DNA from: Microlunatus sp.
Lineage (GTDB): Bacteria; Actinomycetota; Actinomycetes; Propionibacteriales; Propionibacteriaceae
Reading direction: 5' to 3'
Assembly (NCBI GenBank): GCA_030452945.1
Contig: JAKDLH010000001.1
Location: 1-62,259 of the forward strand
Length of the DNA stretch: 62,259 bases
Shown here: positions 1 through 62,259 of the stretch, one piece after another
Layout of the letters: each line of letters starts with the position of its first letter
How positions within the stretch are numbered: position 1 is the stretch's first letter
Notes under the pieces: model-generated
The model's input: only the letters and a program-made list of their open reading frames with translations
The model's database searches: none
Told to the model about the DNA's origin: nothing
Translations under genes and position numbers: made by a program

Positions 1-1206
1 CGCCGGAGCAGTCGGACCAGATGATGCTGCCCGATCTGGGGAAACGTCGCCGACCGGGACCAGCACAGCCGCGGGCGGGACCAGCACAGCCGCGGGCGGG
101 ACCAGCACAGCCGCCGGTGGGTCCAGCACAGCCGCGGGCGGGCTTGACCCACCCTCCGGCGACACCAGACCGAGCGCGATCTCCAGCTCCGGCTCGTCGC
201 TGATCACCACCGGCAGATCGAACTCGCGGCGCACCAGCTCGGCGACGATCGGCATCCGGCTCGCCCCGCCGACCAGGGCGACGCCGACGAGTTGATCGAC
301 CGGTACCGGGTTACGGTTCAGCAACTGAGTGGCCATCGCCAGCCCGTCCCGCAGATTCGGACGAATCAGGGACTCGAACTCGTCTCGAGCCAAGGTCACG
401 GTTTTGGAGAATCCCGGCATCCCGACGGTGACCGAAGCTTCAGGTGAACTGGACAGGATCTCCTTCGCTTGCCGGCAAGCCCGTCGCACCTCCACCGCCC
501 GGGCCCGCGCCGCCGGATCGTCGGAGGTCAGCTCTCGTCCATGATCACCGAGGCTCCCTCCGACCAGCCGGAACACCGCCTCGTCGAAGTCGTCACCGCT
601 GGGGTGCGGGGCGCAAATGTGGTCGATCACCTCGACCCCGGTGGAGGTTCGCTGGGCCAACGCCGCGGTACACGAGCCCCCACCGAGGTCGACGACCAAA
701 AACTGAGCATCCGGTCCTGGGTCAGCCCTGGCCACCACCCCCCGCGCCGCCGCAGCGACGTCCGGCACCAGGCGGCAGTTGGGCAGATCCGCCTGCGCCG
801 TCGCGCGAACCAGGCAGGAGCGTTGATAGTCGTCCCAGCCGGCAGGTTGGCTGACCATCGTGGCCGCGGGCGGCCCCCCGTGCTCGCGAGTCGCCGCCTC
901 GACCACGTAGGTCAGGATCGCCGCGACGGCGTCCGCCGCGGCGACATGCTGGATGCCGTCGTCGAACGCCGGAAGATCGTCGGCCAATCGCCGCACCGGG
1001 TCGGATACGGCGCGGAAGGGATCACTGGCGGCTTGGGTCGACGCCTCCGAGCCCAGCAGGAGCGCACCGTCGGAAGTGACGTAGAGGACCGACGGCAACT
1101 CGACCCGCTCGGCGGCGAGCCGGAGGGCCTGAGCAGGCGCGCCGTCGAGCGACACGGCAGCGGCCGTGTTGGTGGCTCCCAGATCGATGCCCAGCCGGTA
1201 GATCAT
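1..1206 (-). CDS. Hsp70/DnaK-family (actin-like ATPase fold) protein, degenerate; 3' end lies outside the window
   Basis: Absent from the ORF track because it has no stop in the window. ATG at 1206 gives MIYRLGIDLGATNTAAAV. In-frame motifs: SQPAGW, VVDLGGGSCT, SGDDFD, LVGGASRMP, PELEIALG. Confidence 0.8.
   Translation of the reverse strand, partial: MIYRLGIDLGATNTAAAVSLDGAPAQALRLAAERVELPSVLYVTSDGALLLGSEASTQAASDPFRAVSDPVRRLADDLPAFDDGIQHVAAADAVAAILTYVVEAATREHGGPPAATMVSQPAGWDDYQRSCLVRATAQADLPNCRLVPDVAAAARGVVARADPGPDAQFLVVDLGGGSCTAALAQRTSTGVEVIDHICAPHPSGDDFDEAVFRLVGGSLGDHGRELTSDDPAARARAVEVRRACRQAKEILSSSPEASVTVGMPGFSKTVTLARDEFESLIRPNLRDGLAMATQLLNRNPVPVDQLVGVALVGGASRMPIVAELVRREFDLPVVISDEPELEIALGLVSPEGGSSPPAAVLDPPAAVLVPPAAVLVPPAAVLVPVGDVSPDRAASSGPTAPA
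58..141. repeat. 21-bp tandem repeat, about 4 copies, encoding PPAAVL(V/D) in the Hsp70-like CDS
   Basis: Unit ccagcacagccgcgggcggga is repeated directly in the sequence. Confidence 0.9.
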
Positions 1207-1239
1207 CCGCACCCCCTCACCAGGAGGCTCTCGCTTGCC

Positions 1240-1782
1240 TCACGATACTCGCGGCTGCACCGCGATCGTGACGATGACGTGGGCGGGTGCGACCGACCGC
1301 ACCAAAGCGTCGAGGCGGTCGGTGTCGACATCGGCGACCGGTGCTCCGACGACGACGCGCAGGAGCGGAACTTCTTCGCCGGGCAACGGCCCGCCCGGGC
1401 TGGGCGACCAACGGGCGCCGCCGGACTCGCTGACCTCGACATCCACCCCGAGGGCACTCTGCAGCGCGAGCTCGATGCTGCGGCGGGTGCCTCGGGTCGG
1501 GTTCAACGACCCGGCCACGGCCAGCTCATGGCGCTGGAGACCGGGTTCGGTGCCGGGGTCGACGCTGAGCCCGACCCACTGCGCCAACCAGACGATCATG
1601 TCGTCGGGGGTGGTCGCCGGATCGAGGTAGTCGGCAAAGGTGTCCAGGGTCAACAGGACGGGCGCGAGGACCGCGTCGAAGCTCGCGCACAACTCGTTGG
1701 CGAACCGATCTTCGCTCATCATGGCCGGCAGCGTGTCCGCCAGTGGATGGGGTGACGTCAGCCCGGCCACCAAGCCCCTCAT
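1240..1782 (-). CDS. CIS phage tail protein (P2 gpI-like baseplate wedge)
   Basis: MRGLVAGL...YLDPATTPDDMIVWLAQWVG...RGTRRSI. ATGA overlap with the baseplate gene stop. Confidence 0.85.
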   Translation of the reverse strand: MRGLVAGLTSPHPLADTLPAMMSEDRFANELCASFDAVLAPVLLTLDTFADYLDPATTPDDMIVWLAQWVGLSVDPGTEPGLQRHELAVAGSLNPTRGTRRSIELALQSALGVDVEVSESGGARWSPSPGGPLPGEEVPLLRVVVGAPVADVDTDRLDALVRSVAPAHVIVTIAVQPRVS

Positions 1783-3719
1783 CGGGTCACCCGCACCTGG
1801 TGGTCGAAGGAGTAGACCAGAGCCGTGGGCGGCAGATCGATCCGCTCGACGGCGGCGTCCCGCCGTCCGCTGTCGGCCTCGGCGGGATAGAGCGCGACTC
1901 GCACCTCCCGGGACATGTCCACCCCGGGGATCCGCGCCAGGGCAGCGTGCACCTCGTGCGACTGGACCGAGCGCCCGAATGGCCACCCGGCGCCATCCGG
2001 GCCGCCGACCAGGGGGTGGTAAAGCTGATAGAGGGCCCGCTGTACCTCGGTCCGCACCTCTTGCGGGTCGAACCGCGAGCGACAGCTCAGACTGACGACC
2101 GCGGTCAGCCACCGGTAGTCGGGTGGCTGAACCAACAGCCGGGTGCCGACCAGACGACGCTCGTCGAGCGCGTTGCTGATCCGTTCCAGGATCTGCCAGG
2201 GCGGGTCGAGGTCGGCCCGCTCGATTCGCCCCGCCTCGTCGCTGGCTACGTGCGGCACGACGAGCACGCGGACCCCGGCGGTGGCGCCGGGCTCAGGTAC
2301 GCAGGCCACTCGGGCGGCGTCCGGGGCGACGTCGCGGGCCAACTCCTCGAAGTCCTCGGCCGTCACCGCGCGGCCACGCGACCGCAGCAGCAGCGGACCA
2401 CGGGCCTTGGCGTCGGTCAAGGTCTCCGGTTCAGCGCCGCCGATCGCCGGAGCGCGGTTCTCGACCCGGGAGACGTAGGGGATGGAGGTCTTCATCACCC
2501 GGACCTGGCCCCGGGCCACATTGCCGGCCTGGCCACCGCCGGTGCGGTAGCTGTCGAGTCGGATGATCGCTCCGGCCGGCGGCACGGCCCCGTAGCTGAT
2601 CAACTCTCCGCCGGCGGCACGGATCGCCGGACCGAAATGCACTTCGCCGGCGTAGGCGTCGACCCGAAAGTGTCGATCGGACGGGCCGGACTGCGCGAAG
2701 TGCGCCACCTCGGTCCAGGTCTCCCGGTCCTCCCCGGCGAGCACCGTACAGGTGAGCGGAATGTCGGCGGCCACGACCGGCCGGCGACGTAACGCGAACC
2801 GTTGGCCCGGCGTTCCGTCGGAGCGACCGAGGACCTCTTCGCGAACGGTCTCGGCGTTGATGGTGGGAGCCGTACCGCCGATGGTGAACGCCTCGATGCC
2901 GATCACGGTGGGTGATTCGGTGTAGGTCGGCTGATCGGGCTGAGCCTGAACGAGTCGGCAGCGGATCCAGCCCGCCCGCTCCTTGGCGATCACCGACGTC
3001 TGGTGGTCGACCGGCACGTGGATGATCACATCGCCCGGCTTGTTCAGTCCACCGGTGTCGTCGGAGCCGAGATCGCAGGCCGACCAGCCCCCGCCGGTCC
3101 AAGCCTCCCAAATCACGGGTGGACGCCGTGGATCGACCCCTCGACCGGACACGGTGCAGTCGAGTCGCAGCAACACCGCACACGACCCGACCGCCTCACT
3201 CAGTCCGATGAGCAGGGCGTCACCGGCCACGGGGGCGGCGTTGAACGCCCGGAAACCCCCCCGACCGAGCGTCATCGTGGTGTCGACCGGCGGCGTTTGA
3301 AACGGTTGCGTAGCGGAGTGCGCGAAGGCGCAGGACACGATGGTGAGTTCGCGCGTGGTGCTGAAGACGACCGGATCACTGATGTCGGTCCGGGCGGTCG
3401 CGACCTGACTCTGGCCGCGGACGGTCACGTTCTGGGGTTGCGGGGCCGACAGCCAGAAGGTGGTTTCGCCGCGAGAGGCGGCTGAAGACCGCAGCTCGAC
3501 GCCGATCAGCTCCAGGAACTTGACGTAGTGCAGGTCGGGGACCCGGTTGAGGCGGTAAATGAGCTGGTCGACCATCTGGGCGACGGCCTCGATCAGGGTC
3601 ACCCCGGGATCGGAGACGTTGTGGTCGGTCCAGCTCGGGCAACGCTGTTGGACCAGACGCTTTGCGTCGTCGACGAGATCTTGGAAGTGGCGGTCGTCGA
3701 GATCGGGCGCAGGGAGCAT
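1779..3719 (-). CDS. CIS baseplate assembly protein (baseplate J / Afp11-like)
   Basis: MLPAPDLDDRHFQDLVDDAK, WTDHNVSDPGVTLIE, YRTGGGQAGNV, RAVTAEDFE. Confidence 0.9.
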   Translation of the reverse strand: MLPAPDLDDRHFQDLVDDAKRLVQQRCPSWTDHNVSDPGVTLIEAVAQMVDQLIYRLNRVPDLHYVKFLELIGVELRSSAASRGETTFWLSAPQPQNVTVRGQSQVATARTDISDPVVFSTTRELTIVSCAFAHSATQPFQTPPVDTTMTLGRGGFRAFNAAPVAGDALLIGLSEAVGSCAVLLRLDCTVSGRGVDPRRPPVIWEAWTGGGWSACDLGSDDTGGLNKPGDVIIHVPVDHQTSVIAKERAGWIRCRLVQAQPDQPTYTESPTVIGIEAFTIGGTAPTINAETVREEVLGRSDGTPGQRFALRRRPVVAADIPLTCTVLAGEDRETWTEVAHFAQSGPSDRHFRVDAYAGEVHFGPAIRAAGGELISYGAVPPAGAIIRLDSYRTGGGQAGNVARGQVRVMKTSIPYVSRVENRAPAIGGAEPETLTDAKARGPLLLRSRGRAVTAEDFEELARDVAPDAARVACVPEPGATAGVRVLVVPHVASDEAGRIERADLDPPWQILERISNALDERRLVGTRLLVQPPDYRWLTAVVSLSCRSRFDPQEVRTEVQRALYQLYHPLVGGPDGAGWPFGRSVQSHEVHAALARIPGVDMSREVRVALYPAEADSGRRDAAVERIDLPPTALVYSFDHQVRVTR

Positions 3720-4183
3720 CAGGCACCTCCGGTGACCAGCGGGCCGGTGACCGGCGTGTCGTCGTGACTGGGAATGACGTAGAACGGGAAGACGAGGTTC
3801 CGTGGGTCGTTGAGACCACGGATCTGGTAGGTGATGTCGACGTAGAGGCGCCCGGACTCCAGGGCCGAGAAGCTGACCGTGACGTCCAGCACGTCGACTC
3901 GCGGCTCCCACCGGTCCAGGGCTTGACGGACGTCGTACGCGATCTGCCCCGCGGTCGCGGACGTCGCGGTGTTGAAGACGTGGTCGTGGATCCGACAGCC
4001 GAACTCCGGGCGCATGGGTCGCTCTCCGCAGGCGGTGCCGAGGATCAGCCGGATCGCCTGCTCGATCTCGCGGTCCCGAGTGACCAGGGCGACCCCGCCG
4101 GTGGCGTCGGTGCCGAGCGGGAACGACCAGCCGGCGCCGACGAAGTCGATGCGGTCGTGGCCACGGGGCTCCAGCGCGGTCAT
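3719..4183 (-). CDS. GPW/gp25-family baseplate protein
   Basis: GAGWSFP, ILGTACGERPMRPEFGC, WEPRV, RNLVFPFY. Confidence 0.92.
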   Translation of the reverse strand: MTALEPRGHDRIDFVGAGWSFPLGTDATGGVALVTRDREIEQAIRLILGTACGERPMRPEFGCRIHDHVFNTATSATAGQIAYDVRQALDRWEPRVDVLDVTVSFSALESGRLYVDITYQIRGLNDPRNLVFPFYVIPSHDDTPVTGPLVTGGA

Positions 4184-4184
4184 G

Positions 4185-4466
4185 TCAGCCTCCGATGATC
4201 ACGGTCGGACAGCCGGCGACGATAGGCGCGCCGCAGGCGGACAGGTCGCCCATCCGGGCGGCGGGCAGACCACCGATCAGCACAGTGACACTGCCGGGCG
4301 GGACGATCGCCGAGGGTGGATGTGGCGGTGTTCCGGGGAACGAGCACACGTGCGGAGTGCCGACCGTCGCCGCCGGCAAGCCGCCGATGAGCACGGGCGG
4401 AACTCCCGGCGGACCGATGACTCCGGGATGACCGGTGGGATCGCCTACGCGGGCTGCGGGTGGCAT
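4185..4466 (-). CDS. PAAR-domain spike tip protein
   Basis: MPPAARVGD...PAATVG...PAARMGDLSACG. About 93 aa, no C-terminal extension. Confidence 0.92.
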   Translation of the reverse strand: MPPAARVGDPTGHPGVIGPPGVPPVLIGGLPAATVGTPHVCSFPGTPPHPPSAIVPPGSVTVLIGGLPAARMGDLSACGAPIVAGCPTVIIGG

Positions 4467-4495
4467 CGAACACCTCCTGGTTGATCTTGGACGGA

Positions 4496-6304
4496 CTAGT
4501 TGATCTTGACGAGCGAGCCGCGGACCGAGCACATCGCACCCGCCTTCAGCTCAGCGTTGGAGCGACCCTCGATGCTGACCGCGGTGCCGACCAGGGTGAG
4601 GCTGCCGGTGGCCGAGACGTCTACCGAGCCCTGCCCGCCGTCGACCGCGACCCCGGAGCTGCCGTTCAGACTGATCTTGTTGCCTTTCAGCTCAAGATCG
4701 GCGGACCCGGAGTCGATCGTCACGCCCTTGCTACCCACGATCTTGATCGTGCCGTCGGCCTGGAGGGTGATCGAGGTCTGGGCTTGATCCATGATCATCG
4801 TGAGCTGGTCGCCAGCGGTAGTCAGCCTGAGCCCGTCGGAGCCGGAGGCGTCCACCAGGTCGATCCGGTGGCCGAGCCGGGAGACCATCGAGCGCCGGTT
4901 GACCTGTCCGGTGCTGCCATCCACGGCGGTGACCGGGCCCGCCGGCGGCGTGTCGACCCCGTTGTACAGCCCGCCGAACACCACCGGGCGGTTGACGTCG
5001 CCTTGCTCGAAGCCGACCAGCACCTCATCACCCACCTCTGGCAGCACCTGCCAGCCCCGGTCCTGCCCTGCCCCGCTCTGCACCGTGCGTGCCCAACCAC
5101 TCACGTAGTCGTCTGAGAGCCACGGAAACGTCACCTTCACCCGGCTCTGCTGCTCGGGGTCGGAGACGTCGCTGACCTGACCGATGACCAGGGTGTGTGT
5201 CGATGGCCGGCGACCGCCTCCGGAGAGACCGAGCAACGTGCGGTCTCGTCGTCCGGTGACCGAGAACGCGGTGGTGTAACCGGTCAGTGGATCGAACCGG
5301 TGTCGCGAGGTGGTGATCGTGTACTTGCCGTCGAACGGCTCGCCGAGGCCGTCGATGCTCACGGCGGCGCCGGCACGGAGTTGGGGGTTGCCGCGCGCGG
5401 TGCCCTCGAACTCGGCGAAGGAGCTGCCGAGGTCGTCGGCCAGGGCCGCCGCGGACTGGTCCACCTCCGCCTGGGTCCGGTAGGGGATGTCGGTCGCGAC
5501 GTGACTCGACGAGCCGAAGATCTCGGCCAGCTGGGCAGCTGTGGTGGCCGGTAGCTCGATCCGGGTCGAGGTGACCGGCTCGGTCGCGGTGAGAGGTTGC
5601 TTGGTGGCCACGTCCCAGCCGCGGACCTCGACGGACTCGACCTGACCGGCGGAGGTGAGTACGGAACGGAAGCGCAGCAGGTCGCGGCCGAGTTGGAGGG
5701 CGAGCGGCTCGGTGTCCTGAACGCCCCCCGCCGTCGGGGCGGTGCCGGCGACCGCTGGCGGAGTGAGTGAGAACTTCCCTCCGCGCACGGCGATCTCCAG
5801 ATTCGTGGCCCGGGCCAACCCGGACAGGATGTCCCAGTCGGTCTGGCCGGTTTGGCTCAAATGCTCGTAGACGGTGGTCGTGGAGGTGACCTCCCCGATC
5901 TCCAGGCCGGCTCGCTGCGCGATCTGGGTGGCGATGTCGGAAGCGGTCATCTGCTGGTAGCCAGCCGTCCGGCGTCCCCGGAAGAGCCGGTGGGTCTGGT
6001 CGTAGCCGCGGATGACGGTGAAGGTTCCGCCGGTGTCGTACTCGGCCTCGAGCGCGGTGATCTCGCCGTGGATCAACGCCTGAGGTTGGGCGGCGGAGGC
6101 GACTTGGACGCTGATCTTGACCTGGGAGCCGATCTTGGCACTCAACTTGGTCAGCACCAGCCGGTTCGGGTCGCGGAAGCGGAGCGTGAAGGTGTCCGGG
6201 AGTTGCTGGCTGTCGTCGACATAGGCCGAGACAAGCAGGGGAACGATGTCGTCGGGGAGGGAGGCGCCGTCGATCTCGGCCAGACACGTGCTGGAGATGC
6301 TCAT
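4496..6304 (-). CDS. VgrG-like spike protein
   Basis: N-terminal gp27-like hub, OB-fold motif LPEVGDEVLVGFEQGD, beta-repeat C-terminus. Confidence 0.9.
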   Translation of the reverse strand: MSISSTCLAEIDGASLPDDIVPLLVSAYVDDSQQLPDTFTLRFRDPNRLVLTKLSAKIGSQVKISVQVASAAQPQALIHGEITALEAEYDTGGTFTVIRGYDQTHRLFRGRRTAGYQQMTASDIATQIAQRAGLEIGEVTSTTTVYEHLSQTGQTDWDILSGLARATNLEIAVRGGKFSLTPPAVAGTAPTAGGVQDTEPLALQLGRDLLRFRSVLTSAGQVESVEVRGWDVATKQPLTATEPVTSTRIELPATTAAQLAEIFGSSSHVATDIPYRTQAEVDQSAAALADDLGSSFAEFEGTARGNPQLRAGAAVSIDGLGEPFDGKYTITTSRHRFDPLTGYTTAFSVTGRRDRTLLGLSGGGRRPSTHTLVIGQVSDVSDPEQQSRVKVTFPWLSDDYVSGWARTVQSGAGQDRGWQVLPEVGDEVLVGFEQGDVNRPVVFGGLYNGVDTPPAGPVTAVDGSTGQVNRRSMVSRLGHRIDLVDASGSDGLRLTTAGDQLTMIMDQAQTSITLQADGTIKIVGSKGVTIDSGSADLELKGNKISLNGSSGVAVDGGQGSVDVSATGSLTLVGTAVSIEGRSNAELKAGAMCSVRGSLVKIN

Positions 6305-7092
6305 CGCGCCAGTTCCTCGGGTGAGGGGAGCAGAAGCACCGTGCCGGACCGTACCCGGAGGGGGTCGTCGACTCGGTTGAACTGCGCCAGTGCTCGCCAG
6401 GCGGCCGGGTCGCCGTACTCGGCAAAGGCGACTGAAGCCAGGGTGTCCCCGGCCACCGTACGGTGCACCCGTCGGACGTTCTGGCTTCCTGAGGTGGGGT
6501 TCTGCCGGAACGGCTCACCCGGCATCTCTTCCAGGCTCACCGAGCAGACAGCGCGGATCGGGGTACCGTCGGAGGAGAACAGGGTGAACTTCGCGCTGAC
6601 CGAGGTGACGAAGGCGGGGAAGCTGGAGATCGAGCCCCAGTGCAAGACCACCAGTGGCGGTGAGGGTTTCTTCTGCCCGGCGCTCTCTTCGGTCGCCACA
6701 CAGCACGACAGCAGCTTTTCCACCGCAGCCACGACCGAACCGTCTCGCGGTCCGGTGGCGTCGAAGAACATCTCCAAAGTCATCTTCGACGGTTCTGGAC
6801 CGGTGAATTCCGGAGGGCCCGCCTTCTTGGAACCCTTAGTGGGTTTGCGTTCCCACTTGGCGGACTTGGTGATCGTGACTTCCTTGGGGTTGAACTGGAA
6901 GGTGATCACGCCCCGGTTGGCTCCGGGCTGTCCGCCGCCGTTGGCTGAGGGCGATGGGTCGTAGAGCGTCAGCTTCGCCTTGTCCATCTGCGGTCGACCC
7001 TTGACTCCTTTGCCGCCGCCAGAGCCTGCGTCGTCGGGTTTGCCGAGGTCGGCCGCGGCGGCTGAGGTGAGAAGAGCAATGGGCTGATTCAT
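6301..7092 (-). CDS. CIS tube-initiator protein with C-terminal LysM domain (Afp7-like)
   Basis: FQFNPKE, LFSSDGTPIRA, QNPTSG, GDTLASVAFAEYGDPAAWRALAQFN. Confidence 0.85.
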   Translation of the reverse strand: MNQPIALLTSAAAADLGKPDDAGSGGGKGVKGRPQMDKAKLTLYDPSPSANGGGQPGANRGVITFQFNPKEVTITKSAKWERKPTKGSKKAGPPEFTGPEPSKMTLEMFFDATGPRDGSVVAAVEKLLSCCVATEESAGQKKPSPPLVVLHWGSISSFPAFVTSVSAKFTLFSSDGTPIRAVCSVSLEEMPGEPFRQNPTSGSQNVRRVHRTVAGDTLASVAFAEYGDPAAWRALAQFNRVDDPLRVRSGTVLLLPSPEELAR

Positions 7093-7105
7093 CGGGTCGT
7101 CCTGC

Positions 7106-7540
7106 TCACGCCGATCTGGGCAGGAAGCCGTGGTGGGCGAGTTCGACCGTCTCGGTGGCGACCTTGGGGCTGTCCGCGCTGAGGCTCGGGCCGGACCAGC
7201 GCACCGGGACCACCCCGTCGAGGTTCCAGGTCGCGACCACGTCTCGATCACCGGTCATGGCGGTGATGGTCGCTGTTTGCCGCTGCACCCCACTTGCGAA
7301 GCTGCACAACCACGCCGTCAGCTTCGCGCTGTCCTTTCCGACCGGGCGGGTGAGCTTGACGTTGCCGTACTTGATCCGGGTGGGAAGCTGCCAGACGAAG
7401 CCGTTGTTGCCGCCCTCTTCCCGCTGCTCGAGCACCACCTCCAGGCCCAGACCTTCGCAGGAATTGAACCAGCCGAGATCGTCGGAATCGATCTTGACGT
7501 AGAAACACACGCTGACCGCGGGATCGGAGTTGTCGGCCAT
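7106..7540 (-). CDS. Phage tail tube protein (T4 gp19-like), second tube
   Basis: FNSCEGLG, EEGGNNGFVWQLP, PVRWSGPSL, ETVELAHHG. Confidence 0.9.
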   Translation of the reverse strand: MADNSDPAVSVCFYVKIDSDDLGWFNSCEGLGLEVVLEQREEGGNNGFVWQLPTRIKYGNVKLTRPVGKDSAKLTAWLCSFASGVQRQTATITAMTGDRDVVATWNLDGVVPVRWSGPSLSADSPKVATETVELAHHGFLPRSA

Positions 7541-7599
7541 ATCAGGACTCCTCGATCTCGATGGGTGAAGCACTCGCACAGAGCTGCCAAGCGAGACCG

Positions 7600-9273
7600 C
7601 TAGACATCGCCGATCACCCCGGCTCGCTCCCGGTCCAGCCACAACTCGGCCCGCAGCCGAGCCGCCAGCGGCTCGTACAGGCGTCGGGCCATCTCGTCGA
7701 GATCGGCGGGGCCGGAGGGGCTGGCCGGTGGGGGTGACGCCGACGCGACGCTGCCCGCCGGCGGAGGCACGGTCTCGCCGGTGCTGGTGACCGCTTCAGG
7801 CGTCGAGATCGCGTCGCCGGCGGCCGCCAAGTCGGGCGCATCGTCAGGCTCCCGCTGCACCGGGGCGGCCGCACCGGACGCGGACCCGGCCAGAGTGCCG
7901 ACCACCTGTCCCGCGTGGACGGCCGGGCCGAACATGCTGGCGAACGACTTGGCGCTCGCGGCTTCCGATCGTGGTTTTGACGGCGGCGCCGGAACCGAAG
8001 AAGCAGGAATCCCCGCAGCTCCGGGAATCCCCGAAGCTCCAGGAATTTCCCAAGTCCTCGAAACCCTTTGCGTCACCGGCAGGCCGACCATCGTCGTCCC
8101 AAACTCTGCCGAAGGACGGGGACCGGTCGGTAGCGATCGCCCCGCCGCCGGTCCGGCTGAGTGACGCTGCCCCGCGCTGAGCGGGCGAATCACCAGCGGA
8201 TCCACCTGCCTCTGGACCGGCGCCACGGCGGGTGCGTGGACAGGCCCGCGATCGACGGCACTTGGTCGCGCGCCCGGCTCGGCCGCCGGCTCGAGAAGGT
8301 TGGGTACCCGGGCGACCACCGGAGCGACGTACGGGGCAGCGGCGGACGGCGACCGGGGCCGATCGCCCAGCGACGGCCCTTCGGCGGCGACCGGAACGCG
8401 CAAGGGGGCCTTTGGGGTCAGTGCCGTGCCGGTGGCCGGTTGGTGATCATGCTCGAGAGGGGCGGCTGGATCCGTCCGCGCCGGGGCAATGACGTGATCA
8501 GGTTCGGATGTCGTCGCCGGCGATGTCGGCGACGTCATTCCGATCAGGGGTGCGACCTCGGGTGTCGATACTTGTTCGGGGGGAGTCGCCGATGGGATCG
8601 GCTGGTCGACCACCGGCACGGAGCGGGAGACGATCGGTAGTCCGGTGACAGCACGCACGTTTGGCTCGGCCGCGTGGATCTTGGGAGCGAGCGTCCCCGT
8701 AGACGCAGTGGGCGTCCCCGTAGTCGGGGATTCGACACTCAAGACGTCGGCACTGGGCACGTCGGCGCTGGGAACGTCGGCACTGGGAACGTCGGCGTCG
8801 GAGACGTCGACGCTCGCGGGCTCGACGGCTGAGGCATCGCTCGTCGACTCCCACCGCACGGTGGGCAGATCCTCGGCGTCGGTCCAGGAGACCTGGCGCT
8901 GCACCGCGGCGGCGGTCCGACGAGATGGCTTGGACGCAACGGCGAACTCGAAACTTGAATCCGCGGTTGGGTGAGCATGGCTGGGCCGGGCCAAGCCATC
9001 GACCAGACCACCGACCGAGGGATCAATCTGGTGGGCGAGCGGCTGCAGGAAGCGCGGGTCATGGTGGGTCGCCAGACTGTCGGCGAAGTCGGGCGTGATC
9101 GCGACTCGTTGAATTGGGCGGCTCGCTGTGTGGCCGATGACTGGCACCTCTGGCCAGGCACCGTCCGGCTTATTCAGCCCCCGGGGAACAGGAGGTGGCG
9201 ACGCCGGCGTGGATTCCCTCGACAGAGATTGGCCACGGAACCGGTCCAGCCAGTCGGGCCACCAACCCATCAT
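7600..9273 (-). CDS. Pro/Ala-rich low-complexity CIS protein with conserved-looking C-terminal helix; occupies the tape-measure gene position
   Basis: 557-aa ORF with GGAGG RBS. C-terminus DLDEMARRLYEPLAARLRAELWLDRERAG. Confidence 0.75.
   Translation of the reverse strand: MMGWWPDWLDRFRGQSLSRESTPASPPPVPRGLNKPDGAWPEVPVIGHTASRPIQRVAITPDFADSLATHHDPRFLQPLAHQIDPSVGGLVDGLARPSHAHPTADSSFEFAVASKPSRRTAAAVQRQVSWTDAEDLPTVRWESTSDASAVEPASVDVSDADVPSADVPSADVPSADVLSVESPTTGTPTASTGTLAPKIHAAEPNVRAVTGLPIVSRSVPVVDQPIPSATPPEQVSTPEVAPLIGMTSPTSPATTSEPDHVIAPARTDPAAPLEHDHQPATGTALTPKAPLRVPVAAEGPSLGDRPRSPSAAAPYVAPVVARVPNLLEPAAEPGARPSAVDRGPVHAPAVAPVQRQVDPLVIRPLSAGQRHSAGPAAGRSLPTGPRPSAEFGTTMVGLPVTQRVSRTWEIPGASGIPGAAGIPASSVPAPPSKPRSEAASAKSFASMFGPAVHAGQVVGTLAGSASGAAAPVQREPDDAPDLAAAGDAISTPEAVTSTGETVPPPAGSVASASPPPASPSGPADLDEMARRLYEPLAARLRAELWLDRERAGVIGDV
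8744..8805. repeat. 15-bp tandem repeat encoding (VPSAD)n
   Basis: gtcggc(a/g)ctgggaac-like units; protein reads DADVPSADVPSADVPSADV. Confidence 0.85.
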
Positions 9274-9290
9274 CGACCTCCCTTCGGTGA

Positions 9291-9452
9291 TCAGCTTTGC
9301 TGAATGCGGGTGTTGAGGCTGCTGACCTCAGTGACGAAGCGCTGCCGCTCGTGATGCTCGAGATCGAGGATGTCGTCGCGGGACCAGTGCAGGTAGTAGG
9401 CGACGTACGCGATTTCGGCGTAGAGCCGGTCGACCGCGTACGTCTCTATTCC
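9291..9452 (-). CDS. DUF6760-like / P2 gpE'-like ORF with no canonical start codon; likely -1 frameshift extension of the upstream chaperone
   Basis: Reads GIETYAVDRLYAEIAYVAYYLHWSRDDILDLEHHERQRFVTEVSSLNTRIQQS*. No in-frame ATG/GTG/TTG. Lies in the -1 frame of 9446..9883. Confidence 0.75.
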   Translation of the reverse strand, partial: GIETYAVDRLYAEIAYVAYYLHWSRDDILDLEHHERQRFVTEVSSLNTRIQQS

Positions 9453-9455
9453 CCC
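9402..9455 (-). other. Putative -1 programmed ribosomal frameshift signal: slippery G GGG GAA (9455-9449) plus a 3' stem-loop (9444-9402)
   Basis: mRNA reads CUG GGG GAA UAG A GACGUACGCG-N23-CGCGUACGUC. Confidence 0.7.
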
Positions 9456-9883
9456 AGGCGGCCCCCGGAGACGTCGACGGCAAAGCGGTGCGAGCAGGAC
9501 GGGCAGGTGAGCGCCGCGCGCGTGTGACCCTCGGTGTTGATCCGCCGGTAGAGATCCTGCAGAAAGGCCAGATCGGCCGCGAACAGGTCCTCCACCACTC
9601 CGGCGTGCACGTCGGTGATGGTCCCGATTCTGGTGATCACCCGCGCGAGTAGCACAACCGTCAGATAGGCCTGATTCTCCCGCACCCGATCGTCTCGGAG
9701 TGGAACAAGCTCGTCCCGCGCGGTCGCCAGCCGCATGCTGCCCTCGCGATGCACCGTGCCGTTGCCGTCCACGTAGCCTCGCGGCAGTACGAACGAGAAC
9801 TCGGTGATGAACGGCTCGGGCCGGACGGTCTCGCTCGGCACGTCCCGGTCGGTGATCATCTCCGCCAGCGAGCCGCGCCGCAT
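9446..9883 (-). CDS. Putative tail assembly chaperone of the CIS
   Basis: TEFSFVLPRGYVD...MRLATARDE...DLFAADLAFLQDLYRRIN...CPSC...GGRLGE*. Directly follows the tube gene with a TGATG overlap. Confidence 0.8.
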   Translation of the reverse strand: MRRGSLAEMITDRDVPSETVRPEPFITEFSFVLPRGYVDGNGTVHREGSMRLATARDELVPLRDDRVRENQAYLTVVLLARVITRIGTITDVHAGVVEDLFAADLAFLQDLYRRINTEGHTRAALTCPSCSHRFAVDVSGGRLGE

Positions 9884-10326
9884 CACTCCACCTCGATGCT
9901 CTCGCAGGTCAGCACCAGCTTCTCCGACAGGTAAGAGGAATCGCCGGCCTTCAGCGTGCCGACCTCCAAGCTCTTCGGCCAAGCGTTGGTGAGCTTGTAG
10001 CGTTTGACGGCATTGCCCTCGAAGTCGAAGACGATGATCGCTCCGCCGCGACGCACGTCGGCCATCTTGCCGAACCGGCTGTCCTTGATCCACTTCTCAA
10101 AGCTGTTGTCGGAGGTCAGGCCGCGGGTCAGGGTCACGTCCGGGGCCTTCGGCCGGCCGGGCAGCCGGCGTAGCTGGTACTTGCCGTCGGGGCCGTTCTC
10201 CTTGAACTCGACCACATCCTGCTCCATCTTCAAGCCGGCCACCTCGGTGATCGACTTGATCGTGATGCCGTCGAACTCCAGGCCGAACGAGTGACCGACG
10301 CTGCTGTCACCTTCTGGAAGGGCCAT
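9883..10326 (-). CDS. Phage tail tube protein (T4 gp19-like), major tube
   Basis: ITEVAGLKME, LPGRPK, VTLTRG, RYKLTNAWPK. Confidence 0.92.
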   Translation of the reverse strand: MALPEGDSSVGHSFGLEFDGITIKSITEVAGLKMEQDVVEFKENGPDGKYQLRRLPGRPKAPDVTLTRGLTSDNSFEKWIKDSRFGKMADVRRGGAIIVFDFEGNAVKRYKLTNAWPKSLEVGTLKAGDSSYLSEKLVLTCESIEVE

Positions 10327-10377
10327 CGGGCGTTCCTTTCTTCTGCTCTTCTGACGATTCAGCGTGGTTGATGGTGA

Positions 10378-11934
10378 CTACTCGCTCACCAGCGAGGTGC
10401 CGCCGGAGAACTGGGCGAGACGGAAGATGACGAACTCGGCCGGCTTGACCGGGGCGACGCCGATCTCGCACACCACCTGCCCGGCGTCGATTCCTTCGCT
10501 CGGGTTGGTCTCGGAGTCGCACTTGACGTAGAACGCCTCGTCGGGGGTGCTGCCGAACAAGGCGCCGGCCCGCCACTCGTTGACCAGGAAGGCGGCGATG
10601 GTCCGCCGGATCTTGGCCCACAGCGCCTCGTCGTTGGGCTCGAACACCACCCAGTTGGTGCCGTTGAGAATCGTCTCCTCCAGGTAGTTGAAAAGCCGGC
10701 GGACGTTGAGGTAGCGCCAAGCCGGGTCGGAGGACAGCGTGCGGGCGCCCCAGACCCGGATGCCTCGTCCGGGGAACGCCCGGATGCAGTTGATGCCGAC
10801 CGGATTCAGCAGGTCATGCTCGTTGCGGGTGATGTTGAGTTCCAGATCCACCGCACCGCGGACCACCTCGTTGCCGGGTGCCTTGTGCACTCCACGGGTG
10901 TCGTCGTTGCGGCCCCAGATGCCGGCGAGGTGACCGGAGGGGGGCAGGAACGCCAACAGCCCGCTGAGCGGATCCATGGTCTGCACCCACGGCCAGTACA
11001 AGGCGGCGTACATGGAGTCGTACCGCGCCTTGTCGACTCGCCACTCCTTGATCTGCTGGGCGTTCAACCCGGGCGGCGGATCGAGGATGGCGATCCGGTC
11101 GCCCATCAGTTCGCAGTGGGCGATCATGGCCGTCTGCACCGCTTGCACGGTGTCGAGGTCAATGGCGCCTTGCTGGTAGGCGCTCATCAGATCGGGCACA
11201 CACAGCATGGTCACCTCGTCGACGGCCTCCAGACCGGCGAAACCCGTACGATCGGCGACATCGCCCACGTAGTCTTCGGCGCTGAGCCTCGTCGACGGCA
11301 GGGCGGCGGCGGCCGGTGGCGCCACCAGGGCGGTCTCGGAGTTGGGGAGCCGTTCCAGACTCCCGCTGGATGTCTCCTCCAGGTTGACCAGGGTGGAGGT
11401 CGTGTTGACCAGGGTGACGACGTTCTGCTTCCCACGGCCCAGCGTGGCACCGTCGAATTCCTCGGCGACCTGTCCGTTGCGTTTCACCACCACCTTGAAC
11501 GCCTCTGCCGATGGACTGTCACCCCCGGGATCGGTGATCTCCACGCTGACCTCGCCGGGCTCGACTCCGGGGTCGATCGCGGTCGCCTTGATCCGGCCGA
11601 TCTGTGCGGTCGGTCCCGAGGCGAGCTGCTTGGCTCGAGCGCTGCGGGGAGCGGGCCCGCTGGGTCCGGGATCTTGACCGATCCGCACGATGTAGCAGTT
11701 GCCGCCACCGTTCATGAAGTACCCGTACACGGACTGGGCCAGGTAACTGCCGGAGATGAAACCACCGAAAGTGGTGGTGAACTGGGTCCAGTTGCTGACC
11801 AGAGTCGGCCGGTTGAACGGTCCGGACTCGGCCAGTCCGACGAACGCGGCCACGGCGGTGCCGGCGCCCTCGAGGGGTCGGGCGCCGGCGGCGACTTCCT
11901 CGACGTACACCCCTGGCGACTGGTAGGTCGGCAT
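10378..11934 (-). CDS. Contractile tail sheath protein
   Basis: PGVYVEE, GVHKAPGN, GINCIRAFPGRGIRVWGARTLS, WRYLNVRR, APVKPAEFVIFR. Confidence 0.97.
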   Translation of the reverse strand: MPTYQSPGVYVEEVAAGARPLEGAGTAVAAFVGLAESGPFNRPTLVSNWTQFTTTFGGFISGSYLAQSVYGYFMNGGGNCYIVRIGQDPGPSGPAPRSARAKQLASGPTAQIGRIKATAIDPGVEPGEVSVEITDPGGDSPSAEAFKVVVKRNGQVAEEFDGATLGRGKQNVVTLVNTTSTLVNLEETSSGSLERLPNSETALVAPPAAAALPSTRLSAEDYVGDVADRTGFAGLEAVDEVTMLCVPDLMSAYQQGAIDLDTVQAVQTAMIAHCELMGDRIAILDPPPGLNAQQIKEWRVDKARYDSMYAALYWPWVQTMDPLSGLLAFLPPSGHLAGIWGRNDDTRGVHKAPGNEVVRGAVDLELNITRNEHDLLNPVGINCIRAFPGRGIRVWGARTLSSDPAWRYLNVRRLFNYLEETILNGTNWVVFEPNDEALWAKIRRTIAAFLVNEWRAGALFGSTPDEAFYVKCDSETNPSEGIDAGQVVCEIGVAPVKPAEFVIFRLAQFSGGTSLVSE

Positions 11935-12046
11935 GCTCGCTCCTCTGCGCGGTGGTGGTGTGGGGCGGTCCGCGGAACGCCCTGCCTCTGCAAGTAAGGG
12001 TCCGCCGTCGTGCTCGTTGGTGACACGTCCGCACGGACCCGCGCTC

Positions 12047-12073
12047 AGGCAGTACCGACTGCCCGATCGGGCA
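12047..12073. promoter_or_regulatory. CIS operator-like motif, copy 1 (upstream of sheath)
   Basis: AGGCA GTACCGAC TGCCC GATC GGGCA. Confidence 0.65.
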
Positions 12074-12076
12074 GGC

Positions 12077-12811
12077 TTACGTGGCCGTCTCGTCCTCGGC
12101 TAGTTCGTCGGGGGAGGCGTCGCGCTGGACGAACAGGCCTTGGACCGCGGCGTCGCTGTCCTCTTCGAGATCATCGTCGGAGTCACGCTGCACCGACGGG
12201 GCCGCAGTCGGGGCAGCCATAACCCGCTCGGCGTTGGCGGCCGCGTCCTGCTCGAACCGGTCGCCGGGATCGGACACCCGGATTCCGCCCGGGGCCGGGG
12301 CGCCGTCGACGGGGCCGGATCGCTGCTGAATCACGTGCGTCAGTTCGTGCGCGAGCGTAAGGCGACCGGCTTCGGATCCGGGATCATAGCTGTCCCGTTG
12401 GAAGACCACGTCGGACCCGACGGTGTAGGCGTGTGCGTTCACCGCGCTCGCTGAGGCGGCGGCCGCGGAGTCGTCGTGGACGCGGACGTCGCTGAAGTCG
12501 GCACCCAGTCGTCCCTCCATGTCGGTGCGGACTTCCGCGTCCAGTGGTCGGCCACCGGAACCGATCACGTCATGCACCGGCGAGGAACGGTCGTCCGGCG
12601 CCTGCTCGTCCTCGAGGAGCTGGGTGACCGCTTCGTTGCCGGCCAGGCGCTGTAAATCGAGCGCGCCGGTCGGGCTGAGAACGTCGAGCCTCCCGGCGGC
12701 GGCCGCACGGGCCTGGACGTCGGTCAACTCGGCGTCGCGCTCGGTGTCGCTCAGGCGAGACGCGGGGGGGCGGAGCGGATCGATTCGTTCGTCGTGAGGG
12801 TGCTCGCGCAC
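12077..12811 (-). CDS. DUF4157 (eCIS core) domain protein with HExxH motif
   Basis: LQRLAGN, GRPLD...MEGRLGADFSDVRVH, AHAYTVG, LAHELTHVIQQ. GTG start placed after a GGAGG RBS. Confidence 0.9.
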   Translation of the reverse strand: MREHPHDERIDPLRPPASRLSDTERDAELTDVQARAAAAGRLDVLSPTGALDLQRLAGNEAVTQLLEDEQAPDDRSSPVHDVIGSGGRPLDAEVRTDMEGRLGADFSDVRVHDDSAAAASASAVNAHAYTVGSDVVFQRDSYDPGSEAGRLTLAHELTHVIQQRSGPVDGAPAPGGIRVSDPGDRFEQDAAANAERVMAAPTAAPSVQRDSDDDLEEDSDAAVQGLFVQRDASPDELAEDETAT

Positions 12812-12890
12812 GGCCGTGACCTCCGCTGGTGGGATCTCTGATTCACCTCGCAGCGTCCCACTCCAGTTGCCAGAAGGGCTAGGCCGGTCA

Positions 12891-12917
12891 GCGCAGATCA
12901 GCTTTCCCGATCGGGCA
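12891..12917. promoter_or_regulatory. CIS operator-like motif, copy 2 (upstream of DUF4157 gene)
   Basis: GCGCA GATCAGCT TTCCC GATC GGGCA. Confidence 0.6.
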
Positions 12918-13172
12918 ACGCATCCAACTTGGCTAGTTCTCAGGAACCCAACGGCCGGGCCGGCGCGGTGGTGCCGATGGCCAGTGCCCCGACGGCTAGC
13001 AGGGCGGCGCCCGCAAGTCCGCCGTGGTGGAGTTTGGCGGGAACCGGGCTCGGGATCGTCGCCGGATGTCCGCCACGGTGGAGATTCGCGAATCGGTGGT
13101 GGAGGAAAGCCCCACAGTGCGCTGGCGACAGGAGGGCTGCGCGAAAGAGCCATCTTCGCTAGCATCGCGGCG

Positions 13173-13691
13173 GTGACGACTCTTGTACTCACCGTGGTCG
13201 GTGATGATCGCGTCGGTCTGGTCAAGGCGCTGGCAGACGTGGTCTCCAGCAACGGTGGCAACTGGGAGCGCAGTCACCTCGCCGAACTCGCCGGGACCTT
13301 CGCCGGCGTCGTGCTGGTGACCGTCCCGGACCGGCGGGCTGAGCGCCTGCAAGCCGCGCTTGCCCCGCTCGACGGTCTGCTGGAGGTGTCGGTGCGTCAG
13401 ACCAGCCCCGAGTCGGCCCCGGTTGCTACCCGTCACGTCAAGCTGGAGTTGCTGGGCAACGACCGGCCGGGCATCGTCGCCGCCGTCTCCGGTCTTCTCG
13501 CGCAGCACAGCCTCCGGGTCGCGGAATTTCAGACCGCCACCCGCGAGGCCCCGATGGCCGGCGGGCTGTTGTTCGAGGCGAGCACGATCATCACGGCCGA
13601 CTCCGACGCCTCGCTTGCGGCGCTCCGCGCCGATCTCGAGCAACTGGCCAACGAGATCATGATCGACCTGTCTGTCGTCGAACTCACCTGA
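13173..13691 (+). CDS. Tandem ACT-domain protein (GcvR-like)
   Basis: LVLTVVGDDRVGLV...LELLGNDRPGIV...EAPMAGGLLF. Confidence 0.85.
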   Translation: MTTLVLTVVGDDRVGLVKALADVVSSNGGNWERSHLAELAGTFAGVVLVTVPDRRAERLQAALAPLDGLLEVSVRQTSPESAPVATRHVKLELLGNDRPGIVAAVSGLLAQHSLRVAEFQTATREAPMAGGLLFEASTIITADSDASLAALRADLEQLANEIMIDLSVVELT

Positions 13692-15777
13692 GCTGCGCGT
13701 AGTACCGGCCGAACTCTCGTTCCAGCACCAACCGTCCCAGCTTGCGGTACTCCTGCTCCACGGCGGTGATCACCTGTTGCATGGTGACCATGGTGCTCGC
13801 TCCGGCGGCCAGGTACGCGGCGGTGGTCGAGGCGGAACGGATGTTGCCGCCGGCCAGCTCGAAGGCCTCAGCCAGGAAGGCGAGATCCAGATCGTCGTCG
13901 ATCGGCAGCGGTGGCGCGAGGCACCGTTCCCACAAGGAGCGGCGCGCGTCGACGCTCGGGGACGGGAAGTCGATGATCGCGTCCAACCGGCGGACGAAGG
14001 CCTCGTCGATGTTGGATCGGAGGTTGGTCGCCAGCACGGCCAAACCGTCGAAGGTCTCCAGCCGCTGCAGCAGATAGGCGCTTTCGATGTTGGCGTAGCG
14101 ATCGTGGGCGTCCTTGACGTCACTCCGTTTCCCGAAGATCGCGTCCGCCTCGTCGAAGAACAGGACGGCGTTGACCCCGGCAGCCTCGGCGAAAATGCGC
14201 TCCAGGTTCTTCTCGGTCTCCCCGATGTACTTGTCCACCACGGTCGCCAGGTTCACGGTGTAGAGGTCGAGCCCGAGATCTCCGGCGATCACCTCGGCTG
14301 ACATCGTCTTCCCGGTGCCCGATTCGCCGGCGAACAGGGCGATCACCCCCCGGCCCCGGCCACCGCCTCGACGCATCCGCCACTGAGACAGGACCTGGTC
14401 GCGGTGCCGGGCTCGGACGGTGAGATCGGTGAGCGCGCGTCGTACCGCTGTCGGTAGCACCAGGTCGTCCCAGCCGACCTCGGGCTCGCTCCGCCGAGTC
14501 AGTCGCTCCAGCCCGGCGGCGTTCTGCGCTCGCACGCCACGGCGTAGATCATCAGCCGAGATGGTCCCCTCGCCGAGCAAGGCTGAAGTCGCCGCCGTCT
14601 CCACCGCTCGGCGAATCTGGGACGGACCGAGCGCCAGGTGAGTGACCAGGTGGGTGAGATCCCGACTCGGGGCCGCCTTGCCGACTCGGTTGAGCTCCCT
14701 TGTCCATTGCTGGGTCCGGTCCTCACCGACCAGACTCGGTGCCTCGACCACGACCGGATGCCTGACCGACCACAGTGGATCCCAGGTCGCCGAGCCGCAC
14801 AGCAGCACGGGGATCTCCGCCTCGGACAGGATCGTGATCGTCTCGGGGTGGCTGGTGGCGATCTGTTCGACCGGCCAGGCGACGAGTCCTTCTCCACGCA
14901 GCAAGGCCTCCCGCACGGCTAGCCCGGCGGCGGCCGGCGGATCAGGCGAACGAGCCAGGCGAGCGAGGTCGATGGTGACGGCGCCCCGGCCGTCGGCCTC
15001 CAACGCTCCGACGGCGGTAGCCGGCCCCGAGCCGGAGCCACGCTCCATCAGGTAGTACAAGCGAACGCCTCTGGCCAGCGCCTGGGCGATGCGGTCCGAC
15101 CCGGGGCTGGCGAAACCGGCGATGGGGGTGATCAGGCCGAGCAGAGCGGGGTCGGCGGCGTCGTCGCCGAGCAGATGCGCTGTGACCCGGTCGGGGACCC
15201 GAAGTCCGCGGGTGAGCAGGGGTCGATCCGCGTCCTCGACGTTCAGCAGCGCGTGCCGAAGCAGCGGGCGACTCGCCTCCAGCCGACCTCGGGCGGCGCT
15301 GTCGAGTTCGCTCACCCCGGCCAGCTGCAGGGCCAACGCCACCGACGCTCGCCGCCGGGTCACGTCGTCGTTGAGATAGCCGTAGAGCCGTTCGAACCGG
15401 ACGTCCAGGTCGGGCAGCATGGCGATCACCAACAGCTCGACGTCCAAAGCCGTCAAACTGGCGTCGCGTGATAGCCGCAGCAGCCGGACATCCGTCCCGG
15501 TCGCGATCTGGTCTGCGGCGTCCCGTTCGACACGATCCAGCCCGGTCGAGTCCATGATCACCGAATCGCGATCGGTCGAATCGAGCAGCCCGGTGACCAC
15601 CTCCTCCGAGAGGTAGAGCCCACGAAAGGGATCGTCGGGATTCGGGTCATGGCGGCGCCGGGCGGCTACGAGTCGACGCAGCCGCTGCTCGACCAGCGAG
15701 GCTCGGCCGAGCAGGTGACGCAGCGAACCCGACTGGGCGGTCGACTGGGCGGCTGAGGCGAGGTCGCCGATCGTCAC
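13684..15777 (-). CDS. CIS AAA+ ATPase (Afp15/Pvc15-like)
   Basis: Walker A GESGTGKT, Walker B LFFDEAD, KYIGETEKNL, HDRYAN, YGYLNDDVTRR. Confidence 0.92.
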   Translation of the reverse strand: MTIGDLASAAQSTAQSGSLRHLLGRASLVEQRLRRLVAARRRHDPNPDDPFRGLYLSEEVVTGLLDSTDRDSVIMDSTGLDRVERDAADQIATGTDVRLLRLSRDASLTALDVELLVIAMLPDLDVRFERLYGYLNDDVTRRRASVALALQLAGVSELDSAARGRLEASRPLLRHALLNVEDADRPLLTRGLRVPDRVTAHLLGDDAADPALLGLITPIAGFASPGSDRIAQALARGVRLYYLMERGSGSGPATAVGALEADGRGAVTIDLARLARSPDPPAAAGLAVREALLRGEGLVAWPVEQIATSHPETITILSEAEIPVLLCGSATWDPLWSVRHPVVVEAPSLVGEDRTQQWTRELNRVGKAAPSRDLTHLVTHLALGPSQIRRAVETAATSALLGEGTISADDLRRGVRAQNAAGLERLTRRSEPEVGWDDLVLPTAVRRALTDLTVRARHRDQVLSQWRMRRGGGRGRGVIALFAGESGTGKTMSAEVIAGDLGLDLYTVNLATVVDKYIGETEKNLERIFAEAAGVNAVLFFDEADAIFGKRSDVKDAHDRYANIESAYLLQRLETFDGLAVLATNLRSNIDEAFVRRLDAIIDFPSPSVDARRSLWERCLAPPLPIDDDLDLAFLAEAFELAGGNIRSASTTAAYLAAGASTMVTMQQVITAVEQEYRKLGRLVLEREFGRYYAQLR

Positions 15778-16454
15778 GTCGTTCTCGTGATCGGGAAGCG
15801 GCGCCGTCTCATCGATACCCGCCCGCCGGGTTCGAACTCTTGATCGGCGAGATCGAACCCCACCTGTTCAGCTCGATCCTGCTGACCGGTGTCGGTGAGG
15901 TCGAACAGCGGCGGCTCGGTCACCGCCGGCCCCACCGAGAACTGCTGACCAGTGTCGATCGGGGTGATCACCACCACGTCGATCGAAGGCTTGAGCTCAC
16001 CGCCGAGGGCGGACCAAACGTCGGCGAAGCCTCGGTCCTCCGGCGGTGGCAGCCCGATGGTCAGCGGGACCGGCAGCTCGAGATCGCTCAGCGGGCCCGA
16101 CAGCACGTCGGTCGGCAGCGCGTCGTAGCGGAGGAAGGTGGCCAACAGCGCGGACAGCATCTGGTGCTCGTCCTCAGGCCGCTGAGTCCAGGCCGTGACC
16201 AGATAGGACAACTTGAAGTGCCGGGGCGGTAGATGCCGGGCCACGATGCGGGCCTGGTCGTCGTAGGTGTTGAGCACCCCGCGGGTACGGCGTCGCAGGT
16301 CCTCGCGAATGTCGTACAGATAGACGTCGACGGTCGGGGTGGTGCGCCGCCCGGCCCACTCCCGGGTCGGCGCGTCGAACACCACCTCGACGTCACGAAC
16401 GGCCGTATCGCGTTCGATCAAGGTGCGCAGCGCGGAGTCCACCTCATGGATCAC
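15774..16454 (-). CDS. DUF4255 / Pvc16-like tail terminator (cap) protein
   Basis: VDVYLYDIRED, LSYLVTAW, EDEHQMLS, WSALGGELKPS. Confidence 0.9.
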   Translation of the reverse strand: MIHEVDSALRTLIERDTAVRDVEVVFDAPTREWAGRRTTPTVDVYLYDIREDLRRRTRGVLNTYDDQARIVARHLPPRHFKLSYLVTAWTQRPEDEHQMLSALLATFLRYDALPTDVLSGPLSDLELPVPLTIGLPPPEDRGFADVWSALGGELKPSIDVVVITPIDTGQQFSVGPAVTEPPLFDLTDTGQQDRAEQVGFDLADQEFEPGGRVSMRRRRFPITRTT

Positions 16455-16510
16455 CCGTCCAGTGTGGGTGCGCGACCAGCCTCGGGGCAGCTGCAGGTGA
16501 GCTTCGACGA

Positions 16511-16537
16511 GGGCACAGCTGACTGCCCGATGGGGCA
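16511..16537. promoter_or_regulatory. CIS operator-like motif, copy 3 (divergent intergenic region)
   Basis: GGGCA CAGCTGAC TGCCC GATG GGGCA; perfect match to the consensus. Confidence 0.65.
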
Positions 16538-16578
16538 GTCTCGCGCCGCTGGGGCCAGAACCGCTCTAGCATTCGATC

Positions 16579-18105
16579 ATGGCGGACCCGTTGATCAGCC
16601 TGGATACCGAGCACGCGTTCGTGCAGCCCGGTGGGCAGGTACGGATCACCGTGACCGTCACCAACACCGGCACCCTGGTCGAGGGGTTCTGGCTGCAGGT
16701 GCTCGGACCGGCCGCCGCCTGGGCGGAGGTGGTACCGCCGGAGATCTCGGTCTACCCGCAGGCCGAGACCACAGCCGCCGTGATCGTGTCTCCTCCGTCG
16801 GACAGCAGTGCTGCCAGTGGTGTGCTGCCACTCGGGGTGTTGGCCAGCTCGACGCTGGACGAGACAATCAGCGCGGCGGCGGAGGCCGATCTCGAGGTCG
16901 GTGAGCTGAACGCCCTCCAGGCCAAGATCATCCCGGTCACCTCGACCGGTCGGTGGCGCGGCCGGCACGTCATCCAGCTCAGCAACTGGGGCAACTCATC
17001 CGCCCAGTTGCAGCTGGTCGCGTCGGACCCCGACGAGAAGCTCGGCTTCTATCTGAGTCCGAGCTACGTCGACCTGCCGCCCGGCGGGCTGGCGACCGTA
17101 CGGCTGTCCGCGCGGACCAAGCAGCCCTTCCTGCGTGGTATTCCGGTCCGGATCCCGTTCCAGGTGATCGGGGAGCCCCTGGACTCCGACACACAGCCGC
17201 CCGCGGCGACCCCGTACGGTGACCCCTCCCGGCCGGTGATCGACGCCGCGCTGAACCAGAAGCCGATCTTGTCCAAGACGATCGTGATCCTGGCGGTGCT
17301 GCTGATCGTCGGTATCGCCGCGTTGACCGCCTTCGTGCTCACCCGGCAGAGTGAGAACGCGACGCTGGCCAAACGAGGCTCGCCGCCCAAGGGTGTGCTG
17401 CGAGTGGTCTCGGTCACCCCGGACACCGTCACGCTCGGCTGGGACGGCGTCGAGCTCGCAGACCGCTACGACCTGCAGCAGGTCGATCCGGCAACCCAGG
17501 ACGTGATCAAGGTCGACCCGCTCGACGCGGCCCAGACCGGCACCACGGTCACCGGGTTGCTGCCGGACTCCGACGCCTGTTTCCGGCTCACGGTGACCCG
17601 GGGCGGCATCACCGGTGCGCCGTCGGATCTGGTCTGCACGAAGACGGCTACGGCCGTGACCACCCCGTCTCCTGCTCCGTCGGACGCCGCCGGCTCGGCT
17701 CCACCGAGCCCGCCGCCCACCGTGGCCTCGACCCCGGCCACGACACCGACACCCAGCTTCAGCCCCGGTGACCCCGTCACCGATCCGGTGATGCAGCAGA
17801 AGTGGATCGCCGTCGCGGCCGTGCTGCCGAAGTCCAGCAGGGCCGAGAGCGAGGCCGAGGACGTGGTGACCAACCTGGTTTCGGCGGGACTGCCCGCCAG
17901 CTACCTGGACAGCCAGTTCTATCCGCGAATGCTGATCCTCACCAGCACCCCGCCGCCGACCGCGCCGCCGTCCCTGGAGGAGTCCTGGATCGTGTTCGTC
18001 GGCCCGTTCCCCACCCAGCCCGACGCCGACGCGCAGTGCCCGATCATCACCGCGGCCACCGAGGATCCGTTCTGCGTCACCGCTCAACCCGACCCGCCCC
18101 AGTGA
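16579..18105 (+). CDS. CIS-associated bitopic membrane protein (Ig-like N-terminus, TM helix, FN3-like domain, Pro/Thr linker, SPOR-like C-terminus)
   Basis: VTVTNTG and LSNWGN beta motifs; TM IVILAVLLIVGIAALTAFVL; VTPDTVTLGW...YDL; WIVFVGPF. Confidence 0.75.
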   Translation: MADPLISLDTEHAFVQPGGQVRITVTVTNTGTLVEGFWLQVLGPAAAWAEVVPPEISVYPQAETTAAVIVSPPSDSSAASGVLPLGVLASSTLDETISAAAEADLEVGELNALQAKIIPVTSTGRWRGRHVIQLSNWGNSSAQLQLVASDPDEKLGFYLSPSYVDLPPGGLATVRLSARTKQPFLRGIPVRIPFQVIGEPLDSDTQPPAATPYGDPSRPVIDAALNQKPILSKTIVILAVLLIVGIAALTAFVLTRQSENATLAKRGSPPKGVLRVVSVTPDTVTLGWDGVELADRYDLQQVDPATQDVIKVDPLDAAQTGTTVTGLLPDSDACFRLTVTRGGITGAPSDLVCTKTATAVTTPSPAPSDAAGSAPPSPPPTVASTPATTPTPSFSPGDPVTDPVMQQKWIAVAAVLPKSSRAESEAEDVVTNLVSAGLPASYLDSQFYPRMLILTSTPPPTAPPSLEESWIVFVGPFPTQPDADAQCPIITAATEDPFCVTAQPDPPQ

Positions 18106-18111
18106 TGGATT

Positions 18112-19179
18112 TCAACTGGGAAAGGTCATCAGCCGGACCTCGGTCAAGCTGATCAATGGCTTCGCGTCGGCCGGCGCCGGGTACGCCGAAGCGATTCCGA
18201 TCCGCACCTGAGTCACCGTCGTGCCGCTGTCGGCATCGAGCGACTCCACCGTCGCGGTCTGTTGCAGCGGGAACGGCTGGCACGCCCCACCGTCGAAGCT
18301 GATCCCGATCACCTTGGGCTGCGGCTGCCGGTCGCGCAGCGGGTTGGTCTGGTCCAGACCCGGGTTGACTCTGATCTGCCGCACCCTCGTCGCGGGAAAG
18401 GTGAGGACCAGAGTCCCCGTCCCCGGGGCGGCGCCGCACTCGGACTCTCCGGTCGGAGCCCACACCATGGTCCACTCCGCGACCGTGCCGTCGACCGCCG
18501 CTGCCGGATCCGATCCCGGCGCGGTCGCCGACGGGGGATCGACCTGGGCCTGCACGCCGGCCACGGGCACATAGTCTTTGGTCAGTCGGTACCAGCCGCT
18601 CTTGGCCAGGCTCACTGGGTCCCGGCGCAGCAGCGCGCCGAGCCCGACGCACAGGGCGAGCACCAGCACGGCGATGATCACCCGCCGCCAGCGGTAGAGC
18701 GGCGGCAATGACCGACGGTACTCTCGCCGTGCTTCGCGGTCCCGCGCAGCCATCGCCTGCGGCGTCCAGCCGCTCCAGTCGGCGTAGGGGTCGGTGTCGT
18801 CATCGGCGACGAAGCTGTAGCCGCAGTGCCCGCAGTACCGACGGGTTGCCGGGTTCACCGTGCCGCAGATCGGGCAGTCGAAATCAGCGTATTGCTGGTC
18901 GGCGTACTGCTGGTCGGCATAGTTGTGATCGCTGTGCGCCTGCTCAGGGTAGGTCTGCGTGCCGACCGTGGACTGCTCCGCCTCAGGCCGGAGCCGCTGA
19001 TCGGTCGGGGCCGAGATCGTCGGCCGGTCAACCGTCGATGCCTCCCGGCCGCTCGGCACCGTCGGTTCCGCGCTGGCATCTCCGTCCCAGGCCAGATAGC
19101 CGTTGCAGTTACGACAGAACTCGGTGCCCGGCGGATTCGGCTCGCCGCACGCTTCGCACACCAGGTCGATCGTGATCAC
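18112..19179 (-). CDS. CIS-associated double zinc-ribbon membrane protein with C-terminal beta-sandwich domain (start uncertain, up to 19206)
   Basis: CEAC...FCRNC and CPIC...YCGHC; TM VIIAVLVLALCVGLGALL; C-terminal ISLTEVRL. Confidence 0.75.
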   Translation of the reverse strand: MITIDLVCEACGEPNPPGTEFCRNCNGYLAWDGDASAEPTVPSGREASTVDRPTISAPTDQRLRPEAEQSTVGTQTYPEQAHSDHNYADQQYADQQYADFDCPICGTVNPATRRYCGHCGYSFVADDDTDPYADWSGWTPQAMAARDREARREYRRSLPPLYRWRRVIIAVLVLALCVGLGALLRRDPVSLAKSGWYRLTKDYVPVAGVQAQVDPPSATAPGSDPAAAVDGTVAEWTMVWAPTGESECGAAPGTGTLVLTFPATRVRQIRVNPGLDQTNPLRDRQPQPKVIGISFDGGACQPFPLQQTATVESLDADSGTTVTQVRIGIASAYPAPADAKPLISLTEVRLMTFPS

Positions 19180-19252
19180 CTCCGCAGTCGCCGCATGCCT
19201 CGCCAAGGTCCAGTGTTCGCGGTGATGACCGCGGGTGGCAAGAGGCGCACGC

Positions 19253-19873
19253 TCAGATCAGTCCCTCACGCATCGCGTACGCGACCGCGTGGGTGCGATT
19301 CTTCAGCTGCAGCCGGGTGGTCAGATCGTGCAACACGTTCTTCACCGTCCGTTCGCTGTAGCACATCCGGGAGGCGATCTCGCTGGTGTCGAGGCCGTCG
19401 GCGACCAGGCGCAGCACCTCGGCCTCTCGTGGGGTCAGACCGGTGAAGGTCAGCCCGCGAGGCGCCAGCACCTGCCGCTGGAGGCGTCCCACCTGCTCCA
19501 ACAGCCGCCCCAGCAGGTCAGCCGGCACCTCCCCGTCACCGGCGGCCACCTTCAGAATGGTGTGCACCAAGGTGTCCGCGCCGGCGTCGCACCGGCGCAA
19601 CAGGCCGGCCACCCCCGCCTCGGCGGCCCCGACCAAAGCCGCGTCGTCGATGACGGTGGCCACCAGCATCAACCGGGGATGGCCGTCCTTGCGCAGCGAC
19701 CGCAGCTCCCGCGTGGTCGCCTCGTCGACGGTGTCGGTGATCATCACCGCGACCGCGGACTGCGCTGGGGTCTCGACGATCCTGATCTCCGGTCGCATCC
19801 GGAGCTGGGCGACGACGCCGGCCTGGGAGATCGGGTCGCGTGCGTGGACGTAGCTGGCAACGGCGGTGGACAT
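19253..19873 (-). CDS. LuxR-family HTH regulator with atypical receiver-like N-terminus
   Basis: LTPREAEVLRLVADGLDTSEIASRMCYSERTVKN...RTHAVAYAMREGLI. Confidence 0.92.
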   Translation of the reverse strand: MSTAVASYVHARDPISQAGVVAQLRMRPEIRIVETPAQSAVAVMITDTVDEATTRELRSLRKDGHPRLMLVATVIDDAALVGAAEAGVAGLLRRCDAGADTLVHTILKVAAGDGEVPADLLGRLLEQVGRLQRQVLAPRGLTFTGLTPREAEVLRLVADGLDTSEIASRMCYSERTVKNVLHDLTTRLQLKNRTHAVAYAMREGLI

Positions 19874-19921
19874 GATTGGTGACTCCCTACAGTTGGTTCT
19901 CGACGGCGAGGGCATCGGGGA

Positions 19922-19948
19922 GGGAACTTCCCGTTGCCCTCCAGGGTC
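19922..19948. promoter_or_regulatory. CIS operator-like motif, copy 4 (upstream of LuxR gene)
   Basis: GGGAA CTTCCCGT TGCCC TCCA GGGTC; extra GGGCA at 19910-19914. Confidence 0.5.
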
Positions 19949-20026
19949 CACATCAGCCTCACGATCGGCTCAACGTGCGCTCATCGGTCGCTCAACGACG
20001 CCACGTTCGCCCTCTAGAGTGGGCCG

Positions 20027-23000
20027 GTGACCCGGATCGCCCTGCTCTCCACCTCCGACTCCGACCTGTTGTCCGCCCGCGCCAGTGGGGCCGACTACGG
20101 CTACGCCAATCCGGCCAAGGCGGACGTCGAGGAGTACCTGGGTCTGGCTCAGGCGGCGGAGCTGATCGTCTACCGGTTCCTGGGCTCGCCCCAGTCGCTT
20201 GATAGGGGCTTTGCCCGCCTCACCGAGCTCGGTCGTCCGCTGCTGGTGCTGGGCGGCGAGCAGACACCGGACGCCGCGTTGATGGAGCTCTCCACGGTGC
20301 CGATCGGTGTAGCGGCTCAAGCCCACGTGTATCTGGCTCAGGGCGGGGCGGAGAATCTGAGTCAGTTGCACGGCTTCCTGTCCGACACCGTGCTGCTGAC
20401 CGGAGTCGGCTTCGAGCCGCCCGCCGAGCAGCCGGTGTGGGGCGAGCTGGCGCGGCCGGCGTTGGCCGAGCGGGCCGACGGTGCGGTTCGGCCGCGGGTA
20501 GGGATCTTGTTCTACCGAGCCCAGCAGGCGGCCGGAAACACCGGCTACGTAGTCGCGTTGGCCGACGCGATCGACGCCGCGGGAGGAGTGGGCGTCCCGA
20601 TCTTCGCCAGCTCGCTTCGCGACGCGCCCACCGATCTGATCACCCATCTCGGCACCGTCGACGCGCTGGTGACCACGGTGCTGGCCGCCGGTGGCACTAG
20701 GCCGGCCACCGCCTCCGCCGGTGAGGAGGACGAGGGCTGGGACGTCCGGGCCCTGGCCGCCCTGGACATCCCCATGCTGCAGGGACTGTGCCTGACCAGC
20801 GACCGCGCTTGGTGGGCCGGCGCGGACGAGGGAATGTCACCGCTGGACGTGGCCACCCAAGTGGCGGTGCCGGAGTTCGACGGCCGGATCATCACCGTGC
20901 CGTTCTCGTTCAAGGAGGTCGACGCCGACGGGCTGCCGCACTACGTCGCCGATGCCGAGCGCTGCCGCCGGGTGGCCGAGATCGCGGTCAACCACGCGCG
21001 GCTGCGGCACCTGAGGCCCGGTGACCGCAGGATCGCGATCATGCTGTCGGCCTACCCGACCAAGCACTCCCGGATCGGCAACGCCGTCGGCTTGGACACC
21101 CCGGTGTCGCTGATCCGGCTGCTGCGGGCGATGCGCGAGCAGGGGTACGACCTCGGCGAGCCGGGGGAGATACCGGGCACGGGCGAACTGCCTGAGGTGG
21201 AGGGAGAGGAGCCCGACACCACGGCCGGCAACACGCTCATCCACGCCCTGATCGATGCCGGCGGTCAGGACCCGGAGTGGCTGACGTCGGATCAGTTGTC
21301 CGGTCAGCCCATCCGCATCCCGGCGGCCACGTACCGCCGGTGGCTCTGCGATCTGCCGGACGATCTGGTGGACAGCGTCACGCGGACGTGGGGCGAGGCG
21401 CCCGGTGAGTTGTTCGTGGACCGGAGCCGCGACGCGGGCGGGGAAATCGTCGCGGCCGCGCTGCGGGCGGGCAACGTGGTGATCATCGTGCAGCCGCCGC
21501 GGGGTTTCGGCGAGAACCCGATCGCGATCTACCACGATCCGGACCTGGCACCCACCCACCATTATCTGGCCACCTATCGTTGGGTGGCCGAGGAGTTCGG
21601 CGCGCACGCGGTGGTGCACGTGGGCAAGCACGGCAACCTGGAGTGGCTGCCGGGCAAGAACCTGGGCATGTCCGCCTCCTGCGGCACCGACGCGGCGATC
21701 GGCTCACTGCCGCTGATCTATCCGTTCCTGGTCAACGATCCCGGCGAGGGCACCCAGGCCAAGCGGCGGGCGCACGCCACCATCATCGATCACCTAGTGC
21801 CGCCGATGGCCCGGGCGGAGAGTTACGGCGACATCGCCCGGTTGGAGCAGCTGCTCGACGAGTACGGGAACGTGGCGGCCATGGACCCGGCCAAGGTGCC
21901 GGCCCTGCGAGGGGAGATCTGGACGCTGATCCAGTCCGCCCAGCTGCATCTGGACCTGGGTCTGGATGAGCGCCCCGGTGACGACGAGTTCGACCAGTTC
22001 GTGATGCACGTCGACGGCTGGCTGTGCGAGATCAAAGACGTACAGATCCGCGACGGGCTGCACGTGCTCGGCCAGGCGCCGGTCGGTGACGACCTGGTCA
22101 ACCTAGTCCTGGCCATCCTGCGCGCCGGCCAGGTCTTCGGCGGTCAGGTCAACGGCGTGCCCGGGCTCCGGGTCGCGCTGGGTTTGCGCTCCGAGGAGCG
22201 CACCGAGACAGATGCCGTCGAGCAGGTGGCCCGGGCACTGGTCGAGGCCGTCGCCGGCACCGGCTGGCGGACGGAGTCGGTCGACGACATGATCATGACG
22301 GTGCTCGGCACTCTCAATCCGGCGGTGGCGGCGTCGCTGCGGTTCGCCTGCACCGAGGTAGTCCCCCGGCTGCGCCGGACCAGCGGCGAGATCGACGCGG
22401 TGCTGCACGCCCTGGACGGGGGCTATATTCCGGCCGGGCCCTCCGGATCGCCGTTGCGCGGCCTGGTCAACGTGCTGCCCACCGGCCGCAACTTCTACTC
22501 CGTCGACCCCAAGGCGATCCCGTCCCGGCTGGCCTACCAGACCGGTCAGGCGATGGCGGAGTCCCTGCTGCAGCGTTACTTGGACGAGACGGGCGCCTAC
22601 CCGAAGTCGGTGGGCCTGTCGGTGTGGGGGACCTCGGCCATGCGCACCTCCGGCGACGACATCGCCGAGGTGCTGGCCCTGTTGGGTGTGCTGCCGACCT
22701 GGGACGAGATGTCCCGCCGGGTGGTGGACCTGGAGATCGTGCCGCTGGCCGAGCTGGCGCGGCCCCGGATCGACGTCACCGTACGGATCTCCGGCTTCTT
22801 CCGGGACGCCTTCCCGCACGTGGTGGCGATGCTGGACGACGCGGTCCGGCTGGTCGCTGCCCTGGACGAGCCCGAGGAGGACAACTACGTCCGGGCCCAC
22901 ACCCGGGCCGACCTGGCCGCCCACGGTGATCATCGTCGGGCCACCACCCGGGTGTTCGGATCCAAGCCCGGCTCGTACGGGGCCGGCATCCTGCCGCTGG

Positions 23001-23668
23001 TGGAGTCGGGCAACTGGCGCGATGACAGTGACATCGCCGAGGTCTACACCGCGTGGGGCGGCTTCGCGTACGGGCGCGATCTGGACGGCGTGCCGGCCCG
23101 GGAGGATCTGCAGGCCAACTACCGCCGGATCAGTGTGGCGGCCAAGAACGTCGACACCCGCGAGCACGACATCGCCGACTCCGACGACTACTTCCAGTAT
23201 CACGGCGGCATGATCGCCACGGTCCGGGCGCTGACCGGAGCCGAACCGAAAGCGTACGTCGGCGACTCCACCACTCCGGAGTCGGTTCGCACCCGGACGT
23301 TGAGCGAGGAGACCGCTCGGGTCTTCCGGGCCCGAGTGGTGAACCCGCGCTGGATCGCGGCCATGCAGCGGCACGGCTACAAGGGGGCGTTCGAGCTGGC
23401 GGCCACGGTCGACTACCTGTTCGGTTTCGACGCCACCGCCGGGGTGGTGCAGGACTGGATGTATGAGCAGCTGGCCAACTCCTACGTGCTGGACAAGGAG
23501 AACCAGGATTTCCTGCGGCACGCCAATCCGTGGGCGCTGACCGGGATCGTGGAGAAGCTCAGCGAGGCCGCTGATCGCGGACTGTGGGCCGAACCCGACC
23601 CGGAGACCATGACGGCGTTGCGGCAGGTCTATCTGGACGTCGAGGGCGACCTGGAGGACCGGGCGTGA
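20027..23668 (+). CDS. cobN: Cobaltochelatase subunit CobN
   Basis: 1213 aa; HVGKHGNLEWLPGK, LPTGRNFYS, WGTSAMRT, HGYKGAFE. Confidence 0.97.
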   Translation: MTRIALLSTSDSDLLSARASGADYGYANPAKADVEEYLGLAQAAELIVYRFLGSPQSLDRGFARLTELGRPLLVLGGEQTPDAALMELSTVPIGVAAQAHVYLAQGGAENLSQLHGFLSDTVLLTGVGFEPPAEQPVWGELARPALAERADGAVRPRVGILFYRAQQAAGNTGYVVALADAIDAAGGVGVPIFASSLRDAPTDLITHLGTVDALVTTVLAAGGTRPATASAGEEDEGWDVRALAALDIPMLQGLCLTSDRAWWAGADEGMSPLDVATQVAVPEFDGRIITVPFSFKEVDADGLPHYVADAERCRRVAEIAVNHARLRHLRPGDRRIAIMLSAYPTKHSRIGNAVGLDTPVSLIRLLRAMREQGYDLGEPGEIPGTGELPEVEGEEPDTTAGNTLIHALIDAGGQDPEWLTSDQLSGQPIRIPAATYRRWLCDLPDDLVDSVTRTWGEAPGELFVDRSRDAGGEIVAAALRAGNVVIIVQPPRGFGENPIAIYHDPDLAPTHHYLATYRWVAEEFGAHAVVHVGKHGNLEWLPGKNLGMSASCGTDAAIGSLPLIYPFLVNDPGEGTQAKRRAHATIIDHLVPPMARAESYGDIARLEQLLDEYGNVAAMDPAKVPALRGEIWTLIQSAQLHLDLGLDERPGDDEFDQFVMHVDGWLCEIKDVQIRDGLHVLGQAPVGDDLVNLVLAILRAGQVFGGQVNGVPGLRVALGLRSEERTETDAVEQVARALVEAVAGTGWRTESVDDMIMTVLGTLNPAVAASLRFACTEVVPRLRRTSGEIDAVLHALDGGYIPAGPSGSPLRGLVNVLPTGRNFYSVDPKAIPSRLAYQTGQAMAESLLQRYLDETGAYPKSVGLSVWGTSAMRTSGDDIAEVLALLGVLPTWDEMSRRVVDLEIVPLAELARPRIDVTVRISGFFRDAFPHVVAMLDDAVRLVAALDEPEEDNYVRAHTRADLAAHGDHRRATTRVFGSKPGSYGAGILPLVESGNWRDDSDIAEVYTAWGGFAYGRDLDGVPAREDLQANYRRISVAAKNVDTREHDIADSDDYFQYHGGMIATVRALTGAEPKAYVGDSTTPESVRTRTLSEETARVFRARVVNPRWIAAMQRHGYKGAFELAATVDYLFGFDATAGVVQDWMYEQLANSYVLDKENQDFLRHANPWALTGIVEKLSEAADRGLWAEPDPETMTALRQVYLDVEGDLEDRA

Positions 23669-24093
23669 GCCTTGATCTGGCTACGCTGTCGGCCGACGTG
23701 ATCGCGTTTCTGGCCGAGCGGCACCTGGCCACCTTGACCACCCTGCGCGCCGACGGGAGCCCGCACGTGGTTCCGGTCGGGTTCAGCTACGACCCGGCGA
23801 CCCAGACCGCCTGGGTGATCACCAGCGGCGACTCGGTCAAGGCCCGCAACGCCGGCCGTGCCGGGGCGGTGGCGGCGCTCTGCCAGGTCGAGCGTGCCCG
23901 CTGGCTGACCTTGAGTGGGCCGGTGCGGGTGGACCGCGACCCGGCGGTGGTGGCCGAGGCTGAGCAGCGGTACGCGGCTCGCTATCGGCAGCCGCGCATC
24001 AACCCGAAGCGGGTGGCGTTGATCGTGGCTGTGAACCGGATGCTGGGCTCGAGCCGACTCTCCTCCTCCCCGACTTCTGTCGTGCTCACCTGA
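23665..24093 (+). CDS. PPOX-class (split beta-barrel) putative F420-dependent oxidoreductase
   Basis: LATLTTLRADGSPHVVPVGF, SVKARN; GTGA overlap with cobN. Confidence 0.85.
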   Translation: MSLDLATLSADVIAFLAERHLATLTTLRADGSPHVVPVGFSYDPATQTAWVITSGDSVKARNAGRAGAVAALCQVERARWLTLSGPVRVDRDPAVVAEAEQRYAARYRQPRINPKRVALIVAVNRMLGSSRLSSSPTSVVLT

Positions 24094-24098
24094 CATAG

Positions 24099-25253
24099 TC
24101 ATGCCGGCGCGATCGAAGTCGTCATCAACCTGTCCCGCTGCTTGACCACCTCCAACAGTGCCACCAGGGTAATCATCAGCAGTGCCGCGATCACCAGAGT
24201 GAACGGCAGCAAGGCGCTCAGCCCGATCGCGACCGCCAGGCCCACCACCCCGACGTTCGCTCCGGTGGGCAGATTCCTGCGGAGCGACAGGGCCCAGATG
24301 CCCAGCACGAACAGCGCCACCGGCACGGTGGTGGTGGCCGCGGCGACCACGCCGCTCAACTCCGTAGCGTGGGTGTCGTAGTCGATCGCTACCTCGACGC
24401 CCGCGGAGAAGGCCCCGGCCGCCGCGAAAATGACGTAGTGGCCGTAGCCGAAGATCAAAGTGCTGCGCAGGTCCGCGATCTGGCTGTGCATCGGTCGCCA
24501 GAAGTAGGTCCACCACATGCCGGCGGCCAGGATCAGTCCACAGGCCGAGAGCAGCAGCAGCGGCGGCAACTGCTCGCTGTGCGCGATGGCGTCGATGATC
24601 GCGTTCGTCGAGGCGAGGATGGTCTCCCCCAACAGGATCAGGGTGAACAAGCCGTACCGCTCGGTGATGTGATGCCGGTGCCAGGGCGTGCTGTGGCGCC
24701 GCTCGGCCAGGATCGGGATCGACACCTCGGCGACGATTAAAACAAGGACGCTGATCAGTCCGAGGGACTCGGGCAACCGCAGCTGAAGCACCCAGAGGAT
24801 CTGGAGCGCGGTGATCCCGACGGCGTAGCGGAGGGCGGTCGAACGCAGTTCCGGTGCCGACTTGGCGGCCCGGAGCCACTGCGCGACCATGGCCAGCCGC
24901 ATGACGACGTAGCCGAGGATGACCACCGTGAAGTCGCCCTCGAGCATGGCCGGGGCCGCTCCCGCCGCCATCACCAGGGCCCCGGCCATCTGGATGATGG
25001 TGGTGACTCGGTAGAGCCAGTCGTCGGTGTCGAAGCTGGTCGCGAACCAGGTGAAGTTCATCCACGCCCACCAAACGGCGAACATCACCAACAAGTACGC
25101 GCCGACTCCTGCGACGATGTGCTCCTCGGCCTCCAGGTGATGCAGGTTCGCCGAGGCCACCGAGACCGCGACCACGAAGACGAGGTCGAAGAACAGCTCC
25201 AACGAGCCGGCGGTGCGATGGGATTCTTCTGGATCGCGCGGTGTCATCCGCAC
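24099..25253 (-). CDS. Low temperature requirement protein A (LtrA) family membrane protein
   Basis: LELFFDLVFVVA, HITERYGLFTLILLGE. Confidence 0.9.
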   Translation of the reverse strand: MRMTPRDPEESHRTAGSLELFFDLVFVVAVSVASANLHHLEAEEHIVAGVGAYLLVMFAVWWAWMNFTWFATSFDTDDWLYRVTTIIQMAGALVMAAGAAPAMLEGDFTVVILGYVVMRLAMVAQWLRAAKSAPELRSTALRYAVGITALQILWVLQLRLPESLGLISVLVLIVAEVSIPILAERRHSTPWHRHHITERYGLFTLILLGETILASTNAIIDAIAHSEQLPPLLLLSACGLILAAGMWWTYFWRPMHSQIADLRSTLIFGYGHYVIFAAAGAFSAGVEVAIDYDTHATELSGVVAAATTTVPVALFVLGIWALSLRRNLPTGANVGVVGLAVAIGLSALLPFTLVIAALLMITLVALLEVVKQRDRLMTTSIAPA

Positions 25254-25311
25254 GAGTCCAAGCCGACTACTGAGGGTGTGGGTGCTCTCGCTCCCAAATT
25301 CTTGGCTCGTG

Positions 25312-26106
25312 CTACTGCTCCGGTTCCACGTGGGTGGGGTCGAGGACGCGCTGCAAGAAAGTCCGGGTCCGCTCGTGCTGGGGCTCCGCGATCACCTGTT
25401 CGGGCGGTCCCTGCTCGACCACGAAGCCACCGTCCATGAACAGCACTCGGTCGGCGACCTCTCGGGCGAAGGCCATCTCGTGGGTGACCACCATCATCGT
25501 CATCCCCTCGTTGGCCAGTCGGCGCATCACCGCCAAAACGTCTCCGACCAGTTCCGGATCAAGAGCTGAAGTCGGCTCGTCGAACAGCATCAGGTCGGGA
25601 TCCATCGACAAGGCCCGCGCGATGGCGACCCGCTGCTGCTGACCGCCGGACAGCTGGGCGGGATAGGCCTTCTCCCGCCCTTCGAGACCCACCCGCGCCA
25701 AGGTGTCTTCGGCTTTAGCCCGGGCCTCGGCCGCGCTCCGTTTGAGGACGGTCCGTTGTGCGATCGTGCAGTTGTCCAGGACAGTCAGGTGGGAGAACAG
25801 GTTGAATTGCTGAAACACCATGCCGACCCGACTCCGCACCCGGTCGATGTCGCAGTCCGGATCGGTGACGTCTTCGCCCTCAATAAGGACCTTCCCGTCG
25901 GTCGGCTGCTCGAGCATGTTGACGCACCGCAGCAACGTGGACTTGCCCGAGCCGGAGGGACCGATGACGCAGACGACCTCACCCTTGCTGATGGTGGTCG
26001 AGATGTCCTTGAGCACCTCCACCTCGTCGAAGGACTTCTTCAGGTTGTTTACCTCGACGACCACGCTCGGGACCGGGCTGGAGTCCCAGCTCTGCGACTC
26101 ATTCAT
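25312..26106 (-). CDS. Polar amino acid ABC transporter ATP-binding protein
   Basis: [35 protein letters not shown]. Confidence 0.95.
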
Positions 26107-26936
26107 CGCGCCCTCTGCGCCCGTGACTCCATCCTCCGGACGAGGAAGGAGAGTGGCAGAGTGATCACCAAGTAACAGAGTCCGGCGATGACCAGGGGGG
26201 TGAGATTCGCGTTGGTCTGCGCCAGGTCGCGACCGTACTTGGTCAGGTCGTAACCCCCCGCGGACAGGCCGATGATGTAGACCAGGGAGGAGTCCTTGAC
26301 CAGCAAGATGAGTTCGTTGGTCAGCGGCGGGGTGATGATGCGGAAAGCTTGCGGGAGCACGATCTTCCGGTTCGCGATACCCGGCGGCATGCCCAGTGAC
26401 CGGGCCGCCTCCACCTGTCCTTTGGGCACCGCCTGGATTCCGGCGCGGATGGTCTCGGCCATGTAGGCCGCGGCCACGATCCCGAGCGCGAGCCACACCA
26501 CCCCGTACGTGCCGAACGGAATCTCCAGGCCCGGAAAAGCCAGCGGCAACAAGCCGAAACCGAGCAGGACGACGATGGCCGGGAGACCCCGGAACAGCTC
26601 GATGTAGATGCCGGCCAACCACCGGTAGGGGGCGACTTGGGACAGGCGCATCAGGGCCAGCACCGTGCCCGCCGTCAACCCGAGGACGAAGGCGCCCGCC
26701 GTGTAGTAGATCGTGTTCAGCAGGGCGTGTCCCAAGCCCTGGGTGAGCGTGTCGATGACCAGGTCGCCGCGGAAGAAGACCTTGAGGATCTGGCGCGGAT
26801 CCGACACCGAGATGAGCACGATCAGCACGATGATGAGAAAGGCGTACTGGGCCCAGCGAGCCCGCTGGGCCCGTTTACGCGGTGACATGCGGCGACGGGG
26901 TGCCTCGGTCGTCGACGAGGTGGTCGCGGTGCTCAT
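26103..26936 (-). CDS. Polar amino acid ABC transporter permease
   Basis: [35 protein letters not shown]. Confidence 0.93.
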
Positions 26937-26943
26937 CGCGGCT

Positions 26944-27798
26944 CTAGCCGGCCGGTGTCGGCAGGACCTCCGGCTTGGCGCCGAACCACTTCTCGTAGAT
27001 CGTGGCGTAGGTGCCGTCCTTGATGGCCGCACTCAACTGCTCGTTGAAGACATCCATCAGCTTGGTGGCGTTCTCGTCGTCCTTTTGTCCGATAAAACCG
27101 TACTGCTCCCCGGTCTCGAACTCCTTGGCCACCGCTAGATCAGGGTTGTCCTTGACGAAGTCCAACAGGGGGCCGTTGTCGTTGATGATGGCGTCGACTC
27201 GGCCCGACTGCAGACCGGTGAGCTCGGTTGGCAGGTCGTCGAAGACGATGATCTGGTAGCCGTTGTCAGCCTTGTTCTTCTCCGCGTAGGCCTGCCCGGT
27301 GGTATCGGTCTGTACCCCCAGCTTCTTGTCTCGGAGTCCGGACAAATCCGTGATCCCGGAGTCCTTCTTGGTGAGCAAGGCCTGGGTGGCGGCGAAGTAG
27401 TTGTCGGAGAAGTTCACGGACTGCTTGCGCTTGTCGGTGATGGTGATGGCGCCCATGCCGATGTCACACTTCTTGGCCGCGAACACCGCGCCGGACGTCA
27501 TCGAGGCGAAGTCGATGTCGACGATCTTGGTTTCGACACCGAGCTTCTTGGCCGTTAGATCGGCCAGGTCGACATCGAAACCGACCACGTTGCCGCTGTC
27601 GTCTTTGAACTCGAACGGCTTGTACGACAGGTGCGTGCAGACCGTCAGGGCGCTGGGATCGACCAGCTGGACACCCCCCGTCGCGGTCGCCGGAGCCGCG
27701 TCGCCGGAATCCGATCCGGAGCTGCATGCCGGCAAGGCGAGAAGGGCACCCGCCGCGACCAGCCCGATCACTCCCCGAGTGTTCAAGCGGAACTTCAT
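26944..27798 (-). CDS. Amino acid ABC transporter substrate-binding lipoprotein
   Basis: Lipobox LPAC; YKPFEF, GFDVDL, ITITDKRK. Confidence 0.92.
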   Translation of the reverse strand: MKFRLNTRGVIGLVAAGALLALPACSSGSDSGDAAPATATGGVQLVDPSALTVCTHLSYKPFEFKDDSGNVVGFDVDLADLTAKKLGVETKIVDIDFASMTSGAVFAAKKCDIGMGAITITDKRKQSVNFSDNYFAATQALLTKKDSGITDLSGLRDKKLGVQTDTTGQAYAEKNKADNGYQIIVFDDLPTELTGLQSGRVDAIINDNGPLLDFVKDNPDLAVAKEFETGEQYGFIGQKDDENATKLMDVFNEQLSAAIKDGTYATIYEKWFGAKPEVLPTPAG

Positions 27799-27844
27799 CA
27801 CAAAGCCTCCCGATCGACAGGCCAGTGACTCTAGCAACGAACTC

Positions 27845-28624
27845 TCAGGAGAGTGGCGCACCCACGCGGTTGGAGCGAAGTGCGTACACATCCATCACCC
27901 AGCCCCGACGCGCCCGGGCCGCGGCCCGCCGCTGGCGGATCTCGTCGAGCATCTCGCCCAAGCGGCCGCGGACCAGGGTCTCATCGGCCAGTCCAAGCTG
28001 GGCGCCCCAGGCGATCTCCAACTCGGGGAAGCGCTCGAGCAACGCGGCGCAGGCGAGATCGGCGTCCAGCATCACCACCACCGTCCCCAGGGCTGGATCG
28101 AACTCGTCGACCAGCCGGCGACCGGTGGTGAGGTGGATGGGTTCGCCGACCCCGTTCAGGATCATCTGGTGCCGGGCCGCGAGCAGCTGGATGCTGCTGA
28201 TCCCGGGGAGGACCTCGACGATCAGGTCCATTCCGGCCGAGCGGATCTGCTCGACGATCCGCAGAGTGCTGTCGTAGAACGCGGGATCACCCCAGACCAG
28301 GAAACCGACCGTGCCGCCGTGCGGCAGCTCGTGCGCGATCACCTCGGCGTAGGCCCGGGCGCGCCGAGCGTGCCAGTCGGCCACCGCCTCGCGGTAGCCG
28401 GTGGCGTCTCGGTCCCGCGCCGGGTCGGCGATCTCGATCACCCGGTAGTCGGGTCGGGTGATCACCGCACGACAGAGATCGGTCCGCATCACGGCCAGGT
28501 CGCGGGTGTCGGACCGCTTGTCGGCGACCAGGAACACGTCCACCCGGTTGAGCGCGGCTATGGCCTCGCCGGTCAGCTGAGTAGGACTGCCGCTGCCGAT
28601 GCCGACGACCAGGACGGTAATCAT
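27845..28624 (-). CDS. cobF: Precorrin-6A synthase (deacetylating)
   Basis: GIGSGSPTQLT, FLVWGDPAFYDST, TTGRRL, GWVMDVY. Confidence 0.9.
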   Translation of the reverse strand: MITVLVVGIGSGSPTQLTGEAIAALNRVDVFLVADKRSDTRDLAVMRTDLCRAVITRPDYRVIEIADPARDRDATGYREAVADWHARRARAYAEVIAHELPHGGTVGFLVWGDPAFYDSTLRIVEQIRSAGMDLIVEVLPGISSIQLLAARHQMILNGVGEPIHLTTGRRLVDEFDPALGTVVVMLDADLACAALLERFPELEIAWGAQLGLADETLVRGRLGEMLDEIRQRRAAARARRGWVMDVYALRSNRVGAPLS

Positions 28625-30099
28625 CGACCGGCCCGGGTCCAGCTCAGCAGGCGATCCAGGTCGAGATGCTCCTCGACGACATCGGCCACGCTGGCGATCA
28701 TCGCTTCTCGACGGTCGGCGAAGTCTGGACTGTCCGGGCGCGGCCGCCAGTCGGAGCCGGCGGCCTGGGCGACCTCGGCCAGCCAGCAGCGCCGGAAGCC
28801 GTCGTTCTCCAAGGTGCCGTGCCACATGGTGCCCCAGGTCTGAGCGACCCGGTAGCCGTCGAGGAACGGCTCTCCGCCGGACCCGGGAAGTGGTTCGGCC
28901 GCCCCGTGATGGATCTCGTATCCGTGTACCGGGTACCCCGACCAGGTTCCGTTCGGTCGGCCGAGGACCTTGGCCGGGCCGAACGTGATCCGGATCGGCA
29001 ACAGAGCAAGTCCGTCCACGGTGCCGGTCTCGGACTCGACCGGGTCGTGAATCCGGTGGGCCAGCATCTGGTAGCCGCCGCAGATCCCCAGCACCGGCCG
29101 AGCACGTCGGGCCCGGTCCACGACGGCGTCGCCGAGACCGGTGTCCCGCAGCCAGGCCAGGTCCGAGACGGTGGTCCGGGAGCCGGGCAGCACGACCAGA
29201 TCGGCTTCGACCACGATCCGTGGATCTGTGGTGACCAGGACGTCGACGCCGGGTTCGGCGGCGAGCGCCTCCACGTCGGTGAGGTTGGAGACGCGCGGCA
29301 GCCGAACCACGGCGACCCGCAGGCGATCACGATCCTCGGAGATCCGCGTCGACGCGCGCCAGGCACCCACCTCGAGGGTGTCTTCGGCGTCCAGCCACAC
29401 GCCCGCGAGCCAGGGCAGCACTCCCAGGCAGGTCATCCCGGTGCGCTCGCTCAGCATCTCCAACCCCGGCTGAAGAACCTCGAGGCCACCGCGGAACTTG
29501 TTGATCACGTAGCCGCGGACCTGGGCCCGGTCGGCGTCGGTCAACAGGGCCACCGTGCCGTACAGGGAGGCGAAGACCCCGCCGCGATCGATGTCACCGA
29601 CGACCACCACCGGCAGGTCGAACCGTCGGGCCAGTCCGAGGTTCACGTAGTCACCGGTGCGCAGGTTGATCTCGGCCGGGGAGCCGGCGCCCTCGCAGAC
29701 GATCAGTTCGTGCTCGGCGGCCAGTTCCTCGTATGCGGCGAAGGCGGCCTGGGCCAGGGCGCCCCGCCCGGTCGCGTACTCACCGGCGGCCAGCGTCCCG
29801 TACGGCTGACCGCGCAGCACCACGAAGCTGCGCCGATCCGATCCCGGCTTCAACAGGACCGGGTTCATCGCCGAGGTTGGCTGAACTCCGGCAGCTTGCG
29901 CCTGTAGATATTGAGCGCGACCGATCTCGGATCCGTCGGCGCAGACGGCTGAGTTGTTGGACATGTTCTGCGCCTTGAACGGGGCGACGTCCACACTCCG
30001 GCGCTGCAGGGCCCGGCACAGACCAGTCACGACCAGCGACTTCCCGGCGCCGGAGGAGGTGCCGGCGACCAGCACTCCGCTGGCCCTGCCGCAATTCAC
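28621..30099 (-). CDS. cobQ: Cobyric acid synthase
   Basis: AGTSSGAGKS, PFKAQNMSNN, EGAGSPAEINL, GICGGYQML, GYEIHHG. Confidence 0.95.
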   Translation of the reverse strand: MNCGRASGVLVAGTSSGAGKSLVVTGLCRALQRRSVDVAPFKAQNMSNNSAVCADGSEIGRAQYLQAQAAGVQPTSAMNPVLLKPGSDRRSFVVLRGQPYGTLAAGEYATGRGALAQAAFAAYEELAAEHELIVCEGAGSPAEINLRTGDYVNLGLARRFDLPVVVVGDIDRGGVFASLYGTVALLTDADRAQVRGYVINKFRGGLEVLQPGLEMLSERTGMTCLGVLPWLAGVWLDAEDTLEVGAWRASTRISEDRDRLRVAVVRLPRVSNLTDVEALAAEPGVDVLVTTDPRIVVEADLVVLPGSRTTVSDLAWLRDTGLGDAVVDRARRARPVLGICGGYQMLAHRIHDPVESETGTVDGLALLPIRITFGPAKVLGRPNGTWSGYPVHGYEIHHGAAEPLPGSGGEPFLDGYRVAQTWGTMWHGTLENDGFRRCWLAEVAQAAGSDWRPRPDSPDFADRREAMIASVADVVEEHLDLDRLLSWTRAGR

Positions 30100-31153
30100 G
30101 CCGTCCCGCCCGGCGCTGGCTCCGCCTCGATCGGGCACCGGGGGAGTCTAGGTGATCGGTGCCTGCGCCGGCGGCGCCGACTCGGTGGCGTAGCCGCAGC
30201 ACCCGGAAGGTGCCTGGCTGGATCTGCACGGCCGCGATCCCGGCCAAGATCAACACGCCACCGACGACCTGGATCGAGGCCGGAATCTCGCCCAGCAGCA
30301 GGGCGGCGAAGGCCACGGCCAAGATCACCTCGGACAGGGCCACGAACGACGCGATCGAGCTGCCGAGGCGTCGGACCGCCTCGATGCCGGTCAGGTAGGC
30401 CAGCGCCGCGGTGATCAGAGCCAACCCGATGATCGGCAACCACCAGGGCACGGTGTGGGCGGCGATCGTGGCCGAGCCGGCGGAGGCAGCCAGCGGGACG
30501 ATGCCGATCAGACCGGCGAACAGAAGAACGGCAGCCCCGACGCCGGTGCCGGCCGTGGCCAGCAGCAGGGCCGGCGGGCCTCCCGCGCTGTGGTCGGACA
30601 TCAAGAAGTACACGCACAGGCACAGCGCGGCTCCCAGACCCCAGGCCACACCGACGAGGCTGATCTGGACGTCGCCGGTCAGGTCGAGGACCAGGATCAA
30701 ACCGGCCACCGCCATGGCCGCCCCGACCAGCTTGCCGGCGGTCGGGCGATCCCCGCTCCGCCACCAGTGCCAGCCGATCAGCAGCACCGGAGCCAGGTAC
30801 TCCAGCAGCAGGGCCACGCCCACCGAGAGGTGCTGCACAGCGCTGAAGAAGCACAACTGGGCCGCGGCGACGGCGACCACACCGTAGGCGACCATCCGGC
30901 CGGTGGTGCGACCGGTGGGCAGGCCGATACGCCGGAGCAGCAGCAGACACGGAATGAGCAGAGCCAGGAAGGCGCCGCCCACCCGAGCTGCGACCAACGC
31001 CGCGGGGGACCAGCCGGTGACCAGCAGGCTGCCGGCCAACGATCCCGACAACCCGAACGCTGCCGCCGAGCACATGGCAATAGGCAGACCGGTGCGCACG
31101 TCTAAGGTGGAGGTGCCGGTCGCTGAAGCGCGGGTGGTGAGCGTAGTGGTCAT
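29780..31153 (-). CDS. EamA/DMT-family transporter; 3' tail runs into cobQ, so the true end is uncertain
   Basis: About 10 hydrophobic segments; VGVALLLEYLAP, ASFVALSEV. Confidence 0.8.
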   Translation of the reverse strand: MTTTLTTRASATGTSTLDVRTGLPIAMCSAAAFGLSGSLAGSLLVTGWSPAALVAARVGGAFLALLIPCLLLLRRIGLPTGRTTGRMVAYGVVAVAAAQLCFFSAVQHLSVGVALLLEYLAPVLLIGWHWWRSGDRPTAGKLVGAAMAVAGLILVLDLTGDVQISLVGVAWGLGAALCLCVYFLMSDHSAGGPPALLLATAGTGVGAAVLLFAGLIGIVPLAASAGSATIAAHTVPWWLPIIGLALITAALAYLTGIEAVRRLGSSIASFVALSEVILAVAFAALLLGEIPASIQVVGGVLILAGIAAVQIQPGTFRVLRLRHRVGAAGAGTDHLDSPGARSRRSQRRAGRRELRQGQRSAGRRHLLRRREVAGRDWSVPGPAAPECGRRPVQGAEHVQQLSRLRRRIRDRSRSISTGASCRSSANLGDEPGPVEAGIGSAQLRGAARSAVRDAGRR

Positions 31154-31163
31154 GGTCGTTCCT

Positions 31164-31196
31164 TGTCACGGGTGAAGCGGTATTACACCAGTGACA
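31164..31196. promoter_or_regulatory. Imperfect inverted repeat between the divergent EamA and CGNR genes (putative operator)
   Basis: TGTCACGGGTGAA...TTACACCAGTGACA. Confidence 0.5.
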
Positions 31197-31222
31197 CTAC
31201 GTGGGGAGGTGTCACCAATCAA

Positions 31223-31771
31223 ATGGTCTTCACCCATGACACAGAGGTCTGGATAGAGCAAGCCACGGCCCTGGTCAACACCCTCGATTCCGACGGTGTC
31301 GACGAGTTGGCCGAGCCCGCGGATCTCCAGGTATTTCTGGAAAGTCATCCCTACTTCGGGCTCGTGGCCGAGACCGAGGACGAGTTGGCCGAGGTGCGCG
31401 AGGTACGGAGCCAACTCGGCCGACTCTGGCAGGTGGCCGATCGCGACGACGCCGTCCCGATCGTCAACGAGATCCTCACGACCGCCGGGGCCTGCCCGTT
31501 TCTGATCCGGCACGACGGATGGGACTGGCACCTGCACGTCACCCCGACCGACGCCCCGTTGGCGCGGCGGATGGCGGCCGAGGCGGCGATGGCCTTCCTC
31601 GAACTGATCCGCGCCGACGACTGGGAGCGGCTCAAGACCTGCGCCGGTGAAGGCTGCGGCAACGTGCTGGTCGACTTGTCGAAGAACCGATCAAAGCGCT
31701 ACTGCGACGCCGGCAACTGCGGCAACCGGGCCGCGGTCGCGGCCTACCGGGCCCGGAAGCGGGCGCAGTGA
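31223..31771 (+). CDS. CGNR zinc-finger (ABATE) domain protein
   Basis: RLKTCAGEGC...DLSKNRSKRYCDAGNCGNR. Confidence 0.92.
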   Translation: MVFTHDTEVWIEQATALVNTLDSDGVDELAEPADLQVFLESHPYFGLVAETEDELAEVREVRSQLGRLWQVADRDDAVPIVNEILTTAGACPFLIRHDGWDWHLHVTPTDAPLARRMAAEAAMAFLELIRADDWERLKTCAGEGCGNVLVDLSKNRSKRYCDAGNCGNRAAVAAYRARKRAQ

Positions 31772-32973
31772 GCCGGGGCCTGGGGGCCTCGGCCCGCTCG
31801 GCGGTGCCGCCGTTCGCGGTGATGACGGTGCTGCAGCGGGTCGCCGAGCTCCGGGCCAGCGGTCAGGACGTGATCTCCCTCTGCGCCGGAGAGCCCTCGC
31901 AGGGTGCCACCTCCGACGTCAAGCGCCGGATGGGCGAGCTGATGATCGACCGTACGCCGCTGGGCTACAGCGAGACGTTCGGGCTGCGACCACTGCGGGA
32001 GGCTATCGCCGGGCACTATCGGCGCTGGTACGACCTTGAGGTCCCGGTCGAGCAGATCGCGGTCACGACCGGATCCTCCGGGGCGTTCCTGGTCGGCTTT
32101 CTCGCTGCTTTCGACGCTGGTGACCGAGTGCTGCTGGCCCGCCCCGGCTACCCGGCGTACCGCAACATCTTGACCAGCCTGGGTTGTGCGGTCACCGAAT
32201 TGGCCTGCGGCCCGGCCGAGCGCTTCCAACCGACCCGCGCGCTGCTCGACGCCGCCCTGGCCGACGGTCCGGTGGCCGGTCTGGTGCTGGCCTCGCCGGC
32301 CAACCCGACCGGCACCATGGTCGACCATGATCAACTAGCCGACCTGGTGGCCTGGTGTGGTGATCATGGGGTCCGGCTGGTGAGCGACGAGATCTACCAC
32401 GGCATCGTCGACGCCGGCCTGAGCGAGCGGGTCGGCGCCGGCTGCAGCGCCTGGCAGCATGATCGCACCGCGGTGCTCATCTCCTCGTTCTCCAAGTATT
32501 GGGGCATGACCGGGTGGCGACTCGGTTGGGCAGTGGTTCCCGACGACCTGGTCTCCGCGGTCGACGCCCTGGCCGGCAACTACGCCTTGTGCGCGCCCGT
32601 GCCCGCCCAGCACGCCGCGATCCAAGCGTTCACCGAGAGCTCGTACGCCGAGGCCGGGGCCGCCGTCGAAGAGTTCGCGGCCGCTCGTTCACTGGTGCTG
32701 GACTCCGTGGCGGATCTGGGCTGGGCCAAGGTTGCACCGGCCGATGGGGCGTTCTACGTGTGGGCCGACATCGCCGAGCAGTTGGGCCCCTACCCGGACT
32801 CGGTCGCCTGGTGTGCGGCCCTGCTGGATACCGAGGGCGTGGCCGTGACTCCCGGTCCGGACTTCGACACCGTGGACGGCGGTACGGCGATCAGGTTGTC
32901 GTTGGCCGCCGGGCCCGAGGCCATCGCCGCCGCACTGCTGCGCATCCATCGTTTTCAGCAGGCGCTCGGCTGA
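31768..32973 (+). CDS. PLP-dependent aminotransferase class I/II
   Basis: SPANPTG, SDEIYH, SFSKYWGMTGWRLG. Confidence 0.93.
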   Translation: MSRGLGASARSAVPPFAVMTVLQRVAELRASGQDVISLCAGEPSQGATSDVKRRMGELMIDRTPLGYSETFGLRPLREAIAGHYRRWYDLEVPVEQIAVTTGSSGAFLVGFLAAFDAGDRVLLARPGYPAYRNILTSLGCAVTELACGPAERFQPTRALLDAALADGPVAGLVLASPANPTGTMVDHDQLADLVAWCGDHGVRLVSDEIYHGIVDAGLSERVGAGCSAWQHDRTAVLISSFSKYWGMTGWRLGWAVVPDDLVSAVDALAGNYALCAPVPAQHAAIQAFTESSYAEAGAAVEEFAAARSLVLDSVADLGWAKVAPADGAFYVWADIAEQLGPYPDSVAWCAALLDTEGVAVTPGPDFDTVDGGTAIRLSLAAGPEAIAAALLRIHRFQQALG

Positions 32974-32977
32974 CGCC

Positions 32978-33451
32978 CTAGGGCGCGTCCGACTGCGAGA
33001 CCCGCCGCTCACGGCCGGTCAGCACCGCGCCGGCCAGCAGGCAGCCGATCCAGATCACCGCCAGCAGGGCCGCCGCCCCGGCGATGTAGTTGCGGTCCAG
33101 CAGGCTGGGATTGTTGGCCAACCGGCCGTACCCGCTGATGAACGGCCAGCCGATCAGCAGCGCGAACACGCTCAGCACCAGGGCGACCACAACCACGTCT
33201 CGCCACGGACGCGACAGTCGCCGGACGATCAGCCAGCCGACCACGGCGGCTAGCGGCAGCAGGATCACGTCGTTGAGCACCGGTGGAACCAGCAACCACA
33301 GTCCGGTCGAGATGCGCTCCGGCCAGGTCGGCGTCGCGCCCAGCGTCAGGTAGGCGCCATACCCGATGCCAGCCACACCGACCGCCGCCAGTACCCAGCG
33401 CAGGATTTGCTGGCTTGAGGTGCTGCTCGGTGGCAGCTCTGGGACGCTCAT
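32978..33451 (-). CDS. Four-TM membrane protein
   Basis: Hydrophobic segments; NPSLLDRNY; coupled to the upstream oxidoreductase. Confidence 0.75.
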   Translation of the reverse strand: MSVPELPPSSTSSQQILRWVLAAVGVAGIGYGAYLTLGATPTWPERISTGLWLLVPPVLNDVILLPLAAVVGWLIVRRLSRPWRDVVVVALVLSVFALLIGWPFISGYGRLANNPSLLDRNYIAGAAALLAVIWIGCLLAGAVLTGRERRVSQSDAP

Positions 33452-34623
33452 CCGACTTCGATCCGCCGCAACCACTTGGTCTGCAGCACTCCTGGCCGGT
33501 TGGGGGCGATCAGCCGGGCGGGATATCCGTGGTCGAGGTCGAGCGGGCTGCCGTTCAGGACCAACGCGACCAGGGTGTCCGGGATCGCCACCAGCGAGGC
33601 GGCCACCACGCTTGCTCCGTAAAGCCCGTTCTCCAGCGACAGCACGGTTGCGTCGCGCGGATCCTCTCCGACCACGGCCAGCAGATCACGCAAGGGCACC
33701 CCGGTCCAGACGGCCCCGGCCGACCAGCCCTCCACGCAGGTCATCGGCAGTGACGCCGTGCGCTGCGGCAACGCCGCCAGCTCGGCCAGCGACAGCGCGA
33801 CGCTGCGGTCGCTGCCGACCACCTTCAGCCGCCAGTCCGGTGAGCTGGCTGCCTCGACCACCCCGACCGACACGGCAGAGTGGTTGACCGGCAGACCCTG
33901 CGGTCCATCGCCGCTGCGCTGGGAGAACACCGAGACCGGGGAGAAGAACGGCACCTTGTCCCCGATGGTGGTGATCACCGCGAGGGCCGCGCCGCCGCCG
34001 GCGAGCCCGAGCATCCCGCGCCGGCTCAGCGCCCGCACCGGCTCGGCGGACGCCTCCGGTGCCTGCCGGACCGGTGCGCCCAGCCCCGCCCGGATCCAGG
34101 GCAGCTTGACCGCGATGTGCAGCACGATGGCTCCGATCGCCACCCAGGCCACGGCGTAGTGCACGGTGGTGAAGAAGAAGGTCCAGGCGTAGAGCTCGGC
34201 GGTGTTGAGCACCCCGGTCAGCAGCTGGAAGGTGCCCGCGGCGACCAGCACCAAGATGGAGAGCCGCTCCAGAGCGTCCACCGGACCGCCGAACAGGGGA
34301 CGGCGCCAGAACTTCGGCGCCACTGACCACAGCTTGATCACCAGTAGCGGAATCGCGGCGACCCCGGCGGTCACGTGGACGCCCTGGGTGACGCGGTAGA
34401 TCCAGACCGGCGACGTCAGCGCCCGCCAGGACCCGAGAAGTGGGTGTTGCAGGAAGTGGCTGACCAGCCCGGTCAGGAAGCAGACCGCAAAGGCGATGCC
34501 CAGCCAGATACCTAACCGGGCGGTCAGCGCGGTGCTGCGCAGCGGGGAGGCGAAGGTCTGCTCGTCGGGCAGCGCCCGCTCGACCTGCCGGCTCAGACCG
34601 TCGCGCGGCGGCTCCCCGCTCAC
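33448..34623 (-). CDS. Membrane-bound molybdopterin-dependent oxidoreductase (sulfite oxidase/MsrP-like)
   Basis: CVEGWS, LDLDHGYPARLIAPNRPGVLQTKW; N-terminal TMs; internal SRRGML. Confidence 0.88.
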   Translation of the reverse strand: MSGEPPRDGLSRQVERALPDEQTFASPLRSTALTARLGIWLGIAFAVCFLTGLVSHFLQHPLLGSWRALTSPVWIYRVTQGVHVTAGVAAIPLLVIKLWSVAPKFWRRPLFGGPVDALERLSILVLVAAGTFQLLTGVLNTAELYAWTFFFTTVHYAVAWVAIGAIVLHIAVKLPWIRAGLGAPVRQAPEASAEPVRALSRRGMLGLAGGGAALAVITTIGDKVPFFSPVSVFSQRSGDGPQGLPVNHSAVSVGVVEAASSPDWRLKVVGSDRSVALSLAELAALPQRTASLPMTCVEGWSAGAVWTGVPLRDLLAVVGEDPRDATVLSLENGLYGASVVAASLVAIPDTLVALVLNGSPLDLDHGYPARLIAPNRPGVLQTKWLRRIEVG

Positions 34624-35282
34624 GGCAGCTCCGCCGGGGGTGACCACTGGTCAGCGACGATCATCTCGGCCTGCCACCGCGGCTCGCCCTCGACCTGCCA
34701 CCAGTCGAGGACCCGGAGACCGGCAGCGGCGGCGACCGGCGCGAGGGCATCGACCCCGAGCAGAGCCCAGTCGAACCAGGCACCTGTTCCCCGGGAGCCG
34801 ACCAGCCGGGCGGTGGTGATGTGCAGTCCCTGCCCGGGTGGGCCCAGGTCGACCAGCACCGTGCCGCCGGGAGCCAGCAGCTCTCGGCAGAGCCAGAGCA
34901 GTCGGATCGGATCGCCGCCGATGCCCACGTTGCCGTCGACCAGCAGCACGTGGTCCCAGCGCTGCGGTCCTCCCGAGAGCGAGAAGACATCGCGATGCAG
35001 CGCTGAGGCTCCGCGGGACCGCGTCATGGCCACCGCCAGCGGCGAGACGTCGACCCCGAGTGCGGTCAGACCGCGTCGGGACAGGGCGGACGTCATCCGG
35101 CCCGGTCCGCACCCCACGTCCAAGGTGGCGCCCCGGCAGCGCGCCAGCAGGGGCTGGTCTGCCGGTCCGGCGTCGGCAATCCACTGTGGCACCGGCAGCT
35201 CCCAGACGCGGCCGTCTCGGGTATGCAGCTGTCCGCCCTGCTCAATGAATCCGGGCTCGAAAAAGGCTTCCGGTTGGCTCAT
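34620..35282 (-). CDS. Class I SAM-dependent methyltransferase
   Basis: LDVGCGPGR, LGVDVS, DGNVGIGGDP. Confidence 0.88.
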   Translation of the reverse strand: MSQPEAFFEPGFIEQGGQLHTRDGRVWELPVPQWIADAGPADQPLLARCRGATLDVGCGPGRMTSALSRRGLTALGVDVSPLAVAMTRSRGASALHRDVFSLSGGPQRWDHVLLVDGNVGIGGDPIRLLWLCRELLAPGGTVLVDLGPPGQGLHITTARLVGSRGTGAWFDWALLGVDALAPVAAAAGLRVLDWWQVEGEPRWQAEMIVADQWSPPAELP

Positions 35283-36031
35283 CGCGCCTCCGTTCGGTCC
35301 CCGAGGGTCCTGGCCAAGGCCGCGAACCGCGTACCAGCCGCCGCCGCCGCCACCATCGGTACGTCCTCGGGCAGGTCCACGTCCAACAGCGCCGGTAGCA
35401 GCTCCACCCTCAAGCCACCCTGCTGGAGCGCGGCCCGGGTCAGCCGGCCGGTCTCGGCGGTCGACATCGCGACGTTGGCGATCAGCCGCGCGTGCCCGGC
35501 CCGGCGCAGCGCGAGCAGCCACCAGCCGCCGTCATCGGCCGGACCGAGGGCGGCGTCGGGGCCGTCCTCGGCGACGACCCGGCTGGCGGCCGCCCTCAGC
35601 AGCTCCGGGGTGACTTGCGGGGTGTCCATTCCGATCTGCACGGTGGGTCCAAGCTCGCCGGCGGCGTCGACGTGGGCGTGGGCCAATCGCGGGCCCAGGC
35701 CGTCGCCCCGCTGGGAGATGACGGTGAAGCCGGCCAGCGCGTTCCGGACGCCATCCGGAGCGGCGCCGGAATCCAGATCGCCGCTCAGCGCACAGACCGG
35801 AAGCCGCGCCGAGGCGTCGGACCCATCGACGGACGCCCGAACGGCGTCGAGGGTGTCCAGCAGCGCCGCGGCCGCGAGCGCGGCTGCCTCGTGGTCGCTG
35901 TAGGAGGGGGTGAGACGGGTCTTCACCAGACCGGGGGCAGGCGCCTTGGCCACCACCAGGTAGGTCACCCGGTCGCTTCCGGCATGGGCATCGACCGGCG
36001 TCGGGGAGTCGGTTCGGGCGGTGCGGTTCAC
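35279..36031 (-). CDS. DUF2064 / CofC-like nucleotide-diphospho-sugar-transferase-fold protein
   Basis: AKAPAPGLVKTRL, QRGDGLG, IGMDTPQ, GPADDGGWW, DVD. Confidence 0.85.
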   Translation of the reverse strand: MNRTARTDSPTPVDAHAGSDRVTYLVVAKAPAPGLVKTRLTPSYSDHEAAALAAAALLDTLDAVRASVDGSDASARLPVCALSGDLDSGAAPDGVRNALAGFTVISQRGDGLGPRLAHAHVDAAGELGPTVQIGMDTPQVTPELLRAAASRVVAEDGPDAALGPADDGGWWLLALRRAGHARLIANVAMSTAETGRLTRAALQQGGLRVELLPALLDVDLPEDVPMVAAAAAGTRFAALARTLGDRTEAR

Positions 36032-36032
36032 G

Positions 36033-36752
36033 TCAGGTGTTCGTAGCCGAGGACTGGTTCGGATGAGTACTTCCGATGCGCAGCGGCGGTCGCCAGCGAC
36101 GCCGGAGCACCGTGGCGAAGTCCCGGGCGACCCGAAGCGTGCCGCGTACGGTTCCGCTGACCTTGGAGCGGCCGCCACCAGTCCGGCGTCGGTAGCTGAC
36201 GTCGACCTCGACCACCCGCAAGCCGTGCTGGGCGGCGACCAAGACCGTCTCCAGCGGATAGCCGAACCGTCGGTCGCTCAACTCAAGGTCCAGCAGATCG
36301 GCGCGCCTGGCCACCCGGACCGGCGCGATGTCGTGAACCGAGACGCCGGTGGAGAGACGGATCAATCCGGCAAGCACCACATTTCCGGCCCGCGCGTGCC
36401 AGGGCCAAGCCCGAGACTCCACCAGCCGGCGTCGACCGCACACCAGCTCGGCGCGGCCTGAACGTACGAGCCCGACCGGGCCGGTCAGCTCGCCGGGATC
36501 GAGCGAGCCGTCGCAGTCGATCACCGCCACGATCTCGGTCGTGGCGGCTTCGATGCCAGTGTGAACGGCCGCGCCGTAGCCGCGGGCGGGCTCGTGCAGC
36601 ACTCGGGCGCCGAGCCCACGGGCAAGCTCGGGACTGCCGTCGGTGGAACCGTTGTCCACCACCAGAGCGTCGTAGCCGGCGGGGATGGCGTCGAGCACGC
36701 CGGGTAGAGCGCCTGCCTCGTTCAGGCAGGGCAGCACTACCGTGACCGCCAT
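36033..36752 (-). CDS. Glycosyltransferase family 2 (polyprenol-phosphate sugar synthase-like)
   Basis: LPCLNEA, VDNGSTDGS, GYGAA, DCDGS, SKVSG. Confidence 0.9.
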   Translation of the reverse strand: MAVTVVLPCLNEAGALPGVLDAIPAGYDALVVDNGSTDGSPELARGLGARVLHEPARGYGAAVHTGIEAATTEIVAVIDCDGSLDPGELTGPVGLVRSGRAELVCGRRRLVESRAWPWHARAGNVVLAGLIRLSTGVSVHDIAPVRVARRADLLDLELSDRRFGYPLETVLVAAQHGLRVVEVDVSYRRRTGGGRSKVSGTVRGTLRVARDFATVLRRRWRPPLRIGSTHPNQSSATNT

Positions 36753-36896
36753 CACTCGCGCCGCCGTAGGGTCATGACCCAAGACGGGTCAGGACCGAAC
36801 CCGAAGAAACTGCGAAACACAAACGAAGAATAAGCTGACCAGGCCGGACGGCGTCGACGTGGGTCGAGGCAATCGAGGCGAGAAGAAGGAGACGGT

Positions 36897-38336
36897 GTGG
36901 CCGGCGGTGACCTCGGCTCCGACGACACCGGTGGCAAGCCCGTCGCTGAGCCGACCGGCAACCCGGCCGACGCCGATCGAGAAGGGCGCCAGTGGCAGTG
37001 GGTGGCCGTGATCGCGGTACCGCTGGCCCTGATCCTGATCGAGCTCTCTCGGCGGGTTGGTCGAGGCCTACTGGACCAGGGTCTGCCGATGGTGCTTCCC
37101 TGGCCGCCGCTGCTGGCGCGTTGGGATCCGCACACCGGCTGGGGTACGCCGCTGGCCGTCATCTGCGTGCTCGTAGGGCTGCTGCTGCAACGCCGGGCCG
37201 CGGTGCTGCCGTGGCGGCGGCTGCTGTTCGCCGGCTGGTTGTTGTCGTTGGCCTGGATGATGTCGCTGACCCTGATCGACGGATTCCCGGCCGGCTGGGA
37301 CGCCCTGCGCACGCCGAACGAGTACCTGCACGACCTCCCCCGGATCGGTGACCCACTCGTCTTCCTACGGACTTTCACCGACTACATCGCCTTCAGCCCG
37401 ACCGTCGACGGCGACACCGTCTGGACCACGCACGTCGCCGCCCACCCGCCGCTGGCCACGCTGGTGTTCTGGGTTTTGGACCAGGTCGGGCTCGGCGGGT
37501 GGTTCTGGGCGGGGGTCCTTTGCGTCTTGGCGTCGTCGTTGGTCGCGGTCGGGCTGCCGATCACCTTGCGCGAGTTGGACGCGCCGGACGCAGCACGACG
37601 GATGGTGCCGTTCGCCGCGCTGTTGCCGGGCGCGGTGTGGATGGCGGTCTCAGCCGACGGGCTCTTCGCCGGGGTGGCCGTGGGGGGTCTGGCCATGGCC
37701 TGCCGGGGTGCCCGGCGGCACCGGGTCGGGTCGAGTCTGGCCGGCGGTTTGCTGCTCGGAGCAGCCCTCTACCTGAACTACGGCCTCGTCCTGTTCGGGC
37801 TGACCGTGCTGGTCACGGTGGCCCTGACCGCTCGTCGAGCCGGTCTCCGCTCGGTCCTGCTGCCCTGGGTGGTCTGTGTGGTCGGGGTTCTGCTGGTGAC
37901 TGGTGCGCTCTTCGCCCTCGGCTTCAACTGGTTCACCGGTTTGGCTCAGCTGCGTATTCGCTACTACCAGCAGACGGCCGCCGACCGGCCGTTCTCCTAC
38001 TTCGTCTGGGCCAATCTGGCCGCCTGGCTGATTGCCTGGACGCCGCTGCTGGCCTACGCCGTCGTCCGCGCGGTGGGCGTCCTGGTCGCCGACCGCAAGG
38101 CCGCCGGATCGCAGAACCGGGTGGTGGCCCTGGTCGCGCTGTCCGGTGTGTCCGCAGCCCTGGTCGCCGATCTTTCCGCGATGTCCAAGGCCGAGACCGA
38201 ACGCATCTGGCTGACCTTCGGGGCGGTCGCGTACGCGGGGCTGGCTTTGCTCCGCGGCCGCGGAGCCGCACTGGGGTTGGTGCTCTGTGCTGGCTGGGCG
38301 ATCATGGTCAACTCCTTGCTCGGTATCGGCTGGTAG
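36897..38336 (+). CDS. Polytopic membrane protein, possible GT-C-fold glycosyltransferase
   Basis: About 12 TMs; HPPL, AVSADG, SKAETERIW; divergent from the GT2 operon. Confidence 0.7.
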   Translation: MAGGDLGSDDTGGKPVAEPTGNPADADREGRQWQWVAVIAVPLALILIELSRRVGRGLLDQGLPMVLPWPPLLARWDPHTGWGTPLAVICVLVGLLLQRRAAVLPWRRLLFAGWLLSLAWMMSLTLIDGFPAGWDALRTPNEYLHDLPRIGDPLVFLRTFTDYIAFSPTVDGDTVWTTHVAAHPPLATLVFWVLDQVGLGGWFWAGVLCVLASSLVAVGLPITLRELDAPDAARRMVPFAALLPGAVWMAVSADGLFAGVAVGGLAMACRGARRHRVGSSLAGGLLLGAALYLNYGLVLFGLTVLVTVALTARRAGLRSVLLPWVVCVVGVLLVTGALFALGFNWFTGLAQLRIRYYQQTAADRPFSYFVWANLAAWLIAWTPLLAYAVVRAVGVLVADRKAAGSQNRVVALVALSGVSAALVADLSAMSKAETERIWLTFGAVAYAGLALLRGRGAALGLVLCAGWAIMVNSLLGIGW

Positions 38337-38366
38337 CCGACTCATCCGGCCGGTGGAGTGGTCAGC

Positions 38367-39050
38367 TCAGGTGCGCGAGAGCACATCGGCACTGACGAGG
38401 ATGACGAATACGTGCTCGTCGGTGAGCACGTTCAAGTACCCCGAGTCCACGCTGAGCACGTACCCGCTCAACCTGCCGTCGGTGGTCTCGATCTGTTCGC
38501 GGGGCACCCAGGGCGTCTGCACCAGGGCCGCGACGACGAGAACGCCGACCCCTACCAGCCAACCGACCCTGGCCAGGGCCGCGGTCGAGGCGCGGCGCAG
38601 GGGGCGCTGCAGCGGTAGTCGGCGGATCAGCGCGAACGTCGCAAAGACGCCGGCGGTCGCGAGCGGCACCCACCAGCTGCCGAAGCTGACGGTCAGCGCG
38701 ATCAGGGTGACCACACCCAGCGTGGTGAACAGCATCACCACCGGCCGATGATCCCGCGGACCCCACAGATAGGCGGCGATCAGCAGCGGCAGTACGCAGA
38801 TCAGCAGGAGCGCGGTCAAGACGTGCCCGGCCATGAGGGATCCGAACAGCAGGAGCACGCCGTCGTCCAAGCCGAGCGTCGTGCTCACCAGGAACGCCGT
38901 GTCCCAGTCGTATCCGGACACGGCAAAGATCCGCAGGATCAAGAAGGCGAAGGCGAACGCGGCCGCACTTGCGGCGCCACTGCCACGGAGCAGATTCTTG
39001 TCGGGTTCCGGTGGATCGGTGGTCGTCGTCGTGGCGTCGGCGGCGGGCAT
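38367..39050 (-). CDS. Hypothetical membrane protein
   Basis: 227-aa ORF with several TM segments. Confidence 0.65.
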   Translation of the reverse strand: MPAADATTTTTDPPEPDKNLLRGSGAASAAAFAFAFLILRIFAVSGYDWDTAFLVSTTLGLDDGVLLLFGSLMAGHVLTALLLICVLPLLIAAYLWGPRDHRPVVMLFTTLGVVTLIALTVSFGSWWVPLATAGVFATFALIRRLPLQRPLRRASTAALARVGWLVGVGVLVVAALVQTPWVPREQIETTDGRLSGYVLSVDSGYLNVLTDEHVFVILVSADVLSRT

Positions 39051-39059
39051 GAGAGGAAA

Positions 39060-39505
39060 CTACTGCCGTGCTCGGGTCGGTCGAGAGCGCCGTGCGACGA
39101 CCGCGTAGAGCGGATCACCCGGGTAGCGCGCCGGGTCCGGCGTCCGGCGGCTGACCTGTGGTTCGTCGAAGCCCTGAGCCTGGCGAAGATAGTCCGCCAC
39201 GATCATGGTGTGGGCCCAGTCGTCGGTGGCTCGCCAACCGTGGATGGTCTTGGTGGGAAAACAGCGGTTGGAGAAGGTGATGATCGCTGGTGCCCCGGGC
39301 CGCAGGACCCGGGCGGTCTCGGCGAGTACCTCGACCGGCCGCACCAAGTAGTCGATCGATACGCAGCACAGCGCTGCGTCGAAGGAGGCATCGGAGAAGG
39401 GCAGCGTGGGATCGGCGTTGAGATCACGGACATTCGCTTGGTGGCCATCGGGTTCGCGCCGAGCTCAGCGTCGGAGCCCGAGTCGTCCCGATCGAAGAAC
39501 CCGTC
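39060..39505 (-). pseudogene. SAM-dependent methyltransferase remnant (frameshift plus probable internal deletion)
   Basis: GFFDRDDSGSD joined to AELGANPM, then a frameshift to VRDLNADPTLPF...VSIDYL...TFSNRCFPTK. Confidence 0.7.
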
Positions 39506-39862
39506 GGTTGGTGCGCGGTCGAGCCGCGTACCGCCTATCCCAGCCTGCTGCGCAGCAGCCGCGTTCCCTGGGAGGGGCGCACCGAAGACAAGTCGGACGA
39601 CAGCGTCTGGTCGGTGACGTGCTTGTTCACCCGGGCGGGCTTCCGCAAACGCGGGGTCAGCCGCGCGCTCGCTCACGCCGCGGTCGGTTTCGCTCGCGAG
39701 CACGACGCCCGCGCGATCGAGGCGTACCCCACGACCACCACGAAGGTGATCACCGAGGAGCTTCACGTCGGCATCGCGGCCGTGTTCGCTGACGCCGGAT
39801 TCACCGAGGCCAAGCGTCCGACACCGCGCCGCGTGATCATGCGGATCGACTTCTGCTCGTGA
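39495..39862 (+). pseudogene. 5'-truncated GNAT acetyltransferase
   Basis: PVGWCAVEPR...VWSVTCLF...RKRGVSRAL...IEAYP; N-terminus missing. Confidence 0.7.
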
Positions 39863-40101
39863 ACTGGATTCCGTAGGCGATCTGCTCGTCGATGTAGTGG
39901 AGCATGACCCGCGTGTACGGGGAAGAGAGCGAGGCGCAGTTCTGGCGCGGCGCCACCGCCCTCGACCCCGGCGATGATCCTGCCCTTGCCGCACTCCGGG
40001 ACGAGACCACGGAGTTCCTTCCGCTCGCCGATGCGCTCAAGCGCCTCCTCGTGGTCGCACGCGCTCCTCAGTAGCGGCCCACGGACCCGCAGGTTGTCAG
40101 G

Positions 40102-41409
40102 TCACGGTGGTTGGGGTGGTCGGCTGGAGTATTGGTGTCCGGTGGGGGTGGTGGTGATCACGGTGTGGGTGTCGGGGTCGACCAGGTGGACCGACCAGCC
40201 GGGCATCTCACGGACATAGTTGCCGCGTTCACAGACTCCGCGGCCGTTGTGCAGGGTGGTGGGGCCGCCGTCGGTGTGCCGGTCGATGTGATCAACATGT
40301 CGCACCGGTGCGTCGCAGTAGGGGTCGCGGCAGTGTAGGTCCCGCAACCGGATCAGCTCGCCCAGCCAGCCGGTGAACCGACGCCGGCGCTGATCCAGAT
40401 CTACCACGATCTGCCCGCCGGCCCGGGTGGGTCGGGTGAACAGCCGCCGCCACCACGACCGGGCCTGCCCGTTGGCGATGATCTCCCGGGCCAGCCCGGC
40501 CGGGATCGGGCCGAGGTCGGCGACCTCGGCCGGGCTCGGATCGTCGGGGTCCAGCAGGGCTCCGACCGGGATGACGATCGCCACCTCGGTCGCAATGTCG
40601 TCGGCCGTGGTCTGGCCGGTGATTCGCTCCACCAAGGTGTCGGCCATCAACTGACCCCAGCTGCGCTGGTCCCCAGCCGCTTGGCCCTGGGTGGCGGCGG
40701 CTTGAAGGGCGGCCAGGCACGCCACCCCTTGCTCCACCGGCAGCAGACCGGACAGCAGGCTCATAGTGTCCGGGGCGGGCCGCAGGGTGACCCGCCGATC
40801 GGTGCGGGCCTTCCGGCAGCGCCGCATCGCCGCCTCCGGATCGGCCTCATAGGCGAGTCTCTTGGCTGCGGTCTCGGCTTGCTTGGGGCTCATCGAGGCC
40901 GGATTCTGTCCGGCCAGGTCGGCATCGACCTGTTGCCGGGTGGCCGGGTCCAGGTGGGAGGTCTGCTGGGTGATCAGCCGGGCGGTCCAGCCGCTGATCT
41001 CACCCGCCGCGAGCAGCCGCAACATACGGGGCATGCTCAGGCACAGGTCGCGGGCGGTGTGCAGCCGCCGTGACCCCTCCGACGGCGACACCCGCCCGGC
41101 CAACGCGACCTGATCGGCGACCCCGCGCCCGATCTTGCTCGGGTGGACACCCTCGGCCATCTGGGTCTCGGCCTGGGATTTGGCGAACCGAACGATCTGG
41201 GTGGCCTTGACTGCCTCGATCGCGGCCTGCAGCTTTTCGGCTAGCGCGATCCGGTCGATCCGGGCCGCATCCTCGACCACGTCACCGTGACCAGTGGGCT
41301 CCCCGGGCACAGCGAGAGATCCTAGCCACACCAGCGTCTCCTGCAACCGCAACGTCACCGGATCCCGGACCGCCGCCTCGGCCGACTCGACTATCGGTGC
41401 TGCTGACAT
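40102..41409 (-). CDS. DUF222 + HNH endonuclease (13E12-repeat-like) protein
   Basis: RPAPDTM, ADTLVE, RDLHCRDPYC...HVDH...GGPTTLHNGRGVCERGN, TPTGH. Confidence 0.9.
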   Translation of the reverse strand: MSAAPIVESAEAAVRDPVTLRLQETLVWLGSLAVPGEPTGHGDVVEDAARIDRIALAEKLQAAIEAVKATQIVRFAKSQAETQMAEGVHPSKIGRGVADQVALAGRVSPSEGSRRLHTARDLCLSMPRMLRLLAAGEISGWTARLITQQTSHLDPATRQQVDADLAGQNPASMSPKQAETAAKRLAYEADPEAAMRRCRKARTDRRVTLRPAPDTMSLLSGLLPVEQGVACLAALQAAATQGQAAGDQRSWGQLMADTLVERITGQTTADDIATEVAIVIPVGALLDPDDPSPAEVADLGPIPAGLAREIIANGQARSWWRRLFTRPTRAGGQIVVDLDQRRRRFTGWLGELIRLRDLHCRDPYCDAPVRHVDHIDRHTDGGPTTLHNGRGVCERGNYVREMPGWSVHLVDPDTHTVITTTPTGHQYSSRPPQPP

Positions 41410-41544
41410 ACCCCTGACGCTAGAACACGGCACTGACAGTTTCGCTCACACGTTCGATACTCACGCACAAACCCACGCGCGTGATCGCGCAAGGTGGTTC
41501 GAGTGGTTCGAGCACCGTTGCTGGCTCTGATCGCGGCTCGCCGG

Positions 41545-41697
41545 AACGTGGTCGAAGCCTTCAACCGGGCCAACGCGGTCATCTACTACGGAAAAGGCGC
41601 CGAGATCGCCTCCAACCGTGCCGACGAGCAGGAGAGGAGCGTTGCGTGCCTGCGGATCCTGCAAGCTGCCCTGGTTTACGTCAACATCCTGCTCCTG
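41545..41697 (+). mobile_element. Tn3-family transposase C-terminal remnant
   Basis: NVVEAFNRANAVIYYGKGAEIASNRADEQERSVACLRILQAALVYVN. Confidence 0.75.
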
Positions 41698-41721
41698 GGC
41701 GAGGAGACCGGTCTTACTGGG

Positions 41722-42471
41722 TCAGGCGTCTGGCAGCCGGGCGAAACTGTCCAGGACGACGGCCAGTTCGGCTTCGAACGCCGTTTCGTCGTTTGGGTCA
41801 GGCGTCCTGACCAACATCTCGATCGTCGGCAGCCGCCCGGTCGCCAACTGTCTGCTCAGGTAGGGGCCGAGGGCTGCCTGCCAGTCGGACGTGTCGAGGC
41901 CGCTGGACTCGCTCGCACGAAGCTCGCCGATCTCCCGGCGCAAGGCACCGAGCAGGTATGAGTTGAGCACACCCACCGCGACCCTCAAAGCTCGAGGATC
42001 GTTGCGGCCGGGCGCGCGAGCCAGCGCCGCCGCGGTTGCTTCGCCCACGTCCAGCGCATGCGGTCCCAGGTGTGGTCGACCGCCCAGCAGGTCGATCGCC
42101 CACCGATGCCGACGGACCGTGTCCCGGGTGGCATGCGCGAGCGTGCGCACCTGGGATCGCCAGGCCGGCTCCGATGCAGCAACCGCCCAACTGGATTCAC
42201 CGATGCCGGCCTGGTGGCCTATTTCAGCGTGGACGGCGTCGATCATCAACTCGAGCAAGTCGTCCTTGCCTGAGACGTGGCTGTAGAGGCGCATCGGCCG
42301 TACGCCGAGCGCAGCCGCGACGTTGCGGATCGACACCGCCGCCAGCCCATTGGCGTCGCCCAACCGGACGGCGACCGCCACGACTTGGGTTCGGGTCAGG
42401 GGCGTGGAGGCGCGGCGCTCATCGGGTTCGGGGCGCTCCCAGATGAGCCCGGGCGACTGGTCGACATTCAT
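41722..42471 (-). CDS. TetR-family regulator (TetR_C type)
   Basis: GLAAVSIRNVAAALGVRPMRLYSHVSGKDDLLELMID. Confidence 0.92.
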   Translation of the reverse strand: MNVDQSPGLIWERPEPDERRASTPLTRTQVVAVAVRLGDANGLAAVSIRNVAAALGVRPMRLYSHVSGKDDLLELMIDAVHAEIGHQAGIGESSWAVAASEPAWRSQVRTLAHATRDTVRRHRWAIDLLGGRPHLGPHALDVGEATAAALARAPGRNDPRALRVAVGVLNSYLLGALRREIGELRASESSGLDTSDWQAALGPYLSRQLATGRLPTIEMLVRTPDPNDETAFEAELAVVLDSFARLPDA

Positions 42472-42488
42472 GCGATACAGTGTATCGC
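42472..42488. promoter_or_regulatory. Perfect palindrome, probable TetR operator
   Basis: GCGATACA-G-TGTATCGC in the 32-bp divergent intergenic region. Confidence 0.75.
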
Positions 42489-42503
42489 CTAGGAGGTGGA
42501 ACC

Positions 42504-43625
42504 ATGCGGATCGCCATCGTGGGGGCTGGCCTCGCAGGTCTCTCGCTCGCTCGGATCCTGCATGTCCACGGCATCGGGGCCTGCGTCTATGAGCGGGATC
42601 CGTCCCCCCACGCCCGTTCCCAGGGCGGCACCCTTGACCTGCACCCCGAGTCCGGGCAGTACGCTCTCGTAGCGGCCGGCCTCGCCGAGCAGTTCTACGC
42701 CCTCGCCCGCTCTGAGGGTGAGGAACATAAGATCTTCAGTCCCTCCGGGGACCTGCTCGTGCACCGCGTCCCCGACGCGACGGGCCGACGCCCGGAGATC
42801 GACCGCACAGACCTGCGTGACCTGCTCATTGGATCCCTGCCCGCCGCTGCGATCCACTGGGGCGCCCAGGTCGTCGCCGTGGAGGACGGAGCCGCCGGCG
42901 GGTGGCAGCTGAGTCTGGCCGACGGCACGAGGAGTGAGTGCGACCTATTGGTCGGCGCTGACGGCGGCAGCTCGCTGTTGCGTGCGCGGCTCACCGACGT
43001 CGCGCCGTCCTACCTCAGCTCCTACGCCCAGATGAGCATCCCAGACGTGGATCGGACCCACCCTGAGCTGGCCCGCCTCGTCGGCCACGGAAGCCTCTGG
43101 GCGCTGGGTCACAACCAGAACCTCACGGCACAGCGCGAGAGCAGCGGCCTGGTGCGCGTTTCTGCGATGGTACGCAGCACCGGTCCGTGGCGCCCGGCGG
43201 GCCGAAGCGAGGTGCTCCAGCGGTACGCGGACTGGTCCCCCAGCCTCACCGCCCTCGTCCAAGCCGCGGACGACCCGGCGGTGGCCCGCGAGATCCGGGT
43301 AACCCCGCCAGGCATGGGCTGGTCTTCGCATCCCTCGCTCACTCTGGTCGGTGACGCGGCACATCTAATGCCCCCGGTCGGCGAGGGTGCCAACCAGGCC
43401 CTGCGCGACGCGGCCGACCTCGCGGCCGAGGTGATCGCGAACCCGGACGACCCGGCAGGCGCCATCGCCCGCTACGAGACGCAGATGCGGGCCCGGATCG
43501 GTCCGATCGAGCGGGACAGCGCCAAGATGGAGAAGCTAATCTTGTCCGCGACCGCATTAGTCGACATGGTCCGCTTCTTCACCCGGCCGGCGATTCGTGA
43601 GCCCTCTGGGGCGGCGACGAGCTGA
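42504..43625 (+). CDS. FAD-dependent monooxygenase (TetX-like, class A)
   Basis: GAGLAG, QGGTLDLH..SGQ, RPEIDR, GADG, GDAAHLMPP.GEGAN. Confidence 0.88.
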   Translation: MRIAIVGAGLAGLSLARILHVHGIGACVYERDPSPHARSQGGTLDLHPESGQYALVAAGLAEQFYALARSEGEEHKIFSPSGDLLVHRVPDATGRRPEIDRTDLRDLLIGSLPAAAIHWGAQVVAVEDGAAGGWQLSLADGTRSECDLLVGADGGSSLLRARLTDVAPSYLSSYAQMSIPDVDRTHPELARLVGHGSLWALGHNQNLTAQRESSGLVRVSAMVRSTGPWRPAGRSEVLQRYADWSPSLTALVQAADDPAVAREIRVTPPGMGWSSHPSLTLVGDAAHLMPPVGEGANQALRDAADLAAEVIANPDDPAGAIARYETQMRARIGPIERDSAKMEKLILSATALVDMVRFFTRPAIREPSGAATS

Positions 43626-43840
43626 TAGCAGAACCGTTCCCGGGTTTCTTGTCGTAGGACCAGGTGACGTTTGTCCAGACGGTGTGACTGGTTTGGGCGA
43701 TGATGTCGACGGTGTGCCTGACGTCGGTAACCCCTTCGTACTGGCCGAACGACGACGCGAAGAACTGTTCGGCCTAAGCCGGGTCGGTTACAGCGATCGA
43801 GGACTTCGGGAAGTGGATGTGGCCGGGCACGGCATACATG
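43615..43840 (-). pseudogene. NTF2-like small protein remnant with in-frame stop
   Basis: MYAVPGHIHFPKSSIAVTDPA*AEQFFASSFGQYEG...VWTNVTWSY, then a frameshift to RFCYQL. Confidence 0.5.
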
Positions 43841-43918
43841 GAGTGGGACCCTAGACCGCTGATACGCCGCTAGAGAACTTGTTACCTGCGTATCGGTTTC
43901 CTTGTTCTACTGCGGGGT

Positions 43919-44135
43919 GTGGACCTTCTTGTTCTTGGCGGCACGGCGTGGCTCCTCACCTGCGCCGAACAGGGCCCGGCCGGGACGTACAACGCTGCTG
44001 GAGAGCCCTGTCCGCTAGCAGATCATTTGGCCGTCGCTCGTGCTGTGGGCGGCCACTGCGGCCCGGTGATGGCCGCCCCGCCGGGCTGGCTCATCGAGCA
44101 CCGGGTGCAGATGTGGATGGGCTCCAGGACCCCAC
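43919..44135 (+). pseudogene. NAD-dependent epimerase/reductase remnant with internal deletion
   Basis: Rossmann start LLVLGGTAWL is joined directly to C-terminal-type GTYNAAG...VQMWMG. Confidence 0.55.
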
Positions 44136-44149
44136 GGAGCCGGCCTCAC

Positions 44150-44290
44150 CGACGAGGAGGAACAACAACTGCTCCACGAGGTGAACATCCGTCGCTTGGT
44201 CCGCCAGGAGGGGCGACCGCCGTAAGACTCTTGCTCGTAGGCGCCCAGCAAGTTCAGGGCAATCCGGCGTACGTCGTCCTCGTTCATCAT
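44150..44290 (-). pseudogene. MmcQ/YjbR-family remnant
   Basis: EDDVRRIALNL...ESYGGRPSWRTKRRMF, then the frame breaks. Confidence 0.5.
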
Positions 44291-44631
44291 TGGCTGATCG
44301 CATTCGTTCTGGCGACGGCGGTGGTGCCAGCAAGCCACCCCACGTCAGCGCGTGACCCAGCGTCATCCATCCCGGAGGAGAGGACTCCACGGCGGATCAC
44401 GGGGGCGGCCGGGTTCCCAACGGCGAACAGTCCGGAGACCAGACCGCCGTTTCAGTCGAGCATCTGTCCCTCCGGGTCGATGCGCGCCGCCCTTGGTCCC
44501 GACCAGCCCCGCCATCACCGACTCGCCTCTGGCGGGCTGAAGGGAAAGTAACCGTCAAACCGGGCCAGGCGCAGGTGCGCTGCCAGCGCGTCGGCCGGGT
44601 CCGGCAACCGGCGGTTGTCTAACCTGCAGGA

Positions 44632-45033
44632 GTGGACCGTCTCGGGTACGTCATCCTCTACGTCCGCGACCTTTCGCACTCGATCGCGTTCTACCGGGAC
44701 GTCGTCGGCCTTCCGTTCAAGTTCCAGGACGCCGGATACGCGGAGTTCGCGACCCACCAGACGCGGTTCGCGCTCTTCGAAGCCCGCCGCGCCGCGTGGC
44801 TGACCGGCCAAGGCGTGACGCCCGGACCAGCGGCCGAGGTCGTATTCCTGGTGCCTGACGTGGACGCCGAAGCGCGCCGGCTATCGGCCCTCGGTGTGCC
44901 CATCCTGAGCGGGCCTGCCGACCGGCCATGGGGTCACCGCACCGTGCATGTCGGGGACCCTGACGGCTTCGTCGTCGAGTTCGCTCAGGAGATTCCACGA
45001 CGGCGCTCACGCCGATCCGACCACGCTCCGTGA
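44632..45033 (+). CDS. VOC/glyoxalase family protein
   Basis: VILYVRDL..SIAFYRDVVG, DRPWG, DPDG..VE. Confidence 0.88.
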   Translation: MDRLGYVILYVRDLSHSIAFYRDVVGLPFKFQDAGYAEFATHQTRFALFEARRAAWLTGQGVTPGPAAEVVFLVPDVDAEARRLSALGVPILSGPADRPWGHRTVHVGDPDGFVVEFAQEIPRRRSRRSDHAP

Positions 45034-45149
45034 GCCGCGCCCGGGTTCACCCCGTGGGGTATCCGCAGGCGGGTCCTGCTCAAGGTGGGCTGCTCAGCAC
45101 CCGAAGTTCTGCCGGCTGGACCAGCTGGACTCGCCCGTCGCGGTCGAAC

Positions 45150-45353
45150 AGGAGGCAGGTCCAGCCCGCACGGTGTTGGAGGGCGGACGTCCTCGAACCT
45201 GGGTCACTGGCCGACGCACTGAGGGAGGCCGACATCGTGATATCGACCATCGGACCCGACGACGGTCGCGCACCGGCCCACATCTACTCCGAGGGCATGC
45301 GGGAGATCGTGGCGCAGATGAGACGAAGCCGGTCGCATGGGTGGTCGGAATGA
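45150..45353 (+). pseudogene. NAD(P)H-binding (flavin reductase-like) remnant
   Basis: ADVLEPGSLADALREADIVISTIG...IYSEGMREIVAQM; no intact N-terminal GxxG motif. Confidence 0.5.
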
Positions 45354-45381
45354 GCAATGATGCGGCGGCCGGCCAGAGTGG

Positions 45382-46200
45382 TCAGGTCAGGTGGTCGTAG
45401 TCGCCGCGAACCCAGGCCGCGTACCGGTCGGCGGAAAAGCGGACGACGGCTCGGGCGTCGGTGTCGATGACCGCGCCGAAGTTGTTGTAGAGCCGGTCGA
45501 ACGGAAGCCGATCGGTGGCGTCGGCCAGACGCCGCACGACCGCGCCGGACAAGGGGATCTTGTTCGGGTAGCTGCGCATGAACGATGCGGTCCCGTCCGG
45601 GTTGGCGGAGATCGTGTCCCCGGCCAGCAGCACCCCCTGGCCATCGGCGCCCGCAGACCACAGCGCGACCGAGCTGCCCGGGAAGTGGCCACCCAGTTCG
45701 TACAGTGCGATCGCTGACGTCAACTGTCGTTTGCCGGACCACAGCTCGATCGCGTCCCCGCGTCGCTGCAGCCACCCGGCGTCCTTCTCGTTCACCAGCA
45801 CGGGTGCCCCCAGGATCTCAGCCCAGGCGAGTTGGACGCCGAACATGTGCGGGTGGCTGGCGGCGATCGCGACCACCGGGCCGAGTCGTCGAATGTGGTC
45901 GACAGCCTCGTTGGTGATCAAACCCGGCGGATCCCAGACCAGACAGCCCTGCTCGCCGCGGACGACCATGGTCTGCTGGCCGATCCCGATGCTCGGTTTG
46001 GTGATCAGCCCGATCAAGTTCGGCTCCACCTCGAACCACTCCAAGGTGTGGCCGTCCGCGATCAGCTGCTCGACGGTCGTCCAGCGCTGTCCGCCCTTCG
46101 GTAGGTACTGACGCTCGTCGGCGCAGATTGGGCAGATCTGGTCGGCCGAGTGGGCTCCGTCGGTCTCGACCGCGCACGTCGCGCACAGGTGGGTGGTCAT
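45382..46200 (-). CDS. Metallo-beta-lactamase-fold hydrolase
   Basis: CATC...CPICADERQY, SHPHMFG, GGHFPGS, SYPN. Confidence 0.85.
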   Translation of the reverse strand: MTTHLCATCAVETDGAHSADQICPICADERQYLPKGGQRWTTVEQLIADGHTLEWFEVEPNLIGLITKPSIGIGQQTMVVRGEQGCLVWDPPGLITNEAVDHIRRLGPVVAIAASHPHMFGVQLAWAEILGAPVLVNEKDAGWLQRRGDAIELWSGKRQLTSAIALYELGGHFPGSSVALWSAGADGQGVLLAGDTISANPDGTASFMRSYPNKIPLSGAVVRRLADATDRLPFDRLYNNFGAVIDTDARAVVRFSADRYAAWVRGDYDHLT

Positions 46201-46316
46201 GAATCCTCATCGTGCCAGGCGGCCACGACGATGGCCCCGTCGGTCCGTCGTGACATCTGCGCACCTCACCCCGCTCGGCGCGTCACGGGCCCGGAGAGCG
46301 TTGAGACCCGGGTTTG

Positions 46317-47183
46317 TCACCAGGTCGTCGACGCCCAGAGCTGAAACACCGCGTACGAGCGCTCCGGTCGCCAGCGTTCGGCGACCACCGACACCTCACG
46401 GTCCGTGGTCACCCCCAGCGCGCGTCGCAGCACCAGATCGCCGACCGGCACCGCGTCAGGATCACCGAACAGCCTCATCCGCAGGTACGCGACCGTCCAC
46501 GGCCCGATCCCCGGCACCGCCAGCAATGTCGCCGCTCGAGCGTCCCACTCGGAGGCGGAAAGAGGTAGCGGCCATCGGCCGGTGGTCGCGAACAGCGCGG
46601 CCACGCCGTGCACGGTGCGGGCCCGGGATCCGGTAATGCCGACCGCCGCCCGAAGCTCCTCGACCTCGGCCGCCAGCAACCGTTCGGGGCCAGGGAAGGT
46701 GGTCAGTCCACCGGGCCCCACGTCGCCGTAGGAGGCCACTAGCCGTCCGGCGAAGGTGCGGGCCGCCGCCAGCGACACCTGCTGGCCGAGCACCGTGGAG
46801 ATCACCGCTTCGAAGGACTCCGGATAACGGATCCGCCGCAGCCCGGGTCGCGCCGCGATGAGCGGAGCCAGCCTTGGATCGACGTCGAACCGGCGGTGCA
46901 GCGGGGCCGGATCGGCGTCGAGGTCGAGCCAGTGCCGAACCCGAGTCTCGACCTCGGCGGACTCAGTCGCGCTGACCGGCGGACCGGGAGCCTCGATCCG
47001 CACCACCACCGCGCTCTCAACCGCCGACAACTCCACCAGCAGCGGTCGTTCCTGGCCCAGTAGCAGGCGACGGTGGGTGCCACCGGGGGAGTCCGTGACT
47101 TCACCACCGGGAACCGCGTGCGCACCGATCATCCGCAGCGCTAGCGCCCAGTCATACGGGGCGATGAACGGCAGGTGCAGCAC
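46317..47183 (-). CDS. alkA: DNA-3-methyladenine glycosylase II (AlkA family)
   Basis: LGQQVSLAAA; HhH-GPD motif VPGIGPWT...DAVPVGDL. Confidence 0.85.
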   Translation of the reverse strand: MLHLPFIAPYDWALALRMIGAHAVPGGEVTDSPGGTHRRLLLGQERPLLVELSAVESAVVVRIEAPGPPVSATESAEVETRVRHWLDLDADPAPLHRRFDVDPRLAPLIAARPGLRRIRYPESFEAVISTVLGQQVSLAAARTFAGRLVASYGDVGPGGLTTFPGPERLLAAEVEELRAAVGITGSRARTVHGVAALFATTGRWPLPLSASEWDARAATLLAVPGIGPWTVAYLRMRLFGDPDAVPVGDLVLRRALGVTTDREVSVVAERWRPERSYAVFQLWASTTW

Positions 47184-47224
47184 GCCTGACTTTTTACCAG
47201 CCGCACTCGCTACCAGTCACTCCT

Positions 47225-48079
47225 CTACCAGGCGTATCCGACCACCTCGCCCAACAGGGCCTGGGCGTCGACGGCCAAACCCCGAGCGGTGAACCAGGTG
47301 GCGATGTTGTGACAGTCCCGGGCCAGGAAGTCCAGACCCTGGGGATTGCCGACGATGTCGACCGCCTGCGGGACGTCGATGATCACCACGCGGGCTTCGG
47401 TGGTGAGCACGTTGAACGCCGAGAGGTCACCGGGGGCCAGACCCAGCGACGCCATCGTGCACATCGCCTCGCGCAACTGCCTGAAGTAGCTCTCCAGCAA
47501 CTCACGAGGTGGGCGGGTCTGGGCTAGCCGCGGCGCCCCGCCCCCGTTCGCGGAGGTAATGAGCTCCATCAAGATCTCGGTGCCGTCCAGTTGCACCGGA
47601 TAGGGCACCGGCAGACCTGCCGACCACAGATGGCACAGGTAGCCGAACTCGGCAGCCGCCCACTCCCCGGCTTCGACCTGGCGACCCCACCGGGTGCCTT
47701 TGGCGATGGCCCGGCGATCGCGGCTCCTCCGCGTTCGGCGACCTTCGGTGTAACCGCTGTCGCGGCGGAACATCCGGTGGTCGCTACTGCGATAGCGCTT
47801 GGCGGCCATGATCACCGACTCTGCCTCAGTAGCGCGCTCCAGCAGCCAGACGTCGGCCTCCTTGCCCGTTTTAAGGATGCCCAGGTCGGTGTCGATGGCG
47901 GCATCGGCGGTGATCAGCCACTCGGGCCACGGTTCAGGTCCGGCGCTGATGCCGATGTCGTCCCAAGTCGACCACCGTTGCCCCGGGGGCAGATGGTCGA
48001 GGACGGGAGTGAACTGGTCAGCGGTAAATTCGTGAGCAATGGCGTCGCGTTCCGACGCCGCGAAGTTTGAAGTAGACAT
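47225..48079 (-). CDS. RIO1-family atypical protein kinase
   Basis: LKTGKEADV, AAKRYR, PVPYP, GDLSAFNVL, IIDVPQ. Confidence 0.88.
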   Translation of the reverse strand: MSTSNFAASERDAIAHEFTADQFTPVLDHLPPGQRWSTWDDIGISAGPEPWPEWLITADAAIDTDLGILKTGKEADVWLLERATEAESVIMAAKRYRSSDHRMFRRDSGYTEGRRTRRSRDRRAIAKGTRWGRQVEAGEWAAAEFGYLCHLWSAGLPVPYPVQLDGTEILMELITSANGGGAPRLAQTRPPRELLESYFRQLREAMCTMASLGLAPGDLSAFNVLTTEARVVIIDVPQAVDIVGNPQGLDFLARDCHNIATWFTARGLAVDAQALLGEVVGYAW

Positions 48080-48369
48080 GAGTGGAAAGAGCTCCCAAAA
48101 AATGGATAGAGGAGGGCCTGTAGGACGCCCGGACGGTCGTGGACATTTCGACGCCTCCTCTGCTCTCGCTGGGCTCGCGGCGGGGCGGCCCGTTCGGGAC
48201 CAACTGTGGACACGACAACTAGGACATGCAAGTTCTTTTCCGCTGACCCAGCCCCGGGCGGTACGGTGACTTGCACCTTCGCTCAGCACGACGACCCCTT
48301 CGCGGCGATCCCGCAATCGGGGGTTCACCTGGACGCCAACCGTGCGTCCAACGACGAGAGGATGCATGA

Positions 48370-49515
48370 GTGAGCTACGGCGACCCCGAACTCGTTCAGC
48401 TGTTGTCACCTGAAGGCGTGCGAGTTGACCATCCCGACTACGCCTTCACCGGGGACGACGAGCAGATCCAGGGCTTCTACCGTGACATGGTGCTGACCCG
48501 CCGACTCGACACCGAGGCGACGGCGCTGCAACGGCAGGGCCAACTCGGACTGTGGGCTTCGTGCCTGGGTCAAGAGGCAGCGCAGATCGGTTCGGGCCGC
48601 GCGCTCAACGGCCAGGATGTCGTCTTCCCGACCTATCGCGAACACGGAGTCGCCTGGTGCCTCGGCGTCGACCCGCTGCAGCTTCTCGGCCTCTTCCGCG
48701 GGGTCGATCTCGGCGGTTGGGACCCGTTGTCCACGCGTTTTCATCTGTACACGATCGTGATCGGCGCGCAGGCTCTGCACGCGACCGGATACGCCATGGG
48801 CATCGAGCGCGACGGGTTGGTCGGCACCGGCGACGCGAAGCGCGACGCGGCCGTCATCGGTTACTTCGGCGACGGGGCCACCAGTCAAGGCGATGTGAAC
48901 GAGGCGTTCATCTTCGCCAGCTCCTACAACGCGCCGATCGTGTTCTTCTGTCAGAACAACCAGTGGGCGATCTCGGAGCCGATCGAGCGGCAGTCCCGGA
49001 TCCCGCTCTACCGCCGAGCCGACGGATTCGGTTTCCCCGGCGTACGGGTGGACGGCAACGACGTACTGGCCGTGCACGCGGTCACCTCGCAAGCCCTGGA
49101 ACGGGCGCGGTCGGGCAACGGACCGACCTTTATCGAGGCGTACACCTACCGGATGGGGGCGCACACCACCTCCGACGACCCGACCAAGTACCGGCTGGCC
49201 GACGAGCTCGAGCACTGGCGGCTGAAGGATCCGATCGCCCGGGTTCGGGCCCATCTCACCCGCAGCGGGGGAATCGAGGACGACTTCTTCGCCAGCGTCG
49301 AGACCGAGGCCGACGACCTGGCGGCGACGATCCGATCCGGCTGCCTGGCCTTGGTGGATCCGTCGATGGTCGAGATGTTCGACCAGGTCTACGTCGACCA
49401 GACTCCGCATCTCAGCGAGCAACAGCGCTGGTACGCCGACTACTCCGCCAGTTTCGAGTCCGACAGCGACGAGACTGCCCGCTCTGCGGTCGAGACGCCG
49501 GGGAGGCAGGGATGA
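48370..49515 (+). CDS. pdhA: Pyruvate/branched-chain 2-oxoacid dehydrogenase E1 alpha
   Basis: TPP motif FGDGATSQGD...NNQWAIS; HTTSDDP. Confidence 0.92.
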   Translation: MSYGDPELVQLLSPEGVRVDHPDYAFTGDDEQIQGFYRDMVLTRRLDTEATALQRQGQLGLWASCLGQEAAQIGSGRALNGQDVVFPTYREHGVAWCLGVDPLQLLGLFRGVDLGGWDPLSTRFHLYTIVIGAQALHATGYAMGIERDGLVGTGDAKRDAAVIGYFGDGATSQGDVNEAFIFASSYNAPIVFFCQNNQWAISEPIERQSRIPLYRRADGFGFPGVRVDGNDVLAVHAVTSQALERARSGNGPTFIEAYTYRMGAHTTSDDPTKYRLADELEHWRLKDPIARVRAHLTRSGGIEDDFFASVETEADDLAATIRSGCLALVDPSMVEMFDQVYVDQTPHLSEQQRWYADYSASFESDSDETARSAVETPGRQG

Positions 49516-50501
49516 CGGGCAGCAGCGCCAGCAACCTCACCATGGCCAGAGCGCTGAACGCGGGTCTGCGCCGGGCGCTGGAGGCCGACCCGAAGGTGGT
49601 GCTGGCCGGGGAGGACATCGGCAAGCTCGGCGGGGTCTTCCGGGTCACCGAGGGACTGCAAAAGGATTTCGGCGAGCACCGGGTGATCGACTCGCCCCTG
49701 GCCGAGTCCGGCATCATCGGCACCGCGGTCGGGATGGCGCTGCGCGGCTATCGCCCGGTCTGTGAGATCCAGTTCGACGGTTTCGTGTTCCCGGCCTTCG
49801 ACCAGATCGTCAGTCAGGTCGCCAAGTTCCACTATCGCTCCGCCGGGCGGCTGGCGATGCCCATCGTGATCAGGATTCCTTCGGGTGGGGGGATCGGCGC
49901 GGTGGAGCATCACAGCGAGTCCCCGGAGACCTACTTCGCCCACACCCCTGGGTTGAAGGTGGTGGCGTGCTCCAACCCGGTCGACGCTTACTGGATGATC
50001 CAGCAGGCCGTCGCCTCCGACGATCCGGTGATCTTCTTCGAGCCCAAGCGGCGTTACCACGACAAGGCCGAGCTCGACACCTCCGTTCCGCCGATGCCGC
50101 TGCACAGTGCGCGGGTCACTCGCCCGGGGAGTGATCTGAGTCTGCTCTGCTACGGACCGATGGTGAAGACATGTTTGGATGCCGCGACCGCTGCGGCCGA
50201 CGAGGGTCGCTCGCTGGAGGTCATCGACCTCCGTACGCTGTCGCCGATCGACACCGCGACGGTGGTCACGTCGGTCCGCAAGACCGGCCACGCCGTCGTG
50301 GTGCACGAGGCGCCGATCAGCCTCGGCCTCGGCTCCGAGCTCGCGGCCCGGATCACCGAGCAGTGCTTTTACTCTCTCGAGGCACCGGTGTTGCGGGTGG
50401 GTGGTTTCGACATCCCCTATCCGCCGAGCCGAATCGAGGACGAGTACCTTCCAGATCTGGATCGGGTGCTCGACGCTGTCGACCGATCCCTGGCGTACTG
50501 A
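49512..50501 (+). CDS. pdhB: 2-oxoacid dehydrogenase E1 beta
   Basis: GGVFRVTEGL, DSPLAESG, EIQF, EHHSES. Confidence 0.92.
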   Translation: MTGSSASNLTMARALNAGLRRALEADPKVVLAGEDIGKLGGVFRVTEGLQKDFGEHRVIDSPLAESGIIGTAVGMALRGYRPVCEIQFDGFVFPAFDQIVSQVAKFHYRSAGRLAMPIVIRIPSGGGIGAVEHHSESPETYFAHTPGLKVVACSNPVDAYWMIQQAVASDDPVIFFEPKRRYHDKAELDTSVPPMPLHSARVTRPGSDLSLLCYGPMVKTCLDAATAAADEGRSLEVIDLRTLSPIDTATVVTSVRKTGHAVVVHEAPISLGLGSELAARITEQCFYSLEAPVLRVGGFDIPYPPSRIEDEYLPDLDRVLDAVDRSLAY

Positions 50502-50526
50502 GTCCGGCCCGAGAAGGAGCGAAGAC

Positions 50527-51984
50527 GTGACGATCAGGGAGTTTCGGCTGCCGGACCCGGGTGAAGGCTTGGTCGAGGCCGACATCGTCACCTGGCGGGT
50601 GGCGGTCGGCGACCAGGTGCAGGTCAACGACATCCTGCTAGAGGTGGAGACCAGCAAGTCGCTGGTGGAACTGCCCAGCCCCTTTGCCGGCACGATCACG
50701 AGTTTGCTGGTGGCCGAGGGCGACACGGTCGATGTCGGCGTACCGATTGTCGCGATCGACGACGGCACCGAGTCCGGCCCTGCCCCAACTTCCGGTGCGG
50801 GCGTCGCGGGCACCGGCGGCGACGACACGGGCGACGCGGGCGAGCGGGTCGCCAACCTGGTCGGTTACGGAGCGAAGCAGACCGACACCCGGCGACGTCC
50901 GCGCAAGGCGGCAGCCAGTGAACCCGAGCCGGTGGAGACGCACGAGCAGGTCAACGAGACCTTCGCGACGACCACGCCGGTGTCGCGCCGGGCCGATCAC
51001 CGCGAACCGCTGCGGCCGTCCACGGCCGAGCCGCAAGGCGGCCCGCTCCCGGGCCCCGGACCGGCGGGGCGGGAGACTGTGCCCCCATCGGCGGGTGCGG
51101 TGCTGGCCAAGCCGCCGGTGCGCAAGTACGCCCGCGACCTCGGGGTCGATCTCGCCACCGTGACCGGCACCGGGGCCGGGGGCGTGATCACCCGAGATGA
51201 CGTCGAACAGGCCGCGCGCCCCGCCGAGCCGAGCCCGCCCGGGCCGGCGATGTCGGCGGTGACCCCAATTGCGGAGGATCAGCGGATCCCGATCAAGGGT
51301 GTCCGCAAAGCGACCGCAGCCGCCGTGGTCCAGTCGGCGTTCACCGCTCCGCACGTCACGGTGTGGGTGGAGACCGATGTCACCGCCGCGGTGGACCTGC
51401 TCGAGGTGATCAAGGCCCGGCGCGACTTCGCCGGTGTCAAGGTGTCTCCGTTGCTGTTGGTGGCCAAGGCGGCGCTGATCGCGCTGAAGCGTCACCCCGA
51501 ACTGAACTCGTCCTGGGACGAGGCGAAGCAAGAGATCGTGCTGAAGGCGGGCGTCAATCTCGGCATCGCCGCCGCCACCCCCCGCGGCCTGATGGTGCCG
51601 AATATCAAGAACGCCGATCAGCTCTCGTTGCGGGAGTTGGCCGAGGCGTTCAGCTCGCTGGTCGGGACCGCGAAAGACGGCGCGACGCCGCCGGCGGATC
51701 TGGCTCGCGGCAGTTTCACGATCACCAACATCGGCGTCTTCGGCATCGACGGCGGCCAGCCGATCATCAACCCGGGGGAGTCGGGCATCCTCTGTGTGGG
51801 TCAGATCGCTCGCAAGCCGTGGGTGGTCGGCAGTGGTGCCGACGAGCGGATCGAAGCGCGCTCGGTGACCACGCTGGCGGTCTCGTTCGACCACCGGCTG
51901 GTCGACGGCGAGCAGGGTTCGACGTTCCTGGCCGACGTGGCGTCGGTGCTGACCGATCCCGGATTGGCGATGGTCCTGGCCTGA
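50527..51984 (+). CDS. pdhC: Dihydrolipoamide acyltransferase E2
   Basis: Lipoyl motif VETSKS, AKPPVRK, SFDHRLVDG. Confidence 0.92.
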   Translation: MTIREFRLPDPGEGLVEADIVTWRVAVGDQVQVNDILLEVETSKSLVELPSPFAGTITSLLVAEGDTVDVGVPIVAIDDGTESGPAPTSGAGVAGTGGDDTGDAGERVANLVGYGAKQTDTRRRPRKAAASEPEPVETHEQVNETFATTTPVSRRADHREPLRPSTAEPQGGPLPGPGPAGRETVPPSAGAVLAKPPVRKYARDLGVDLATVTGTGAGGVITRDDVEQAARPAEPSPPGPAMSAVTPIAEDQRIPIKGVRKATAAAVVQSAFTAPHVTVWVETDVTAAVDLLEVIKARRDFAGVKVSPLLLVAKAALIALKRHPELNSSWDEAKQEIVLKAGVNLGIAAATPRGLMVPNIKNADQLSLRELAEAFSSLVGTAKDGATPPADLARGSFTITNIGVFGIDGGQPIINPGESGILCVGQIARKPWVVGSGADERIEARSVTTLAVSFDHRLVDGEQGSTFLADVASVLTDPGLAMVLA

Positions 51985-52002
51985 GCCCCAGGTCCGTCCC
52001 GC

Positions 52003-53892
52003 TCAGAACGCCGCCTCGGGCAGGTCCATGATCGCCAAGTCGGTCGCCTCGGCGATTTGCGCCTCTGCGGCCAGCTTCGGCAGCACGGTCCGGGCGAACC
52101 AGCGGGCCGAGGCGACCTTGCCCTCGTAGAACGCCTGGTCCGCCGCCGACAGCTCTCCGTTCAGCTTGTCCAGCGCCACCTCGGCGCCGCGCAGCAGCAG
52201 CCAGGCGCAGATCACGTCACCCATCGCCATCAGCAGCCGGGTGGTGTTCAGGCCGACCTTGTAGATGTTGCGGACCTCGCCTTGCGGAGCGACTGGAGAG
52301 GCGGACTGCAGCGTCATGATCATGGTGGCGACGATCTCGCCGACGTGCTCCAGACCCTGCTCCAGCAGTTCACGCTCTTCCTTCAGCTGGCCGTCGCCGC
52401 CGGAGGCGCGCGGATCAACACGTACTGTCTCGGTCGCGACGAACTGGCCGATCTGGGTGGACAGGTCGGTCAACGCCTGTCCGTTGTCCTTGACGATCTT
52501 GCGGAAGAACAGATCCTGGCCCTGGATCGCGGTGGTGCCCTCGTACAGGGTGTCGATCTTGGCGTCCCGGACGTACTGCTCCAGCGGGTAGTCGGACAAG
52601 AACCCCGAGCCGCCGAGGGTCTGTAGGGACTCGGTGCCCAGCACAACCCAGGACCGTTCCGAGCCGTAGCCCTTGACGATCGGCAGCAGCAGGTCGTTCA
52701 GCCGCTCCGCGTCGGCGTCGGTGGTCCCGGCCGCGGCCGCCAACGCCACCCGGTCCTGCACGCTGGCGGTGTAGAGGACGAGTGAGCGCAGGCCCTCGGC
52801 GTACGCCTTCTGGGTCATCAGCGAGCGGCGTACGTCGGGGTGGTGGGTGATGCTTACCCGTGGGGCGTCCGGGTTGCCGCCGGAGGCGAGGTCGGCTCCT
52901 TGGACCCGGGTCTTGGCGTAATCCAGCGCGTTCAGGTAGCCGGTGGACAAGGTGGCGATGGCCTTGGTGCCGACCAGCATCCGGGCGTGCTCGATCACCT
53001 GGAACATCTGGGCGATGCCGTCGTGCACCTCGCCCAGCAACCAGCCCCGAGCCGGCTCCTGGTCGCCGAAGGTCAGTTCGCACGTGGTGGAGACCTTGAT
53101 GCCCATCTTCTTCTCTACGTTGGTGGCGTAGACCCCGTTCCGTTCCCCGGTCAGCTCGCCGGTGGTGGGATCGAAGTGGTGCTTGGGCACGACGAAGAGC
53201 GACAGGCCCTTGGTGCCGGGACCACCGGCGCCCTCCACTCCGACCGGACGAGCCAGCACCAGGTGGATGATGTTCTCGGTCATGTCCTGCTCGCCGGAGG
53301 TAATGAACCTTTTCACGCCTTCGAGGTGCCAGGAGCCGTCGGCCTGCGGGATCGCGCGGGTCCGACCGGCGCCGACGTCAGAGCCGGCGTCCGGCTCGGT
53401 CAACACCATGGTCGCGCCCCACTGCCGCTCGATCATGATCTCGGCGATCCGCCGGTCCCGCTCGGTGCCGTTGAACCACAGCACGGTGGCGAACTTCGGC
53501 CCGGCGGCGTACATGAACAGCGCCGGGTTCGCGCCCAGGTTCAGCTCGTTGGCCGCCCACTGTAGAGACGGCGGGCTGGGTTGGCCGCCCAGCTCGGCCG
53601 GCAGTCCCAGGTTGTAGAACCCGGCCTCCATCAGGCTCGCGTACGAGGCCTTGAACGTCTCCGGCAGGGTGACCGTCCTGGTTTCGGGGGCGTAGGCGGG
53701 TGGGGTGCGATCGCCGTCGACGAACGAAGCGGCCAACTTGGTGGTGGCCAGGTGCTCGATCTCGGTCAGCACGGCCACTGCGGTGTCGCAGTCCATCTCC
53801 TCGTAGGGTTCGTGCCCGAGCACCTCGTCGCGGCCCAGGAGCTCGAAGAGGTTGAAGAAGATGTCTCGCAGATTCGACTTGTAGTGGCTCAT
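52003..53892 (-). CDS. Acyl-CoA dehydrogenase (FadE5-like)
   Basis: [38 protein letters not shown]. Confidence 0.93.
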
Positions 53893-53907
53893 CGTCGCTC
53901 CCTGGCA

Positions 53908-53950
53908 CAAGTTACTGATCAGTAACTTGATTATGCTACTCGTCAGTAAC
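53908..53950. promoter_or_regulatory. Tandem palindromic operators upstream of the acyl-CoA dehydrogenase
   Basis: Perfect 22-bp palindrome CAAGTTACTGATCAGTAACTTG (53908-53929) and a related GCTACT-CGTC-AGTAAC (53935-53950). Confidence 0.75.
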
Positions 53951-54084
53951 TTAGACAAGCCAGAATAACTTCCGTGACAGGAGTGAAAATTGTGACCCTG
54001 AGGGTCTTGTGTTGGTTTCCTCAGTAGGGCCATAATCCGGCGTGGACGGACCTCTTCCCCGCGACACCATCCCTGGAGGCTTCG

Positions 54085-55764
54085 ATGACGCAACTGGATG
54101 TCAACCTCTTCGACTACGCCATGTTGTTCGTCTACTTTGCCCTGGTCGTCACCATCGGGGTCCTGGCCCGGCGGGCGATCGCGAACTCCGAGGACTTCCT
54201 CCTCTCCGGCCGCTCGCTGCCGGCCTGGGTCACCGGCATCGCCTTCATCTCCGCAAACCTGGGCGCCATCGAGATCTTGGGCATGGCGGCGAACGGTGCT
54301 CAGTACGGCATCTCGACGGTCCACTTCTACTGGATCGGTGCGGTGCCGGCCATGGTGTTCCTCGGCCTGGTGATGATGCCGTTTTACTACGGCTCCCGGG
54401 TCCGGAGCGTGCCGGAATACCTGCGCCGTCGCTTCAACCGTCCCACCCACCTGTGGAACGCGCTGACCTTCGCCGCGGCCAGTGTGTTGACCGCCGGGGT
54501 GAACCTGTACGCGCTGTCACTGGTCATCGAGGCGCTGCTGGGCTGGCCGCAGTGGCTGTCGATCTTGATATCGGCGGTCTTCGTGCTCGCCTACATCACC
54601 CTCGGCGGACTGTCCGGGGCCATCTACAACGAGGTGCTGCAGTTCTTCGTGATCATCGCCGGCCTGATCCCGCTGGTGCTGATCGGGCTCAAGGACGTCG
54701 GCGGGTGGTCCGGCCTGGAGGAGAAGGTGGTCGCCAACTCACCGGCCGGCGCGGCGATGTTCGACAGCTGGGGCGGCACCGGCGTCGGTAGCTGGACCAA
54801 CCCGCTGGGTGACTGGATCGGCATCGCCATGGGCCTGGGCTTCGTGTTGTCCTTCGGCTACTGGACCACGAACTTCACCGAGGTGCAGCGGGCGTTGTCG
54901 GCCAAGAACCTCTCCGCCGCCGAGCGCACACCACTCATCGGCGCCTTCCCGAAGATCTTCATCCCGGCGCTCACCATCATCCCCGGTTTGATCGTCATCG
55001 CCATCTTCCCGGGTTTCGGCGAGGCGGGCTCAGGCACTACCTTCAACGACGCCATCCCGGCGCTGATGAACCACTACCTGCCGAACGGGACCCTGGGTAT
55101 CGCGGTCGCCGGGCTGCTGGCGGCGTTCATGGCCGGCATGGCGGCCAACGTGAGTTCGCTGAACACGGTCTGGACCTACGACATCTGGCAGACCTACATC
55201 AAGAAGGACCGACCGGACAGCTACTACCTGAGGGTCGGCCGGGTGGTGACCGTCGTCGGCATCCTCATCGGCATCGGCACGGCGTTCATCGCGTCTCAGT
55301 TCGGCAACATCATGAACTACATCCAGTCGTTGTTCTCCTTCTTCAACGCACCGGTGTTCGCGACCTTCATCATCGGCATGTTCTGGAAGCGGATGACCCC
55401 GTGGGCCGGCTTCTTCGGGTTGGTGTCCGGCTTCCTGGCCGCGTTGGCCTTCCAGTACCTCGTCGGTCCCAACGTCGCCTACTTCTATTCAGGCCAGACC
55501 TTCGACGGTGAGTTGAACGCCCAGATGGTCAACTTCTACGGGGCTATCGCCGCGTTCGTGGTCGATGCCGTGGTGACCGTGGTGGTCACCCTGTTCACCA
55601 CACCGCGACCGGTCCACGAGCTGAAGGGCCTGGTCTGGGGGGTTCCCGATCCCGACGCGGGTGACCCGCACGAAGGCTACGTCCGCAAGTGGTACGAGTC
55701 GCCGAAGCTGTTGGGCTTCACCGCCCTCGGTATCGTCGCCGTCCTGTCGATCATCTTCATCTGA
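54085..55764 (+). CDS. Sodium:solute symporter (SSS) family, sugar/polyol-type
   Basis: [27 protein letters not shown]; about 14 TMs. Confidence 0.92.
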
Positions 55765-55778
55765 GAGAGGCAACGCGC

Positions 55779-56114
55779 ATGTCTCACCACGAACAGCACC
55801 AACCCCATTACGAGCCGTCCTCTGAGGAGATGAAGCCGAAGGACGCCGTCGAGTCCGCGGCCTCCAAGCTGTTCGACCTGCGGATCATGATCGGCGGGTT
55901 GTTCACCTTCTACGGGGTGGCACTGATCATCTACGGCTTCTTCACCGGCGACGCTGAGATCGCCAAGTCCGCCGGCATCCACATCAATCTGTGGCTCGGC
56001 GTCGGGATGCTGGTCCTCGGACTGCTGTTCCTGCTCTGGGCGAAGCTGGCGCCGGTCACCCACGAGATTCCCCCGAGCGCTGACGCCGCTGTCTCGCCGC
56101 CCACGGGGCACTGA
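55779..56114 (+). CDS. Small two-TM protein associated with the SSS transporter
   Basis: LFDLRIMIGGLF...INLWLG. Confidence 0.75.
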   Translation: MSHHEQHQPHYEPSSEEMKPKDAVESAASKLFDLRIMIGGLFTFYGVALIIYGFFTGDAEIAKSAGIHINLWLGVGMLVLGLLFLLWAKLAPVTHEIPPSADAAVSPPTGH

Positions 56115-56122
56115 CACCTCAG

Positions 56123-56797
56123 TCAGTCGGGGTCCAGGTCGGCGACCCGGAAGCCCAGGTGAGCGGCCAGCGCCTCGGACAGTTCGGTCAGCTGCTCAGG
56201 ACTGATCGTGCAACCCGCCAGCCCGGCCAATCCGCTGACCTCGCGCAGCTCGGCGGACCGCAGGTCGACCTCGCGGCAGCGCGTCCGGGAGAGTTCCAGA
56301 GTACGGATCTGGCACTCCTGAAATCGCACCCGGGTGAGTTGGGCCTCCACCAGGTCCAGTTCGTCGATCACGCAGCGCCGCAGCAGCACGTCCTTCCAGG
56401 TGCTCGAACGAGCGTTCAGGTAGGAGATCTTCGTGTCCTCGACGACCAGCCCGTCCAGGGTCGCCTCGTACCACTCGATCGCGCCGAGTCGGGATCGGGA
56501 GACCACGCTGCCGCGCCACAGGCTGCGGGGTCCACTCAGCTGCGCGGCCTCGACCTCGCTGAGATCGGACTCGACCAGGTGCGTGCCGGTCAGGTCGGTG
56601 CCGGTCAGGTCACAGCCGAGGAAGGCGCACTCGGAGAACGTGGAGTGCCGCAGGTCCCGGCCGGCCAGGTCCACCCGGTCGTACAGCTGGCCCGCGTAGC
56701 TGTCTCCGTCCAGCAGCGTGGACCCGTCCGAGGGGTTCCGTGGCACCGGCTTGCGGCTCGGGATCTTCGGTGGTTGCGTGATGGCGGGGGTGGGCAT
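56123..56797 (-). CDS. Pentapeptide repeat protein
   Basis: CDLTGTDLTGTHL-type periodicity. Confidence 0.85.
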   Translation of the reverse strand: MPTPAITQPPKIPSRKPVPRNPSDGSTLLDGDSYAGQLYDRVDLAGRDLRHSTFSECAFLGCDLTGTDLTGTHLVESDLSEVEAAQLSGPRSLWRGSVVSRSRLGAIEWYEATLDGLVVEDTKISYLNARSSTWKDVLLRRCVIDELDLVEAQLTRVRFQECQIRTLELSRTRCREVDLRSAELREVSGLAGLAGCTISPEQLTELSEALAAHLGFRVADLDPD

Positions 56798-56857
56798 CGG
56801 TCCGAGACTAGAGGGTGGACGTACGGTGGGTGGAGAACGTCGACGAAGGAGTCAGCC

Positions 56858-59236
56858 GTGACCAAGCGGGACCGCCGGGAGATCGAGCCGATGGACGACG
56901 TGCGCATCGGTCCACAAGCCGAGGATTCCGCCGGGTTGAAGGGGGTCACGGTCGCGTTGCGCCGGTCGTTGAAGGAGATGGGCCCGCGGCGTACGGCCAA
57001 GACGTTGACCAAGCTCAACCAGGTCGAGGGCTTCGACTGCCCCAGCTGTGCATGGCCTGATCCGGACGCCGGCCACCGGCACGCCGCGGAGTTCTGCGAG
57101 AACGGGGCCAAGGCGGTTTCGGAGGAGGCCACCAAGACCCGAGCGACGCCGGAGTTCTTCGCCCAGCACAGCATCGCCGAACTCGACAGCCAGACCGAGC
57201 ACTGGCTGGGTCAGCAGGGCCGGATCACCCACCCGATGGTGAAGCGGCCGGGCGCGACCCATTACGCCCCCATCTCCTGGGACGAGGCCTTCGACCTCAT
57301 CGCGGCTGAGCTCGGCGCACTCGCCAGCCCCGACGAAGCCGTCTTCTACACCTCGGGACGGACGTCCAACGAGGCCGCCTTCGCCTACCAGCTTTTCGTC
57401 CGGGCGTACGGGAGCAACAACCTGCCGGACTGCTCGAACATGTGTCATGAATCGACCTCGGTCGCGTTGGCCGAGACGATTGGGATCGGCAAGGCCAGCG
57501 TCAGTCTCGATGATGTGCACGGTGCCGAGCTGTTGGTGCTGGCGGGCCAGAACCCGGGGACCAACCACCCACGGATGCTGTCGGCCCTGGAGGAAGCGAA
57601 GGACCGCGGCGCGATGATCATGGCGATCAATCCGCTCCGCGAGCCGGGGATGGTCAACTTCCGCAATCCGCAACGGCCCCGCGGGATTGTCGGTAAGGGG
57701 ACCGACCTGGCCGACCTGTACCTGCCGGTCAAGATCAACGGTGATCTGGCCCTGTTCCAGGCCATCGGCTCGCTGCTGGTCGAGTGGGACACCATCGACC
57801 ACGACTTCATCGACCGCTACACCCACGGGTTCGAGGCCTGGCGCGACCACGTGCGCGACCTCGACTGGGACCAGGTCGAGCGGTCCACCGGGCTGAGCCG
57901 GGCGCAGATCACCGAGGCGGCGCGGATGATCGCCAACTCCTCGGCCACCGTCTACTGCTGGGCGATGGGACTGACCCAGCACCGCAACTCGGTGGCCACG
58001 ATCTCCGAGATCGCCAACGTCGCCTTCCTGCAGGGCAACATCGGCAAGCCGAACGCCGGCCTGCTGCCGGTTCGGGGCCACTCCAACGTCCAGGGCGACC
58101 GGACGATGGGGATCTGGGAGCGGGTGCCCGACCACTTCCTCGACTCCCTGCAGGCTGAGTTCGGGTTCGAGCCGCCGCGCAAGCACGGCTACGACACCGT
58201 GGCCGCGATCCGAGCCCTGCGGGACGGGCACGCGCACGTCTTCTTCGGTCTGGGCGGCAACTTCGTGCTGGCCGCGCCTGATACCGAGGTGACCGCCGAG
58301 GCTCTGCGCCGGGCCCGGCTGACGGTGCAGGTCTCTACCAAGATCAACCGGTCGCACCTGGTCTGCGGCGACACCGCGCTGATCCTGCCCACCCTGGGCC
58401 GGACCGAGATCGACCGGCAGGCAAGCGGCGAGCAGTTCGTCTCGGTCGAGGACTCCACCTGCTCGGTGCATGCATCTCGCGGACCACTGGAACCGGCGAG
58501 TGAGCAGTTGCGGTCCGAGGTCGCGATCGTCACCGAGCTGGCCGAACGCACGCTGGGGAATCGGCACCAGATCGCCTGGCGTGAGATGCGCGACGACTAC
58601 CGGGTGATCCGGACCCACATCTCCCGGGTGGTGCCGGGCTTTGAGTCCTACGAGGTGTCGGTCGCCCGACCCGGAGGGTTTGTCTTGCCGCACCCGCCGC
58701 GCGATAGTCGCACCTTCCCGACGTCGTCGGGACGGGCCGAGTTCACGGTGTCACCGCTGGAGCTGCTGCAGGTCGCGCAGGATCAGCTGGTCTTGCAGAC
58801 GCTGCGCAGCCACGACCAGTTCAACACCACGATCTACGGCTTGGACGACCGCTACCGAGGCATCCTCGGCGGTCGCCGGGTGGTGTTCGTCAACCCCGAC
58901 GATCTAACCGCGCTGTCGCTGACCAACAACCAGCAGGTTGATCTGATCGGGCACTGGCCCGGTGACGACATCGAGCGACGGGCCAGCGGGTTCCGGATCG
59001 TGGCCTACGACACCCCGCGCGGTTGCGCCGCGGCGTACTATCCCGAAACGAATGCGCTGGTGCCGCTGGACTCCACCGCCGCAGGCAGCAACACCCCCAC
59101 CTCCAAATCGGTGATCATCTCGATCGTCCCGGCCGGGACTCCTTGGTCGGAGCCGAAGTCGGGGTCGCAGCAGATGGACGCGACCCGATCCGACGAGGGG
59201 CACAAGAGCCGACCGGAGCCGATCCACCTGTCTTGA
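56858..59236 (+). CDS. FdhF/YdeP-family molybdopterin oxidoreductase
   Basis: GFDCPSCAWPD, EFCENGAKA, NNLPDCSNMCHE, RGHSNVQG, RSHDQFNTT. Confidence 0.93.
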   Translation: MTKRDRREIEPMDDVRIGPQAEDSAGLKGVTVALRRSLKEMGPRRTAKTLTKLNQVEGFDCPSCAWPDPDAGHRHAAEFCENGAKAVSEEATKTRATPEFFAQHSIAELDSQTEHWLGQQGRITHPMVKRPGATHYAPISWDEAFDLIAAELGALASPDEAVFYTSGRTSNEAAFAYQLFVRAYGSNNLPDCSNMCHESTSVALAETIGIGKASVSLDDVHGAELLVLAGQNPGTNHPRMLSALEEAKDRGAMIMAINPLREPGMVNFRNPQRPRGIVGKGTDLADLYLPVKINGDLALFQAIGSLLVEWDTIDHDFIDRYTHGFEAWRDHVRDLDWDQVERSTGLSRAQITEAARMIANSSATVYCWAMGLTQHRNSVATISEIANVAFLQGNIGKPNAGLLPVRGHSNVQGDRTMGIWERVPDHFLDSLQAEFGFEPPRKHGYDTVAAIRALRDGHAHVFFGLGGNFVLAAPDTEVTAEALRRARLTVQVSTKINRSHLVCGDTALILPTLGRTEIDRQASGEQFVSVEDSTCSVHASRGPLEPASEQLRSEVAIVTELAERTLGNRHQIAWREMRDDYRVIRTHISRVVPGFESYEVSVARPGGFVLPHPPRDSRTFPTSSGRAEFTVSPLELLQVAQDQLVLQTLRSHDQFNTTIYGLDDRYRGILGGRRVVFVNPDDLTALSLTNNQQVDLIGHWPGDDIERRASGFRIVAYDTPRGCAAAYYPETNALVPLDSTAAGSNTPTSKSVIISIVPAGTPWSEPKSGSQQMDATRSDEGHKSRPEPIHLS

Positions 59237-59360
59237 GGATGCGAGTCGGCCAGGCGGATCACCGATGGGCTGGACAGACAGGATTCGTCCTGGTCGCTGG
59301 CCGAGGGCGGCGTTGTGGCCGAGCGACTGGTGGACGGTGGCGGGCGCTAACGTCGTGACC

Positions 59361-59909
59361 ATGACTGACATCGACGCCACGCGAAAGATCTTGACCGACG
59401 CCTTCGGCCGAGTTCGAGAGGGTGTGGCCGAGCTGACCGACGGACTGAGCGACGAGACCGTCGGGTGGCAGCCCCTCCCGGGAGCCAACTCGATCGCCTG
59501 GCTGCTCTGGCATCTCAGCCGGGTGCAGGACGACCACCTGGCCGACGCCGCCGGTACCGACCAGATCTGGCTGCGCTATCGCGACGAGTTCGCCCTGCCA
59601 CTGGAGGCTGACGACACCGGCTTCGGGCACTCCGCCGAGCAGGTGGCTCGGGTCCGGGTCCCGGCCGATCTGCTGGCTCGTTACCACGCCGATGTGCACA
59701 CCGCCACGATCGCCTACCTGGATCAGCTGACCACGAAGGAGCTGGATCGGGTCATCGACCGCCATTGGGATCCGCCGGTGACCGTGGCGGTGCGGCTGGT
59801 CAGTGTGATCGACGACTGTGCCAAGCATCTGGGTCAGGCCGAGTACGTGCGCGGGCTCGCCGTCCGGCGGAACGGTGGCTCGACCTCTCCAGAGGGAATC
59901 GGCCGGTGA
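59361..59909 (+). CDS. DinB-like / mycothiol transferase family protein
   Basis: NSIAWLLWHLSRVQD, WDPPVT, HLGQ. Confidence 0.85.
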   Translation: MTDIDATRKILTDAFGRVREGVAELTDGLSDETVGWQPLPGANSIAWLLWHLSRVQDDHLADAAGTDQIWLRYRDEFALPLEADDTGFGHSAEQVARVRVPADLLARYHADVHTATIAYLDQLTTKELDRVIDRHWDPPVTVAVRLVSVIDDCAKHLGQAEYVRGLAVRRNGGSTSPEGIGR

Positions 59910-60670
59910 GCGGACCCGCGTCGGATCAGACGTCGGCGACCGAGCACCGCTTCTACGGTGATTTCGCGCCCTGGTGGCCGTTGATCTCCCCGCCCGAGGA
60001 GTACGCCGAGGAGGCGAGCTTCGCCGCGACGCTGTTGGCCGCGGGCGGTGCGACCAGCACCGTGTTGGAGCTGGGCAGCGGCGGTGGGCATCTCGCCTCG
60101 CACCTGGCCGATCGTTTCGAACTGACGCTGGTGGACCTGTCCGAGCCGATGCTTACCGTCTCCCGAGCGCTCAATCCGAGGGCGACCCACCACCAGGGCG
60201 ACATGAGAACCGTCCGGCTCGACCAGCAGTTCGACGCGGTGTTCATTCACGACGCGATCGACTACATGACCACCGAGGACGATCTACGGCTGGCGATCGA
60301 GACCGCGTACGCGCACTGCCGGCCGGGCGGCATCGCCGTGCTGGTGCCCGACGACGTGACCGAGAGCTTCGTCGAACGCACCATCTACGGTGGCTCTGAT
60401 GCTCTTGACGGGCGAGCCGCGCGGTATCTGGAGTGGTCATGGGACCCTGACCCGCACGACTCGTGGACGATCACGATCTACACCTTCGTGCTCCGTGAGG
60501 CCAACGGCGCGGTCGAGACCTCGCACGAGACGCACCGCTTCGGATTGTTCTCCCGCGACGTCTGGCTCGCGCTGCTGAGTGAGACGGGCTTCAGCGCCAG
60601 CGCGCACGCTGAACTTCCCACCGGCGAAGACCATCCCCGGACCTGGTTCGTGGGCCGCCGAGACCGGTGA
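59906..60670 (+). CDS. Class I SAM-dependent methyltransferase
   Basis: LELGSGGG, GDMR, HDAIDYM. Confidence 0.88.
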   Translation: MSGPASDQTSATEHRFYGDFAPWWPLISPPEEYAEEASFAATLLAAGGATSTVLELGSGGGHLASHLADRFELTLVDLSEPMLTVSRALNPRATHHQGDMRTVRLDQQFDAVFIHDAIDYMTTEDDLRLAIETAYAHCRPGGIAVLVPDDVTESFVERTIYGGSDALDGRAARYLEWSWDPDPHDSWTITIYTFVLREANGAVETSHETHRFGLFSRDVWLALLSETGFSASAHAELPTGEDHPRTWFVGRRDR

Positions 60671-60700
60671 TAGGTGGACTACCGTGAATGAAGTCTGCAC

Positions 60701-62259
60701 ATGGTCCCGGATGGAGAGGCTGCAACCACGTTGAACGAGCGAGCCGAGAGGTCCATCAGGAGCGCCGATGCCGAGAACACCCGGCCGCCTCGACCGCCGA
60801 GCGTCTCCGCTGACGCGAACGAGGATGACCCGAACCCGCCCGAAACCAGCGAGTTCAGCCGCCCCGAGCAGTTTTACCCGGCTCGGCCGCGACGGTTGCG
60901 GCCGCGGGCCAGGCTCCGCCTCTTCGCCCGTCGCCCGAAGGAGCAGATCGGCAAGCCGAGCGGGGACAACGAGCACTTCGTGTCCTGGCTCACCGACCAG
61001 TCGATGCTGGCCGACGCGACGGAGTTCGCTCGCAAGTTCTCCGGCCTGGGCAGCATGTGGCAGAACCCGTTCGCCGATCCGGACCCCCGGGCAGCGATCG
61101 AAAAGACGTCGGTGTGGTTCACCGCGTACCCGATTTCCATGATCACCAAGCCGGGTACGTCCTTCTTGGGATCACTCGGCGATCCGGACCTGTGGAAGAC
61201 GTTCCAGGCGATCGGGATCGACGGGCTGCACACGGGACCGGTGAAGCAGGCCGGCGGTCTCGACGGCTGGGACGCCACCCCCAGCGTGGACGGTCACTTC
61301 GACCGGATCAGCACCCAGATCGACGCCAGCTTCGGGACCGAGGAGGAATACCGGTCCATGTGCGAGGTCGCGGCGGCGCACGACGGCACCGTGATCGACG
61401 ACATCGTCCCGGGTCACACCGGCAAGGGGGCCGACTTCCGGCTGGCCGAGATGGGGGTCGGGGACTATCCCGGCATTTACCACATGGTCTATATCCCGGC
61501 CGAGGACTGGGACCTGCTGCCGCGGGTGCCGCGCGGGCGGGACTCGGTCAACCTGAACGCCGAGGCCGAGGACCGGCTGCAGAAGGCGGGCTACATCGTC
61601 GGCCGCCTGCAGCGGGTGATCTTCTATGAGGCCGGGCTCAAGGACACCAACTGGAGCGCCACCGCTCCGGTCCTTGGGCCCGACGGGGTGGAGCGCCGCT
61701 GGGTCTACCTGCACTACTTCAAGGAGGGCCAGCCGTCGATCAACTGGCTCGATCCCTCGTTCGCCGGGATGAGACTGGTGATCGGGGACGCACTGCACTC
61801 CCTGGGCGATCTCGGCAGCGGCGCCCTGCGGCTGGACGCTAACGGATTCCTCGGGGTGGAACGCAACACCGACGACTCTCCGGCCTGGTCGGAGGGTCAT
61901 CCACTGTCGGAGGCGGCCAACCAGCTGATCGCGAGCATGGTGCGCAAGGTGGGCGGCTTCACGTTCCAGGAGCTCAACCTCTCCATCGACGACATCGCGC
62001 AGAGCTCGGCTCGGGGAGCCGACCTGTCCTACGACTTCGTCACCCGGCCCGCCTACCACCACGCGATGGCCACCGGGGACACCGATTTCCTCCGGCTCAC
62101 CATGCGGCTGGCCACCGACCTCGGCGTGGAGCCGGTGGCCTTGGTGCACGCGTTGCAGAACCACGACGAGATGACGTACGAGCTCGTGCACTTCGCTGCC
62201 GTGCATCGCGACGACAGGTTCAGCTTCCGGGGCGAGGAAATGTACGGCGATGATCTCGC
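60701..62259 (+). CDS. treS: Maltose alpha-D-glucosyltransferase / trehalose synthase (GH13); 3' end outside the window, start uncertain (60674/60701/60731)
   Basis: Absent from the ORF track because it has no stop in the window. [40 protein letters not shown]. Confidence 0.85.

Follow-up and report, generated by a model that had tools for sequence, protein, structure and literature searches.

A very likely G/GT-type programmed -1 frameshift between a tail-chaperone-like gene and DUF6760 in cellular contractile injection systems of several phyla

The window, meaning the whole stretch of 62,259 nucleotides analysed from Microlunatus sp. (contig JAKDLH010000001.1), carries a cluster of genes for a contractile injection system (CIS) on the minus strand. 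The genes at 12077-16454 encode a Pvc16-like terminator, an AAA ATPase and an eCIS-core (DUF4157) protein (PF14065, PF00004 and PF13699). They are followed by the sheath gene at 10378-11934 (PF04984, PF17482) and the major tube gene at 9883-10326 (PF06841, E 2.4e-28). Two overlapping reading frames separate the tube gene from a gene of 557 amino acids, rich in Ala and Pro, that occupies the tape-measure position at 7600-9273. Further downstream, at 1240-7642, Pfam matches identify a second tube, a CIS_tube protein, a VgrG-like hub/spike, gp25, baseplate J and a P2_I-like protein. A LuxR/GerE-type regulator and a double zinc-ribbon protein are encoded upstream of the CIS genes, at 18112-19951, also on the minus strand.

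The Pfam scan covered 20 ORFs of the window and found the gene set of subtype IId of the lineage II eCIS, which the part of PMC6899500 that was available defines by a sheath, two tubes, an Afp7-like and a single Afp8-like protein, gp25, baseplate J, an AAA ATPase and a Pvc16-like terminator, with no Afp14. Judged from this gene content the locus is a lineage II-type CIS of an actinobacterial genome, in line with the preliminary description, which had placed the junction inside a contractile injection system. The nearest named relatives of the locus are Microlunatus and Propionibacteriaceae bins. The Ala/Pro-rich gene has no Pfam or PHROG match and no tape-measure homolog was found at the locus. 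Its actinobacterial relatives range from about 540 to more than 900 amino acids and have Trp-rich starts and a conserved C-terminal motif; from its position it is predicted to be a candidate ruler. A second tube gene at most 300 nt downstream was found in 22 loci, which have no gene at the tape-measure position there.

The first of the two overlapping frames, ORF1 (9883-9446, minus strand), encodes 145 amino acids with a C-terminal CxxC zinc ribbon. Its ATG overlaps the stop codon of the tube gene, which lies directly upstream here and in 198/215 related loci. ORF1 ends in CTG GGG GAA TAG, so that the heptamer G GGG GAA (9455-9449) consists of the last base of a Leu codon followed by a Gly and a Glu codon. 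In the -1 frame an open stretch runs from 9908 until the stop codon at 9293-9291. The part of this frame beyond the heptamer (9449-9291, 52 codons past the slip site) is DUF6760 (PF20546, E 1.9e-13), the predicted T-domain extension, and has no ATG, GTG or TTG. A perfect 10-bp stem begins 4 nt past the heptamer (9444-9402, with arms at 9444-9435 and 9411-9402), and its 23-nt loop holds an inner CGGC/GCCG hairpin. These features had been reported before from the letters of the sequence, and their coordinates were confirmed base for base.

ORF1 is tail-assembly-chaperone-like by sequence and by its modelled fold, although the structural matches are weak to moderate. It matches PHROG_508 (tail assembly chaperone) with E 7.5e-7, as do 41 of the 43 members of its family, and Phage_TAC_7 (PF10109) matches six of the 43 weakly. 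RefSeq names some of these genes 'phage tail assembly protein'. With the AF2 model (pLDDT 83.8) the top Foldseek match in the PDB was the HK97 chaperone 2ob9 (E 0.48). A second aligner ranked YqbN (3klu), 3fgx and HK97 first, with Z 6.8, 5.5 and 5.4, below the level that the aligner calls clear, and rmsd 5.4, 5.3 and 3.6; YqbN and 3fgx are chaperones as well. The best BFVD matches were T4-like hub assembly proteins (PF12322, E 1e-6), and Mu FS-gp41 followed at rank 20 (probability 1.0, E 0.035). Both are about 260 amino acids long and apparently composed of two tandem domains, unlike ORF1, and Mu uses a -2 shift. A sequence search of the PDB with the chaperone profile gave no match.

Chaperone homologs also occur in other arrangements. 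Four cyanobacterial loci (L111, L114, L119, L123) have two tandem chaperone genes, with a slip site and DUF6760 after the second only. Homologs with no DUF6760 match nearby (L071, L073, L130, L224-L226) come from Nostoc, a Rhodospirillaceae bin, a Deinococcus plasmid, where a small overlapping ORF is present, and viral contigs.

The likeness of the extension to gpE' of phage P2, suggested in the preliminary description, was recovered with profile comparison. The DUF6760 family aligned with P2 gpE' in hhalign over 38 columns (probability 66%, pairwise E 5.6e-5), and Phage_P2_GpE (PF06528) weakly matched 13 of 37 family members (best E 0.008). These values argue modestly for homology between DUF6760 and the P2 frameshift extension. 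Direct comparison of ORF1 with P2 gpE and Mu gp41, and of the extension with the Mu extension, gave no match, and a fold search with the 54-aa extension returned small helical proteins only, none with E < 0.1.

For comparison 234 loci were gathered. Both parts were present in 223 and absent as a pair in 11 (L071, L073, L074, L089, L130, L224-L226, L232-L234). Exclusion of seven loci with indels or duplicates, and of the copy of the window itself (L075), left 215. The preliminary description had considered the signal in actinobacterial systems only. This proved too narrow: the 215 loci span Actinomycetota, Cyanobacteria, Bacillota, Pseudomonadota, haloarchaea and phage-like contigs.

The -1 offset was constant in 213/215 loci, and a slippery heptamer in the frame of ORF1 was found in 206/215, counts that overstate independence because the loci are related. 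The heptamer of L069 was judged to be there by chance and counted as absent, and for L125 the neighbouring heptamer was picked. After dereplication at 80% identity the offset was seen in 80/82 and the site in 76/82. Among the loci found through DUF6760 alone the signal was present in 21/21 cyanobacterial loci (mean GC 42%) and in 17/23 of Actinomycetota. A later sample of Pseudomonadota had the -1 offset in 3/3 loci above the cut-off, with sites that include G GGA AAG and G GGG GAG. A slippery site is absent in 8/215 loci, each of which has a start codon, and two of these are in frame 0. Two loci of the zinc-ribbon type (L203, L206) have lost the slippery site and kept a GTG.

The heptamer by itself does not exceed what chance would give, in contrast to the conservation of its position and frame among relatives. 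Three copies of G GGG GAA occur in the window, against 9.4 expected. Slip-like heptamers in the body of the chaperone gene occupy 36 of 9536 codons, compared with 76 of the 82 dereplicated junctions. The P-site codon is GGG in 69/76 sites, whereas 172/685 Gly codons in the body are GGG. The codon before GGG varies (10 codons for 9 residues) yet ends in G in 199/199 G-type sites, and the G run starts there in all of them; 217 of the 685 body Gly codons are preceded by G. The exception at that base is L206, which has a T and reads T GGG GAA. The G run is five to seven bases long in 194/199 sites, and the chaperone stop follows 0 to 13 codons after the heptamer.

G GGG GAA departs from the canonical XXXYYYZ form. 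Changed sites remain slippery: G GGG GGG, G GGG GGA, G GGA AAA, G GGA AAT, T TTT TTC, A AAT TTT and, in L252, G GGA AAG, the slip site of lambda. The haloarchaeal loci L124 (Halogeometricum pHBOR03) and L125 (Haloferax larsenii) have G GGA AAT and G GGA AAC, respectively, three codons before the chaperone stop, together with an ATG. In L124 the heptamer and ATG are accompanied by no stem (z +0.9). The sequences of these two loci suggest a possible archaeal -1 frameshift.

The stem-loop, a predicted stimulator of the frameshift, has in the window a minimum free energy of -31 kcal/mol (z -3.8), which one of 200 shuffles equalled. In the relatives the 51 nt after the site folded with z < -1.64 against synonymous shuffles in 60/75 loci (mean z -2.8); the same test on three control windows gave 8/75, 13/75 and 11/73. 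In the main register, defined on 117 sequences, 89.5% of the cells pair and 59 two-sided changes were counted, compared with 15.4 in shuffled data (0/500 reached 59) and 3-26 in slid controls; the count does not amount to a probability, because the helix was chosen from these related sequences. The stem covariation that had been proposed as a check was thus found. A second register with other pairing partners occurs in 32/161 distinct junctions, from cyanobacteria and others. The Val codon GTA is found in 29/33 loci with the 5' arm of this second register and in 0/111 with the other arm. The inner hairpin varies between loci. Rfam gave no match around the slip site, and no upstream stimulator resembling a Shine-Dalgarno sequence was established.

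A start codon for DUF6760 is present in 154/215 loci, and in 131 it sits 2 nt past the heptamer and overlaps the chaperone stop as RTGA. This is what translational coupling predicts. DUF6760 could accordingly always be made independently, by re-initiation coupled to the chaperone stop, with the G run as a Shine-Dalgarno sequence and with near-cognate starts in the start-less loci; a clade without the heptamer, in which DUF6760 has its own ATG or GTG, and a near-cognate codon in 42/51 start-less G-run loci (ATA or ACG in the frame of the window) agree with it. We nevertheless regard this explanation as improbable. A full-length start is absent in 52 of the 206 loci with a heptamer, 41 of which have no ATG, GTG or TTG at all before an invariant Glu, and nine start-less loci are devoid of near-cognate codons too. 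Where a start exists its position varies (-1, 2, 5, 8 or 14 nt from the heptamer), but 32 nt separate the heptamer from the invariant Glu in 186/207. A Shine-Dalgarno sequence has no need of the phase of ORF1 and would not be replaceable by TTTTTTC or AAATTTT, and initiation would be harder with a strong stem folded over the start region. The GTGA overlap is also seen in phage P2, at the stop of the chaperone gene, for which GenBank annotates a -1 frameshift; a GTG at the junction is therefore no argument against slippage. Additional coupled initiation may accompany the slip where a GTG or ATG exists.

Production of the fusion through slippage of RNA polymerase on the G run, with one added G, is less probable still. 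The length of the run in most sites fits such a mechanism, but the run is short and is held in one fixed codon phase in 199/199 sites, variants exist with three or four Gs followed by A as well as other XXXYYYZ sites, and the conserved stem lies 3' of the site at the spacing of a ribosome. The idea that the -1 ORF of the window is a decayed gene that has lost its start, or an assembly error, could draw on the GTG that most Streptomyces relatives have at the place where the window reads GAG. It is largely refuted and the least likely of the three. The junction of the window is identical in contigs of run X2 and of X4, which belongs to a separate study, and TAG-AG is also read in 3/10 same-genus relatives, so the GAG is not a sequencing error for GTG, a point that the preliminary description had named as a possible refutation. 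The would-be start in the ten same-genus relatives is GAG in three, ATG in two, CTG in four and GTG in one. A quick tree with 93 rows required 20 changes for the start-less state, at least 10 of them forced by strongly supported branches. In start-less DUF6760 frames pN/pS was 0.34 and 0.37, compared with 0.9-2.0 in other frames; the start-less frames are under purifying selection.

The best explanation is a programmed -1 ribosomal frameshift that gives a G/GT pair, to which we assign a probability of roughly 0.88. The predicted products are a short form of 145 amino acids (16.1 kDa) and a fusion of 197 amino acids (about 22.4 kDa), the lengths proposed earlier. Homologies, frame offset, conservation, covariation and selection in the -1 frame were computed directly; the slip, the ratio of the products and their partners are what we infer. 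The earlier suggestion that DUF6760 'genes' are frameshift extensions agrees with most loci, given the offset and the site reported above. It does not extend to one actinobacterial clade with an independent gene, and it has to accommodate the start codons that 154/215 loci keep.

That clade (support 99) comprises L086, L090, L092, L094, L095, L096 and L069. It has no G-run site, a long acidic tail replaces the zinc ribbon of the chaperone, DUF6760 starts at its own ATG or GTG (in L069 only at CTG), and directly after it comes the second tube gene. In another CIS type the chaperone-like and DUF6760-like parts lie in one frame after the tube gene. These in-frame fusions (L255, 1438-2289, minus strand; L258, 2800-3516; L259, 2767-3501) encode proteins of 238-283 amino acids in which a DUF6760-like C-terminus follows two CxxC chaperone-like units; hhalign gave a probability of 96% for the C-terminus and 72% for the chaperone part. 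They come from a Pseudomonadota genome and from Paracoccus and Streptomyces plasmids, respectively. The encoding as a single protein in one frame supports the view that the joined protein is functional. Long DUF6760 proteins in general were also considered as natural fusions and rejected; 47/69 hold both parts, nearly all are singletons and their frame changes are scattered, which points to assembly indels.

Phage-like IMG/VR contigs (L228-L231) have CIS-like sheath, tube and terminator genes and the same chaperone family, with T TTT TTC or A AAT TTT sites. In L229 the order is sheath, tube, chaperone with T TTT TTC, DUF6760-like frame and tape measure, the last being a true PhageMin_Tail gene. 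L229 and L230 match PF12322. These contigs are possibly relatives of the phage ancestor of the lineage II systems.

The closest known arrangement is that of P2, where gpE and gpE+E' are made from the operon FI-FII-E-E'-T. The order of sheath, tube, chaperone and extension, the -1 frame and an extension that can be aligned with DUF6760 are common to both. P2 differs in its slip site, T TTT TTG, which lies about five codons ahead of the stop, in that gpE has no zinc ribbon, in the classical tape-measure gene that follows, and in being a phage. Lambda gpG/gpGT and the G-T pairs of long-tailed phages likewise have a chaperone after the tube gene and a -1 extension. In lambda, G binds the tape measure and T the tube subunit, at a ratio of 30:1, according to the available part of PMC5009743, whose scope is phages and haloarchaeal viruses and not cellular injection systems.

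GGGGGAA had been named in the preliminary description as a slippery site of mycobacteriophages. It is the site of about a thousand annotated actinophage frameshifts, with G:U re-pairing, in the portion of PMC10885494 that was available, and the heptamer of actinobacteriophage chaperone frameshifts is identical to that of the window. Since tblastn of ORF1 and of the DUF6760 protein against 50,697 phage records gave no match, the actinophage proteins are distant; the common heptamer may be convergent. The cytoplasmic CIS of Streptomyces coelicolor, a lineage II eCIS, shares the gene set and order, and Streptomyces loci carry the same junction. In terms of gene order, with sheath and tube ahead of it, sco4251 would correspond to the chaperone; it is termed a protein of unknown function in PMC10020575, as far as that text was available. 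A typical tape measure is absent from lineage II eCIS in the available part of PMC10066040, and the lineage II specific genes have no known domains in that of PMC6899500.

By this frameshift, the stem would make the ribosome pause while tRNA-Gly reads GGG and tRNA-Glu reads GAA. The two tRNAs would slip back by one base, from GGG to GGG with perfect pairing and from GAA to GGA through a G:U pair, and translation would pass the TAG into DUF6760. The result would be an abundant 145-aa G form and a rarer 197-aa GT form. By analogy with lambda and P2, many copies of G would form a coat around a long protein of the lumen or one that sets the length, for which the product of the Ala/Pro-rich gene is a candidate. 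A few copies of GT would link the coated protein to tube subunits, presumably those of the major tube gene, and so start polymerisation of the tube. An alternative candidate client is the tape-measure-related cargo that is encoded elsewhere in the case of Streptomyces clusters, as described in the parts of PMC11126660 and PMC13277306 that were available.

Full-text searches, with subscription papers outside their scope, gave no description of this frameshift in contractile injection systems and no mention of DUF6760, in agreement with the preliminary description, which knew of none for eCIS. The word 'frameshift' does not occur in the main texts of PMC10020575, PMC10066040, PMC11126660, PMC13277306, PMC11566945, PMC12998442, PMC12210884, PMC6899500 and PMC8213781, whose supplementary tables could name chaperones. 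The available part of PMC3711429 concerns only an HK97-like phage chaperone cluster, and that of PMC10299305 a Wolbachia phage. Phages are already known to use this mechanism. What appears to be unreported is its occurrence in these systems, what DUF6760 represents, and the existence of three alternative encodings.

It is very likely that a G/GT-type programmed frameshift has been kept by cellular injection systems across phyla. A wider proposal, for which we see slightly less than even odds, is that lineage II CIS of bacteria and archaea, thought to be without a tape measure, have kept the whole phage G/GT module. It would be a conserved cellular recoding in at least four bacterial phyla and haloarchaea, swapped in some lineages for split genes or an in-frame fusion, and the pair would now serve a disordered Ala/Pro-rich ruler or lumen cargo and in this way set the length of the tube or load effectors.

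On the reading as a G/GT pair, two conserved and so far unexplained lineage II genes, the gene after the tube and DUF6760, would receive a function, and the annotation would be corrected in many genomes, including those of Streptomyces, cyanobacteria and Halogeometricum, where such systems are studied. How a syringe without a recognised tape measure is assembled so as to reach a constant length, which in S. coelicolor is about 295 nm (PMC10020575, in the part available), becomes a testable question. The known cases of -1 recoding would also gain one that is widespread on chromosomes, and for which the naturally split and fused versions serve as built-in controls. Operon deletions, tags or refactoring that are blind to the slip site would lose one of the two products. 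DUF6760 would gain a likely job, and the pair would point to how these syringes may be built.
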